Assembly (NCBI GenBank): GCA_003144275.1
Contig: NJBF01000034.1
Location: 1 to 32,000 of the forward strand
Length of the DNA: 32,000 bases
From: Candidatus Heimdallarchaeota archaeon B3_Heim
Lineage (GTDB): Archaea; Asgardarchaeota; Heimdallarchaeia; Hodarchaeales; Hodarchaeaceae
Reading direction: 5' to 3'
The translations under genes were made by a program, and so were the position numbers. The notes under the pieces were generated by a model. The model ran no database searches and was not told the DNA's origin. It saw only the letters and a program-made list of their open reading frames with translations. This document shows positions 1 to 32,000 of the stretch, in pieces. Positions within the stretch are counted from its first letter, which is position 1. Every line of letters begins with the position of its first letter.

Positions 1-321
1 ACCACGCATAATGTTGACGATAACGCATGGAAGCCACGCCCCTGCAATATAGGATATGCCCTCCTGTTTGAGGCTGATGCCTGGACTTGAAGAAGAGGTC
101 AACACTCGGGCTCCTGCGCCCGCTGCCCCGAAGACCATGTAGATTGCAGCTATCTCGCTTTCTGCTTGGAGAAAACACCCTCCTACCTCAGGCAAACGCC
201 TTGCGAGGTATTCTGGGAGTTCACTCTGCGGCGTTATTGGATATCCAAAAAAGTATCGGCATCCTGCTTGAACGGCGGCTTCAGCTATCGCCTCATTTCC
301 GGTCATGAACCTCTTTTCCAT
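1..321 (-). CDS. vorB: 2-oxoacid:ferredoxin oxidoreductase alpha-type subunit (VorB-like), 5' part; runs off window start
   Basis: Not in the ORF track; hand translation gives [39 protein letters not shown]...[40 protein letters not shown], with the OFOR motifs GNEA, GYPITP, AESE and TSSSGPG-like. The start overlaps the upstream stop (TAATG). Confidence 0.92.
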
Positions 322-548
322 TAGGCGGCCTCCTTCCTTGTTTGTCTGTAGACTTCTATTACAACATCTGGGCAGATTAGAGCACATAATGTGCATCCGG
401 TGCATTTTTCTTCGGGGTCTACAAATTCGGCTGGGTGATAGCCTTCAGGTGTAATCCGCTTTGCAATTCGAATAAGTTTTAGTGAACAAGTTTCTACACA
501 AAGAGCGCATCCCTTGCAAAACTTTTCGTTTACTAGGATCTTTCCCAT
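321..548 (-). CDS. 2x[4Fe-4S] ferredoxin, delta subunit of the 2-oxoacid oxidoreductase
   Basis: [21 protein letters not shown]...[12 protein letters not shown] has two CxxCxxCxxxC motifs. The real start is the ATG at 548 inside the longer 321..758 track ORF. Coupled to vorB. Confidence 0.9.
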
Positions 549-651
549 TTCCGTTTTCTCCAACCTATGTTTTGCCAAAGGGTGAGCATGTTCATTCTTG
601 TTAGAGACACAAAAGTGTAGTTTCTTCAATATTAGTGTTAACCTTTGAACC

Positions 652-1038
652 GTGAAAACTGAAAAGGTTGAAGCACCTAAAGAAGCTAAGGTCCCCCAAA
701 AAAAAGTTAAAGCACCCCCAAAGCCACCTGGAAAAGCAGGCGAAAACGCAGTCCTCATAGGAAGGAAACCAGTGATGAACTACGTGGTTGCCTGCCTCAC
801 TTTCTTCAACACAGGAGCAAACGAAATATGCATTAAAGCCAGGGGACGGTCTATCAGCAGAGCAGTGGATACCGTTGAACTTCTCCGCCGGGCATTCCTT
901 AAAGGATTGGGGCTCAAGCAAATCAAGATAGGCACTGAAGAGATAACCCAAGAAGAAGGACGTAAATCAAACGTCTCAACCATTGAAATAACTGTAGCCA
1001 AAACCGAATCCAAATGCAATCTATTCGGCAATTTCTAG
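652..1038 (+). CDS. albA: DNA/RNA-binding chromatin protein Alba with Lys/Pro-rich N-terminal extension; last ~10 codons probably junction-derived
   Basis: [12 protein letters not shown]...[13 protein letters not shown]...IKIGTEE...NVSTIEI is the Alba signature. Confidence 0.92.
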
Positions 1039-1225
1039 ATTGAATGTTGATACGCAATCAGCTGTATTCATTGGCGATTCTCCATCAGATCTTGAGGCTA
1101 GTTTAAGAGCAAAGATTCAATTTATTTTAATCAAGGATGCTTCATCTACCTTTATCTACCCTGAAATCCCCCAAAATGTCAAAATAGTCTCAAAAGTCAA
1201 GGAATTACTCGATTATTGTAAATGA
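998..1225 (+). pseudogene. C-terminal fragment of a HAD-superfamily hydrolase (motifs III-IV only)
   Basis: The frame reads [35 protein letters not shown]..., containing KPxP and GDxxxD motifs. An in-frame TAG lies at 995-997 and there is no DxD motif I or start region. Confidence 0.75.
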
Positions 1226-1354
1226 TCCCAGAATTGTAAGAATTTTCTACTGGTTGCAACCCAGAATAACATAATTTTTGTTAAATAAATTACATAAAGT
1301 TCTTTTAAAGAGAAAGCGTCTAATTTAACCTAATATTCCAAGGAGAATCCCCGC

Positions 1355-3106
1355 GTGAGTAAAATTGTACGAATAAATATGAATAAACTTTCCTCTGAAT
1401 GGGAAAATGTCCCCAAAAACTACGTTCATTTAGGTGGAAGAGGAATAACTTCAGCTATCGTTGCAAACGAAGTTGATCCTCTTGCAGAACCTTTAGGGCC
1501 AAAAAATAAATTTGTGGCTGCTCCTGGATTTATCACAGGCACCACTGCACCAAGTACTGGACGATTGTCGGTCGGAGGTAAATCTCCCTTGACTGGTACA
1601 ATTAAAGAAGCCAATGCAGGGGGATTGAGTGCCCAAAAACTGGCTCGTTTAGGAATTAAAGCTTTAATCATAGAGGGTTTTCCTGAAGGTGATGATTGGT
1701 ACAATATTTATCTAACTAAGGGAAGGTGTGAACTTGTAAAAGCAAATGAATTTGTCAATATGGGTCTCTATGATTTAATTAATCGTCTGTGGAAAAAATA
1801 CCCCAACAAACCTGGAATTTTTGGTTGCGGAATTGCTGGACAACAGTTAATGTTTAGTGCAGGAATTTTTGGGAATAATCCTGATAATTCAGATCCAGGC
1901 CGGTATGCGGCTCGTGGAGGGCTGGGTGCTGTTTTGGGGTCCAAAAGAATAATCGCCATTATCACTGATGATACAGATTGTGCCCGACCAAAGCCAAAGA
2001 ACCCAGAATTATTTGAAATTGGTAGAAAGAAGCTTGTAAAAGGATTACTGAAGCATGAAGCAAGAGAAGCTCTAAGGGATTATGGAACAGAGGGATTAAT
2101 GAATGTTATGAATGAAAGTGGAGGGTTACCCACACGAAATTGGCGAAAAGGATCCTTTGAAGGTGCAGGTAAAATTTCGGGGGAAGCTATCAGAGAGTTA
2201 GTTGATAAAACAAAAGAAAAATTTCCAAAATCTCAAGCACGAACTGGATGGCCGTGTAATCCAGGGTGTGTCATTGGTTGTGCTAATAAGGTGCCATATC
2301 CCTTGAATCATAAGAAAGCAGGAGCAATTCAAGTTTCAACTTTAGAGTATGAAACCGCGATGGCATTAGGCTCTCTGTGTGAGATTGATTCATTGTATCA
2401 TCTGGCAGAATTGAATCGAATCTGTAATGACTTGGGACTTGATACAATTGAAGCAGGAAATACTTTAGCTGTTGCAATGGAAGCAGGAGTGCTTGAATTT
2501 GGTGATGGTGCGGGAGCGATCAAATTACTCAATAAAGTGAAAACTAAAGATCCAGTTGGTAGATTACTTGGATTAGGCGCTTTACGTTTTGGTCAAGCTT
2601 ACGGTGTCACTCATGTAGGTCATGCAAAAGGCCAGTCTCTACCAGCATTCGATCCAAGACCATTAAAAGGAATTGGAGTGACATACGTAACAAGTCCCCA
2701 AGGTGGAGATCATACAGAGGGATATACTATTTTTTCAGAGATTGAAGGAGTGAATCCAGTCGATCCACGAGATAAAGCTAAAGGAGACTTGTCACGATTT
2801 TACCAAGTATTTACTGCGTTTATTGATTCGATCGGCTACTGCCTATTTACTGCGTATGCCCTTCTAGAAGATCCTTTAGCGAAAGAAGGTATGCTGGAAA
2901 CAGTTCGTGCCATGTTAGGGGTCGAGGAATTTGATCTAGAAACATATGGGATGGCTATTTTGGAAATAGAAAATGATTTCAATAAAAGAGCAGGATTTTC
3001 CGAGTTAGATAATAGATTACCAGATTTCTTTTATACTGAACCACTTCCTCCAACTAATGAAGTATTTGATGTTCCTGATTCAGAAATAAAAAAAGTTTTC
3101 AAGTAA
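1355..3106 (+). CDS. aor: Tungsten-type aldehyde:ferredoxin oxidoreductase family protein
   Basis: LGGRG, KSPLTG, ANAGG, GRGGLGAV-like (ARGGLGAVLGSK), CxxGCxxGC (CNPGCVIGC), EYET and DLGLDTI motifs; 583 aa. Confidence 0.93.
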   Translation: MSKIVRINMNKLSSEWENVPKNYVHLGGRGITSAIVANEVDPLAEPLGPKNKFVAAPGFITGTTAPSTGRLSVGGKSPLTGTIKEANAGGLSAQKLARLGIKALIIEGFPEGDDWYNIYLTKGRCELVKANEFVNMGLYDLINRLWKKYPNKPGIFGCGIAGQQLMFSAGIFGNNPDNSDPGRYAARGGLGAVLGSKRIIAIITDDTDCARPKPKNPELFEIGRKKLVKGLLKHEAREALRDYGTEGLMNVMNESGGLPTRNWRKGSFEGAGKISGEAIRELVDKTKEKFPKSQARTGWPCNPGCVIGCANKVPYPLNHKKAGAIQVSTLEYETAMALGSLCEIDSLYHLAELNRICNDLGLDTIEAGNTLAVAMEAGVLEFGDGAGAIKLLNKVKTKDPVGRLLGLGALRFGQAYGVTHVGHAKGQSLPAFDPRPLKGIGVTYVTSPQGGDHTEGYTIFSEIEGVNPVDPRDKAKGDLSRFYQVFTAFIDSIGYCLFTAYALLEDPLAKEGMLETVRAMLGVEEFDLETYGMAILEIENDFNKRAGFSELDNRLPDFFYTEPLPPTNEVFDVPDSEIKKVFK

Positions 3107-3127
3107 TCTCAGCATAAAAAATCACAA

Positions 3128-3147
3128 TGTTGGGAGATATTCCAACA
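3128..3147 (+). terminator. Possible hairpin downstream of aor
   Basis: TGTTGG-GA-GATA-TT-CCAACA inverted repeat about 20 nt after the stop codon; no clear U-tract. Confidence 0.25.
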
Positions 3148-3224
3148 AATAGCAGTTTCAAACAACTCCATTTTTAAAATTCTGACAAAAGGCCTCGTAG
3201 ACTGATTAGTCAAAAGATTTTTAC

Positions 3225-4994
3225 TTGAATCGATCTCTTAGACGTGGTATACACTTGAAAACCTCAAATAACATATCAGATAAACCAGAAAAGGATGACT
3301 TTGGACTTGATTTTATCCGAAAGATAATTGTTGAGGATATAAGAACTAATAAAAACGAAGGACGAGTCCATACGCGTTTTCCTCCTGAACCAAATGGTTG
3401 GATGCACATTGGACACGCTATGGCAATCTATTTAAGCTATAGTGTCGCTCAAGAATATAATGGCCTTTTTAACCTTAGGTTTGACGATACCGATCCTTCC
3501 AAAGAAAGTATGGACTATGTAGAGGCAATTAAAGAGGATGTTCAATGGTTAGGGGCTGAATGGGAAGATCGATTATATTTCGCTTCAGATTATTTTGAGA
3601 AACTGTATGAATTTGCAGTTGCACTGATTAAGGCTGGTAAAGCATTCATCTGTGATTTGAGTGTTGAGGAGATAAGAGAACAAAGAGGAACTCTAACAGA
3701 ACCAGGAGTAAACAGTCCTTACCGAAATAGATCAGCGGAAGAAAACTTTGATTTCTTTACGCGAATGCGTGAAGGTGAATTTGAGGATGGTTCTAAGGTC
3801 CTGCGCGCTAAAATTGATATGACTTCTCCAAATCTTCTAATGCGTGATCCGATCATGTACCGAATCAAAAGGGTAAGTCATTATAGAACTGGAACAGAGT
3901 GGATAATTTACCCTAGTTATGATTTTACTCATGGGGAATCTGATGCAATTGAGGGAATAACTCATTCTCTCTGTTCACTAGAGTTTGAAACCCATAGGCC
4001 CTTATATGACTGGTTTATAGATGAATTACTAGCATTAGGAACATTAAAACATAAACCTCGGCAAATTGAATTTTCTCGCTTGAATGTAACATATACTATA
4101 ACGAGTAAACGTAGATTATTAGAATTAGTTAAGGGAGAATATGTTTCTGGATGGGATGATCCACGAATGCCAACAATAGCAGGGATGCGGAAACGAGGAT
4201 TCCCAGCAAGTGCGATTAGAACTTTTCTTGGTAGAGTGGGTGTTACAAAGAGAGAAAAAAATATCGATGTTGGTTTATTGGAAGCGTGCGTTCGTGATGA
4301 ACTAGATAAGGAAGCTAATCGTGTATTGGCAGTCTTAAATCCCCTACGAGTTGTTATTACTAACTATCCAGAAGACCAAGTAGAACATCTAGAAATACCA
4401 AATCATCCAAAAGATGAATCTAGAGGTACCCGTAAAGTACCGTTTTCACGAGTGCTTTATATAGAGCAAGAAGATTTTATGGAAGACCCTCCTAAAAAAT
4501 TCTATCGATTAACGCCGGGTAGAGAGGTTCGATTACGGAATGCATATTTTATTACATGTACTGATGTCAAGAAAGATGAGTCTGGGAAAATACTTGAAGT
4601 GCATTGTACATATGATCCCAACACAAGAGGAGGATCTTCTCCAGATGGAAGAAAAGTAAAAGCAACCATCCATTGGCTTTCCCGAGATCATGCGTTGAAA
4701 GCGGAAATTCGCTTATACGATCGATTATTCAATCGAGAAGATCCCTTAGGTTTACTTGATTATAATTCTGATTCGTTGAAATCGATAATTGGATATGTAG
4801 AACCCAGTTTAAAAGAAGCTAAACCAGCTACCCACTATCAATTTGAACGAGTAGGATATTTCTTTGCTGATCCAGAGGAATTTACAAAGAAAAAACTAGT
4901 TATCAACCGTACGATTACATTACGTGATACTTGGGCAAGAATCAAGAAACAACTTCCTCAACCAAAGAAAAAGAAGCAGAAAATAAAGAAATAA
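3225..4994 (+). CDS. glnS: Glutamine--tRNA ligase (bacterial-type GlnRS); start may be the TTG at 3255
   Basis: [63 protein letters not shown], two beta-barrel anticodon domain motifs ([25 protein letters not shown]). No eukaryotic N-terminal or YqeY appendage is visible. Confidence 0.95.
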
Positions 4995-5031
4995 TTCTTC
5001 TTGATAAATTCGGATTAAAAACTAAAGGTAA

Positions 5032-5430
5032 TCAGTTGTTAGGAGTTATTTCCAAATACACACGTTCTGTTTCTTTTCTCCAAAATGCGAATTTCGTGAA
5101 AGCGATGAGAATTTTCATAAGGAATGTTTTTGCTTCTTCCATTGTTTCAAACGCAAATTGCTCCTCTTCTTTAGCTAGTACTCGTGCCCTCACTTCAATT
5201 TCAGGGCCTTTTAGCTTGCCACGCATTGTACATGGGGCAACTTTTGCATCGGAATTATTCCTTAAACGTTTAATTTTGTAAGAATCCTTTCTGGTTGATA
5301 CATATAAGCGATCATTATTCCTCACAAATTCTACTGGAGTAGCTACACCTTTTCCACTTTTATAGTACGTTGTTAAACTGATCGTTCGATGTCCTGCTAA
5401 ATAATCAAATGGGTGTGTATTTTGATTCAT
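5032..5430 (-). CDS. PPOX-class F420-dependent oxidoreductase (split beta-barrel, Rv2061-like)
   Basis: ISLTTYYKSGKGVATPV, KIKRLRNN and VAPCTMRGK match the family pattern. Confidence 0.82.
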   Translation of the reverse strand: MNQNTHPFDYLAGHRTISLTTYYKSGKGVATPVEFVRNNDRLYVSTRKDSYKIKRLRNNSDAKVAPCTMRGKLKGPEIEVRARVLAKEEEQFAFETMEEAKTFLMKILIAFTKFAFWRKETERVYLEITPNN

Positions 5431-5535
5431 CTTAATTCAATAGAATCATTTTATTGTCAAATTATTAATAAATCTTGTTTGATTTCAGGAAAAAATCTAG
5501 ATATTTTAGATTCACGATAAATGGGAAAATTAGAA

Positions 5536-5607
5536 CAGCCCCATCCAGATTCGAACTGGAGTCTTCAGATTCAGAGCCTGAGGTGCTAACCACTACACTA
5601 TGGGGCT
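5536..5607 (-). tRNA. tRNA-Gln (CTG)
   Basis: Cloverleaf AGCCCCA / D-arm GTGT..GCAC / TCAGG-CT CTG AA-TCTGA / TCCAG-TTCGAAT-CTGGA / TGGGGCT-G. No intron; CCA not encoded. Confidence 0.95.
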
Positions 5608-5648
5608 TGACTGTAATTTATATGCATTTAATGTATGTAGAGAAGAAA

Positions 5649-5723
5649 TGGCAGCCCCGTCCAGATTCGAACTGGAGTCGTGAGGGTCAAAGCCTCATAT
5701 GATAGCCTCTACACCACGGGGCT
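5649..5723 (-). tRNA. tRNA-Gln (TTG)
   Basis: Cloverleaf AGCCCCG / TGAGG-CT TTG AC-CCTCA / TCCAG-TTCGAAT-CTGGA / CGGGGCT-G-CCA. CCA is genomically encoded; no intron. Confidence 0.95.
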
Positions 5724-5951
5724 TTAGTATTATTTAATAGTATCCGAGTGAATCTAGCTAGGTATTATTTTATTAAACATTATTTTTGTTGATTTCGGAC
5801 AATTCTCCTTGTAGTAGCTTATATTCGTATCCGTCAAATTAATAGAACTATTTTGTTCATAAAAAAGGTTAATCTATATGATGAGAAAGGTAAGCCCTCT
5901 TCGTATAACAAGATATAAAAAAAAATGCAAGGAAGATTCCAATTGAGAACA

Positions 5952-7058
5952 ATGAAGCGGAATAGTGACATTGAAATATCTCCTGAACGATTCCACAAAA
6001 AAATCCAATCTGGAGATGTTCCAATCATCGTAGATGTAAGAAACGCTAAGGATTTTGCTGATTGGAATCTTTTAAACAGTATTAATTTTCCTATTATGAA
6101 ATTAATGAAGTCAAAAGACTTTCCAGAGGAGTTTAAAGATAGTGAGATTGTCTTAATTTGTGGAAAAGGTAAAGATTCATACACTGGAGCAGAACAATTA
6201 CATAGTTTGGGTTATAATGTGAAATCTCTTGCTGGAGGGATGACAGCTTGGAACCATGTATTTGATAATATAGAAGTGACAAGTGATTCTGATCTGGAGT
6301 TAATCCAATTACGAAGAGTAGCTAAAGGATGCTTATCATATTTTCTGTATTCAAATGGAGAAGCCATCGTAATAGATCCTGCTCATAATGTTTCCCCATA
6401 TGTGAAAATGGCAGAAGAGAAGGATGTAGCTATAACACGAATCATCGACACACATCTACATGCTGATCACATTTCAGGTGCCCGAGATCTTGCACAAAAA
6501 ACAGGGGCTGAATATTTTGTCAGTCCCAATGATCCTTATGAATTTGAATTTAATCAATTGAAAGAGGATACTACTTTTTCTATTGGAAATAAAGTACTTC
6601 TTCATGCCATGAGTACTCCAGGGCACACTCCTGGAAGTACCTCCCTTCGGATGAAGGATTTGGGAGTACTCACAGGAGATATTTTGTTCATAGATGGGAT
6701 TGGTCGACCTGATTTAGCAAATAAATCTGCCGAGTTTGCCAAAGATCTCTATTATTCGCTTCATCAGCGTCTAGCGGTATTACCTAGCAATATGTTCTAT
6801 GCTCCTGCGCATCACGGAAAATTTACATTAGACCATTTTAATACCCCCCTGGTGTCAGCTATTCAAACTTTTAAGGAAAACTCAATCCTTCAGAAAAATG
6901 AAAATGCATTTATAGAGTATGCAGTCCAAACCTCTCAACAAACGAAACAACCATCCTCACATCAAACAATTCGCCAAGTGAATTCAGGAAAGCTCATACT
7001 GTCCCCCATACAAATAGGTGAGCTTGAGATCGGGCCTAATCGGTGTGCTATTGGATAA
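5952..7058 (+). CDS. Rhodanese-MBL fold fusion (sulfurtransferase / persulfide dioxygenase-like)
   Basis: N-terminal rhodanese (IIVDVR, active loop ICGKGKDS, LAGGMTAW); C-terminal THLHADH, TPGHTPGS, TGD and PAHH. Track start is 5925; the ATG at 5952 is more likely. Confidence 0.87.
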   Translation: MKRNSDIEISPERFHKKIQSGDVPIIVDVRNAKDFADWNLLNSINFPIMKLMKSKDFPEEFKDSEIVLICGKGKDSYTGAEQLHSLGYNVKSLAGGMTAWNHVFDNIEVTSDSDLELIQLRRVAKGCLSYFLYSNGEAIVIDPAHNVSPYVKMAEEKDVAITRIIDTHLHADHISGARDLAQKTGAEYFVSPNDPYEFEFNQLKEDTTFSIGNKVLLHAMSTPGHTPGSTSLRMKDLGVLTGDILFIDGIGRPDLANKSAEFAKDLYYSLHQRLAVLPSNMFYAPAHHGKFTLDHFNTPLVSAIQTFKENSILQKNENAFIEYAVQTSQQTKQPSSHQTIRQVNSGKLILSPIQIGELEIGPNRCAIG

Positions 7059-7141
7059 TTGAACTTTCCATTCAATAGAGAGTATTTACAACCGTAATCG
7101 GTGGTGATCAGGGGAGTTCTGTTTGTGAGAAGTGAATATTT

Positions 7142-8620
7142 ATGGCTACTGAAAACCAGATTCATGATCTCGATATCAGTTGGCAGCTAGAATTACGTTT
7201 CTTAGGGTGGAGGATCTGGTGGTTCCAAAATACAATTTTTGTAGCAATGGTTATCAGTCTGATCCCTATAATCATTTTTTCTATTTCGGGTCTTTGGAAA
7301 TTTGGATATTTTTTATTTTCAATTCTGAAAATTACTTTTAGTATATACTTATTACTGGATTTAATAGCTGTAGCATTAATTGGAGCAAATATTGCGTCCA
7401 GTAGAAATTTACGCAATATCAATCGATTAGAGAAGAGATTTCTTGCCATTATAGGACTCTGTTTTCTTCTTACCCTCATTATACGATTGTTATTGATTGG
7501 AATATGTTTTTCATCATCTCTCACGGACATAAATATCTTGTCCCAATATGTTGGACTTCTAACCGAAAGTTGGTTCTTATTTATCTGGGTTGTATCAAAT
7601 GCCCTTTTATTTACAATTTTAATAACTGATTCGCATATCAATCATATAGATGTTAGAAGGGGGGTTTTAGAAGAGCCTAGGGTTGTTTTTGGATTCTTCT
7701 CATTTGTTCCTGTTTTTGTATTATTTTTTGAAAGACTAACTCATATATCCTCCTCTCTTTTTTATGACCAGTACTCCGCGCCCCTCTATATCGGTGTTGC
7801 ATTAGTGATGTCTAAGTGTCTCGTTGCTCCAGCATTAGGAAGGCGAGCAGGAAAATTAGAGATAAAAAAAATCATTGAATCGCATTTAGTACCTGAAATA
7901 GACAAATCCAGGAGAAGTATAATAGTCAATATGAAAAAAACGAGGTATCTGAAGTCTACAAAAAGGATAAGAAATGTATTCGTGGTTATAGGAATTTTCT
8001 CATTACTATTTCCTTTTTCTCCCCTCTTTCTCACGAAGATGTACAAAGAACCTGAAATATCTGTCATTATAAGTCGTCCGCACGCTAATAATGAGGCACT
8101 TAGTGTTTTGGAGTATGTCGAAGTTTTACCTCTTAAGAATATAACAGGTATTAATTCTGAGAATATCATGACGAATAGTACTTTACAGGAAAGATTGAAT
8201 CTAATCGAGGACTCAAAATTTGTTGATATCTTCTATTTATTCAGTTCTACCCCGTCTTATTTGAGTTTGTTTTGGGAAATGAGTGTCGAAAAGTTAAATG
8301 ATTTATTACTGGATACTTCTATTGTAAAAAGCTATTGGCCCGAAGGAAGATCTGGATATTATGGATATGAAGAAGATTTTGAGGATTCATATTTCGTCTA
8401 TTGGGTAGATGGAACCAAGAATTATAATCTGGATTCGTTCAATTCTTCAGAACCTTTCGCTGAATGGCTGTGTAAAGGAATTCAAAGCTGGTCTACAAAT
8501 AGTGGGTCATTATTCGGCAGTAATACTCTTTATGTGGATCAGTTACTCTTTTTAGATGTTAATCTTGACCCTGTTTGTTTTGTTTATAGAGAGTATTCTG
8601 GTGGTTATTACTATATTTGA
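7142..8620 (+). CDS. Hypothetical multi-pass membrane protein with C-terminal soluble domain
   Basis: About 7 hydrophobic segments in the first ~300 aa followed by an acidic/aromatic domain; no family recognised. Confidence 0.7.
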   Translation: MATENQIHDLDISWQLELRFLGWRIWWFQNTIFVAMVISLIPIIIFSISGLWKFGYFLFSILKITFSIYLLLDLIAVALIGANIASSRNLRNINRLEKRFLAIIGLCFLLTLIIRLLLIGICFSSSLTDINILSQYVGLLTESWFLFIWVVSNALLFTILITDSHINHIDVRRGVLEEPRVVFGFFSFVPVFVLFFERLTHISSSLFYDQYSAPLYIGVALVMSKCLVAPALGRRAGKLEIKKIIESHLVPEIDKSRRSIIVNMKKTRYLKSTKRIRNVFVVIGIFSLLFPFSPLFLTKMYKEPEISVIISRPHANNEALSVLEYVEVLPLKNITGINSENIMTNSTLQERLNLIEDSKFVDIFYLFSSTPSYLSLFWEMSVEKLNDLLLDTSIVKSYWPEGRSGYYGYEEDFEDSYFVYWVDGTKNYNLDSFNSSEPFAEWLCKGIQSWSTNSGSLFGSNTLYVDQLLFLDVNLDPVCFVYREYSGGYYYI

Positions 8621-8679
8621 TAATCACAATATAATTTTGTTTAAGAAGAAATAAAAGGAATGGACCAAGATAGGTTGAT

Positions 8680-9651
8680 ATGAGTTCAATTGGAATATTT
8701 CGCTCTTCTGGGTATGTTACAGAAAACATTGTTCATATTGATCTCGAGCAATACAATTCACATGAAGTCTGCTCTGCATTTATCGTAACCTCTCCAAAAT
8801 CGTATGCTATTCTAGATTGTGGAACATCGAATGATGTACCAACATTACTAACTTATCTGACATCGAAACTTAAGGTTTCTCTGAAAAAGATTAAGTATTT
8901 GATACCCACACATTATCATTTTGATCATTTTGGTGGAGGGTGGGCCCTTTGGAACCATATCCAAGATTGCAATCCAGATGTCAAAGTTTTAACCACATCT
9001 AAGACAAAAGAGCAGCTTCAGAACCCTGATCTCCATATGAAACAAGCATATCGAACTTTTGGAAACATGATTGGTGAGATGCATCCAATTCCTGATAAAG
9101 CCTATAATATTGTCTCCCCAAATGAAGAAATCTTTCTTCCTGGTCTCTCTGATACTCATTCCCTTTCCTTAGTTCCTTCCCCTGGCCATTGTGAAGATCA
9201 TGTGTGCCCCACATTGTTTAAAGATAATCGTCCAGAATTTATGTTTGTGGGTGAATCAGGAGGGACAACTATGCATTCGGAAAAATTAGTTACTTTAGGT
9301 TCAAGTATGCCTCCTGAATTTCATTTTAAGACTTATATTAAGAGTTTACAAAATTTAATTAAATCTAATCCAATGAATATTGGACTGGGTCATTTTGGAG
9401 CAATTAAAGGGTTAGATAATTCACTAAAGTTATTGAATGAAAATCTTGAGTTTACAACTTATTTCCGTAAGTTTGTCAAAGAACGATATGAGGAAAAAAA
9501 CGAAACAAGATGGATTGTGGAACAATTCCTTGAACACGAGATCGAGAATCGTGTGGAAATATCGAAAATTGATATGAAATTGTTGATTCGCATAATAGTC
9601 GCACTCGTATACGGCCAACTTATCGATCTTGGATATCGTAATCCGAAATAA
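8680..9651 (+). CDS. Metallo-beta-lactamase fold hydrolase
   Basis: LDCG, THYHFDHFGG, SPGHCEDH and GLGHFG metal-binding motifs. Confidence 0.88.
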   Translation: MSSIGIFRSSGYVTENIVHIDLEQYNSHEVCSAFIVTSPKSYAILDCGTSNDVPTLLTYLTSKLKVSLKKIKYLIPTHYHFDHFGGGWALWNHIQDCNPDVKVLTTSKTKEQLQNPDLHMKQAYRTFGNMIGEMHPIPDKAYNIVSPNEEIFLPGLSDTHSLSLVPSPGHCEDHVCPTLFKDNRPEFMFVGESGGTTMHSEKLVTLGSSMPPEFHFKTYIKSLQNLIKSNPMNIGLGHFGAIKGLDNSLKLLNENLEFTTYFRKFVKERYEEKNETRWIVEQFLEHEIENRVEISKIDMKLLIRIIVALVYGQLIDLGYRNPK

Positions 9652-9668
9652 TTTCGGGAAATTGGAAT

Positions 9669-10622
9669 GTGACTAATTCAATGACGTTCTATGAGGAGCA
9701 AAATCCCAAAGATATCAGTATTTCTCAAATTTTGCCTGCTCTTAACAAATTTCTACCTAATACTAACAAAAACGATATAAAATTTCTCTATCATGGAACA
9801 TACAATGTTTTTGAGGTCAAAAACGATTTTATCTTTCGTATTCCTGATGAATCTTTAAGGAACACGAAAGGAATCCAATTAATACAGAGAGAGGATAAAA
9901 TTCTAAAATTAATAAAACCGCATCTTTCAATTCTAATTCCTGATCCAGTTTTCATTGATTTAACTAGAAATACACCGCTAATGGGTTACAAAAAGATACC
10001 AGGAATTTCTCTATCAAAATTTATACACAAAATTGATAATACGTATCTTATTAAGCTTGCAAAATCCATTGGTAGATTTTTGAATCAACTGCACAATAAA
10101 AAACTGGTTAAGATATATACTGATAATTTTGGTGTAGATTACACAAATTTCATTGATTCATACCATGACGTTTGGGAAAAGGAATATCGTGAAGTAAAAT
10201 CTATTGTTTGGTCCTTTGTTGAAGACTATCAGAAAGCTTGGATTCAAACTCTATACACCCGCTTCTTATCTAAAATTAGTGATTTCACCTTTGAACCAAC
10301 AATTGTCCATGGAGATTTTGATACCTCTAATATCCTTGTTGATCCCATTTCGTGTAATCTTTCAGGAATTATAGATTTCGAAGAGACTAAGATTTTCGAC
10401 CCTGCAGTTGATTTTCTCTTTTTCCGGGAAGGTAAGCTCTTTCTAAATGAATTAATGGCCACTTATAATGGAGTAATTGATAAGTACTTTGTTGAAAGGA
10501 TGCAATTCACATTCTCAAGGGCTTTCATTCCCTATATTCTATATGGAGCAAACAATAACATTCCAACACTGATTGAGGCAGGTTTGCAACTCCTTTCAGA
10601 ACGAATGACGATATTCCCATAG
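9669..10622 (+). CDS. Aminoglycoside phosphotransferase / choline kinase-like kinase
   Basis: FIFRIP, Brenner motif HGDFDTSNILV, GIIDFEE and DPAVDF. Confidence 0.85.
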   Translation: MTNSMTFYEEQNPKDISISQILPALNKFLPNTNKNDIKFLYHGTYNVFEVKNDFIFRIPDESLRNTKGIQLIQREDKILKLIKPHLSILIPDPVFIDLTRNTPLMGYKKIPGISLSKFIHKIDNTYLIKLAKSIGRFLNQLHNKKLVKIYTDNFGVDYTNFIDSYHDVWEKEYREVKSIVWSFVEDYQKAWIQTLYTRFLSKISDFTFEPTIVHGDFDTSNILVDPISCNLSGIIDFEETKIFDPAVDFLFFREGKLFLNELMATYNGVIDKYFVERMQFTFSRAFIPYILYGANNNIPTLIEAGLQLLSERMTIFP

Positions 10623-10638
10623 TAAAATTATATTGCTT

Positions 10639-11481
10639 TCAATTCAGTGGAACTTGGACTCGCTCATGTGAAGCAATTTTACTTACCGATTTCAAGCCAT
10701 TCTTCTTTAAAAAATGAACCGTAGGTTCAAATGCATATCCTACATCTGCAGGACGATGAGCATCGCTTCCAATAACAAGAGGAATCTTTCTCTCTATTAA
10801 TTCCTTGATAATACGTTTGTTTGGGTATAATTCTTTTTCAGATTTTCTTAATCCAGAAGTGTTAATTTCGACTGCCATATTACTAGTTTCGAGCGCATCT
10901 AACACTCGTAATATGCTTTCCCATATTCTCTCTTCATTATCAGTTGTAAAGCCGAGTTTCTTAATGACATCAAAATGTCCAAGAATATCATAGAAATTAC
11001 TTCTGACTAGTTCAAGTAAATCGCTGTAATATGACAATTGCAGGGTATCTTTCCCATTATTTTTTCGTGATAACTCATCTGGCAATGTAAATGAACTATC
11101 AATTGGTATGATGTGATCTTTCCATTTTAAACCATGTATAGATCCGATTAAATAATCCAGATCAGATAAATACGGTTTTAATGCTTGTTTGTATTGCGAA
11201 AAGATAGGTTTATGGAAGTCGACTTCAAAAGCAACCATGGTTTGGATCTTTGATTTGAAGTTCTCTTGTAATTCCTTTGCAGTGGATAAATAATTCGGTA
11301 ATTCAGAAATATCCATAGCATACCTGTGAAACTGGGGAGGTAAGAGACACATTGGAAAATGGCCACTAAGTCCAATCTCAGGTAGCCCAAGAGAAATCGC
11401 TACTCGAATATATTCCATTAAATGACCATCAGCGTGATTACAACGAAATGAATGAGTATGATAATCACCAGGCAAGAACAT
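10639..11481 (-). CDS. PHP-family histidinol-phosphatase (HisJ-like)
   Basis: DYHTHS..C.HA, IGSIH, GHFD, EINTSGLRK and GSDAH. Start taken at MFLPG (11481). Confidence 0.85.
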   Translation of the reverse strand: MFLPGDYHTHSFRCNHADGHLMEYIRVAISLGLPEIGLSGHFPMCLLPPQFHRYAMDISELPNYLSTAKELQENFKSKIQTMVAFEVDFHKPIFSQYKQALKPYLSDLDYLIGSIHGLKWKDHIIPIDSSFTLPDELSRKNNGKDTLQLSYYSDLLELVRSNFYDILGHFDVIKKLGFTTDNEERIWESILRVLDALETSNMAVEINTSGLRKSEKELYPNKRIIKELIERKIPLVIGSDAHRPADVGYAFEPTVHFLKKNGLKSVSKIASHERVQVPLN

Positions 11482-11645
11482 TACACATCTAAACTCACAT
11501 AATTGTTGTATGAGATAAAAGGATGACATCAATACGAATAATTATACGATTTACAAGGTCTCGCTAACCAGATGTTGCGTAATAGGTAGGTATTTCGTAG
11601 TGTATTTAACCCATCAGGAATAGTAACCAACTAGGTCGATACACA

Positions 11646-13349
11646 ATGACAATTTTCGAAGAGGCCGAAAGTCTTTGGAAAACGTATGTAGCTCATAAAA
11701 AGTGGTTTTCCACGGTATTAGGCGAGACGTGGTATGTACGTTATCCGGTGGATTCAATCGGAACGGAAGAAGCTAAAACCTACAAACGGTCCCTTTTCTT
11801 GGGTGATGATTCTGTTCATGCATGGGAGGCAACAGGTGTACGTAACAAAATTATCCAGCGTTTGATTGATAGCTCTGAATGGAAAATTCGTCCGTGGTAC
11901 GGTGATCTTGGATTTTTTGCTGACCAGATTAGATTTCTTCCTCCCGTTCCAGAAAATGAGTTAGATTTTGTTGTTCGGAAATCATTATTAGCTGAAGATT
12001 ATTTCTCTAGCAGAGATCGGTTTAAAGATACCCGAATCGGACTTCTTAGCTTTCTAGACCCTGAGATAACGGAAAAACCCGAACAGTCCTCATTCATATA
12101 TGATTTAAATCGACCAGAAGATATTGCAAAAAAATATTCAAAATGTCAAATTGAACTTTATGGCTTATTGTCGATAATAATCACTAAACTCTATATCTTA
12201 TCGGATGAAGAAGTATCAGAAGTCATAGATTTCCTTTTTGATTATGACACAGCCGATAAATTACTTGTACGTCGTTTCATTAAACCTAATCGGGATGATA
12301 ATCGTCCCTTCATCGGGGAGCAAAATCCTCATACAAAATTGAAACCTAACTTCTTACTTCGATATATTGCCGGTGAAGATCCAGAATATTTTCCCTACCG
12401 CATCTTTCACTTATGGCTTCGCTTATTGCTAGCGTTTGACGCGAAGGCAGTTACAGTCCTAGAGGATATGAAAATTGATGTCGTTGAAGAATTCCCTGAT
12501 ATTGAGACAATGAAGAGCGCTTTGCTCTTTTCGACAAGGTTGAATCAATTTAATACAGTGAAAGATAATTTCAGAGCAAAATTGAGAAGTGAATATGCTC
12601 AACAGCGCAATTATAGTGGATATATGTCAGAATTTATTCATATTCTACAAAGTCAGAGAGAACTATTTACTGAGAAGCCCAATTCTACCGTTCTTTCGAT
12701 GCTTGATTTAACAAAGTACCAATCTCAATTCCTATGTCGTGAATTAGGTGACGTAATGATTGAATCAGTCCTGAAAAATCTGGGAAAGCAAATACCTGAA
12801 CCTGAAGGTGTGAGTAAGATTCAATCGAGGCTAATTTTGAATCGAAGAATCAATAATCTTGAAAAATATGTACTCACCAAGGAAGTTGAAGCTGAAGTTA
12901 TAAATATTATAATAAACTTGCATACGCATTTAGGGAGTGAAGCAGAGGAACAAGCTATTGAGGATGCGTTCAAAATTACCTATGATACTCTAGTTCCAAG
13001 AGGAGAAGTTTATTTCAATGAATTAGAGAAAGAAGTTAAAGAGGCTCAAGCTGAAACAGGGGGTATGGATGTAAGAAAGGAACTAATGGAAACTACAGAT
13101 ACACCGCAGAATTTAGCTAAACAGTATGGTAACAAAGCACTTAATCTTGTTGACGACGAAGCTTCAGTAGCTGACATATATTCAAGCATACTAGCATTAA
13201 AAAGTACTGAACTAGCATTTGGAGGAGGAAATATTTCAATATTACAGCAAAGAAAGATTACTCAGTCATTTATTGAGCTATTTAAAGAAGAGTTTAGATT
13301 CCTGGGGTTATTAACGAAAACTTCGGTTGATGGAGCACAGGAGGAATAA
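11646..13349 (+). CDS. Hypothetical 567-aa soluble, largely helical protein (gene 1 of GTPase operon)
   Basis: Long ORF with no TM segments and no recognised motif; 5 nt from the next gene. Confidence 0.8.
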   Translation: MTIFEEAESLWKTYVAHKKWFSTVLGETWYVRYPVDSIGTEEAKTYKRSLFLGDDSVHAWEATGVRNKIIQRLIDSSEWKIRPWYGDLGFFADQIRFLPPVPENELDFVVRKSLLAEDYFSSRDRFKDTRIGLLSFLDPEITEKPEQSSFIYDLNRPEDIAKKYSKCQIELYGLLSIIITKLYILSDEEVSEVIDFLFDYDTADKLLVRRFIKPNRDDNRPFIGEQNPHTKLKPNFLLRYIAGEDPEYFPYRIFHLWLRLLLAFDAKAVTVLEDMKIDVVEEFPDIETMKSALLFSTRLNQFNTVKDNFRAKLRSEYAQQRNYSGYMSEFIHILQSQRELFTEKPNSTVLSMLDLTKYQSQFLCRELGDVMIESVLKNLGKQIPEPEGVSKIQSRLILNRRINNLEKYVLTKEVEAEVINIIINLHTHLGSEAEEQAIEDAFKITYDTLVPRGEVYFNELEKEVKEAQAETGGMDVRKELMETTDTPQNLAKQYGNKALNLVDDEASVADIYSSILALKSTELAFGGGNISILQQRKITQSFIELFKEEFRFLGLLTKTSVDGAQEE

Positions 13350-13354
13350 AAAAT

Positions 13355-15301
13355 ATGGTAGACTTATCTAACATCGAGAAACAACTGGAAGACGAATTTG
13401 GTCAATTGGGAATTAATTATTTATTTCCCCAGCTAGATGTTATTCGTTCAGCTCGAAATTTAGCATCTAATATCGAAGATGCACGATTAATGACAGAGAA
13501 ATTCTTCTTATCCTATAAAATGATTGAGCAATGGCTAGCTCCGGTAATTGTTCCAATTAATGATAACTTATTTGGTCTAGAATCACATTTACGTGACCTT
13601 CAATCGCAAATTAAGCATCTCATTACAGAAGAAGAGATAATATATTGGAAAGATGTAGCAAATAGTGAAAATGCCAGTATTAAGTCCTTATTTTCTGATA
13701 TCGACTCACTACGGAAGTATATTCTCGATCAACGTGCAAAATTACTTCAATCCGCACATCGACATGAATTACCAGAGTTATTTGGTTTAGTCCTTTGGCC
13801 TTATACTGAATACACTGATGTAAAAGACGCAGTAAATGATGTACGGAAGATTTATTTTGGGCCAAACAATAGTTATCGAAAACAAAATCTTCTAACTGAT
13901 GCATTAATACTTACCGCATTATCGGAAGATGTATTAACTCATAAATCACAAACAAGGCAATCGTTCCATCAAATTGATAGTTTAATCGAAACCTCTCTTA
14001 CTTTTAGACGGGTTGAGGAGCAATTTGAATGGTCTAAGTATCAGCGAGATCCAAGTGACGGACAGTTTAATGAAGGTCAAGTGTTCTCAATAATGGACAA
14101 TTTAATGCCTGGATATCCACGTGATGAACTCAGAAAAGGACTGAACACATTTTATGATTCATCTCTCGATAAGTACCCCATTGGTAAGTTTATAGCATGG
14201 CTTTCAGATATCATGCGTATGAATACTATGGCAAAAAGTCAGGGGGAAGACCGACCAGGTGAATTACGACTCAAGAAGGAGCATTTACTAGGGCTCTCAA
14301 TTATGGATAAACATCGCAACAGCGAAGTACTTGGGAATATTGGAGATCTGCAAGGCACATTTGAAAGAATACTAGCGCCATTTCACGAATTGAAACAGAA
14401 TAATGTGTTCATGCAAAGTTCTCAATTTGTGATAGATAATGTGCTAGAAATTCCTTCAAGAGCCTGGATATACGACTACAGTGGTGTTGAAACAGAAATC
14501 CTTAGATCCACTCTATTCATGCTATCTGATAGACAGCCAAAGTTTGATGTCTTAGAAATTTGTCAAAAATTATCCAATATTGTCTTATCAGGCAGAGTTA
14601 ATAGGAATGATCTTAATGATGGGAATTATGTCTTAACGAATAAATTATCTGTCAGATTGTGGGACTATATCAGCAATCAACTGATGAAACTTCTTGAAGA
14701 GACGTTGATTCACGAGGAAATTCAATCTGTTCGTTTGCTTAAGAGCATCTTTTCAAGTGAGGATACGACATCATTGATCACTGCAAAGAAATTTGCTCCA
14801 GTATACCAAGTAAATATCGATTTCAAGCGGGGAATCTCTTTTGATGAGAAGGGTGTTCATCCAGAGACATTAAGCATTTGGATCCGCTCTGGATTTCCAT
14901 TTGAATATCGCTACGCCCAAATGGCCGGCTATCCTTGGTTTTTTGACACAAACCTTTTACTAGAATCACTTGTAATTGAAGCTTTATCTCTTCCATCCTT
15001 TAAAGTTTCTTCACTTCATGAAAATGTTAAATTACGACAAGCAGTATTTATGGTTGATGATTTAACTTATATTATCTATTATGATACTCATCCCGAGGGA
15101 ATATCTGCGTTGGCGTTTAAAGAAGTCGATATTATGGATGAAGCTGGTATTGATCCTGTTGAGATTATTTATCGTCCCCACAAATACCTATCATTGGGTC
15201 CAGAGAAAAATAATTTACATTTAGTTTTAGATAATGCACGTGCTAAAGATCCTAAGGATCTAATGACTGTTATTTCAAATATTAAGTATAAAAGGAGATA
15301 G
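13355..15301 (+). CDS. Hypothetical 648-aa protein with N-terminal coiled-coil-like region and putative C-terminal longin-like domain (gene 2)
   Basis: Long ORF; RBS GGAGG upstream. The C-terminal LSIWIRSGFPFEY...DTNLLLESLVIEAL...AVFMVDDLTYIIYYD follows a longin-like beta-beta-alpha-beta-beta-beta pattern (inference). Confidence 0.78.
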   Translation: MVDLSNIEKQLEDEFGQLGINYLFPQLDVIRSARNLASNIEDARLMTEKFFLSYKMIEQWLAPVIVPINDNLFGLESHLRDLQSQIKHLITEEEIIYWKDVANSENASIKSLFSDIDSLRKYILDQRAKLLQSAHRHELPELFGLVLWPYTEYTDVKDAVNDVRKIYFGPNNSYRKQNLLTDALILTALSEDVLTHKSQTRQSFHQIDSLIETSLTFRRVEEQFEWSKYQRDPSDGQFNEGQVFSIMDNLMPGYPRDELRKGLNTFYDSSLDKYPIGKFIAWLSDIMRMNTMAKSQGEDRPGELRLKKEHLLGLSIMDKHRNSEVLGNIGDLQGTFERILAPFHELKQNNVFMQSSQFVIDNVLEIPSRAWIYDYSGVETEILRSTLFMLSDRQPKFDVLEICQKLSNIVLSGRVNRNDLNDGNYVLTNKLSVRLWDYISNQLMKLLEETLIHEEIQSVRLLKSIFSSEDTTSLITAKKFAPVYQVNIDFKRGISFDEKGVHPETLSIWIRSGFPFEYRYAQMAGYPWFFDTNLLLESLVIEALSLPSFKVSSLHENVKLRQAVFMVDDLTYIIYYDTHPEGISALAFKEVDIMDEAGIDPVEIIYRPHKYLSLGPEKNNLHLVLDNARAKDPKDLMTVISNIKYKRR

Positions 15302-15306
15302 AAACA

Positions 15307-16410
15307 ATGTCAGACACAAGAGAAGAATCAATAAATGCTGGAAGACTTCTCGTTGTAGGTACTCAAGGCGGTGGTAAAACCGCATTAGTAACCATACTAG
15401 CAGCCCGTACAGATCAATCAATGAGTTATGAAGAGGATTTCGGGGGTACAATCGAAACAGAATATCTACGTATTTCATTTGATGAAGGGCGATTTTTTAG
15501 CCTATTATTGCCCGTAGGTGGGCAAGAAAAGTGGCAGAAATTACGTGAACGTTTTGGTAGTACAGCAGAGGGTATGATTATTATTTTAGATTCTTGTACC
15601 AAGAAATTCTGGGTTAATTCTTTATCACAAGCTACATCTATCTCCTCTTTCTTACCGTATGACAATTACCCAATTGCTCCTGTAGTAACCAAACGAGATT
15701 TGAATGAAGGAATTCGTAAAGAAATAGATAATTTCGCACAGACAATCATGGACGGTTTAGAACAGGCCAAAACGTCTCCCATCGTATATTATAGTCGGGG
15801 TTTCCGTATAACAGAAAGAAAAGTTGATCTTCTTGGAGAAATAGTCCCATTCACGATCTTAGAACAGATTATTATCAACAGCTTAGAGTCAAAGTATTTC
15901 ACTGGATTAGTACCAGGTAATGCACGAAAAGGGAAAGTACTGTTGCCAGGATTTAGCCTAGTAAATTGTCGAATTTTGAGTAGAGCATTAACCCAAGAAT
16001 TATGTACTACAACCGAGGGAGACCAGATGGAAATCCTCGGGTTATTGAATGATATGAGACCTAGTATGCTTGAATTAGACACTAATTGGGTTGATTTACT
16101 ACAAAAATATCCTAAAGCAGGAGCTGAACCTCAAGTAAATATAAATGATTTATCACTTGAAGCAATAAAAGATACCATACTCAACAATCTCCTAGCAAGT
16201 GATGCAGATATTAGTGATTTTGTATCAAAACTTGGAACTCTTAATCCAAAGACAGGATGGAGCGTAAGTGGTCATGAACATATCTCAATTTTCGAAGATG
16301 AGGGATTAGGATCTGCAGCTACTCTTATAAGAAAAATGATGGTTGATGTGAAAGAGAGCGTTCGAGTAGACAAATTCAGTGTATTTAATCCAATTGAAGA
16401 ACTTTTTTAG
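15307..16410 (+). CDS. Divergent small-GTPase-family P-loop protein with large internal insertion (gene 3)
   Basis: G1 GTQGGGKT, G2 GTIET, G3-like PVGGQE, G4 TKRD; RBS GGAG upstream. Confidence 0.85.
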   Translation: MSDTREESINAGRLLVVGTQGGGKTALVTILAARTDQSMSYEEDFGGTIETEYLRISFDEGRFFSLLLPVGGQEKWQKLRERFGSTAEGMIIILDSCTKKFWVNSLSQATSISSFLPYDNYPIAPVVTKRDLNEGIRKEIDNFAQTIMDGLEQAKTSPIVYYSRGFRITERKVDLLGEIVPFTILEQIIINSLESKYFTGLVPGNARKGKVLLPGFSLVNCRILSRALTQELCTTTEGDQMEILGLLNDMRPSMLELDTNWVDLLQKYPKAGAEPQVNINDLSLEAIKDTILNNLLASDADISDFVSKLGTLNPKTGWSVSGHEHISIFEDEGLGSAATLIRKMMVDVKESVRVDKFSVFNPIEELF

Positions 16411-16670
16411 GAGTTTCCATAAGGGAGTGCATTGAGTGAAATCACTGGCGGGGAATTGCTAAACGAGTACATAATTTTTTGTTGAAACTCATCAAAAGAA
16501 TACATTTGGCCTTCATCATCCTTAATGTGAAAGCAAGACTCTTTGACTAGAATCTCAAAAACGTCTGGGGCCATCGTAGGATAGAATGTGTTACTACTTA
16601 ATACACCAAGAGAGATAATTTGAGTTTGTTTGGGTTGAGCACTTCTTTCAAGATAAAAATGTGAGTTCAT
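16407..16670 (-). CDS. Small hypothetical protein (87 aa)
   Basis: ATG-started ORF filling the intergenic gap, convergent with the GTPase (4-nt overlap); no motif. Confidence 0.5.
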   Translation of the reverse strand: MNSHFYLERSAQPKQTQIISLGVLSSNTFYPTMAPDVFEILVKESCFHIKDDEGQMYSFDEFQQKIMYSFSNSPPVISLNALPYGNS

Positions 16671-16772
16671 AGATCATAAACTTGACTCCAGGTCTATAAT
16701 CGGGGATGTTATCTAAGGATTACGATCAGGACTGATAATGTCAACATTGATATTACATCAATATTTTTTTTC

Positions 16773-17798
16773 TCACTTGTTCTGAACAGTGGAGATATCT
16801 GATAATTTCCAAACATCTTCATCTACTACATAGCTGATCAGATTTTTTTCCTGTAATATAGAGAGAACTGCATCAATTTCTTCATGAGAAAGCTCGGGGA
16901 TGTTTCGACACAGTTCTTCAGCCTGAGCAGGTTTTTGATCTAAAAGTTTAAGGATTTTTTTTTCATTAGAAGTTTTAACCTGATTAAAAGCATTTTTTAA
17001 TGTTTTAGAACTCTCTAGTGGAAATTCTATAATATCAATATCCTCCTGATCTTCGTGATGTAAAGTATGATGTACCCGCTCTAAAACTGCTAAATGAACC
17101 TCTTGGATAAAACTTCTAGGTACTCCTTTATCTAAACCTATTTGAACTGGAGTTGTCAATCCCACTGTTTGTAGTTCCAATACTCCACGAGTGAGTCGTA
17201 AGCCAAATAATATAAGACGCAGAACAATCAAAATAACAAGAATACTGATGATTATAACCGTCATTTGTGCCAAGAAGGAATCTATCAAAACATTTGTTAA
17301 TATAAACATCATTAGTGAAACTGTGAGTGTTCCTAATAGAGCTAATCCTAGCGCTCCTCGATTAAATGGTGCACGTCCATACGAGATAATTGAAATTTGA
17401 TCGATTGAAAGAGAAAGCTCACGTTTGACCCTAAGAATTTTTTCCAGAATACTTAGGTACTTTATTACCACTCGTTCAGAAGATAAGAAAATCATTTCCA
17501 CTCGTGTAGCAGAGTATACAACACCAATAAAAAGAAGAGCTAGTAATGTAGTTATCATTATGAAGGGAATGAATAATGTAGAGTTAAATATCCCTAATAA
17601 AATTACACTAATTATCACAACAAGAATAATAAAGGCCGCTAAATATAGAGATTCAGAAAAATAGATGATTTCTGTTGCCGATACTAGCTTTTCTTCGTGA
17701 ATCAACATTTTTTTCGCTTCATTGTTCAAGTTATACACCCCAACGAGTAAAGCCAACATCCTTAATCGAAATTTTTGGCGAATGTCCCTAATAATCAT
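16773..17798 (-). CDS. Membrane protein with bacterial PH-like domain and C-terminal winged-helix
   Basis: Two TM hairpins flank IFLSSERVVIKY...LSIDQISIISY (bPH-like). C-terminal EKKILKLLDQKPAQAEELCRNIPELSHEEIDAVLSILQEKNLISY is wHTH-like. The start overlaps the upstream stop. Confidence 0.72.
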   Translation of the reverse strand: MIIRDIRQKFRLRMLALLVGVYNLNNEAKKMLIHEEKLVSATEIIYFSESLYLAAFIILVVIISVILLGIFNSTLFIPFIMITTLLALLFIGVVYSATRVEMIFLSSERVVIKYLSILEKILRVKRELSLSIDQISIISYGRAPFNRGALGLALLGTLTVSLMMFILTNVLIDSFLAQMTVIIISILVILIVLRLILFGLRLTRGVLELQTVGLTTPVQIGLDKGVPRSFIQEVHLAVLERVHHTLHHEDQEDIDIIEFPLESSKTLKNAFNQVKTSNEKKILKLLDQKPAQAEELCRNIPELSHEEIDAVLSILQEKNLISYVVDEDVWKLSDISTVQNK

Positions 17799-19981
17799 TA
17801 TAATACCTCACTTAGTTTATTGACACCTTTAATATATGGGATTAACAAAGAGAAAAAGCGGCTTTGAATTGACAGACTATATCGGGGAATTAGGGTGAAT
17901 AGTTCAGATATAAATCTTGATATAATGATAATAACAACGAATGCTATCAACATTTCAGCAAAATTAAGCAATATATGATATTCAATGGTCGAATGACGGA
18001 TCATAGTATCAATATGTCTTAATGCAACAAACGACAAAAATAATTGCAGAAGAAGAAGTATCAGTCTATGTGCAGAAGCAGGGATTTGCATGCGAAAATT
18101 GAGGCCCAAAATCGCTTCATTCTTAATTTCAGTAATTGTTCGTTGGGGTAATATGCCAATCGTTCGAGCAATACGACGAGGCAATATTTCGTCAATAAAT
18201 AGTAACCGACGTTCACCTGTTGATTCACGTTCAACAATTATTAGGGATCTATAACGATTGATCAACTGACTTAATGAAAGGATGGTAATCGAAATAAGTG
18301 AAATAAAAACAAAGATAGGCTTTAGCTGTGGAATTAGGTTATTCTGTAAAAATATCATGAAAGTAATCGCTAGTAAGAAACCCACCAATATCGATTGTCG
18401 ATGATACGCCTTTGGCCCATATTTTCTCCAGGTTTCAACAATTTTTTCATCCCTATCAAGAAGATGGGTAAATTTTATTACATGACTCACATCTCGATGA
18501 GATTTATCAGACTCTGGGACAACTCGGCGACAGGCATTGAATAATCCCAGAATATTATCTTCATTGAGAATATTGGGAAATAATATCTCGTAGGGGACAA
18601 ATCCTCGTATAGATTTCTCTTCGATGCGATGAGAAAACCATGAAAGTATTGCAGGAAGGCGATAACCAAAAGTTAGATTGGTACCTGAACTAGCTAAAAA
18701 TGATATATTAGTGAAAGTACGGAAGAATGATAGAAAGAAAACAATAGCTAATGTGAAACTAATAAATAACCAACCAATATCATTACTCTCATAGGTGGAC
18801 AAGAGACCAAATAAGATAGTAGTTCCAATAAGAAGAGTTCCTGGAAGCGATATACCTGAAAAATTACTGATTGTAAAACCTTGTAAAAGTGATAGGGGTA
18901 ACTCAGAATAAGTGTAAACTCGCTTACCCCATAATCCAGAAACTAAATTGCGCTCTTGTTGAATTATTAATCGTAAATTAGTCACAGCAAAACGAACATA
19001 ACTTTTTGCAAATCGTATGGTATTTATAACTAGCAGAAACCCAAATATTCTAAGTAATCCAATAACGAGAGTTGTAAAAGAGAATGAATTTAGTATGAAT
19101 GTGAAATTCTCAAGAGAATTAAGAAAAAATAGTAATCCAATTATTCCTAAGAATTGTGTTTTCTTGTCGATAAACCCTACTTGAGTTCTATAAGTCACAG
19201 TTTCATTTTCTAAGAGAGGAAGATCCCATGACCAATCTATTTGGGAGCTTAAGATTCTATTTTTTCTGCTCACACTAGCTAGTAATGTGTGTAACTCCCG
19301 TGGATTACCTGCATTCAATCGAAATATTCTACCTCCAGTGGTTCGTATTTCTAATTCAGATCGGTGGGGAAAACCGAATAGAAAGATTAAACCCCCAATG
19401 ATTAGTAATGATAATCCCAAGTATGGTAAAAATTCAAGAATAGGATGGAGAAGATCGAAAAGGAATGAATTAAGAGGCGTACTAATATCCCCCACGAATA
19501 TTTCAAGCAAAAAGAGAATAATCTCGACTTCTATTGGCAAAGAAAGATTCTGTGATAAGCCAAATTCGAGAAACATTAAGGCTTGTTGAATAATAAAAAA
19601 CCCTGTAAGAATGATCCCTATTTTAATACGGGGCGTGATAGTTATCGTTTCAATATATTCTAAGTTAAAAGAATGAGTTTTAGAGAAGAATCCAATATTC
19701 CAAAAACGTTTCCTAGCAGAAAAACGTTTGTTGGATAATACAAGATCCCAAGGAGTAACAAGTATTGGAAAAAAGATTAAAATAGTTAATAATAAACAAA
19801 CAAGTGTTATTATACCTTCTATCGTACCAAATGCTAAGAAAGAGAGTATGGTTAAACAGAAAATGACTAAAATGACTCCGAAAATACGACCATATTGAAT
19901 TTCAAAAACTCGTCCCGAAAATAATTTTCGTTCATGATTAACAGGATACAACCAGGGACTTTTTAGGTCTGGAAATCGCAT
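17798..19981 (-). CDS. Multi-pass membrane protein with three repeated TM-hairpin + bPH-like modules (YdbT-like architecture)
   Basis: Three segments LVLSNKRF..., FAVTNLRLII... and LIIVE...RRLLFI, each between TM pairs. Start placed at MRFPD (19981) to avoid overlap with the divergent ABC gene; the track start is 20191. Confidence 0.68.
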   Translation of the reverse strand: MRFPDLKSPWLYPVNHERKLFSGRVFEIQYGRIFGVILVIFCLTILSFLAFGTIEGIITLVCLLLTILIFFPILVTPWDLVLSNKRFSARKRFWNIGFFSKTHSFNLEYIETITITPRIKIGIILTGFFIIQQALMFLEFGLSQNLSLPIEVEIILFLLEIFVGDISTPLNSFLFDLLHPILEFLPYLGLSLLIIGGLIFLFGFPHRSELEIRTTGGRIFRLNAGNPRELHTLLASVSRKNRILSSQIDWSWDLPLLENETVTYRTQVGFIDKKTQFLGIIGLLFFLNSLENFTFILNSFSFTTLVIGLLRIFGFLLVINTIRFAKSYVRFAVTNLRLIIQQERNLVSGLWGKRVYTYSELPLSLLQGFTISNFSGISLPGTLLIGTTILFGLLSTYESNDIGWLFISFTLAIVFFLSFFRTFTNISFLASSGTNLTFGYRLPAILSWFSHRIEEKSIRGFVPYEILFPNILNEDNILGLFNACRRVVPESDKSHRDVSHVIKFTHLLDRDEKIVETWRKYGPKAYHRQSILVGFLLAITFMIFLQNNLIPQLKPIFVFISLISITILSLSQLINRYRSLIIVERESTGERRLLFIDEILPRRIARTIGILPQRTITEIKNEAILGLNFRMQIPASAHRLILLLLQLFLSFVALRHIDTMIRHSTIEYHILLNFAEMLIAFVVIIIISRFISELFTLIPRYSLSIQSRFFSLLIPYIKGVNKLSEVL

Positions 19982-20146
19982 TACATTATCAACCGAAGGA
20001 GAATTAATAAATTCTTGCCCATTTTTTCCGAAAATAATTCGAAAATCAGAAGAAATCCACACCAACACATCTATCATACCAACAAAAATATAATAAGGAA
20101 TATAATTTCGTTTAGCCCCCCCAGTTCTTTTTTGAGGCATTACAAA

Positions 20147-21991
20147 TTGACATCCGACTCCGCTAGCCGTAACCAAAATTATCTTTCTCAACGCTGGTAC
20201 TCGCGCGGATACAAATGGTGGCTTTTAGGACACGTTCTTAAACATCGTTGGAAAATTCTAATTATAACAGTAACTACGATTATTGGTATCTTCCTTCAGA
20301 CCTTAATTCCATTCATCCTGGGGTACGTCTTTGAGACTATACCCTCTGGTGAACTCAGTCTCATTCTGAGTGCTGGTACACTTATAATCGCAATTGGATT
20401 AATGAAGCTGGTAACAAATTCCATCGCGGCAGCCTTGAATGAAATAATTGCCCAATATGTCGAGATGCAGATTAGAATTGAATTTTATCAAAATTTAGAG
20501 ACAAAATCAATGAGTTTTCACGATACAAGTCGAGCTGGGGATCTAATTCAAATGGCGACTGGAGATACACGCCAGATAAATGCCAGCATTTCACCTGGAG
20601 TACGAATAACGGTAACTACTGTTTCAACACTACTTTTTACTTGGATAGCAATGTTTATTGCGTCACCGACTCTCTCAATGGTGTTTTTACTTACACTACC
20701 CCTCTATATATTCTCCTTAAACCGATTTGGGAAGAAATTACATCCCCTTTCCAAGCAAAGACAAGCCTGTGTGGCAAGAATGAATGCAGAATTACAGGAA
20801 AATTTGACTGGAGTTCGAGTAGTTAGGACATTTTCTGTTCAAGAACAGGAAATTGAGAAGTTTTCAGCAACTCTTGAAAATTTGGAAGACATTCTGAAAG
20901 TACGAGGAGTTACTTCAGCTTTTTATGTACCTAGTTTAGTATTGGGAATAACTACTGCGTTCATATTTATTGCAGGCGTGTATCTAATGGATATCACATT
21001 GTTGGGAGTCGCAAATGTTAGTATTTTTGGTTATTCCGTTTACATACAATCTGTTGGAATGGGTGAAATAATAACATTCCTAGGCCTTACAAGTATACTT
21101 GCTATGCCAACAATGTTTCTGCGCTGGATCTTAGACATGACTCTTTTAGGCTTTGCTGGCGCAGCACGAATCTTTAATGTCGTAATTCATGATAATGTTA
21201 TAGAAACTGGAGATTACATCCCTGAAAAGGAACCTCAAGGCCAGATAAAATTTGAAAGCGTATATTTTTCGTACAAAGAAGATAGCCCATCAGTATTGAA
21301 TAATATAGCGTTAACAATTAAACCAGGAGAAACTGTAGCAATAATTGGTCCTACAGGTTGTGGAAAGACTACTTTGGGGAAAATGATATATCGGTTATAT
21401 GATGTAACAAAGGGATCTGTTCTGATAGACAATGTTAATGTGAAAGATTGGGATATCAAAACACTACGCTGTCTTGTTGGCGTTATAGAGCAAGATACTT
21501 TTCTCTTTTCAACTTCCATAAGAAATAATATCACATATGGAAAAGACAATGCTACTAACGAAGAAATTATGGCTGCAGCTATTGCTGCTCAAGCTCATGA
21601 CTTTATACAAGAATTTACTGAAGGATATGACACAATTGTGGGAGAAAGAGGGGTTACGTTAAGTGGGGGACAACGTCAGCGAATTGCAATGGCCCGTGGA
21701 TTTTTAGCTGACCCTAGAATATTAATTATGGATGATGCTACCTCAGCTGTTGATGCAGCGACAGAGGCACGTATCCAGAAAGCTATTCTGAACCTCCAAG
21801 AAGGACGAACAACAATAATCATCACACATAGGTTGGCGACACTAAAGACTGCAAATAAAATAATTTTTATGGAGAGGGGAAATATTGTACGTATTGGGAA
21901 CCATGCAGAATTAATTACAAGTTTTGCGCCATATAGACGAATTTTTAGACGCTATATGACACTACCTCCTTTAGTTATTGAAGGGAATTAA
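20147..21991 (+). CDS. ABC exporter, fused TMD-NBD, degenerate-site subunit (TM287/MdlA-like)
   Basis: GPTGCGKT, LSGGQRQR, Walker B ILIMDD (Asp replaces catalytic Glu), ITHR. TTG start at 20147 with GAGG RBS preferred over the track start 20015. Confidence 0.92.
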   Translation: MTSDSASRNQNYLSQRWYSRGYKWWLLGHVLKHRWKILIITVTTIIGIFLQTLIPFILGYVFETIPSGELSLILSAGTLIIAIGLMKLVTNSIAAALNEIIAQYVEMQIRIEFYQNLETKSMSFHDTSRAGDLIQMATGDTRQINASISPGVRITVTTVSTLLFTWIAMFIASPTLSMVFLLTLPLYIFSLNRFGKKLHPLSKQRQACVARMNAELQENLTGVRVVRTFSVQEQEIEKFSATLENLEDILKVRGVTSAFYVPSLVLGITTAFIFIAGVYLMDITLLGVANVSIFGYSVYIQSVGMGEIITFLGLTSILAMPTMFLRWILDMTLLGFAGAARIFNVVIHDNVIETGDYIPEKEPQGQIKFESVYFSYKEDSPSVLNNIALTIKPGETVAIIGPTGCGKTTLGKMIYRLYDVTKGSVLIDNVNVKDWDIKTLRCLVGVIEQDTFLFSTSIRNNITYGKDNATNEEIMAAAIAAQAHDFIQEFTEGYDTIVGERGVTLSGGQRQRIAMARGFLADPRILIMDDATSAVDAATEARIQKAILNLQEGRTTIIITHRLATLKTANKIIFMERGNIVRIGNHAELITSFAPYRRIFRRYMTLPPLVIEGN

Positions 21992-21992
21992 T

Positions 21993-23780
21993 ATGGCATT
22001 CAGTAGCGCGCAAAAAAGTGATTACGATCAAGAGTACTCTTTCAAAGAGATCCTTGTTCGTCTTTGGGCATTTGCGGTTACAGAAAAGAGGAGACTTCTT
22101 CTTATACTAGCATTGTTTATGATAAACACCGTAATAAGTATAATTGTTCCGTTATTTCTACGAGAAGCAATTAACGAGCTTAGTAAAACCGATCCGGATT
22201 TTAATTTTGTCCAATCTCTTGGATGGGGCAATTTAATAGGAACGGTGATGTTATGGATAGGCCTGTATTTAATCATTCGTTCAGAATGGTCAATAATAGC
22301 AAAAACTGTGACAACTTTACGTTTAAAGATGTTTATCCAGTTGCAAGTCCATGATCTTTCTTTTTATGACAAAAATAAAACTGGACGAATCATGAGTCGC
22401 GTTGTAAATGATGCATGGGAACTAGGTAACTTTATGCTGATTTTTGTGGAGCTTGCAGCAAATTTCATTACAATTGTTGGCATGATTGGAATCTTGTTCT
22501 ATATTCATTCTGTATTAACACTCATTCTATTTATGATTGCCCCGATAATCTTTGTATTTACACTTGGTCTTGGTTATTTGCTCATGCGATTCAATCGTCT
22601 TTGTAGGCGTACTGTAGGTGCTGTAAATGGGGCAACTCAAGAAAGTATTGCTGGAATCATGGTTACTAAGAGCTTTGCTCGGGAAGCTCAAAACATAGAA
22701 GAATTCGTTGAACTAAACAATGAAAATTTACGTGCTAATATTAACCGTTCTCTGGTATTTAGCACCATGTTTCCAATACTTGAGTTTGTGTCAACATTAA
22801 TATACTTCTTAATCGTAACCTCTGGGGGTGGTTTTGTAATTGATGGATCAATTACGATTGGTGATTTGTGGTTATTCTATATTTACTCTCTACTACTAAT
22901 TCAACCTCTGATTAGTTTTTCTCAACAAATTGCTCAATTCCAGATTGGCCGTGCTGCTGCAGAACGCATTTTTTCCCTTATTGAAATTCCTAGTGAAATG
23001 AAATGGGGTGATATTATTCCTGGAGCAGATGTGAGAGGACATATCGAATTTAAAGATGTTACATTTGGATATTCAAAAGATGATCCTCCTTTGTTTTCAC
23101 ATTTAAACGTTACAATCCCAGCAGGACAAAATATAGCATTAGTCGGTCATACAGGGTCAGGAAAAACATCTTTTATATCACTGCTAGCACGTTTCTATGA
23201 ATTTCAAGCTGGTGATATATATTTAGATGGCTATTCGATTAAAGCCTATGATATCGATGCTTATCGCAGTACATTGGGTATTGTATTGCAAGACCCTTTT
23301 TTATTTAGTGGTTCGATTGAAGAAAACATTAGATATGGTTCCCAGAAAGAGATTAGCGCTGAAACTCTTCAATCTGCGATTATGGCAACTCACGTTATTG
23401 ATTTTGTTGAATTTCTACCCGAAGGATTACAAACCGATGTAGGGGAAAGAGGAGCTAAAGTGTCATTAGGACAAAGACAGTTGGTTAGCTTCGCACGGGC
23501 TTTAGTCGCTAATCCTAAAATCCTCATTCTTGATGAGGCAACTGCTTCTGTTGATGCTTATACTGAAAGCTTAATACAAGATGGAATTGATAATTTGTTT
23601 GAAGGACGAACGAGTATAGTTGTTGCACATCGTTTATCGACAATAATTTCAGCAGATCGAATCCTCGTATTTAATCAGGGAGAGATTATCGGAGATGGAA
23701 CTCATGAGGAACTAATGGTAAACAATGAGGTATATCGTGACCTTTATCAAACATATTATGAGTTTCAGGGTAGAGTTTAA
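21993..23780 (+). CDS. ABC exporter, fused TMD-NBD, partner subunit (TM288/MdlB-like)
   Basis: GHTGSGKT, degenerate signature VSLGQ, ILILDEAT and VAHRL. Together with the upstream gene it gives one consensus and one degenerate ATP site. Confidence 0.93.
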   Translation: MAFSSAQKSDYDQEYSFKEILVRLWAFAVTEKRRLLLILALFMINTVISIIVPLFLREAINELSKTDPDFNFVQSLGWGNLIGTVMLWIGLYLIIRSEWSIIAKTVTTLRLKMFIQLQVHDLSFYDKNKTGRIMSRVVNDAWELGNFMLIFVELAANFITIVGMIGILFYIHSVLTLILFMIAPIIFVFTLGLGYLLMRFNRLCRRTVGAVNGATQESIAGIMVTKSFAREAQNIEEFVELNNENLRANINRSLVFSTMFPILEFVSTLIYFLIVTSGGGFVIDGSITIGDLWLFYIYSLLLIQPLISFSQQIAQFQIGRAAAERIFSLIEIPSEMKWGDIIPGADVRGHIEFKDVTFGYSKDDPPLFSHLNVTIPAGQNIALVGHTGSGKTSFISLLARFYEFQAGDIYLDGYSIKAYDIDAYRSTLGIVLQDPFLFSGSIEENIRYGSQKEISAETLQSAIMATHVIDFVEFLPEGLQTDVGERGAKVSLGQRQLVSFARALVANPKILILDEATASVDAYTESLIQDGIDNLFEGRTSIVVAHRLSTIISADRILVFNQGEIIGDGTHEELMVNNEVYRDLYQTYYEFQGRV

Positions 23781-23954
23781 GGTATTTAGAGAGGAGAGAA
23801 GTTTATCTGAAGGTAAAGCATGCAGCTTCGTACTTAGCTCTACTAGGAGCAGCGGTATTATAGGGAACAAAATATCCTTTCCTAAAGTGGGAGTTTTGCT
23901 AATCTGACAAATCTTTTTACTAGATTGCATGACAAATTCCTAGTCAAATGGAAG

Positions 23955-24020
23955 AAAAAATATATAACTACGAAAGACCGTTTGTAATGTCAGACATTAT
24001 TTGTTTTCGTCTGACATAAT
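23955..24020 (+). promoter_or_regulatory. Archaeal promoter (BRE/TATA AAAAAATATATAA) followed by a palindromic operator pair
   Basis: TAATGTCAGACATTA perfect palindrome at 23985-23999, about 20-25 nt after the TATA box, plus a second half-matching site GTCTGACATAAT at 24009-24020. Confidence 0.6.
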
Positions 24021-24025
24021 GAAAA

Positions 24026-24316
24026 ATGGTGATGATGATTCCACGAAAAAGCTTGTCCAAGGGTGAATCGCGCCGACTCTCTATTCGAATATCGAGTGAA
24101 GTTGAGCAAATCCTCTCTCTAGTTGATGAAAAAAGAAAATCTCCTTTTGTACGAGATGCTATTTTATATTACGCCAAATTTGGTAATAGTCCAGATCTGA
24201 GTCCTAGGACATACAGTGATCATTTTTCAGAAGATTATAAAGGTTCTAGTAAGGAATTCGATGAAACAGAGTCTACTCCAATCGTGGTTGTAAATAAACC
24301 CGCTTGGCAGAGATAA
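24026..24316 (+). CDS. Ribbon-helix-helix (CopG/Arc-like) DNA-binding protein with disordered acidic tail
   Basis: RRLSIRISSEVEQIL...KSPFVRDAILYY: alternating beta strand, helix, then the S-x-x-V-R-x-A-I helix. Confidence 0.7.
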   Translation: MVMMIPRKSLSKGESRRLSIRISSEVEQILSLVDEKRKSPFVRDAILYYAKFGNSPDLSPRTYSDHFSEDYKGSSKEFDETESTPIVVVNKPAWQR

Positions 24317-24342
24317 TGTCGAAATGAGGAACAAGGATACCC

Positions 24343-26319
24343 TCAGTAATCCCAATAATAGTTACGGTAGAATTCTTCAATTACCTTTGGTTCTGGAATT
24401 TCCATTTTATCCCAAACATAAATTACTTCCTCCAGTTCCCTTTCACAGGCTTGTCCCTTGAACAGTTTCTTCAAGAAATTACCTCGCTCTTTTATATCTC
24501 TTTTAACAAATGCTAGATATTCCTTTTCACTATAATAGCGAAGACGATTGAACATCCTTCCAAAACGTTTCATTTCCCATTTATTCTCAAGCTCATTTGG
24601 ATCAGGAAGAAGAATTCTTTCACCAAAAACCGGATGAGAAATCCATTGTTCAATTTTACGATGCTCTGCAAGATCTAATAATCGTTTAGAGTGGGGAACC
24701 CTCACTTTCTTTCCTTGTCCTTGATAAACAATTTCTCCCAGTTCATTTCTGAGAATTTTACCAGAATTTCTGTCAATCTTTGGTAAAAAATCACCATTTT
24801 CATCGGTTAATCGAATTTGATTGCCATTAATATCGTGTTCACCAATGGCTCCGGTATTAATCACAATGAAAGCTAGTTTACCATCTGGTCCAAGTCCCAT
24901 GTCTTTGTACATTTCCAACTTCAGTAGAGCTTGATGACAATGTTCACGGGCCATAAAATCTGTAGCTGCATAAGAGCGGACTCTCGTTCCAGGTTTTTTA
25001 GCTGCCACTGCAGAGGTAATTATTGACTCTATGCCGCTATCTAACGCAACAGCAATAATTGGATCGACTACTCGAAACATAGGATGCATATAATCGAACC
25101 GTTTCATAGAAAGGACGATAGTTTTAAGATAACGGGGTACTTCACAAGTCCCCCAATCAGGATTTAACTCAGAGAAAGAAAATATAAATCGACCATTTGT
25201 TGTACCCGAGCTATGATATTGTGTGCAGAGAAGAGATCCTACCTCTTTTCCTTCCTCTACCTCAGGGACTTTAACGTTGTAACCATTTATATTCTTAATT
25301 TGGTATTTAACGTTTTCACAGTCGATGTTCATGGCTAAAACAACAGGATGTTCCCCATTTTCGTCCACTTCTAAGGATTTCATAAGGCCTGGCCATTCAG
25401 GACATAATGGGCCTAAATTCTGAGATTTAGCAAACGAACCTGCCTCTAACCCAATTAATTGAACTTTTTCAATCTTATTTGTCTCTGAGTTTCGTATGAT
25501 TTTTCCAATACAGGCGTCATCTTGCTGTAGTTCAGGACCCACAGATAAAGTGGTTTTCCCTGTACCAGATAATCCCTTGAGGACTCTATCTGATGTCATT
25601 CCTGCATGATAAGAAATAAATCCATCTGATTCGGCTTTGTTCCAAACCATTGTAAGATTTGGTTTTTTATATGCTCCACCAAAATAGTCAACCCGTAAGC
25701 TCATCACACGGCGTTTATTCTGCTCCATTTCACTGAAATCGTATAATGTGATTGGCTCTTTCGGATCAAAGTTCGGCCAAAATTCCCGTATTTCATTTAT
25801 ATACCGTAAAGGTAATCGTTCCTGAACAATGAAGTTCCAGCAGTCAATTTGCTGGTTTTCCTTCGGTGGAAATACCATTAACTTACCGAACCAACCAATA
25901 TAGGTTGAATGAGGATTTTTTGCGCTAATTGTTACTCGAAGACCAACTTCATAACCGTGTTCCCCCTGAATTCCATCTTGCACAATAACGGGTACGTTTT
26001 CCTCTCTAAGATAACGGAGAACTACTTCATATAATTTCTTCCCTCTCTCACGATCAAAAGCCTTCTGTCCTTGTCCTAGACGATATCCCTCTGGTACCAT
26101 ATAGTACGCCCGATCGGGTCGTCGACCAGCTTGAGTGGATCCGAAAAGATACTGAAAATCTTTCGTATGAACATAATATCTTCGTAAAAATATCCTAAAC
26201 CAATCATGGTCGGGATTTTTAACAATTAAGCTATTTTTTGATACCTGGCAATCATAACCAATATCTATAATGGCTTCAGTCACATCTTCCATCTCTAATG
26301 GTTTATCGTTATTTTTCAA
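24343..26319 (-). CDS. pckA: Divergent ATP-dependent phosphoenolpyruvate carboxykinase
   Basis: YFGGAYKK (cf. YxGExKK), YHAG, kinase-1a GLSGTGKTTLS, QDD, EAGSFAK (cf. EGGCYAK), ENV and TNGR. Confidence 0.8.
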   Translation of the reverse strand: MKNNDKPLEMEDVTEAIIDIGYDCQVSKNSLIVKNPDHDWFRIFLRRYYVHTKDFQYLFGSTQAGRRPDRAYYMVPEGYRLGQGQKAFDRERGKKLYEVVLRYLREENVPVIVQDGIQGEHGYEVGLRVTISAKNPHSTYIGWFGKLMVFPPKENQQIDCWNFIVQERLPLRYINEIREFWPNFDPKEPITLYDFSEMEQNKRRVMSLRVDYFGGAYKKPNLTMVWNKAESDGFISYHAGMTSDRVLKGLSGTGKTTLSVGPELQQDDACIGKIIRNSETNKIEKVQLIGLEAGSFAKSQNLGPLCPEWPGLMKSLEVDENGEHPVVLAMNIDCENVKYQIKNINGYNVKVPEVEEGKEVGSLLCTQYHSSGTTNGRFIFSFSELNPDWGTCEVPRYLKTIVLSMKRFDYMHPMFRVVDPIIAVALDSGIESIITSAVAAKKPGTRVRSYAATDFMAREHCHQALLKLEMYKDMGLGPDGKLAFIVINTGAIGEHDINGNQIRLTDENGDFLPKIDRNSGKILRNELGEIVYQGQGKKVRVPHSKRLLDLAEHRKIEQWISHPVFGERILLPDPNELENKWEMKRFGRMFNRLRYYSEKEYLAFVKRDIKERGNFLKKLFKGQACERELEEVIYVWDKMEIPEPKVIEEFYRNYYWDY

Positions 26320-26569
26320 GTCAATCTATTTTGGAATTGACTGTAGCTAAGGCGAATTTCATGGGTTTTTTATCTTTATTGTAATAAATTACAGCCATTT
26401 CTTAGCTAAATTGGAAATATATAATAGAAGTGTTATCTTAGTGCTACAGAGAGGGAACCCCTCTGATAATCAACTATTCCGTTAAACTGTGAAGAATCTA
26501 AATATTTACCTCTAGAAAGTTGACCTAATTACCTGAAAAGGGAAAAACACACAATAGGAAGAGCAATTC

Positions 26570-27190
26570 ATGTCACGAGCAAAAATGGATTTCGCTGAGG
26601 GAATATTCCGCTCAAATTTCAAGGTGTGTGTGCTTGGTGATGGAGGGGTTGGTAAAACGGCAATTATTCAACATTTACTGGGTAGGGCGTTTACAACGAA
26701 TTATCTACTTACCATAGGAACAGATATTTCGACATTTCAGCTTCATCATAATGGCAAAAATCTTCGTCTGCAGCTTTGGGATCTGGCCGGCCAAACTCGA
26801 TTTGATGTTGTTAGGAACTTGTATTTTAGTGGTGCTCGTGCAGGTGTTCTTGTTTTTGACCTGACCCGTGAAACATCACTTCACTCCCTTGCTAAATGGA
26901 AAAAAGAAATCTTCAGCCATTCTCAACGAAAAGTTCCCCTACTTATACTTGGAAATAAGTCTGATTTGGATGGTTCTCATTTCTCCTATCTTGATCCTGT
27001 TGACAATTTCATCCAAGAGATTGAGAAAGAATACAATAATGAATATGAGAATAACGAATTACAGGTTCCTTTTCACACAACTTCTGCCAAAACAGGTAAT
27101 AATATCTTGAAAGCCTTTGATTCCCTTGGACAAATATTGTTGACCTATCAAAAACAGACTAGTGCTATTCCAAAAATTCCATTGGAATAA
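26570..27190 (+). CDS. Rab-like small GTPase
   Basis: GDGGVGKT, TIGTDI, RLQLWDLAGQ, YFSGA, LVFDLT, GNKSD and TSAK; no C-terminal Cys. Confidence 0.92.
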   Translation: MSRAKMDFAEGIFRSNFKVCVLGDGGVGKTAIIQHLLGRAFTTNYLLTIGTDISTFQLHHNGKNLRLQLWDLAGQTRFDVVRNLYFSGARAGVLVFDLTRETSLHSLAKWKKEIFSHSQRKVPLLILGNKSDLDGSHFSYLDPVDNFIQEIEKEYNNEYENNELQVPFHTTSAKTGNNILKAFDSLGQILLTYQKQTSAIPKIPLE

Positions 27191-27214
27191 AAACTACCGT
27201 TATTCTCTTAGTAC

Positions 27215-28385
27215 TTACCGTGAAAAGTAATCTTTCATTTCTTCCAAGTGAACGCTTCCTAAATTCAAGGAAATTGGGGAAATTGTTATTAGTTTCTCCT
27301 CTAGTAAAACGTAACTATCGGTATCAATAGGTAAGTTGCTTTGCACTTGGCCCCAAAGCCAGTAAACAGGAATATTCCGTGGATCTAAAGCCTCAATTGC
27401 TTTATCAACGTACTTGACAGGACAGAGTTTAACAACTTTTATCTTTGTTGTTAGATCAACGCTATTGGGAAAGTTAACATTGAGAATTTTCACTGAATTT
27501 GGAAAAGGATTCGATAGAACGTGTGAAACAATTTCTTTGGCTCGTTTCGCTGCGATGTTAAATCTAGAAGAAGAATCCTGAGTTTTCTCGAAAAGTTCAT
27601 TTTCAGGTAGTTCTAAGGAAAACGCAAATGATGTAATTCCCAAGATACCTCCTTCTAATGCAGCTGCACAGGTGCCTGATGTGAAAATAGCATGAATTGA
27701 GGTATTATCACCATGATTTATTCCACTAAGGATGAAATCTGGGATTTTATTATACTGCTGCATACAAATTTTCTGACCAATGATTACGCTATCAGCTGGA
27801 GTACCATAAACAGAATAAGCCTGTATTTTCATGACTAGATTTGTCAGACAACTCTTGAAAAGAGTTCTGGACAGGATGAGTCACACATCCGCTATCCGGC
27901 AGATTAGCACCACTAAAAGGGTTACTATTCATTGGGACTACTTGAAGCATCCTTACTGCTGATATCCCCAGCGCTAATACCTCTCACGCCTAAAGGGTCA
28001 TTCTTCTCTTGCCTTTGACAGGTAACTCGTCTCACGTAGTTACAAGTGAATAAAACCCAAGAATTTAGGAATTTTTCTTTTCATCACCTCGCTTGGAAGA
28101 GGTTATGGAGGGAGACTTTTTATGAATATAAGAGAGAGGGAGAGGTTAGCGAATACGAGTAATCTCGCTTTGTCGGACAAAAATGATCATGTCATCGAGA
28201 AATTTCTCTTTCGCCTGAATTCTAACTGGTTGAGTATATGTTACTGATTTTCCTTTTCCTGATTGCTGTGTGGAAGGAGCAACGACAATAATGTCTCCTA
28301 AAGAACTCATTTCTTTAACTAGTTCCTTTAATCCTACGGCTTCTATGCCATCATCATTTGTAACTTAGAATAGCAAATATCCCAC
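27215..28385 (-). pseudogene. surE: 5'/3'-nucleotidase SurE, interrupted by a 358-bp insertion and an early stop/frameshift
   Basis: 5' part (not in track) GTG-GYLLF*VTNDDGIEAVGL...VVAPSTQQSGKG...KEKFLDDM joins in frame to the 3' part MKIQAYSVYGTPADSV...SGINHGDN...SGTCAAALEG once the insert is removed (~270 codons). Confidence 0.9.
27834..28191. mobile_element. Non-autonomous insertion element (MITE-like, possibly IS110/IS1111-type ends)
   Basis: Direct repeat TCATG at 27829-27833 and 28187-28191. Subterminal 12-bp inverted repeat TTTGTC(A/C)GACAA at 27840-27851 and 28170-28181. No transposase ORF. Confidence 0.8.
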
Positions 28386-28445
28386 TCTCAGGTGTTAATT
28401 TAACGATGTAAAATAATATCTCTGGCTTACTGATAGTTCAGACTT

Positions 28446-29348
28446 CTATTTCGCTAATTCTAATGTAAAAAGTGAATAATTATCAGTAATTTTTGGTTTA
28501 AATTGAACAAGAGTTTTAGCAATTTCACTACCTTCTTCTGTATTAAAATGCAAAGGGTATCTTTCCCAACCAGCCATTTTACATTCACGTGCAATGTCAG
28601 TAAGTAAAAGTGGCCATGAATCTTCAAATCCTGGTCGTGTAGCAGTAAAGCGTAGTACAAGCCTTGGTTTATCACTTGAAGGCTGATCTAAAAGAGGAGC
28701 ACTAGCACAAACATCCTGGGATTCTTGTGAAATAATAATACAATGGCCATCTTTCAAAACTTTATTTTTAAAGTAATCTTGGAAAAATTCTTCAGTTAAT
28801 CCTGCTTCTTGAAGCTCTTTATCGACTCTACCAAGCTCTATCAATGAATCTATGTCGGAAGTTGTAGCTAAACGCGATTTATATTTCGTTTTATCATCTA
28901 ATTTTTGATTACTAAGTTTTTCTATATCAAAACTGTAATCTAATCCTTTTACTTTAAGTATAAATCCTCTCTCTGTGAAAAATTCCCGAACCTTGGACCA
29001 TTGAGTTTTTATCCAATATTGGATTTCATCTGGGTTTTTCGATTTTAAATAGACCAACATATCTGAGAAGAGTTTATTCTGAACATCTGGAGAACAATCA
29101 GCTGTACACCAAGGGTAGCCAAGATAAAAAACTTTACTTGAAACCTGTGATGCCTGAATATACGCAAGGGGTTTATTCTCATCAGTAAAAGCGTATCGTA
29201 ATAAGCGGGGGTCCTTTTTATTCTTGATAATTTTCTGTTCAATATCTACCGCACTAACATTGCTCCCCGTATTGCTATTAAAAAGATCAGCTTGAATCCT
29301 CTCAAATCCCAATCCAGACTCGTAGAATTTATACTTAACATTCTCCAT
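28446..29348 (-). CDS. Putative tandem GNAT-fold protein
   Basis: Two halves with GNAT-like patterns (FYLGYPWC...REFFTERGF; SRLATTSDIDSLIEL...LRFTATRPGF). Confidence 0.55.
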   Translation of the reverse strand: MENVKYKFYESGLGFERIQADLFNSNTGSNVSAVDIEQKIIKNKKDPRLLRYAFTDENKPLAYIQASQVSSKVFYLGYPWCTADCSPDVQNKLFSDMLVYLKSKNPDEIQYWIKTQWSKVREFFTERGFILKVKGLDYSFDIEKLSNQKLDDKTKYKSRLATTSDIDSLIELGRVDKELQEAGLTEEFFQDYFKNKVLKDGHCIIISQESQDVCASAPLLDQPSSDKPRLVLRFTATRPGFEDSWPLLLTDIARECKMAGWERYPLHFNTEEGSEIAKTLVQFKPKITDNYSLFTLELAK

Positions 29349-29458
29349 TCAGATCACACACATGATACAATTAACGATTATTTTAAGGAGATTTTCACCT
29401 GTTTTTTAATGTACCTCTGATGGCAAGAGCTATCTGAAAATCATTCCAACGCCCACCC

Positions 29459-29992
29459 TTAATCATCAGTAGTTTGGGCTTGAAAACTAATGAATAAATC
29501 ATCCAATTCATCCAACATAATTTTCGTAGCTGATAACAGATTTTCGAGAGTAGTTTGAAAGCGCAGAGTTTCAGGTCTTTTAAGAAGTTCTTCACTTAAA
29601 TTTCCCATACGTTTCAGCGCGTTGGTCATAGGTGCTACGTTATTTCTAAGCATTGAAGTGAAAGATAAGATCATTCCACTGAGAAGGACAACAGGTGTAT
29701 TCGATCGTTTTTCATATTGCCATTCTTTCGTATTGGGAATTTTTGTTTTCATAATTAGAGGTGGACTATCCGTTATGAGTTTAATATTCCGAGAAACAGT
29801 AGATAATGAAGTTCCTAACTTGTTAGCTATATCTTTTTGAGTTAAGGGTATGTCAGAAAGTAAAATCGTCATTAAAATCCGCCCAGCATATGGGCCAACA
29901 CCTGTATCATTGAGCCAAGTCTCAAAAAGACTAGTAAATTCAGCAATGACTTGTTTCAACGATTCTTCATCGGGAGTGGTGGTGGGAGACAT
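29459..29992 (-). CDS. GbsR/MarR-family transcriptional regulator
   Basis: GRILMTILLSDIPLTQKDIANKLGTSLSTVSRNIKLI wHTH followed by a helical dimerisation region. Confidence 0.82.
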   Translation of the reverse strand: MSPTTTPDEESLKQVIAEFTSLFETWLNDTGVGPYAGRILMTILLSDIPLTQKDIANKLGTSLSTVSRNIKLITDSPPLIMKTKIPNTKEWQYEKRSNTPVVLLSGMILSFTSMLRNNVAPMTNALKRMGNLSEELLKRPETLRFQTTLENLLSATKIMLDELDDLFISFQAQTTDD

Positions 29993-30042
29993 GGTTACAA
30001 CTTAATCTTACGTATTAAATTCAATTTTTTAATTTTTTCCAT

Positions 30043-30072
30043 AATTGCACACAATTGAAATATTTATAAAGG
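30043..30072. promoter_or_regulatory. Inverted repeat AATTG-CACA-CAATT adjoining a TATA-like TTTATAAA in the divergent regulator/MMPL intergenic region
   Basis: Repeat at 30043-30056, TATA-like element at about 30064-30071. Confidence 0.4.
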
Positions 30073-30136
30073 AGGATGCGTTTAGTGCTTTCTTGATAAT
30101 TTATTCTTATTATTAATCAAAAATTGAGGGATTCCA

Positions 30137-32000
30137 TTGAGAAATCCATTTGAATTTATAGCGGATATTAATCAATCATATAAAAAATTTATAGTCCCAT
30201 TTGTCGTAATTTTAACCATAGCATTTGTACCCTTCGCTTTACGCGGTTTTACTGCAACTAGTGCAGATTTTGTTGGATTTTTACCCAAAAATATTGAGTC
30301 AGATCGAGCAGATCAAATTCTTGAACAAGAATTTCCAGGTCGATCGGATTCTAGTGTTGTTATCTTGTTACAAAGCAAAAACGCATCGCTGGATGTTTTT
30401 CATGAACAAATTGTTTCATTAATTCAGGAATTAAACGCTGAACTCAAAACAGAGGAAGAAATTCCAGATGTGAGTCTAACTTCGTGGGTGTCTTTGGAGG
30501 AGGATATTCAAGAGATATTTCAAGAAACGATGCTTGATCTTCAGAGTACGCTTGTAACAAGCCTGATACCTTTACTCAATGATTATCAAGGTAACATTAC
30601 TTTAATGAAAGAATTATTGGGGGAATATACCACATTAGCAAAATCCATTGAATTATTTGCTCAGATCTTGGATTTCTATTTAATAACTTATTACGATTTT
30701 GCACGGAGTATCTATTACCTTTCAAACCTTACGAATGCCTATGATTCCTATTTCTATGCCTCTGATTATGAGTCATTGTATCCTGTTTGGGATAATACAA
30801 CAGGAGAACTAAATCAAATAATGGTTCTACAGGCTTATTTCGCTACTTTCGATGTGATTGATCCTTTAGTAACTCCTGATTTTATCATGGATTCTTTGTT
30901 AAATGACCTTGTTCTTGGATTCTTTAACCAATCAATGGGAAGTATTGTACCGGTAGAATACATACCAGCTGTCAACCAGCTATTATTATTACTAGAAAGT
31001 ACTTGGGGTGGTGAATTTGCAAATGAAACAACTTTGAATGGTCCTATGTATAGTACTTTAGACCTTACCCCTGTTAGTTCAATTAATCAACAATATTTAC
31101 TTGGTCGCTTAGTAAATGTTTCAGTGTTAACATTGAGCTCTTTATTTGAGGCTGTTATGGCTGATTCTCAATTACAAGCTGGATTAGAATCTTTACAAGG
31201 CGTTTTAGATTTGTCTGGAGATCTTATTCCTACTGTAAATAGTACACTCATTGAAGGATTACATGACGCCCCAATACAATACATGGGGTTATGGTTTGAT
31301 CTTTCTCGCGCTATCTTTTACTTATCAAACGTTACTGCAGCGTACCAAGATGGATTAAATATTACTCATCTTAATACAATCAATAACACATGGGCTGGGG
31401 TTCTGTATGACTTACCAAATCAGGATTATAACCTATCCACATTAGCCTATACTTCTACAAATATGACTTACATTCCTTTTGGTATTCCCCTTGGAGAAGC
31501 TATGTCAACAATTCCCTCCTTCGGAGATCCAACTCTCAATAATATATCATTCAATATCTTTAATGGGTCTGTTTTCCAAGCATGGGTTTTTGCTAATCCA
31601 AGTAATATTCAAGGATACACCCAGTCGCCTGAATATCAATATTTACTTCTTCTCCGAGATACTTGGTCAACTTTATGGAATATTTCTTCCCTAGTTGATG
31701 GACCTTTATTTGGGGACTATCTAGGAACAGGATTCATAAGCCCTTTTGTAGAATTTTCTCAATTAGGGGTACTTGATCGATTAATGGATATTACTAATTC
31801 TACATTTCAAGCATATGCTGCAACAATATTTAGTACCATGAATTTCACTGACTCAGGAGCAGGAACTCCTCTCTCATACAAAATAAGTGAGATTAGTTCA
31901 ACGAATGGAATTGCGGAAGTAATTGGATTAACAATCAAGAATGAGACAGAACTACAAGCTTTCGTTACGCAATTATCTGCAGGTGTACTCACACAGTATG
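30137..32000 (+). CDS. Very large MMPL/RND-family membrane protein, 5' part (runs off window end)
   Basis: Not in the track (incomplete). TTG start with GAGGG RBS, N-terminal TM (IVPFVVILTIAFVPFAL), then FLPKNIESDRADQILEQEFP typical of MMPL/RND N-termini. Open for about 620 codons with no further TM segment seen. Confidence 0.75.
   Translation, partial: MRNPFEFIADINQSYKKFIVPFVVILTIAFVPFALRGFTATSADFVGFLPKNIESDRADQILEQEFPGRSDSSVVILLQSKNASLDVFHEQIVSLIQELNAELKTEEEIPDVSLTSWVSLEEDIQEIFQETMLDLQSTLVTSLIPLLNDYQGNITLMKELLGEYTTLAKSIELFAQILDFYLITYYDFARSIYYLSNLTNAYDSYFYASDYESLYPVWDNTTGELNQIMVLQAYFATFDVIDPLVTPDFIMDSLLNDLVLGFFNQSMGSIVPVEYIPAVNQLLLLLESTWGGEFANETTLNGPMYSTLDLTPVSSINQQYLLGRLVNVSVLTLSSLFEAVMADSQLQAGLESLQGVLDLSGDLIPTVNSTLIEGLHDAPIQYMGLWFDLSRAIFYLSNVTAAYQDGLNITHLNTINNTWAGVLYDLPNQDYNLSTLAYTSTNMTYIPFGIPLGEAMSTIPSFGDPTLNNISFNIFNGSVFQAWVFANPSNIQGYTQSPEYQYLLLLRDTWSTLWNISSLVDGPLFGDYLGTGFISPFVEFSQLGVLDRLMDITNSTFQAYAATIFSTMNFTDSGAGTPLSYKISEISSTNGIAEVIGLTIKNETELQAFVTQLSAGVLTQY

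Follow-up and report, generated by a model that had tools for sequence, protein, structure and literature searches.

Does an archaeon charge tRNA-Gln directly with glutamine, and if so with which enzyme, on which tRNAs and alongside what else? According to a 2022 review, no archaeon has glutaminyl-tRNA synthetase (GlnRS), an absence explained by an incompatibility between archaeal tRNA-Gln and GlnRS (PMC9499178). The locus described here raises the question because it places a bacterial-type glnS gene next to two glutamine tRNA genes in a genome assigned to Hodarchaeales. The window, meaning the whole 32,000-nucleotide stretch that we analyzed, covers the opening 32 kb of a contig 49 kb long (GC 0.355), which comes from a metagenome-assembled genome (MAG) of 3.95 Mb that is 94% complete, with 3.9% estimated contamination and a GC content of 0.361. 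The features on which the argument turns are:

3225..4994, + strand: glnS, bacterial-type glutaminyl-tRNA synthetase (TIGR00440, Pfam, scores against P. aeruginosa and E. coli GlnRS, residues)
5536..5607, - strand: tRNA-Gln(CUG), 72 nt (ARAGORN; Rfam tRNA 63.8 bits; tRNA-Gln covariance model 86.4 bits)
5649..5723, - strand: tRNA-Gln(UUG), 72 nt plus CCA (ARAGORN; Rfam tRNA 56.9 bits; tRNA-Gln model 85.7 bits)

The listed glnS open reading frame at 3225–4994 (+) encodes 589 amino acids, from a TTG start to a TAA stop. No ATG precedes the conserved core; TTG 3225 and TTG 3255 are both start candidates, and a 98%-identical relative has its start called 10 codons shorter. The protein scores 687 bits against the glnS equivalog model TIGR00440 (cut-off 425.8) and 823 bits against NF011291 (cut-off 681), its top-scoring NCBIfam model. 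The best GluRS model, archaeal TIGR00463, falls short of its cut-off (334 bits against 401.75), and GluQRS models reach at most 68 bits. In phmmer comparisons with solved structures, scores were 677 bits for P. aeruginosa GlnRS, 649 for E. coli GlnRS, 508 for D. radiodurans GlnRS, 422 for human GlnRS, 409 for yeast GlnRS and at most 252 for GluRS; identity to E. coli GlnS is 52%. Pfam recognized the class Ic catalytic domain (PF00749) and the anticodon-binding barrels PF03950 and PF20974, and found no match in this protein to the eukaryotic N-terminal domain (PF04558/PF04557) or, at its C-terminus, to a YqeY domain (PF02637). The NF011291 match spans profile positions 12–572 of 769, so the protein is not a GlnRS/YqeY fusion, and the absence of YqeY makes the public, NF011291-derived product name of its orthologues misleading. 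The protein begins at position 88 of the TIGR00463 profile and thus lacks the ~90-amino-acid N-terminal domain of archaeal GluRS. These comparisons confirm that 3225–4994 encodes an intact GlnRS of bacterial type.

We then asked whether the gene belongs to its archaeal host. The proteins closest to the window GlnRS (69–98% identity) are named Hodarchaeales, Hodarchaeota, Heimdallarchaeota or Promethearchaeota. Across the phylum, GlnRS was found in 43/301 sampled genomes, only in four families of one class: 11/20 genomes of f1 (the window's genus), 21/29 of f3, 9/11 of f7 and 1/2 of f2. It was not found in the other 26 sampled families, including the two largest (0/76 and 0/68) and, within the same class, f4, f5 and f6. 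The 3.9% estimated contamination and the 63–65% identity of the window protein to bacterial GlnRS could raise the suspicion that a contig of bacterial origin was mis-binned with the archaeal genome. This is refuted by orthologues in one-contig Heimdallarchaeia genomes (G241, G256, G026 and G074), and the Asgard-type flanking tRNAs, the Ras-family GTPase genes on the same contig and the composition of the glnS region (GC 0.367–0.368 over 3001–5000, near the contig and genome values) also speak against it. Its probability is next to nil, and we treat mis-binning as excluded.

Much of the first-pass annotation of this DNA is borne out at this point, namely an intact bacterial-type GlnRS with catalytic and both anticodon domains, the absence of the eukaryotic N-terminal appendage, an Asgard host, an AT-rich composition like that of the neighbouring DNA, and the classical view that archaea lack the enzyme, as the review states it. 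The novelty that it implied is not: NCBI annotation already names GlnRS in many Hodarchaeales and Heimdall MAGs, and a 2024 Heimdallarchaeia preprint lists GlnRS, with no comment, among coxABC neighbours in Hodarchaeales and Kariarchaeaceae. Full-text literature searches, whose coverage leaves out most subscription journals, found no paper analysing archaeal GlnRS.

Two further observations concern the genomic surroundings. The window carries a Ras-family GTPase at 26570–27190 (+) and, at 11646–16410 (+), two large open reading frames (567 and 648 amino acids) with no above-threshold family match, with a weaker Ras-like GTPase match at 15307–16410 directly after them; the 567-amino-acid frame has one weak actin-like match (E 0.004). 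Together, 11646–16410 and 26570–27190 may form an Asgard signature-protein cluster. Separately, an f2 genome, from the sister family of the window's genus, contains a GlnRS-like frame of 587 amino acids (G286:C57:1212-2636) that scores 347 bits on TIGR00440, below the cut-off, and may be a divergent GlnRS or a GluRS paralogue.

Whether the enzyme could act as a GlnRS was assessed residue by residue in an alignment that included E. coli glnS, whose row served to calibrate the literature numbering. Conserved in the window protein are R30, P32, E34, the HIGH motif at 40–43, D66, L136, Y211, H215, S227, C229, F233, Q255, S269, K270, R341, R402, R410, R412 and Q517. Among these are the glutamine-pocket residues of E. 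coli GlnRS (Arg30, Tyr211, Gln255, Cys229, Phe233 and Asp66), which are unchanged in the window protein, as they are in 11/11 other aligned Heimdall sequences. Also kept are Leu136, the acceptor wedge, and the anticodon readers R341, R402, R410, R412 and Q517, which accompany the two anticodon-binding barrels (PF03950 and PF20974). At the aligned Leu136 position, the giant-virus proxies for the eukaryote type (L127 and L135) have a gap. Relative to E. coli GlnRS, D235, which reads the acceptor stem there, is Thr, K401 is Tyr, and the KMSKS site reads T-S-K instead of M-S-K, a form in which the class I motif is still recognizable.

After its last conserved motif (window 4935–4991), the enzyme carries a Lys/Arg-rich C-terminal tail of 18–22 residues, of which 9–11 are K or R. 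This tail occurs only in a subclade comprising G000, G107, G181 and G190; other f1, f3, f7 and bacterial enzymes have shorter tails. Eukaryotic synthetases carry lysine-rich RNA-binding appendages, which the tail resembles.

A clue to the likely substrates of the enzyme lies ~550 nt downstream of glnS where, beyond a small PNPOx-like gene, the two tRNA-Gln genes are found. Both have an A1-U72 pair, discriminator G73 and C3-G70 rather than G3-C70; the CUG tRNA has G10 and its CCA is not encoded, and the UUG tRNA has CCA encoded at 5649–5651. The discriminator rule for tRNA-Gln is A73 in archaea and G73 in bacteria (PMC9499178). Aligned with tRNA-Gln from eight Asgard families, the window tRNAs have the acceptor stem and T-arm style of these molecules and depart from them in the last base and in a D-loop that is shorter by one base. 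Judged by sequence, they are plainly native Asgard-type tRNAs and not bacterial tRNAs imported with glnS.

We surveyed tRNA-Gln with a covariance model over all 83 genomes of the class and read stretches individually. The covariance model took the place of a phylum-wide BLAST search with the 72-nt tRNA, to which most tRNA-Gln had been invisible, even those of the genus; ARAGORN intron-mode anticodons proved unreliable (Pyl, Phe and Lys were called for CUG/CUA tRNA-Gln-like genes), and loops were read by hand. A tRNA-Gln gene lies within ~1.5 kb of glnS at most f1 loci and many f3 loci, and glnS with two tRNA-Gln genes is a conserved syntenic cassette in this Hodarchaeales genus. In f1, each tRNA-Gln beside glnS combines G73 with an Asgard-type body, and the genomes also carry A73-type tRNA-Gln elsewhere, usually intron-bearing. 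The window's genome has such an A73-type copy away from glnS, and of the four tRNA-Gln genes in the closed genome G256, two have G73 and two are of A73 type. All GlnRS-positive genomes of the genus have a tRNA-Gln model match (best E ≤2e-18), the copies read being G73, and the GlnRS-negative genomes mostly lack such strong matches, with the exception of G062 and its A73-type copy. Because the genes are linked, this joint pattern could reflect either real presence and absence of the cassette or assembly gaps.

Beyond the genus the association between G73 and GlnRS loosens. In GlnRS-less lineages (families f27, f14, f11 and f6, and genome G265 of f2), all tRNA-Gln found has A73, and A73 was likewise read in families f7, f6 and f2, in f3 genera g4, g6 and g8, and in f4 genera g5, g12 and g16. 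Most tRNA-Gln of GlnRS-bearing f3 and f7 has A73 – f3 genus g7 is mostly A73, with G73 in some CUG copies – and the GlnRS-less f4 genera g13, g14 and g17 have G73 in tRNA-Gln(UUG). We consequently no longer regard G73 as clean evidence of co-evolution with GlnRS. That G73 is an adaptation to GlnRS is plausible from the tRNA sequences, although G73 in GlnRS-less f4 together with A73 in f3/f7 makes the underlying correlation a weak one. The archaeal-A73/bacterial-G73 rule holds broadly, with G73 not exclusive to GlnRS-bearing lineages.

Some tRNA-Gln-like genes have unusual anticodon loops. The A73-type, intron-bearing gene of the window's genome, outside the window at C10:37765-37873 (+) (L304:1501-1609; 68 bits on the tRNA-Gln model), has the loop UUCUAUA, giving an amber-reading CUA anticodon where most of the genus has CUG. 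The CUA form is common to G107, G181, G190 and G304, and by its anticodon one spare copy of A73 type in the window's subclade has turned into an amber-reading tRNA. Genome-wide TAG reassignment was considered and rejected: 21% of long frames have TAG as their stop, and same-frame junctions show no enrichment. In f3 genus g7, a conserved tRNA-Gln-like gene between glnS and tRNA-Gln(UUG) (L022:1168-1242, L028:1132-1206 and L032:1165-1239) has a 6-nt anticodon loop, UUUAGG, in a 5-bp stem; ARAGORN assigns it no anticodon, and a UUA reading is possible.

The cassette bears on whether the protein might be a GlnRS-like paralogue with another job, such as tRNA modification in the manner of GluQRS or regulation, and have no role in translation. 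In favour of such a paralogue, the GluRS/GatDE route is complete in this genome, so that GlnRS is not strictly needed. We nevertheless regard it as very unlikely: the protein is full length with both anticodon-binding barrels, its checked catalytic, glutamine-pocket and anticodon-reading residues are all kept, GluQRS models give at most 68 bits, and linkage to both tRNA-Gln isoacceptors is genus-wide.

That indirect route defines what the GlnRS adds. The first-pass annotation had read glnS as implying direct Gln-tRNA synthesis in an archaeon and had proposed a genome search for gatD, gatE and GluRS. All of them were found above their cut-offs in the same genome, with GatD (476.7 bits) and GatE (334.8 bits) adjacent on contig C61 and an archaeal GluRS (497.9 bits) on C19, so the archaeal transamidation set of GluRS, GatD and GatE is complete. 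Within the class, 78/83 genomes have GatD, among them all closed ones that are GlnRS-positive. The direct-synthesis claim is therefore upheld in that GlnRS is present and amended in that direct charging has been added to the indirect route and has not replaced it. GatDE is reported to read the D-loop and A1-U72 of tRNA-Gln (PMC9499178); since the G73 tRNAs keep A1-U72, they may serve both routes. The two Gln-tRNA routes may also have separate tRNA sets.

The f7 genomes (e.g., G119, G229, G235 and G289) each have two full-length GatD genes above the curated cut-off in addition to GlnRS. Asgard GluRS (loci L243, L244, L246, L253, L254 and L249) falls into two deep groups, one of which (f18, f15, f22 and the f3 genome G026) is 29–34% identical to GlnRS and the other 26–29%. 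The GluRS of the window's own genome sits on a long branch in the tree.

The GlnRS of families f3 and f7 differs in architecture from that of the window. These proteins have ~640–650 amino acids – one f3 protein is named Heimdallarchaeaceae by NCBI – and their first ~90 residues match the N-terminal domain of archaeal GluRS (NF003169 positions 5–91, E 5.6e-17; TIGR00463 positions 2–84). This domain shares only 29–43% identity with the N-domains of present-day Asgard GluRS, the GluRS of the same genome included, which makes it old and not a recent graft. It is absent from the best 150 of 1.84 billion cluster representatives, and a word-index search for it returned matches only among close Heimdall relatives. 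Its phmmer alignments extend into the N-terminal region of eukaryotic GlnRS, against which hhalign gives E 0.014–0.02 with a probability of only 2–3%.

To place these enzymes, we built a FastTree phylogeny (201 sequences, with 30 Asgard GluRS as the root) and IQ-TREE phylogenies under LG+G4, which is not a site-heterogeneous model. The GlnRS clade, window protein included, has support of 100 against the Asgard GluRS outgroups; the phylogeny of GlnRS and GluRS proposed in the initial reading thus groups the protein with GlnRS. In the FastTree phylogeny, the Heimdall sequences form a single clade (support 98) within crown bacterial GlnRS, with the E. coli group, giant-virus and eukaryote-type sequences outside the crown bacterial plus Heimdall group. 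A 59-taxon IQ-TREE set included nine GlnRS whose eukaryote type was confirmed through PF04558/PF04557, together with a diverse selection of 21 cluster representatives. In its maximum-likelihood (ML) tree, the eukaryote-type clade (97.3 SH-aLRT) is sister to all bacterial and Heimdall sequences, and Heimdall lies inside bacteria behind nodes of 96, 89.6, 94.3 and 93.1. Lacking PF04558/PF04557 and placed in the bacterial GlnRS clade, the window GlnRS belongs to the bacterial-type lineage and not the eukaryote-type one, a robust result. The bearing on the origin of eukaryotic GlnRS that the first-pass annotation implied is accordingly lost, as the window enzyme stands apart from the eukaryote type.

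The trees differ on how the Heimdall sequences relate to each other. With 63 taxa, the ML tree split f1 from f3/f7, both inside bacteria. A quick IQ-TREE search with 89 taxa also split the Heimdall clade, was 94 lnL worse than the Heimdall-monophyly tree and was not used for conclusions. In approximately unbiased (AU) tests, Heimdall monophyly had p-AU 0.36 with 63 taxa and 0.60 with 59, where it is the best topology; a monophyletic bacterial type with Heimdall outside had p-AU 0.29 and 0.19, respectively. No tested topology was rejected. We consider it most likely that the GlnRS was imported from Bacteria, anciently and once, and we infer both the direction and the number of these transfers.

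Two separate imports from Bacteria are rather unlikely. In that case, the window's genus would have received one enzyme, which lacks the N-domain and goes with G73 tRNAs, and the f3/f7 lineage another, which has the N-domain and goes with A73 tRNAs. The 63-taxon ML tree has this form, grouping f1 with sequences from Syntrophales and Acidiferrobacterales, and f3/f7 with one from Planctomycetota. The window protein is also as distant from f3/f7 (55–61% identity) as from bacteria of many phyla (56–63%), and f1 and f3/f7 differ in both architecture and tRNA solution. The case for a single clade is that Heimdall monophyly performs at least as well as the unconstrained tree, that FastTree supports it at 98, that monophyly was 94 lnL better than the quick tree and passes with p-AU 0.36, and that it is the best topology with 59 taxa.

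The direction of transfer might instead be reversed, with prokaryote-type GlnRS arising in Heimdallarchaeia from an archaeal GluRS that bore the N-domain, and Bacteria as recipients. We judge this unlikely, and just as unlikely its corollary that the f3/f7 N-domain is ancestral and was lost in the window's genus and in Bacteria. Its attractions are that bacterial-type monophyly with Heimdall as sister is not rejected (p-AU 0.29 and 0.19), that the f3/f7 N-domain matches the archaeal GluRS N-domain and is old (29–43% identity), and that eukaryote-type GlnRS branches as sister to prokaryote-type GlnRS in its entirety. Were it true, the window enzyme would descend from the original donor lineage and would not be an import. 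The topology that it requires nonetheless lies 26–32 log-likelihood units below the best tree, and the ML and FastTree phylogenies both nest Heimdall behind several bacterial lineages. Moreover, GlnRS was not found in sampled f4, f5 or f6, nor in any other sampled Asgard family, and the N-domain is in none of the best 150 cluster representatives.

Taken together, we consider the following account probable as a whole. The glnS product would be a functional class I tRNA synthetase of bacterial type, specific for glutamine, that charges tRNA-Gln directly with glutamine. Its likeliest substrates would be the products of the two adjacent tRNA-Gln genes, which keep the weak A1-U72 pair and have the bacterial-type G73. 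The ancestral route, archaeal GluRS plus GatDE, would have been retained along with A73-type tRNA-Gln copies, such that two routes to Gln-tRNA-Gln coexist. The gene would have entered by a single import from Bacteria into the ancestor of three Heimdallarchaeia families and then been inherited vertically; two of the three carry the archaeal GluRS N-terminal domain, and the window's genus is without it. Both the activity of the GlnRS and the use of tRNAs by each route are predictions from gene content and sequence.

This is a known enzyme family found in a host group thought to lack it, with a conserved and testable tRNA cassette. GlnRS-bearing Heimdall genomes break the rule that archaea have no GlnRS, and do so in the archaeal group closest to eukaryotes. 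They suggest two natural ways round the supposed tRNA barrier – a GlnRS linked to G73 tRNAs, as in the window, and a GlnRS with a GluRS N-domain, as in the sister families – and make the tRNA-incompatibility hypothesis directly testable with a few recombinant proteins and transcripts. They also provide a natural example of a cell in which two routes lead to the same aminoacyl-tRNA, possibly with separate tRNA sets. The view of eukaryote-type GlnRS as a separate lineage is not changed by the window GlnRS alone.

Among characterized systems, bacterial GlnRS (E. coli GlnS, PDB 1GTR/1QTQ; P. aeruginosa, 5BNZ; TIGR00440) shares its domain order and length with the window enzyme, and the cognate-looking window tRNAs resemble the bacterial system in G73, G10 and a weak 1-72 pair. 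Unlike that system, the host is an archaeon, GatDE coexists, and the tRNAs have A1-U72 and C3-G70 where bacterial ones have U1-A72 and G3-C70; unlike E. coli GlnRS, the enzyme has Thr for Asp235, Tyr for Lys401, TSK at KMSKS and a Lys-rich C-terminal tail. The chimeric GlnRS of Heimdallarchaeaceae and f7 belongs to the same Heimdall lineage in the best trees and, like the window's, often adjoins tRNA-Gln and coexists with GatDE, but it has the extra ~90-amino-acid N-domain and mostly A73 tRNA-Gln as predicted substrates, whereas the window enzyme has no N-domain and G73 tRNAs. Deinococcus radiodurans GlnRS has a C-terminal YqeY domain (PDB 2HZ7; NF011291), and NCBI names the window orthologues after NF011291; the window enzyme has no YqeY and scores 508 bits against 2HZ7, below its E. 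coli score. Eukaryotic cytosolic GlnRS (human, 4YE6/4R3Z; yeast, 4H3S) is also glutamine-specific and has the same catalytic and anticodon-binding core, but the window enzyme lacks PF04558/PF04557, scores only 409–422 bits against it and falls outside its clade (97.3 SH-aLRT). Finally, the archaeon HMET1 has two PylRS/tRNA-Pyl pairs distinguished by G73 versus A73 (PMC9499178). As there, one archaeal cell here holds two tRNA sets per amino acid differing in the discriminator base; the amino acid and enzyme family are different, and the orthogonality shown in HMET1 is conjectured for tRNA-Gln.

Follow-up and report, generated by a model that had tools for sequence, protein, structure and literature searches.

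Longin and roadblock domains act as GEF or GAP platforms for small GTPases, as in MglA/MglB, Rag-Ragulator, Mon1-Ccz1 and TRAPP. Asgard archaea encode dozens of small GTPases together with many roadblock and longin proteins. It has been reported that the GTPase genes of a cultured Lokiarchaeon are generally not located in operons with roadblock or longin partners (Tran et al. 2024, PMC10933270). Because the GTPases there generally lack operonic partners, their regulators are hard to assign. In the metazoan CPLANE complex (Fuzzy-Inturned with Rsg1; PDB 7q3e), an atypical GTPase is held constitutively on the tandem longins of a large subunit (PMC9012472). The Fuzzy-Rsg1 contact involves sheet completion on the interswitch, two longin domains and a pre-beta1 loop near a hairpin, and was described as effector-like by its authors (PMC9012472). 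On the archaeal side, Rup3 is a divergent, Heimdallarchaeia-specific group of the Ras superfamily, which has unusual length additions and no eukaryotic relatives (10.1101/2024.02.28.582541). Here, we analyzed a stretch of 32,000 nucleotides from Candidatus Heimdallarchaeota archaeon B3_Heim (the window) and found that it contains a real and conserved set of three genes (the trio), the third of which encodes a GTPase that is plausibly held on a longin-like platform in the predicted product of the second.

The orientation, lengths and overall extent of the three genes agreed with those in the original prediction, as did the opposite strand of both flanking genes (Table 1). Each junction within the trio consists of a stop codon, 5 nt and ATG (TAA before gene 2, TAG before gene 3), and the proposed ribosome-binding sites were read at both junctions. 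A TATTTAA box at positions 11603-11609, approximately 40 nt 5' of the gene 1 ATG, is likely the operon promoter, judging from its sequence and place. A sigma-70 scan upstream of gene 1 gave no excess over shuffled sequences, this type of scan not being applicable here. The flanks of the trio are housekeeping genes, and in this genome two genes without known function are inserted beside it. All three products are acidic, and none has a segment at transmembrane hydrophobicity (the highest KD19 value was 1.51), which fits the earlier description of the first two as soluble. RNA records (four of 151 nt, 97-100% identity, from one sediment metatranscriptome) covered gene 1 only, too few to demonstrate that the operon is transcribed, and related DNA was present in marine-sediment and cold-seep metagenomes.

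Table 1. Features of the three-gene locus and its flanks. Positions are those of the window; residues are those of the respective product.
Feature	Residues	Position	Strand	Basis or remark
PHP-domain gene		10639-11532	-	Upstream flank of the trio
Intergenic stretch upstream of gene 1		11533..11645	+	Holds an A/T-rich TATA-like box
Gene 1		11646-13349	+	ORF of 567 aa
Ribosome-binding site GGAGG for gene 2		13340-13344	+	Embedded in the 3' end of gene 1
Gene 2		13355-15301	+	ORF of 648 aa
Gene 2, N-terminal helical domain (predicted)	1-296	13355..14242	+	AF2 model
Gene 2, longin-like domain 1 (predicted)	310-465	14282..14749	+	AF2 model
Gene 2, longin-like domain 2 (predicted)	479-641	14789..15277	+	AF2 model
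Ribosome-binding site GGAG for gene 3		15294-15297	+	Embedded in the 3' end of gene 2
Gene 3		15307-16410	+	ORF of 367 aa
Gene 3, G domain	~1-198	15307..15900	+	Pfam Ras, alignments to Ras and M-Ras structures
Gene 3, C-terminal module (probable)	241-367	16027..16410	+	Conserved over its whole length; stand-alone paralogue
87-aa ORF		16407-16670	-	Downstream flank; overlaps the gene 3 stop by 4 nt

Gene 2 was detected in 11 of the 21 other species in its GTDB genus (12 of 22 with this genome), and full-length gene 3 was found in exactly these 12 species, in keeping with the co-occurrence in other genomes that the original prediction had called for. The gene 2 profile was absent from about 380 further genomes of the phylum, and neither gene 2 nor gene 3 was found in any other Asgard genome searched. 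We found that the order gene 1-gene 2-gene 3 was kept at all 12 loci (relatives at 47-98% identity), and because of this the arrangement is not a chance one; the order was conserved across 18-98% identity. In G018 and G020, which are near relatives, synteny with the window extended to the wider surroundings. In five genomes with identities of 45-63% (G006, G007, G009, G010 and G017), the trio was the sole part in common with the window and its flanks were unrelated, for example a GNAT acetyltransferase and a methyltransferase. Public MAG proteins of the trio carried consecutive locus tags in at least 14 assemblies, and the names of the closest homologues (85-88% identity) placed the genome in Hodarchaeales, Heimdallarchaeia. 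At the syntenic site of another genome (G002), the trio was lost and short remnants of the gene 3 end remained, showing that it is a dispensable unit.

Besides, genes 1 and 2 formed a single open frame of 1212 aa in G010, and the same fusion was present in P0193 (1208 aa), in P0196 (1257 aa, only 30-34% identical) and in the partial sequence P0030. Gene order, co-occurrence and fusion therefore all point to the trio as a single functional unit. Two distant versions were also detected. In one, a protein of 1094 aa with weak similarity to gene 1 in its first half and to gene 2 in its last third was followed by two gene 3-like GTPases of 383 and 398 aa (22-25% identity to gene 3 over the full length; E-values 2.5e-24 and 2e-18). 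The other consisted of a 559-aa gene 2-like protein followed by one gene 3-like GTPase. A search with the distant variant P0213 against 400 genomes of the phylum gave a single weak match (E-value 1.7e-7), which was the fused gene of G010. Two further candidates were rejected: apparent gene 2-gene 3 fusions in G009 and G014 (frames of 1018-1029 aa) were two same-frame genes with a stop between them, and flags of one TGA suggestive of selenocysteine in gene 2 were its stop codon read through into gene 3.

By its sequence, gene 3 encodes a divergent member of the Ras superfamily. The genome has at least 40 Ras-family matches, and the gene 3 family is represented in it by a single copy. It scored 27.1 bits against Pfam Ras over residues 13-137 (cut-off 21.6 bits), and in the family of 45 aligned members Ras was matched by 45, Roc by 45 and Arf by 44. 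Profile comparison with 27 canonical GTPases of this genome gave an hhalign probability of 97.8. The P-loop GxxxxGK[ST] is present at G18-T25, with G18, G23 and K24 invariant in 45 sequences; the switch I Thr (T48) is invariant and aligned with that of Ras; and G4 reads T128-K-R-D131 (TKxD in 42 of 43 motif-scored sequences, NKRD in the remaining one). The exception is G3, where DxxGQ is replaced by P69-x-G-G-Q73, with Pro in place of the Walker-B Asp and with the Gly and Gln retained. The form P[IV]GGQ[EQN] occurred in 41 of 45 family sequences, and P69, G71, G72, Q73, K129 and D131 were additional invariant residues, while distant relatives in L013 and L014 keep DNPGQ. On the sequence evidence, the missing Asp is a departure within the Ras superfamily that does not exclude membership, and gene 3 stays in it because its Pfam Ras score is above the cut-off.

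The spacing of the motifs was compared with that in 22 canonical proteins of the Ras family from this genome. The distances from the P-loop Lys to G3 (45 in gene 3 versus a median of 42.5) and from G3 to G4 (59 versus 58) were similar, whereas the C terminus lay 240 versus 58.5 residues past G4; thus, about 180 extra residues are located after G4. Together with the Ras score and the lost G3 Asp, this addition bears out the description of gene 3 as heavily modified. Candidate G5 motifs are S163-R-G, at a normal spacing from G4, and S326-I-F, which would follow a large insert. When aligned by profile with canonical GTPases, gene 3 matched up to residue 196 with Y-Y-S-R-G at the normal G5 spacing, with no confidence past residue 148, and low-confidence alignments of Atlas models spanned residues 6-359 and favoured S326-I-F. 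Sequence profiles could not settle between an insert and an extension, and an Atlas search with the extra region gave nothing usable. However, gene 1 of G009 is closely preceded by an intact ORF of 126 aa that is 59% identical to residues 241-366 of the gene 3 of that genome, which shows that this region can stand alone and favours S163-R-G as the G5 motif. Because of this paralogue, the extra 170-180 residues more probably represent a C-terminal module than a pre-G5 insert. The conserved tail has the consensus F-D-P-I-E-E-L-F. The whole family comprised 87 clusters with Heimdall-group or generic Asgard labels, except for two odd submitter names.

Gene 2 had no Pfam, NCBIfam or PDB sequence match, and a search of its profile against 1.84 billion representative proteins returned 26 sequences, all belonging to its own family with no eukaryotic member. 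An AlphaFold model built from 37 sequences (pLDDT 80, pTM 0.70) showed a helical N-terminal domain with a long helical hairpin (residues 46-133), followed by two units of predicted beta-beta-alpha-beta-beta-beta-alpha topology (residues 312-416 and 479-614). The first unit has extra helices to residue 465 and a beta-hairpin (418-429) inserted before the last of these; the second continues with a further strand and helix (621-641). Judged from this model, gene 2 probably carries two longin-like domains, and the longin-like segment originally noticed at its end (14860-15125) would fall within the second, a placement of moderate strength. Foldseek gave weak matches only, in which subunits of Mon1-Ccz1, Fuzzy-Inturned/CPLANE and BLOC-3 were found amid tandem GAF/PAS proteins, and the longin domains of Fuzzy and Inturned were among the best fold matches. 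The yeast MON1 model aligned with residues 283-620 with a probability of 0.98 and a TM score of only 0.2, and a 302-aa Asgard protein cluster aligned with residues 310-631 with a TM score of 0.58. A wide structure search was swamped by the helical hairpin (64-135), and an Atlas search with the C-terminal half gave nothing usable. Pfam profiles for Longin, Robl_LC7, Mon1 and Fuzzy longin domains matched none of the 37 gene 2 members at E-values up to 10; comparison with 22 roadblock proteins of the relatives gave hhalign probabilities below 2; and the two domains did not match each other in sequence. Because sequence profiles did not match, we call gene 2 longin-like in fold and not a member of these Pfam families. 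A Pfam Longin search of the relatives found no match and likewise none in any control genome, and was therefore uninformative.

When gene 2 (residues 20-648) and gene 3 were predicted as a complex, each supplied as an alignment, the ipSAE was 0.69 (0.67-0.71 in three runs), compared with 0.00 as the best of three for the controls; of 80 solved complexes, 58 reach this mark, as do 2 of 110 mismatched pairs. The three runs had at least 76% of their contacts in common, and the partner pLDDT was at least 75. Three patches were predicted. The long helices of gene 2 (61-127) contact the tail of gene 3 (359-367); the beta-hairpin (422-430) contacts the N-terminal strand (8-12) and residues 348-357; and longin-like domain 1 (residues 320-321, 344, 348 and 383) contacts residues 51-55, 64 and 66, the counterparts by alignment of the Ras interswitch strands. 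This model supports binding between the two proteins and supplies a predicted interface of the kind that the original prediction had anticipated. The predicted docking resembles the effector-like Fuzzy-Rsg1 mode more closely than that of a switch-prying exchange factor.

The alternative that has the most left to it, though still improbable, is that the genes are co-transcribed without forming a complex and that the predicted interface is a modelling artefact. Interface residues were not significantly more conserved than others in an enrichment test, and the ipSAE of 0.69 is the model's own confidence; the model may also draw on the published Fuzzy-Rsg1 interface. Yet the fusions, the strict co-occurrence and the order conserved across 18-98% identity argue for joint function, and all three complex controls scored zero. 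We lean, with some reservation, towards the trio being one dedicated GTPase module with gene 3 on a gene 2 scaffold. According to this model, gene 1 (all-alpha) and gene 2 (the helical N-domain plus two tandem longin-like domains) would form a soluble scaffold. Gene 3, keeping the P-loop, switch I Thr, catalytic Gln and TKxD, would dock on gene 2 with its N-terminal strand and interswitch edge set against longin-like domain 1 and the beta-hairpin, and its C-terminal tail would rest on the long helical hairpin. Gene 2 might then serve as a platform for reading or setting the nucleotide state of gene 3. A stronger version, in which gene 2 is a genuine multi-longin platform holding an atypical GTPase in an effector-like Fuzzy-Rsg1 mode, is on these models rather unlikely.

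Gene 1 was modelled by AF2 as all helices (pLDDT 81), as had been expected from its sequence. It had no Pfam or NCBIfam match, and fold searches (Foldseek against PDB, AFDB clusters and Atlas) returned its own family only; its homologues comprised 53 clusters, all labelled Hodarchaeales or Heimdall. A PDB profile search by sequence with genes 1 and 2 gave nothing useful, and their profiles showed no homology to each other. Both large proteins lack a recognised motif, as first stated, and neither proved to be a known unrelated enzyme in these profile and fold searches. We propose that gene 1 represents an orphan family of soluble, acidic, all-alpha proteins and may be a scaffold partner of gene 2. 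Its helical bundle could also be viewed as an oligomerising stalk, with the GTPase supplied in trans, in a split dynamin-like or membrane-remodelling machine; the resemblance of gene 1 to a dynamin stalk was below noise, and this explanation is quite improbable.

It is very unlikely that the trio is a Mon1-Ccz1/Fuzzy-type complex related to the tri-longin RabGEFs. Such a complex would be in keeping with two large subunits plus a GTPase, with the Hodarchaeales host lineage and with the recurrence of Mon1-Ccz1, Fuzzy and BLOC-3 subunits among the fold matches of gene 2. However, longin-type domains are absent from gene 1 and number two instead of three in gene 2; the profile search returned the gene 2 family alone; TM scores against Mon1-Ccz1/CPLANE/BLOC-3-type complexes were at most 0.2; and the predicted gene 2-gene 3 interface is not centred on the switch regions. 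Just as unlikely is a switch of the Rag/Ragulator or MglA/MglB type, with the C-terminal module of gene 3 acting as a roadblock domain that pairs with those of gene 2. A G domain followed by a C-terminal domain is reminiscent of Rag GTPases, the absence of the G3 Asp recalls MglA, which also lacks this residue, and roadblock proteins are common in these genomes. Against this, neither gene 3 nor its 44 aligned relatives matched Gtr1_RagA, the extra region had no similarity to anything in Atlas, and roadblock profiles did not match gene 2. Least likely of all is an accessory conflict or defence module whose patchy spread would come from a GTPase-based defence system being gained and lost, because its presence in only 11 of 21 other species, the loss with remnants in G002 and the two inserted genes beside it here are offset by housekeeping flanks, by the lack of any PADLOC match for the three proteins and by the lack of a nuclease, protease or other effector domain.

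If the dedicated GTPase module is accepted, the trio provides one GTPase, a longin-like partner and a helical partner which are always together and sometimes fused, so that the genome itself supplies the pairing. It is a rare matched set of a GTPase and its partners, and the specific predicted interface is open to mutation, so that the biochemistry of GTPases and their platforms becomes directly testable in the closest archaeal relatives of eukaryotes. If the stronger, Fuzzy-Rsg1-like version were true, a multi-longin GTPase complex with a large helical co-subunit, encoded by a single operon, would already have existed in the archaeal order closest to eukaryotes and could serve as a prokaryotic model for the origin of tri-longin and related platforms. 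Because the trio is narrowly distributed and lacks eukaryotic homologues, its bearing on eukaryogenesis is limited. No paper combining Asgard and tri-longin was found in the literature.

Among known systems, CPLANE shows predicted-contact similarity to the trio, in that an atypical GTPase sits on the tandem longins of a large subunit. Gene 2 is predicted to have two longin-like domains behind a long helical N-domain, a domain missing from both Fuzzy and Inturned, in each of which three longin domains occur; the catalytic Gln retained by gene 3 is absent from Rsg1; gene 1 is all-alpha; the trio belongs to Hodarchaeales and CPLANE to metazoans; and there is no sequence similarity between the two. 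The tri-longin RabGEFs Mon1-Ccz1 and BLOC-3 have a hexa-longin architecture (two subunits with three domains each) that genes 1 and 2 do not have, and for this reason the trio is not classed with them; no homology was found by sequence either. With regard to Rup3, the gene 3 family is likewise divergent and Heimdall-restricted (it includes OLS16490.1 of Heimdallarchaeota LC_3), and from its sequence gene 3 may be part of that group, with the Rup3 hallmarks at most weakly present. The hallmark expansions lie between G1-G2 and G2-G3 (10.1101/2024.02.28.582541), whereas gene 3 has only about five additional residues in the first interval and none in the second, and its approximately 180 extra residues after G4 are unlike them. 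In the main text of that preprint (Vargova et al., 10.1101/2024.02.28.582541), neither "operon" nor "neighbo" is present, and no gene 3 relative could be located by accession in the accessible part of its supplementary table. MglA-MglB and Ragulator-Rag also place a small GTPase on a roadblock/longin-type platform, as proposed here. Their platforms are dimers of small single-domain proteins, whereas gene 2 has two domains in one 648-aa chain and the trio adds a 567-aa helical partner; no profile match linked these systems to the trio. Longin or roadblock platforms carrying a small GTPase are an established kind of arrangement, and the trio differs from the known ones in every component, with a predicted di-longin subunit carrying a helical domain of about 300 aa, an orphan gene 1 and a GTPase that has no G3 Asp and an added module of 170-180 aa.

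The C-terminal module of gene 3, the divergent Ras-superfamily GTPase of the operon, was also found on its own. In a related genome, G009, an intact 126-aa ORF and the gene 3 of the same genome share 59% identity over residues 241-366 of the latter, a stretch that takes in the conserved tail. This ORF is a stand-alone copy of the GTPase C-terminal module, and its product could be a competitor for the gene 2 helical hairpin, the predicted holder of the gene 3 tail. Besides, in two genomes from which the three-gene operon is absent (G002 and G019), short ORFs or fragments were similar to the end of gene 3 alone (its final 52-75 residues); in G002 they sit at a site whose neighbours on both sides are also the operon's neighbours in G009. 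These pieces look like leftovers of operon loss.

Features at and around the operon in B3_Heim, related genomes and a metagenome
Feature	Location	Strand	Remarks
87-aa ORF	window 16407-16670	minus	convergent on gene 3; 4-nt overlap with gene 3 stop
Gene pair, 341 and 797 aa	window 16773-20191	minus	no Pfam match
Canonical Ras-family GTPase, 206 aa	window 26570-27190		E 2.2e-37
Short ORFs/fragments like gene 3 end	L094 6202-6423 and 8458-8613 (G002)
Short ORF/fragment like gene 3 end	L095 431-736 (G019)
Intact 126-aa ORF	L017 13763-14143 (G009)	minus	just upstream of gene 1
Gene 1, apparently interrupted	L019 11406-13751 (G006)
Canonical Ras-family GTPase, 205 aa	L022 3321-3938 (G010)		convergent, directly downstream of gene 3
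Distant module version	L013 6001-12062		metagenome organism

On the 3' side of the operon, the 87-aa ORF had no family match; it is probably a genuine small gene because its counterparts in the two near relatives, G018 and G020, retain 77-81% identity. In both relatives this ORF is directly followed by ABC transporter genes, and the 341-aa and 797-aa genes are missing from loci that are otherwise syntenic with the window. This pair looks like an insertion in the B3_Heim genome. Neither protein had a Pfam match, and the 341-aa protein showed a weak Csa3-like match (E 0.005).

The gene 1 region of G006 consisted of 260-aa and 266-aa ORFs on the operon strand, separated by ~760 bp carrying a 226-aa ORF on the opposite strand; the intervening stretch may be a small mobile element. 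The 205-aa GTPase of G010 (Pfam Ras, E 1.3e-26) belongs to a genome in which genes 1 and 2 are fused. Ras-family proteins are numerous in B3_Heim itself, with at least 40 matches at E < 1e-10 in the genome. In the distant metagenomic version, a pair of tandem gene 3-like GTPases comes after a fused gene 1-2-like protein of 1094 aa, and both GTPases keep the canonical G3 motif, DNPGQ.

Follow-up and report, generated by a model that had tools for sequence, protein, structure and literature searches.

The gene-less elements called PATEs were described in Haloquadratum walsbyi and Natronomonas, where they derive from TnpB-only IS605-type elements, carry near-terminal palindromes, make no target duplication and include terminal-only forms (Dyall-Smith et al. 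2011, PMC3119063). In Geobacillus stearothermophilus, the ISGst PATEs often encode omega RNAs that are used in trans (Meers et al. 2023, PMC10055086). By an established rule, the guide of TnpB is the sequence lying beyond the right end (RE) of the element (PMC8612924, PMC10055086), and TnpB makes its omega RNA out of its own mRNA (PMC10278001). Several TnpB branches, of a "rearranged" type, lack the canonical RuvC-II glutamate (PMC10691335).

Within the window (the whole 32,000-nucleotide stretch of DNA analysed here), a surE gene is interrupted by 358 bp that we read, with a probability of about 80%, as a non-autonomous derivative (PATE/MITE) of a TnpB-only IS200/IS605 (IS1341-type) transposon of a Hodarchaeota-type Asgard archaeon. 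The sequence-only reading had given the insert as non-coding with a direct repeat, and its coordinates hold, no open reading frame longer than 54 aa touching the insert; that reading did not recognise the family and supposed a new mini-element, but the insert matches the PATEs of PMC3119063 and the guide-RNA-bearing PATEs of PMC10055086. Besides having no gene, it has blocks collinear with a TnpB element and a relic of the TnpB C-terminus (27858-27950), and it belongs to an already described kind of element, the PATEs, not to a new family. It is neither an IS110/IS1111 element nor a DDE-mobilised MITE. The transposon is oriented on the minus strand, as is surE, since 27830-27945 is homologous to the tnpB 3' end and RE of a 1.42-kb element. 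The features, from the lower coordinates upwards, are as follows.

27215-27829, minus strand: surE 3' fragment (open reading frame 27215-27832), 93% identical to the G013 orthologue
27810-27829, minus strand: flank 3' of the RE inside surE, the would-be guide of an omega RNA from the surE copy
27830-28187, minus strand: mini-element proper, 358 bp, with its left end (LE) at 28187 and its RE at 27830
27830-27833, minus strand: terminal CATG of the RE, which with the preceding T is the element-encoded motif TCATG
27830-27945, minus strand: RE module, 116 nt, comprising the last ~30 tnpB codons (relic) and the RE
27841-27851, minus strand: RE subterminal palindrome TTGTCTGACAA, 7 nt inside CATG
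27850-27866, minus strand: hairpin 2 (AACTCTT...AAGAGTT), adjoining the RE palindrome
27874-27890, minus strand: near-invariant hairpin GGATG...CATCC with loop GUGACU
27897-27933, minus strand: variable stem-loop A of the RE module, with compensatory pairs
28007-28049, minus strand: "block 3", homologous to tnpB codons ~205-222
28050-28169, minus strand: LE interior, a diverged counterpart of the full element's 5' leader, by weak matches
28170-28180, minus strand: LE subterminal palindrome TTGTCCGACAA, 7 nt inside CATG
28188-28191, minus strand: CATG next to the LE, read as the pre-existing target, in surE codons GA(C ATG)
28188-28385, minus strand: surE 5' fragment, with a GTG start at 28385

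The proposal that a non-autonomous mobile element had inserted cleanly into surE was borne out by the restored frame, by uninterrupted orthologues and by copies elsewhere. Once the 358 bp are taken out, the frames 28146-28310 and 27215-27832 (both minus strand) fuse as ...KEKFLDD-M-KIQAYSV, and the surE orthologue of G013 (93% amino acid identity) reads ...KENFLTN-M-NIQAYSV with no intervening sequence. The net length difference from that orthologue is exactly 358 bp, and a single (T)ATG stands at the empty site. The gene is also unbroken in G018, G001 and G016, and in the public run X5 a contig, which comes from a ~94% identical relative, spans the site in the same insert-free way, again with a single (T)ATG. 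Among the public reads, the likely source sample gave no contig across the site; the best-matching run contained only 0.23 of the sampled words, and the runs labelled metatranscriptomic are probably DNA and uninformative on expression. The surE 5' fragment also carries a premature in-frame TAA at codon 7 (28365-28367), where G013 has TTA and where contigs of runs X2 and X5 have A at 28366 (plus strand), giving TTA like G013. Because of the insertion and the premature TAA, the interrupted copy is a pseudogene; a second surE paralogue in the genome is intact. That the insert is immobile and native to surE, whether as intron, as spacer of a split gene or as regulatory insert, might be argued from its orientation, which is that of surE, and from the frame regained on its removal. 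However, it is missing from the orthologues of four congeners, which already refutes the idea; more than 20 copies lie at unrelated places, a search of 27000-29000 for Rfam families at E<=1 returned none (and no intron or ribozyme family), and the surE copy has its premature stop as well. We give this idea practically no weight.

The insert recurs elsewhere in the same genome, with 46 BLAST matches. There are about 22 full copies (357-369 bp), five of them at 98-99% identity with unrelated flanks, and the copies at 98-99% form a young subfamily that shows recent mobility; haloarchaeal PATEs likewise include homogeneous young subfamilies (PMC3119063). The boundaries of the element were derived from 28 copies with unrelated flanks. 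In the insert, the ~22 mini-copies and the 1.42-kb elements alike, the palindrome TTGTCNGACAA stands 7 nt in from either end; the subterminal repeats, each itself palindromic, are present as first reported (TTGTCAGACAA at 27841-27851 and TTGTCGGACAA at 28170-28180). The palindrome has arms of 5-6 bp around one central base, which makes for a weak hairpin and would suit a site bound as double-stranded DNA just as well. LE and RE form an imperfect inverted repeat over their outer 22 bp (77% complementary) and are unrelated beyond 24 bp; this symmetry is largely owed to the common self-palindrome, as the 7-nt linkers agree at only 3-4 positions. The genome also holds 33-bp terminal-only units, which correspond to a deletion between the two palindromes and are the local equivalent of the terminal-only mini forms of haloarchaea (PMC3119063). 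Whereas the haloarchaeal elements have a longer palindrome-to-end distance at the 5' end (PMC3119063), in the surE family it is 7 nt on both sides and near mirror-symmetric.

The parent elements are 1.41-1.42 kb long, have this palindrome at either end and contain one open reading frame, of 417 aa, which is TnpB (NCBIfam guided_TnpB, 215 bits; Pfam OrfB_IS605 and a Zn-ribbon domain); at least six intact 1.42-kb copies are present in the genome. This is the full-length partner of the insert, with TnpB as its only gene. Mini-element and parent share four collinear homology blocks, and the homology shows the former to be the 1.42-kb element minus two internal deletions, which left the two ends, the leader, an internal block of 40 nt and the final 116 nt in place. 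With the RE of four of the five full elements the RE module shares 79-89% identity, falling to 67-69% for C8, the most diverged; "block 3" matches positions ~750-804 of the full elements at 83-89% identity, and the LE interior has weak collinear matches to positions 58-115 of these elements, with a relic of a ribosome-binding site and start codon (GAGGTGATGA, 28077-28091). A similar internal-deletion origin, with coding relics of the TnpB C-terminus, is known for haloarchaeal PATEs (PMC3119063), which are also gene-less, have near-terminal palindromes that match the ones on TnpB-only elements of their own genome and share the use of a short terminal/target oligonucleotide. The host differs, being here a Hodarchaeota-type Asgard archaeon: a conserved 26-mer of the element was found only in Hodarchaeota/Heimdallarchaeota MAGs, in keeping with the Asgard setting suggested earlier. 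The family exists in five MAGs as two size classes only, ~360 bp and ~1.42 kb, neither with a second gene, and other MAGs likewise have no further form. Between paired end motifs there is always either ~360 bp or 1.42 kb with tnpB alone, and no larger autonomous element was found at unpaired end motifs. The one match among JGI metagenome contigs was a further tnpB-only copy at a contig end, viral contigs searched with a 26-mer of the RNA core gave no match, and an ESM Atlas look-up of the TnpB returned generic TnpB clusters only, with no useful taxonomy.

This parentage bears directly on the suggestion, made from the ends of the insert, that a DEDD recombinase of the IS110/IS1111 type recognises the subterminal inverted repeats and uses TCATG as its core. 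Subterminal repeats and a short identical sequence at both junctions are indeed what such an element would have. However, the full-length partner encodes TnpB, the mini-element is demonstrably a deletion derivative of it, and the genome has no match to the DEDD_Tnp_IS110 or Transposase_20 domains (PF01548, PF02371), so that we consider this origin hardly credible. An IS607-type element, in which a serine recombinase acts at a short core common to the junctions and the target, is also very unlikely, although the identical short core at the two junctions would suit such an enzyme. IS607 elements have asymmetric ends and a core that is a dinucleotide. They too carry tnpB (PMC8612924), but the NCBIfam IS607_TnpB profile scored only 52 bits against a cut-off of 350, and no IS607-type enzyme was found in the genomes carrying the family. 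The sole resolvase-family gene (G000:C2:6891-7451) is built in the usual way, with the catalytic domain first and then the HTH, lies beside a reverse-transcriptase-like gene and not beside tnpB, and is without the palindrome.

We next consider the sequence at the junctions, where TCATG stands at both 27829-27833 and 28187-28191. The 5-bp repeat of the sequence-only reading is thus present, but five bp is not the unit of the family, in which CATG alone is general; the fifth base is the element's own first base on one side and a preferred, variable flank base (A) on the other. LE-type ends are preceded by CATG in 46 of 78 cases, TATG and CATA being the next commonest. The RE terminates in ...TAGTCATG in 60 of the 74 RE ends that bear the omega-core marker, and under a looser end pattern the RE-type tetranucleotide is CATG in 69 of 90. 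By analogy with IS200/IS605 elements, we read the CATG by the LE as flank or target (the core of a transposon-adjacent motif) and that of the RE as probably the element's own. As haloarchaeal PATEs do not (PMC3119063), target and element-end motif here both contain the palindromic core CATG, and the slightness of the difference between the two motifs recalls the ISGst families (PMC10055086). With CATG on both sides, "target plus element-end motif" and "duplication of a 4-bp palindromic target" give the same picture, and the earlier reading was right to leave target duplication versus fixed core undecided. The empty site has one copy of the motif. The bases beyond are informative: before the left-end CATG they are A25, C14, G7 and T0 (n = 46), and after the right end A38, G15, T10 and C6 (n = 69). 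This composition is not mirror-symmetric, since T is absent before the LE CATG and its counterpart at the mirror position is the commonest base beyond the RE; insertion orientation is therefore fixed relative to an asymmetric target context. No repeat beyond CATG was seen at the flanks among the copies, nor did any copy have the same variant tetranucleotide on both sides (e.g., TATG...TATG), and the lack of such matched variants mildly favours insertion with no target duplication.

No Y1 (HUH) transposase was detected in this 94%-complete assembly by PF01797 profile or by phmmer, and four other MAGs carrying the family yielded no intact Y1 but one pseudogene beside an unrelated TnpB, although in draft MAGs such absence is not proof. 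The Y1 transposases of relatives adjoin unrelated TnpB lineages that lack the palindrome. No Cas1 enzyme was found in this assembly. No RE-LE junction of a circle or tandem was present in the genome, the loci examined or the JGI metagenome contigs, and assemblies are not expected to contain one. Classical IS200/IS605 elements have asymmetric ends, and what counts against placing the family among them is that no Y1 was found, that the ends are symmetric and the palindrome short, and that CATG stands on both sides. In Geobacillus, by contrast, a matching Y1 TnpA was shown to excise all families (PMC10055086), and ISDra2/IS608, which resemble our elements in their subterminal palindromes, in a 4-5-nt motif at the insertion and in a precise empty site, differ from them in having tnpA and in lacking symmetric ends (PMC8612924).

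These same observations also argue for a family bounded by terminal inverted repeats (TIRs) and moved by a double-strand transposase (DDE or another, unrecognised) that duplicates the palindromic CATG, which would make the mini-element a true MITE: its ends are symmetric over 22 bp with CATG on either side, and intact Y1 and IS607-type serine transposases are missing from the family-carrying genomes searched. Moreover, DDE-linked TnpB branches all have inverted terminal repeats, and loss of the canonical RuvC-II glutamate is a trait of several branches (PMC10691335); the TnpB here is without it (VIGYN), with a candidate substitute in VKEAYTSQ, in which it also differs from the TnpB of ISDra2/IS608 (PMC8612924). 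Like DDE-associated TnpB and Fanzor transposons, our family has TnpB-family cargo between symmetric, inverted-repeat-like ends, but unlike them it has no linked DDE gene, has asymmetric flanks and shows no duplication past 4 nt (PMC10691335, PMC3627910). The DDE multi-copy families of the genome (two IS4-like and one IS701-like) and a family with a 470-aa protein of unknown type have unrelated TIRs, no second gene accompanies either size class in the five MAGs, and matched variant duplications occur in no copy. The earlier DDE-MITE interpretation of the direct repeat is accordingly not supported, there being no DDE element with these ends and the flanks being asymmetric, and we rate the wider double-strand possibility as rather improbable. 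A slightly broader proposal is that the family is moved by an enzyme or mechanism not yet recognised and would be, among prokaryotes, what the TIR-bounded Fanzor transposons are in eukaryotes, with "block 3" as a candidate cis-acting site. It has to be entertained because the family multiplied recently while no intact Y1, IS607-type or Cas1-like enzyme was detected, and because its ends are near mirror-symmetric around a palindromic CATG; we regard it as unlikely.

Returning to the derivation from an IS1341-type transposon, the RE module can be read as a putative TnpB guide-RNA (omega RNA) scaffold, and the substitutions among copies mark it as an RNA-like, structured domain on which purifying selection acts. 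Compensatory changes occur in stem A and in hairpin 2 across mini-elements and full elements from several genomes. All 21 distinct hairpin-2 sequences among the copies fold, on about ten different stem sequences, and at pairs 342-345/351-354 (alignment A2) both sides are changed in 8-12 sequences. Stem-loop A has six pairs with both sides changed in 2-9 sequences and keeps its hairpin fold in every copy except L055 despite the sequence differences. The pairs of the GGATG...CATCC hairpin are near-invariant (28-29 of 29 sequences), so that covariation is silent on it either way; its loop could possibly pair with AGUCAU directly before the guide position to give a pseudoknot. "Block 3" is the most conserved part across mini-element subfamilies (0.94-0.98), and its nucleotides are near-invariant even in tnpB genes only 43% identical in protein. 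The stem enclosing it shows some covariation, and pairing between it and the RE module was limited to 5-nt matches, judged by eye. The sequence 5' of the RE palindrome, which holds the candidate DNA-guide positions, differs between subfamilies while CATG is constant, which also counts against placing the family in IS200/IS605. The LE interior may serve as a promoter. By analogy with the established guide rule (PMC8612924, PMC10055086), 27810-27829 would be the guide of the putative omega RNA. In its overlap of the gene 3' end and RE, such an RNA would resemble that of ISDra2/IS608 (PMC8612924), and the combination of LE, RE and a putative scaffold with no gene is that of the ISGst PATEs, although the sequences and structures are unrelated to those families (PMC10055086).

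A mechanism consistent with these findings can be outlined. A transposase acting in trans would move the element by IS200/IS605-like single-strand "peel and paste", inserting it directly 3' of VCATG with no duplication, and the second CATG would be the element's own terminal motif (TCATG). The RE module would be transcribed into an omega RNA whose guide is the neighbouring surE sequence. TnpB from the full-length copies would then cut the resealed empty site, which presents VCATG and a guide match, and the element would be re-copied; the occupied site would escape because TCATG is a poor target motif. The ISGst PATEs are likewise presumed to need two proteins in trans, TnpA to move and TnpB to be retained (PMC10055086).

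How TnpB-only elements and their gene-less derivatives spread with no detectable TnpA is an old puzzle, raised in 2011 for haloarchaea, and mobility without an intact IS200-type transposase is the same puzzle here as for the haloarchaeal PATEs (PMC3119063). For annotation, the interrupted surE copy should be treated as a pseudogene, and the numerous signals of "structured RNA" and "unknown MITE" across this genome all belong to one transposon family. Heimdallarchaeia-type Asgard archaea are often regarded as close kin of eukaryotes. In Asgard archaea, this family provides a natural data set: a TnpB guide-RNA scaffold (putative, as above) is present in dozens of copies that have diverged with clear covariation, VCATG is predicted as the target motif, and the TnpB is compact (417 aa), its catalytic site being rearranged.

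The surE gene is split into two pieces separated by 358 bp in which no ORF exceeds 54 aa, and the insert has a palindrome just inside each end:

28385 (GTG) down to 28188, minus strand: 5′ piece of surE
27215-27832, minus strand: ORF, 3′ piece of surE
27829-27833 and 28187-28191: TCATG direct repeat
27841-27851: subterminal palindrome TTGTCAGACAA, 7 nt in from CATG
28170-28180: subterminal palindrome TTGTCGGACAA, 7 nt in from CATG

The surE orthologue of a congener (G013) is uninterrupted and 93% identical; in a DNA alignment with it the window is longer by exactly 358 bases, with a single (T)ATG at the empty site. The gene is also intact in three further related genomes (G018, G001, and G016), and the site is likewise bridged by a contig of 2.6 kb, from a relative with ∼94% identity, in metagenome run X5. 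Because these orthologues and the X5 contig run through without the insert, it is not a native spacer of a split gene, and the sequence-only reading of a 358-bp non-coding insertion is confirmed. Directly downstream of surE, at 26570-27190 on the plus strand, lies a gene for a 206-aa small Ras/Rab-like GTPase with a GDGGVGKT motif.

That reading had taken the insert for a mini-element, and its own genome contains 46 matches to it, including full copies. Five of these (the window copy, two on C67, and one each on C82 and C85) are 98–99% identical and thus recent, contig ends carry further pieces of this young subfamily, and ∼17 additional full copies are 68–79% identical; the flanks of all copies are unrelated. 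We counted 69 occurrences of the palindrome in the genome, some paired ∼330 bp apart and others ∼1,390 bp apart. The latter pairs delimit elements of 1.41–1.42 kb with a single ORF of ∼417 aa, which is TnpB (NCBIfam guided_TnpB, 215 bits, cut-off 100; Pfam OrfB_IS605 and a Cas12f1-like Zn-ribbon domain). At least six intact tnpB elements are present, plus several contig-end fragments. On the plus strand, the leftmost 116 nt of the insert are the reverse complement of the tnpB 3′ end and right end (RE) of these full elements, so its transposon orientation is minus, co-oriented with surE. Mini-element and full element share four collinear blocks, which place the former in descent from a TnpB element:

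Block 1, positions 1-22: left end (LE)
Block 2: diverged leader, with a ribosome-binding-site and ATG relic still visible
Block 3, 28007-28049, minus strand: ∼40 nt from mid-tnpB
Block 4, last 116 nt: the RE module

To judge from this collinearity, the mini-element is the parent minus two internal stretches. Shorter forms were also seen, namely terminal-only 33-bp units (G000:C8:64499-64531, C35:1462-1494, and C50:11147-11179; a single palindrome with 7 nt and then CATG on each side) along with a derivative of 146 bp (G000:C57:96043-96188); by analogy with haloarchaeal palindrome-associated transposable elements (PATEs), these would be the products expected of deletion between palindromes. In the marine-sediment metagenomes X1 and X5 (window 27817-27910), the summed contig depth of the RE module is several hundred as compared to 4–9 for flanking surE, and the module is thus highly repeated in those communities.

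The family TnpB (P0001; G000:C61:11104-12354 and homologues) has VIGYN at the expected position of the RuvC-II glutamate, with a candidate replacement glutamate ∼46 residues downstream in VKEAYTSQ. It is a predicted nuclease, matching in sequence the TnpB branches described as having a “rearranged” catalytic site (PMC10691335). A second, unrelated TnpB lineage (G000:C48:22888-24276 and seven further copies, eight in total) combines the canonical VLEDL motif with an HTH_OrfB_IS605 domain at its N-terminus, and it too has no adjacent tnpA.

Across mini-element subfamilies, the best conserved parts are block 3 (0.94–0.98), the core of the RE module, and the palindromes. In the RE module, a variable stem-loop and another hairpin have both been preserved by numerous compensatory changes, seen in mini-elements as well as in full elements of several genomes. 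A further hairpin, GGATG/CATCC, hardly varies, and its loop could base-pair with the nucleotides just ahead of the guide position. Full elements use the same stretch to code the TnpB C-terminus as well; mini-elements have lost the frame and retained the structure, as would be expected of a TnpB guide RNA (omega RNA) scaffold, and we regard the module as a putative one. Rfam holds no family matching it. Block 3 (CTYGTAACTACGT...GTCAAAGGC), the stretch that varies least in mini-elements, also lies within family tnpB genes (e.g., at loci L061, L062, L066, and L068) and is nearly invariant in nucleotides, third-codon positions included, across tnpB genes 43% identical in protein. A stem with some covariation encloses it in mini-elements, and it resembles a nucleic-acid signal overlapping the coding sequence.

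Read in transposon orientation, all copies have the order flank, CATG, ATCAWWT, palindrome, interior, palindrome, ATNTAGT, CATG, flank, with no direct repeat beyond CATG. The TCATG reported as a 5-bp direct repeat is present at both junctions, but its fifth base is at one junction the first base of LE and at the other the preferred flanking A. Formally, CATG at both junctions could be a 4-bp target duplication; in no copy does the same variant tetranucleotide stand on both sides. The insertion is precise, at a single CATG, and the ends fit the IS200/IS605 scheme, in which insertion occurs 3′ of a target motif and a similar motif lies at the element's own end. Among distinct ends pooled from the host genome and other MAGs, the base preceding the LE CATG was A 25, C 14, G 7, and T 0 times, and that following the RE CATG was A 38, G 15, T 10, and C 6 times. 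If a symmetric enzyme used a palindromic site in either orientation, the two distributions should mirror each other. They do not, so orientation is linked to the asymmetric target context VCATG|A. At its own end the element always has T-CATG. ISGst families likewise have target and end motifs with no more than one or two mismatches (PMC10055086). Complementarity between the two ends is 77% over their outer 22 bp, which is unusual within the IS200/IS605 superfamily.

The transposase was sought in a 94%-complete assembly. Neither a Y1 profile search of the genome nor phmmer with relatives' Y1 proteins against all its ORFs of at least 50 aa gave a match, and no Cas1 was found in it. The IS110/IS1111 assignment proposed from the subterminal repeats fails on a defining feature, as no IS110-type enzyme was found in this genome, and the parent codes TnpB. 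A DDE-mobilised MITE, the other proposal, fails likewise: the genome's DDE elements (two IS4-like families, one IS701-like, and one of unknown type) all have ends unrelated to those of the mini-element. An IS607 origin does no better, since the sole resolvase-family gene codes an ordinary resolvase and its neighbourhood is unrelated. This resolvase adjoins a 417-aa ORF, reverse-transcriptase-like by eye, and a large methyltransferase-like ORF, and the region (G000:C2:3002-7451) is a possible defence island. The family of unknown type is a multi-copy ORF of 470 aa (G000:C30:3961-5370, C31:8753-10162, and C58:47507-48649) that has a Cys-rich motif at its N-terminus and no Pfam match; the inverted repeats around it begin GAGATTTCG, and it probably codes an unclassified transposase. 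Y1 matches occur in only 4 of 30 relatives, where those examined adjoin other TnpB lineages lacking the palindrome; four other MAGs in which the family occurs lack an intact Y1 gene. In all genomes examined the family takes only the ∼360-bp and ∼1.42-kb forms, and the enzyme behind the recent burst was not found in them; it could be encoded by a different replicon or by DNA missing from the assemblies. Haloarchaeal PATEs have been described as posing the same paradox of an absent transposase (PMC3119063).

The insert is thus a real finding that belongs to a known kind of element, rather than the unrecognised family first suggested. The closest described are the Haloquadratum PATEs and their IS1341-type parents (PMC3119063), which also have terminal-only mini forms, and the PATEs with omega RNAs that Meers et al. 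noted (PMC10055086); the present elements differ in their Asgard host, near-symmetric ends, and a palindromic core common to target and end motifs. The element would move by peel-and-paste of a single strand, using a transposase provided in trans. The RE module may be transcribed from the retained leader or via read-through from surE, and the transcript, processed by TnpB, would serve in trans as guide (by analogy with PMC8612924, PMC10055086, and PMC10278001). By the same analogy, once the donor site has resealed, with VCATG ahead of the surE flank 27810-27829, TnpB would cut it and the element would thereby be re-copied; the occupied site, where TCATG precedes the same flank, would be spared.

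Of the 30 relatives sampled, only members of the same genus have the family, as judged from DNA similarity. A 26-mer of the RNA core, searched in ∼185,000 species genomes, matched no genomes other than MAGs labelled Candidatus Hodarchaeota or Heimdallarchaeota; it was absent from viral contigs and occurred once in JGI metagenome contigs. The young subfamily of the surE copy is specific to this genome, its closest G013 match being 78% identical. For the host, the consequence of the insertion is modest: this surE copy has a second inactivating lesion, an in-frame TAA at codon 7 (28365-28367, minus strand) where the G013 orthologue and contigs of metagenomes X2 and X5 have TTA, and an intact paralogue with 44% identity is present at G000:C19:85307-85864.

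Follow-up and report, generated by a model that had tools for sequence, protein, structure and literature searches.

The insertion that splits surE in the 32,000-nt stretch of DNA analysed here (the window) is, by homology, a miniature, protein-less derivative of a 1.4-kb element carrying only tnpB, formed via internal deletions, and the folded-looking region is its interior; the ~145 nt at the right end of the insertion correspond to a TnpB omega (guide) RNA scaffold. Judged by the same homology, this miniature element (hereafter MITE) has kept the left end together with the tnpB promoter and start region, a stem-loop that we call M, a closing helix, and the omega-RNA scaffold of the 3′ side, right end included. 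The comparisons argue for a real, structured and probably transcribed transposon that has no gene and specifies a TnpB guide RNA. We consider it most probable (roughly 0.8) that the region is the interior of such a derivative of a TnpB-only transposon from a Hodarchaeales-type Asgard archaeon, and that it makes a surE-guided RNA used in trans by TnpB, the CRISPR-ancestor nuclease. Gene-less omega-RNA elements are already known, and the element itself is ordinary, if well preserved; what the alignments add is the tnpB origin and wide conservation of the second stem-loop, M.

The element is 358 bp long (27830–28187, with the minus strand as its sense strand) and interrupts surE precisely at CATG. 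Its limits rest on copies with the same boundaries and on the in-frame rejoining of surE, as removal of the 358 nt brings the N-terminal part of the gene (28188–28364, minus strand, VTNDDG ... FLDDM) into frame with the C-terminal part, from KIQAYSVYGTPAD on (27215–27829, minus strand). The joined SurE aligns without gaps through the junction both with the 54% identical product of an uninterrupted orthologue from the related genome G014 and with a second, intact surE paralogue in its own genome (C19:85307-85864), which is 44% identical to the split gene. There is one CATG at the empty surE site and one on either side of the inserted element, at 28188–28191 flanking its 5′ side and at 27830–27833 closing its 3′ end (both minus strand). 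The interval that the original prediction read as a structured RNA (27850–28167) lies wholly within the insertion and is indeed richer in GC than its flanks, if modestly so (0.42–0.435 against 0.30–0.39). The insertion has disabled one of two surE paralogues, and with the second paralogue present the loss of the split copy may be tolerated. An in-frame TAA stands immediately before VTNDDG in the split gene (28352–28372, minus strand), where the orthologue reads MKLILVTNDDG; given this stop, the split copy may already be decaying, or its start codon may be unusual.

Within the 3.95-Mb genome of the same organism, 47 matches to a 381-nt stretch were found. Full-length MITE copies number ~17, all with common boundaries; five of them, including the surE copy, are 98–100% identical, the remainder are 68–79% identical, and three more young copies are interrupted by contig ends. 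Four further genomes of the same genus also have full-length copies. Every copy begins after a flanking CATG and finishes in CATG, and both ends, with this CATG included, form an inverted repeat of ~22 bp centred on an 11-nt palindrome (TTGTCNGACAA within the left end, 28166–28187, minus strand). Counts of the end pattern are 62 for the organism's own genome, 61 for G007 and 26 for G004, and the reversed control gives 0. Most copies are intergenic, and for at least three the longest open frame that removal of the element restores, a candidate gene at most, is on the opposite strand. Because the target CATG contains ATG, some copies are found where an open frame begins or close by, such as the one at C34:60544-60900, where a 316-aa frame is restored with the junction 16 codons from its first. 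At two 33-bp sites (C8:64499-64531 and C35:1462-1494), a left and a right end are fused over one 11-nt palindrome between two CATGs; these sites resemble the product of recombination or deletion between the end palindromes and may hint at a route of excision. The element is a sign that transposons were active recently in an archaeon closely related to eukaryotes.

Six of the matches span only the last ~115 nt, in sense orientation and several of them at contig ends, and two of these six are the 3′ end of complete tnpB genes (C61:11104-12354 and one on C57). Complete tnpB genes are also present on C44, C69 and C8, with open reading frames of 413–417 aa in which the Cas12f1-like TNB domain PF07282 (2.4e-22) and OrfB_IS605 PF01385 (4.5e-19) are recognised. 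The cognate TnpB is apparently intact, since five full-length open copies carry both domains and can be seen to have the GIDLG, E and NADxNAA motifs. The ~1.4-kb copies (hereafter IS copies) encode TnpB alone and share both their left and their right end with the MITE. Over its last ~115 nt, the MITE is 83–86% identical to the tnpB 3′ end and right end of the IS copies (77% for one copy), with the nearest IS copy reaching 97% identity over the last 74 nt. Furthermore, the last 87 nt can be read as the TnpB C-terminus: tblastn matches TnpB residues 389–417 in nine MITE copies, the surE copy itself scoring under threshold. In the surE copy, the relic of the last 17 tnpB codons, in the old frame, is at 27858–27908 (minus strand). 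The first ~125 nt of the MITE are collinear with the IS left end, CT-rich tract, TATA-like box and tnpB start, so that a relic of the tnpB promoter and start, with a putative transcript start, can be assigned to 28081–28130 (minus strand). Its TATA-like box (28116–28130) and the SD-like motif with ATG (28081–28092) had been noticed from the single sequence and prove to be conserved in 32 copies, whereas the 14-codon mini-ORF that had been read from that ATG is not, as most subfamilies stop after six codons. Close relatives of the parent element occur in MAGs titled Candidatus Hodarchaeota or Heimdallarchaeota.

Omega RNAs have three hallmarks (PMC12558985): they overlap the 3′ end of tnpB, they have a hairpin at the right end, and the loop of one hairpin forms a pseudoknot with the transposon-encoded motif at the terminus. 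All three are found in the element. On the minus strand, the scaffold comprises the closing helix of the omega core (27932–27970, with 88% of cells paired across the MITE alignment), a hairpin with covariation (27906–27926, in which five of six pairs change on both sides among MITEs), an invariant double helix that includes the GGATG/CATCC stem (27869–27897), the right-end hairpin (27850–27866), which has the strongest covariation of the element, and a 3′ tail (27830–27849) that ends in the transposon-encoded motif (27830–27836). A 7-nt loop at 27879–27885 is complementary to these last 7 nt of the element and is invariant within the family; in a sister TnpB family of the same genus (~37–40% protein identity, different ends), loop and terminal motif are both changed and still complementary. 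Pairing equivalent to the closing helix can be seen by eye in the IS tails, where a coding loop of ~95 nt takes the place of the ~25 nt to which it is shortened in the MITE, and the 5′ strand of this helix looks by eye like a relic of the Cys-Gly codons of the tnpB zinc finger. The IS copies also keep the hairpin equivalent to 27906–27926, with different sequences.

From the build of TnpB omega RNAs (PMC10691335, PMC10055086), the guide is predicted to be the ~20 nt of surE past the right end (27810–27829, minus strand). The proposal of a guide-type RNA retained by a mini-element was therefore right in kind, as the match to the tnpB 3′ end and right end indicates, and the failure to find a guide-target match inside the element follows from TnpB systems taking their guide from DNA immediately beyond the right end, in this case from surE. 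The family was misjudged, in that the likeness to IscB omega/HEARO RNAs gives way to a TnpB omega RNA, which has no Rfam match. Nor did the suggested bridge RNA hold up, as the parent element encodes TnpB only and Rfam again returned no match. No HEARO, group I or II intron or other Rfam family was found in the element at gathering score or at E ≤ 10, a result that applies to the IS110 bridge RNA only if Rfam includes such a model; apart from chance snoRNA-like matches, Rfam gave two tRNAs, both in other parts of the window.

The fold was analysed in an alignment of 32 full-length MITE copies from five genomes (A1), in which a structure of 55 pairs was tested; defined helices were chosen because subfamily signal overwhelmed an all-against-all screen of this alignment for covariation. 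The structure is 93.5% paired, compared with 33–47% when the 3′ partners are slid by 1–3 columns. Changes on both sides occur in 16 pairs, where shuffles give 7.9 ± 1.8, and the covariation score of 0.130 exceeds both that of the shuffles (0.080) and that obtained with slid partners (0.03–0.05); neither observed value is reached in any of 500 shuffles, a control that ignores the kinship of the copies, which the slid-partner control retains. The covariation comes from the right-end hairpin, the hairpin at 27906–27926 and the outer part of M. By this measure, two helices that are invariant in the family, GGATG/CATCC and the apical hairpin of M, neither support nor contradict the structure. Additionally, the ratio of G-U to A-C combinations (120:29) places the structure on the minus, element-sense strand, as had been argued from G-U pairing in the one sequence. 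Covariation among copies, which had been proposed as a check, is thus present and supports minus-strand folding; covariation alone is unable to separate an RNA from single-stranded DNA of the sense strand.

Three of the seven stems listed in the original prediction are real at their coordinates and family-wide, namely 27850–27866, which covaries with changes on both sides at five of seven pairs, and 27874–27890 and 28022–28043, which are kept across the family and invariant. The other four (CGAG/CTCG, AAAGG/CCTTT, the long-range ATTAGC stem and the nested GCTG/CAGC) fail: together they are 59.9% paired, and shuffles equal their pairing in 47 of 500 cases and their covariation in 212 of 500. 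An advantage in folding energy over shuffled sequences was likewise not borne out, with z = -1.34 on the sense strand, no better than shuffled, and z = -2.22 on the opposite strand, weakly better; single-sequence folding energy is uninformative here.

Stem-loop M (27996–28057, minus strand, 62 nt, with its apical hairpin at 28022–28043) is assigned from homology to tnpB and from covariation in distant genes. It is a piece of tnpB coding sequence, codons ~205–225, just past the RuvC-I GIDLG motif. In a short-word search, its core of 33–38 nt is 85–91% identical to tnpB nt ~624–664 (five of five IS copies, six of seven MITE subfamily representatives), and the corresponding IS sequence folds into the same hairpin. 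M is nearly invariant among the MITE copies and is the only mid-gene piece of tnpB that they retain. In the full IS, it lies ~540 nt upstream of the omega core, and we know of no described omega scaffold that reaches as far. Two one-off gene-less derivatives of the sister family, L131 (G020:C396) and L125 (G020:C447), lack M and join the left-end and promoter region straight to an omega region of ~165 nt (at about locus position 1400–1650), which means that M is not required merely for a short derivative to exist.

The constraint on M is also evident within tnpB itself. Codon identity at identical residues was calculated over 17 codon-aligned full tnpB copies (54–100% protein identity), and against a baseline mostly of 0.35–0.6 it peaks at residues 205–222 (0.79–0.90) and at residues 385–417, the omega and right-end region (0.77–0.90), the only two stretches of tnpB to stand out. 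By this measure, the synonymous-site constraint on M is as strong as that on the omega region. One genome per species was scanned, which yielded 415 relatives. From these, the 61 distinct tnpB genes with the commoner, 15-nt longer version of the M region were aligned gap-free (A3); they belong to several Asgard phyla, Thermoplasmatota, Methanolliviera and a few bacteria, at 32–44% protein identity. Here a three-tier stem-loop is 87.2% paired, compared with 78.5 ± 0.5 in shuffles and 32–57% with slid partners; 139 cells are changed on both sides against 46.6 ± 7.9 in shuffles, and compensation is seen at 13 of the 20 pairs, with a covariation score of 0.350 against 0.196. The compensatory changes are in part synonymous, at third positions of Ile and Pro codons, and in part alter both amino acids jointly. 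For M in tnpB genes, the ratio of G-U to A-C is 174:58. This alignment evidence marks M as an old structure of the sense strand that lies within tnpB. A covariance model of M matches the nine tnpB loci of both families found in the organism's own genome, including two fragmentary copies; built on the long variant, it finds one MITE-like copy only (E = 0.008) and is a poor detector of the MITE version. Our limited full-text literature search returned no description of an M-like stem-loop inside tnpB. Two more specific readings of M were dropped: a kissing interaction between its loop and the omega core, as the loop has only 3 nt in the MITE family and no complementary partner was seen, and a C/D-box or K-turn reading of a conserved GUGAUGA-like motif, in which no D box or tandem G-A pairs were apparent by eye.

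We propose that the retained promoter would drive a minus-strand RNA of ~250–270 nt that runs past the right end into surE, and that TnpB from the full-length copies would bind this RNA in trans. The guide would be the first ~16–20 nt of surE, from 27829 downward, and TnpB would be predicted to cut copies of the site that lack the insertion (CATG followed by the guide sequence), after which repair from the occupied copy would restore the element, resulting in homing or retention. As the element ends in CATG, the occupied site would also carry motif and target if CATG is the target-adjacent motif, a difficulty for this model, in which TnpB would have to be kept from cutting the element's own site. 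The retention model for TnpB elements and the use of stand-alone omega RNAs in trans follow published proposals (PMC10691335, PMC10055086). M, in turn, may be an RNA module that acts with TnpB or its RNA, as an extra protein-binding or RNA-stabilising domain or as an mRNA operator; M accompanies tnpB in lineages with differing transposon ends, which favours a role with TnpB or its RNA over one with a particular transposase. A broader reading, which we put forward tentatively and regard as possible rather than probable, is that functional RNA stem-loops of this kind, ~60–75 nt long and placed just after the RuvC-I codons, are carried by a large TnpB clade found in many Asgard lineages, in other archaea and in some bacteria. 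Such a stem-loop would be a second RNA element that works with the 3′ omega scaffold; it could, for instance, form the distal domain of a guide-RNA precursor in two parts, or an operator to which TnpB binds on its own mRNA. If so, the MITE would show the minimal RNA, all coding sequence having been shed save M and the scaffold helices.

The enzyme that moves the element was sought in several ways. The Pfam model of Y1 HUH transposases (PF01797) has no match in the organism's 94%-complete genome, in which controls matched. The sole serine recombinase, a Hin-like resolvase, adjoins a reverse-transcriptase gene rather than tnpB, and an 840-aa membrane protein on C8 with an HExxH peptidase-type motif, located between a left-end fragment and a 33-bp remnant, is no obvious transposase. 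An end-motif scan of 24 genomes of the order revealed no larger element, as all end pairs lie either ~0.35 kb or ~1.3–1.45 kb apart. Among the DDE-linked branches of TnpB, a solo TnpB between inverted ends has been reported (PMC10691335).

These results bear on whether the conserved hairpins, M included, might act as DNA, either as signals on a single-stranded transposition intermediate or as duplex palindromes bound by protein, with no functional RNA involved. IS200/IS605-type elements use end hairpins in single-stranded DNA, the covariation and the G-U (G-T) bias fit single-stranded DNA equally well, and the right-end hairpin would have both roles, as DNA signal and as RNA. We nevertheless judge a DNA-only function to be unlikely, considering the missing Y1 transposase, the presence of M with tnpB in lineages whose ends differ, the promoter relic conserved in the MITE, and ends that are 22-bp inverted repeats, typical of double-strand cut-and-paste elements (PMC10691335). 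A TnpB guide RNA made from the sense strand is our preferred reading of the fold.

Two further explanations were weighed against it. That the locus is a stand-alone regulatory small RNA, or a gene for a small protein of 14 codons, carried by the repeat by chance, would account for the conserved TATA-like box, SD-like motif and ATG; we find it very improbable, because the ORF is unconserved, the SD-like motif overlaps the ATG, and descent from tnpB explains the conserved parts. Still harder to credit is an intron, whether self-splicing, IStron-like or of the bulge-helix-bulge type, that is spliced from the surE transcript and leaves surE functional. The element is sense-oriented in surE, removal of exactly 358 nt restores the frame, and IStrons that combine introns with TnpB elements exist (10.1101/2023.11.20.567912), yet any insertion with a 4-bp target repeat gives such precise restoration. 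Moreover, the search at E ≤ 10 detected no group I or II intron, surE has an in-frame stop just ahead of its N-terminal motif, and the intergenic location of most copies, together with the antisense orientation of some to the interrupted open frame, leaves the earlier suggestion of a self-splicing remnant unsupported as well.

As a guide-RNA transposon, the element can be compared with several known systems. Two sources (PMC10691335, citing Altae-Tran 2021; PMC10055086) describe stand-alone omega RNAs that are mobilised and act in trans, as well as PATEs with an encoded omega RNA. Like these and other PATE-like IS200/IS605 derivatives, the MITE is gene-less, mobilised and multicopy, keeps the omega scaffold and right end, has a cognate tnpB elsewhere in the genome, and is expected to take its guide from the flank. 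It differs from them in having its own promoter relic and the extra mid-tnpB stem-loop M. IS200/IS605 PATEs, which move by Y1 'peel-and-paste', have asymmetric hairpin ends and lack terminal inverted repeats and target duplication, whereas the element described here has inverted repeats of ~22 bp at CATG, with CATG on both sides and one at the empty site, in a genome with no Y1 transposase. Solo and DDE-linked TnpB elements (PMC10691335) and Fanzor-bearing DNA transposons of eukaryotes (PMC3627910) are alike in that tnpB lies between symmetrical inverted ends, with its 3′ end ≤250 bp from the end of the element, and in that mobilisation in trans is presumed. In contrast to the DDE-linked elements, no transposase with matching ends was found in 24 genomes of the order, and in contrast to IS630, for which the target is TA, the target here is the 4-bp CATG. 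With the canonical TnpB omega RNA (ISDra2 structures and haloarchaeal sotRNAs, as summarised in PMC12558985 and PMC4615843), the element shares the tnpB 3′-end overlap, right-end hairpin and pseudoknot, and it differs in the extra conserved stem-loop ~540 nt upstream, in the RuvC-I coding region.

M is strongly constrained and covarying, lies within the tnpB reading frame, is spread over distant lineages, and was selectively retained when the derivative lost its coding capacity. Should M bind TnpB or control production of the guide RNA, it would be a missing part of the regulation or assembly of the CRISPR ancestor. If this is true, M would also be relevant to the engineering of compact TnpB editors, where the 3′ scaffold alone is normally supplied.

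Two minor observations concern tnpB of bacteria and the surroundings of surE. In the tnpB gene L175 of Caloranaerobacter sp., the same intragenic stem-loop (1105–1188) forms an almost perfect hairpin of ~30 bp with a folding energy of -27.4 kcal/mol over 75 nt, in which amino-acid changes on both strands preserve the pairs. In the window, surE is adjoined by a gene for a Rab/Ras-like small GTPase (26570–27190, plus strand, 206 aa, with a GDGGVGKT P-loop), and genes of this kind are typical of Asgard genomes.
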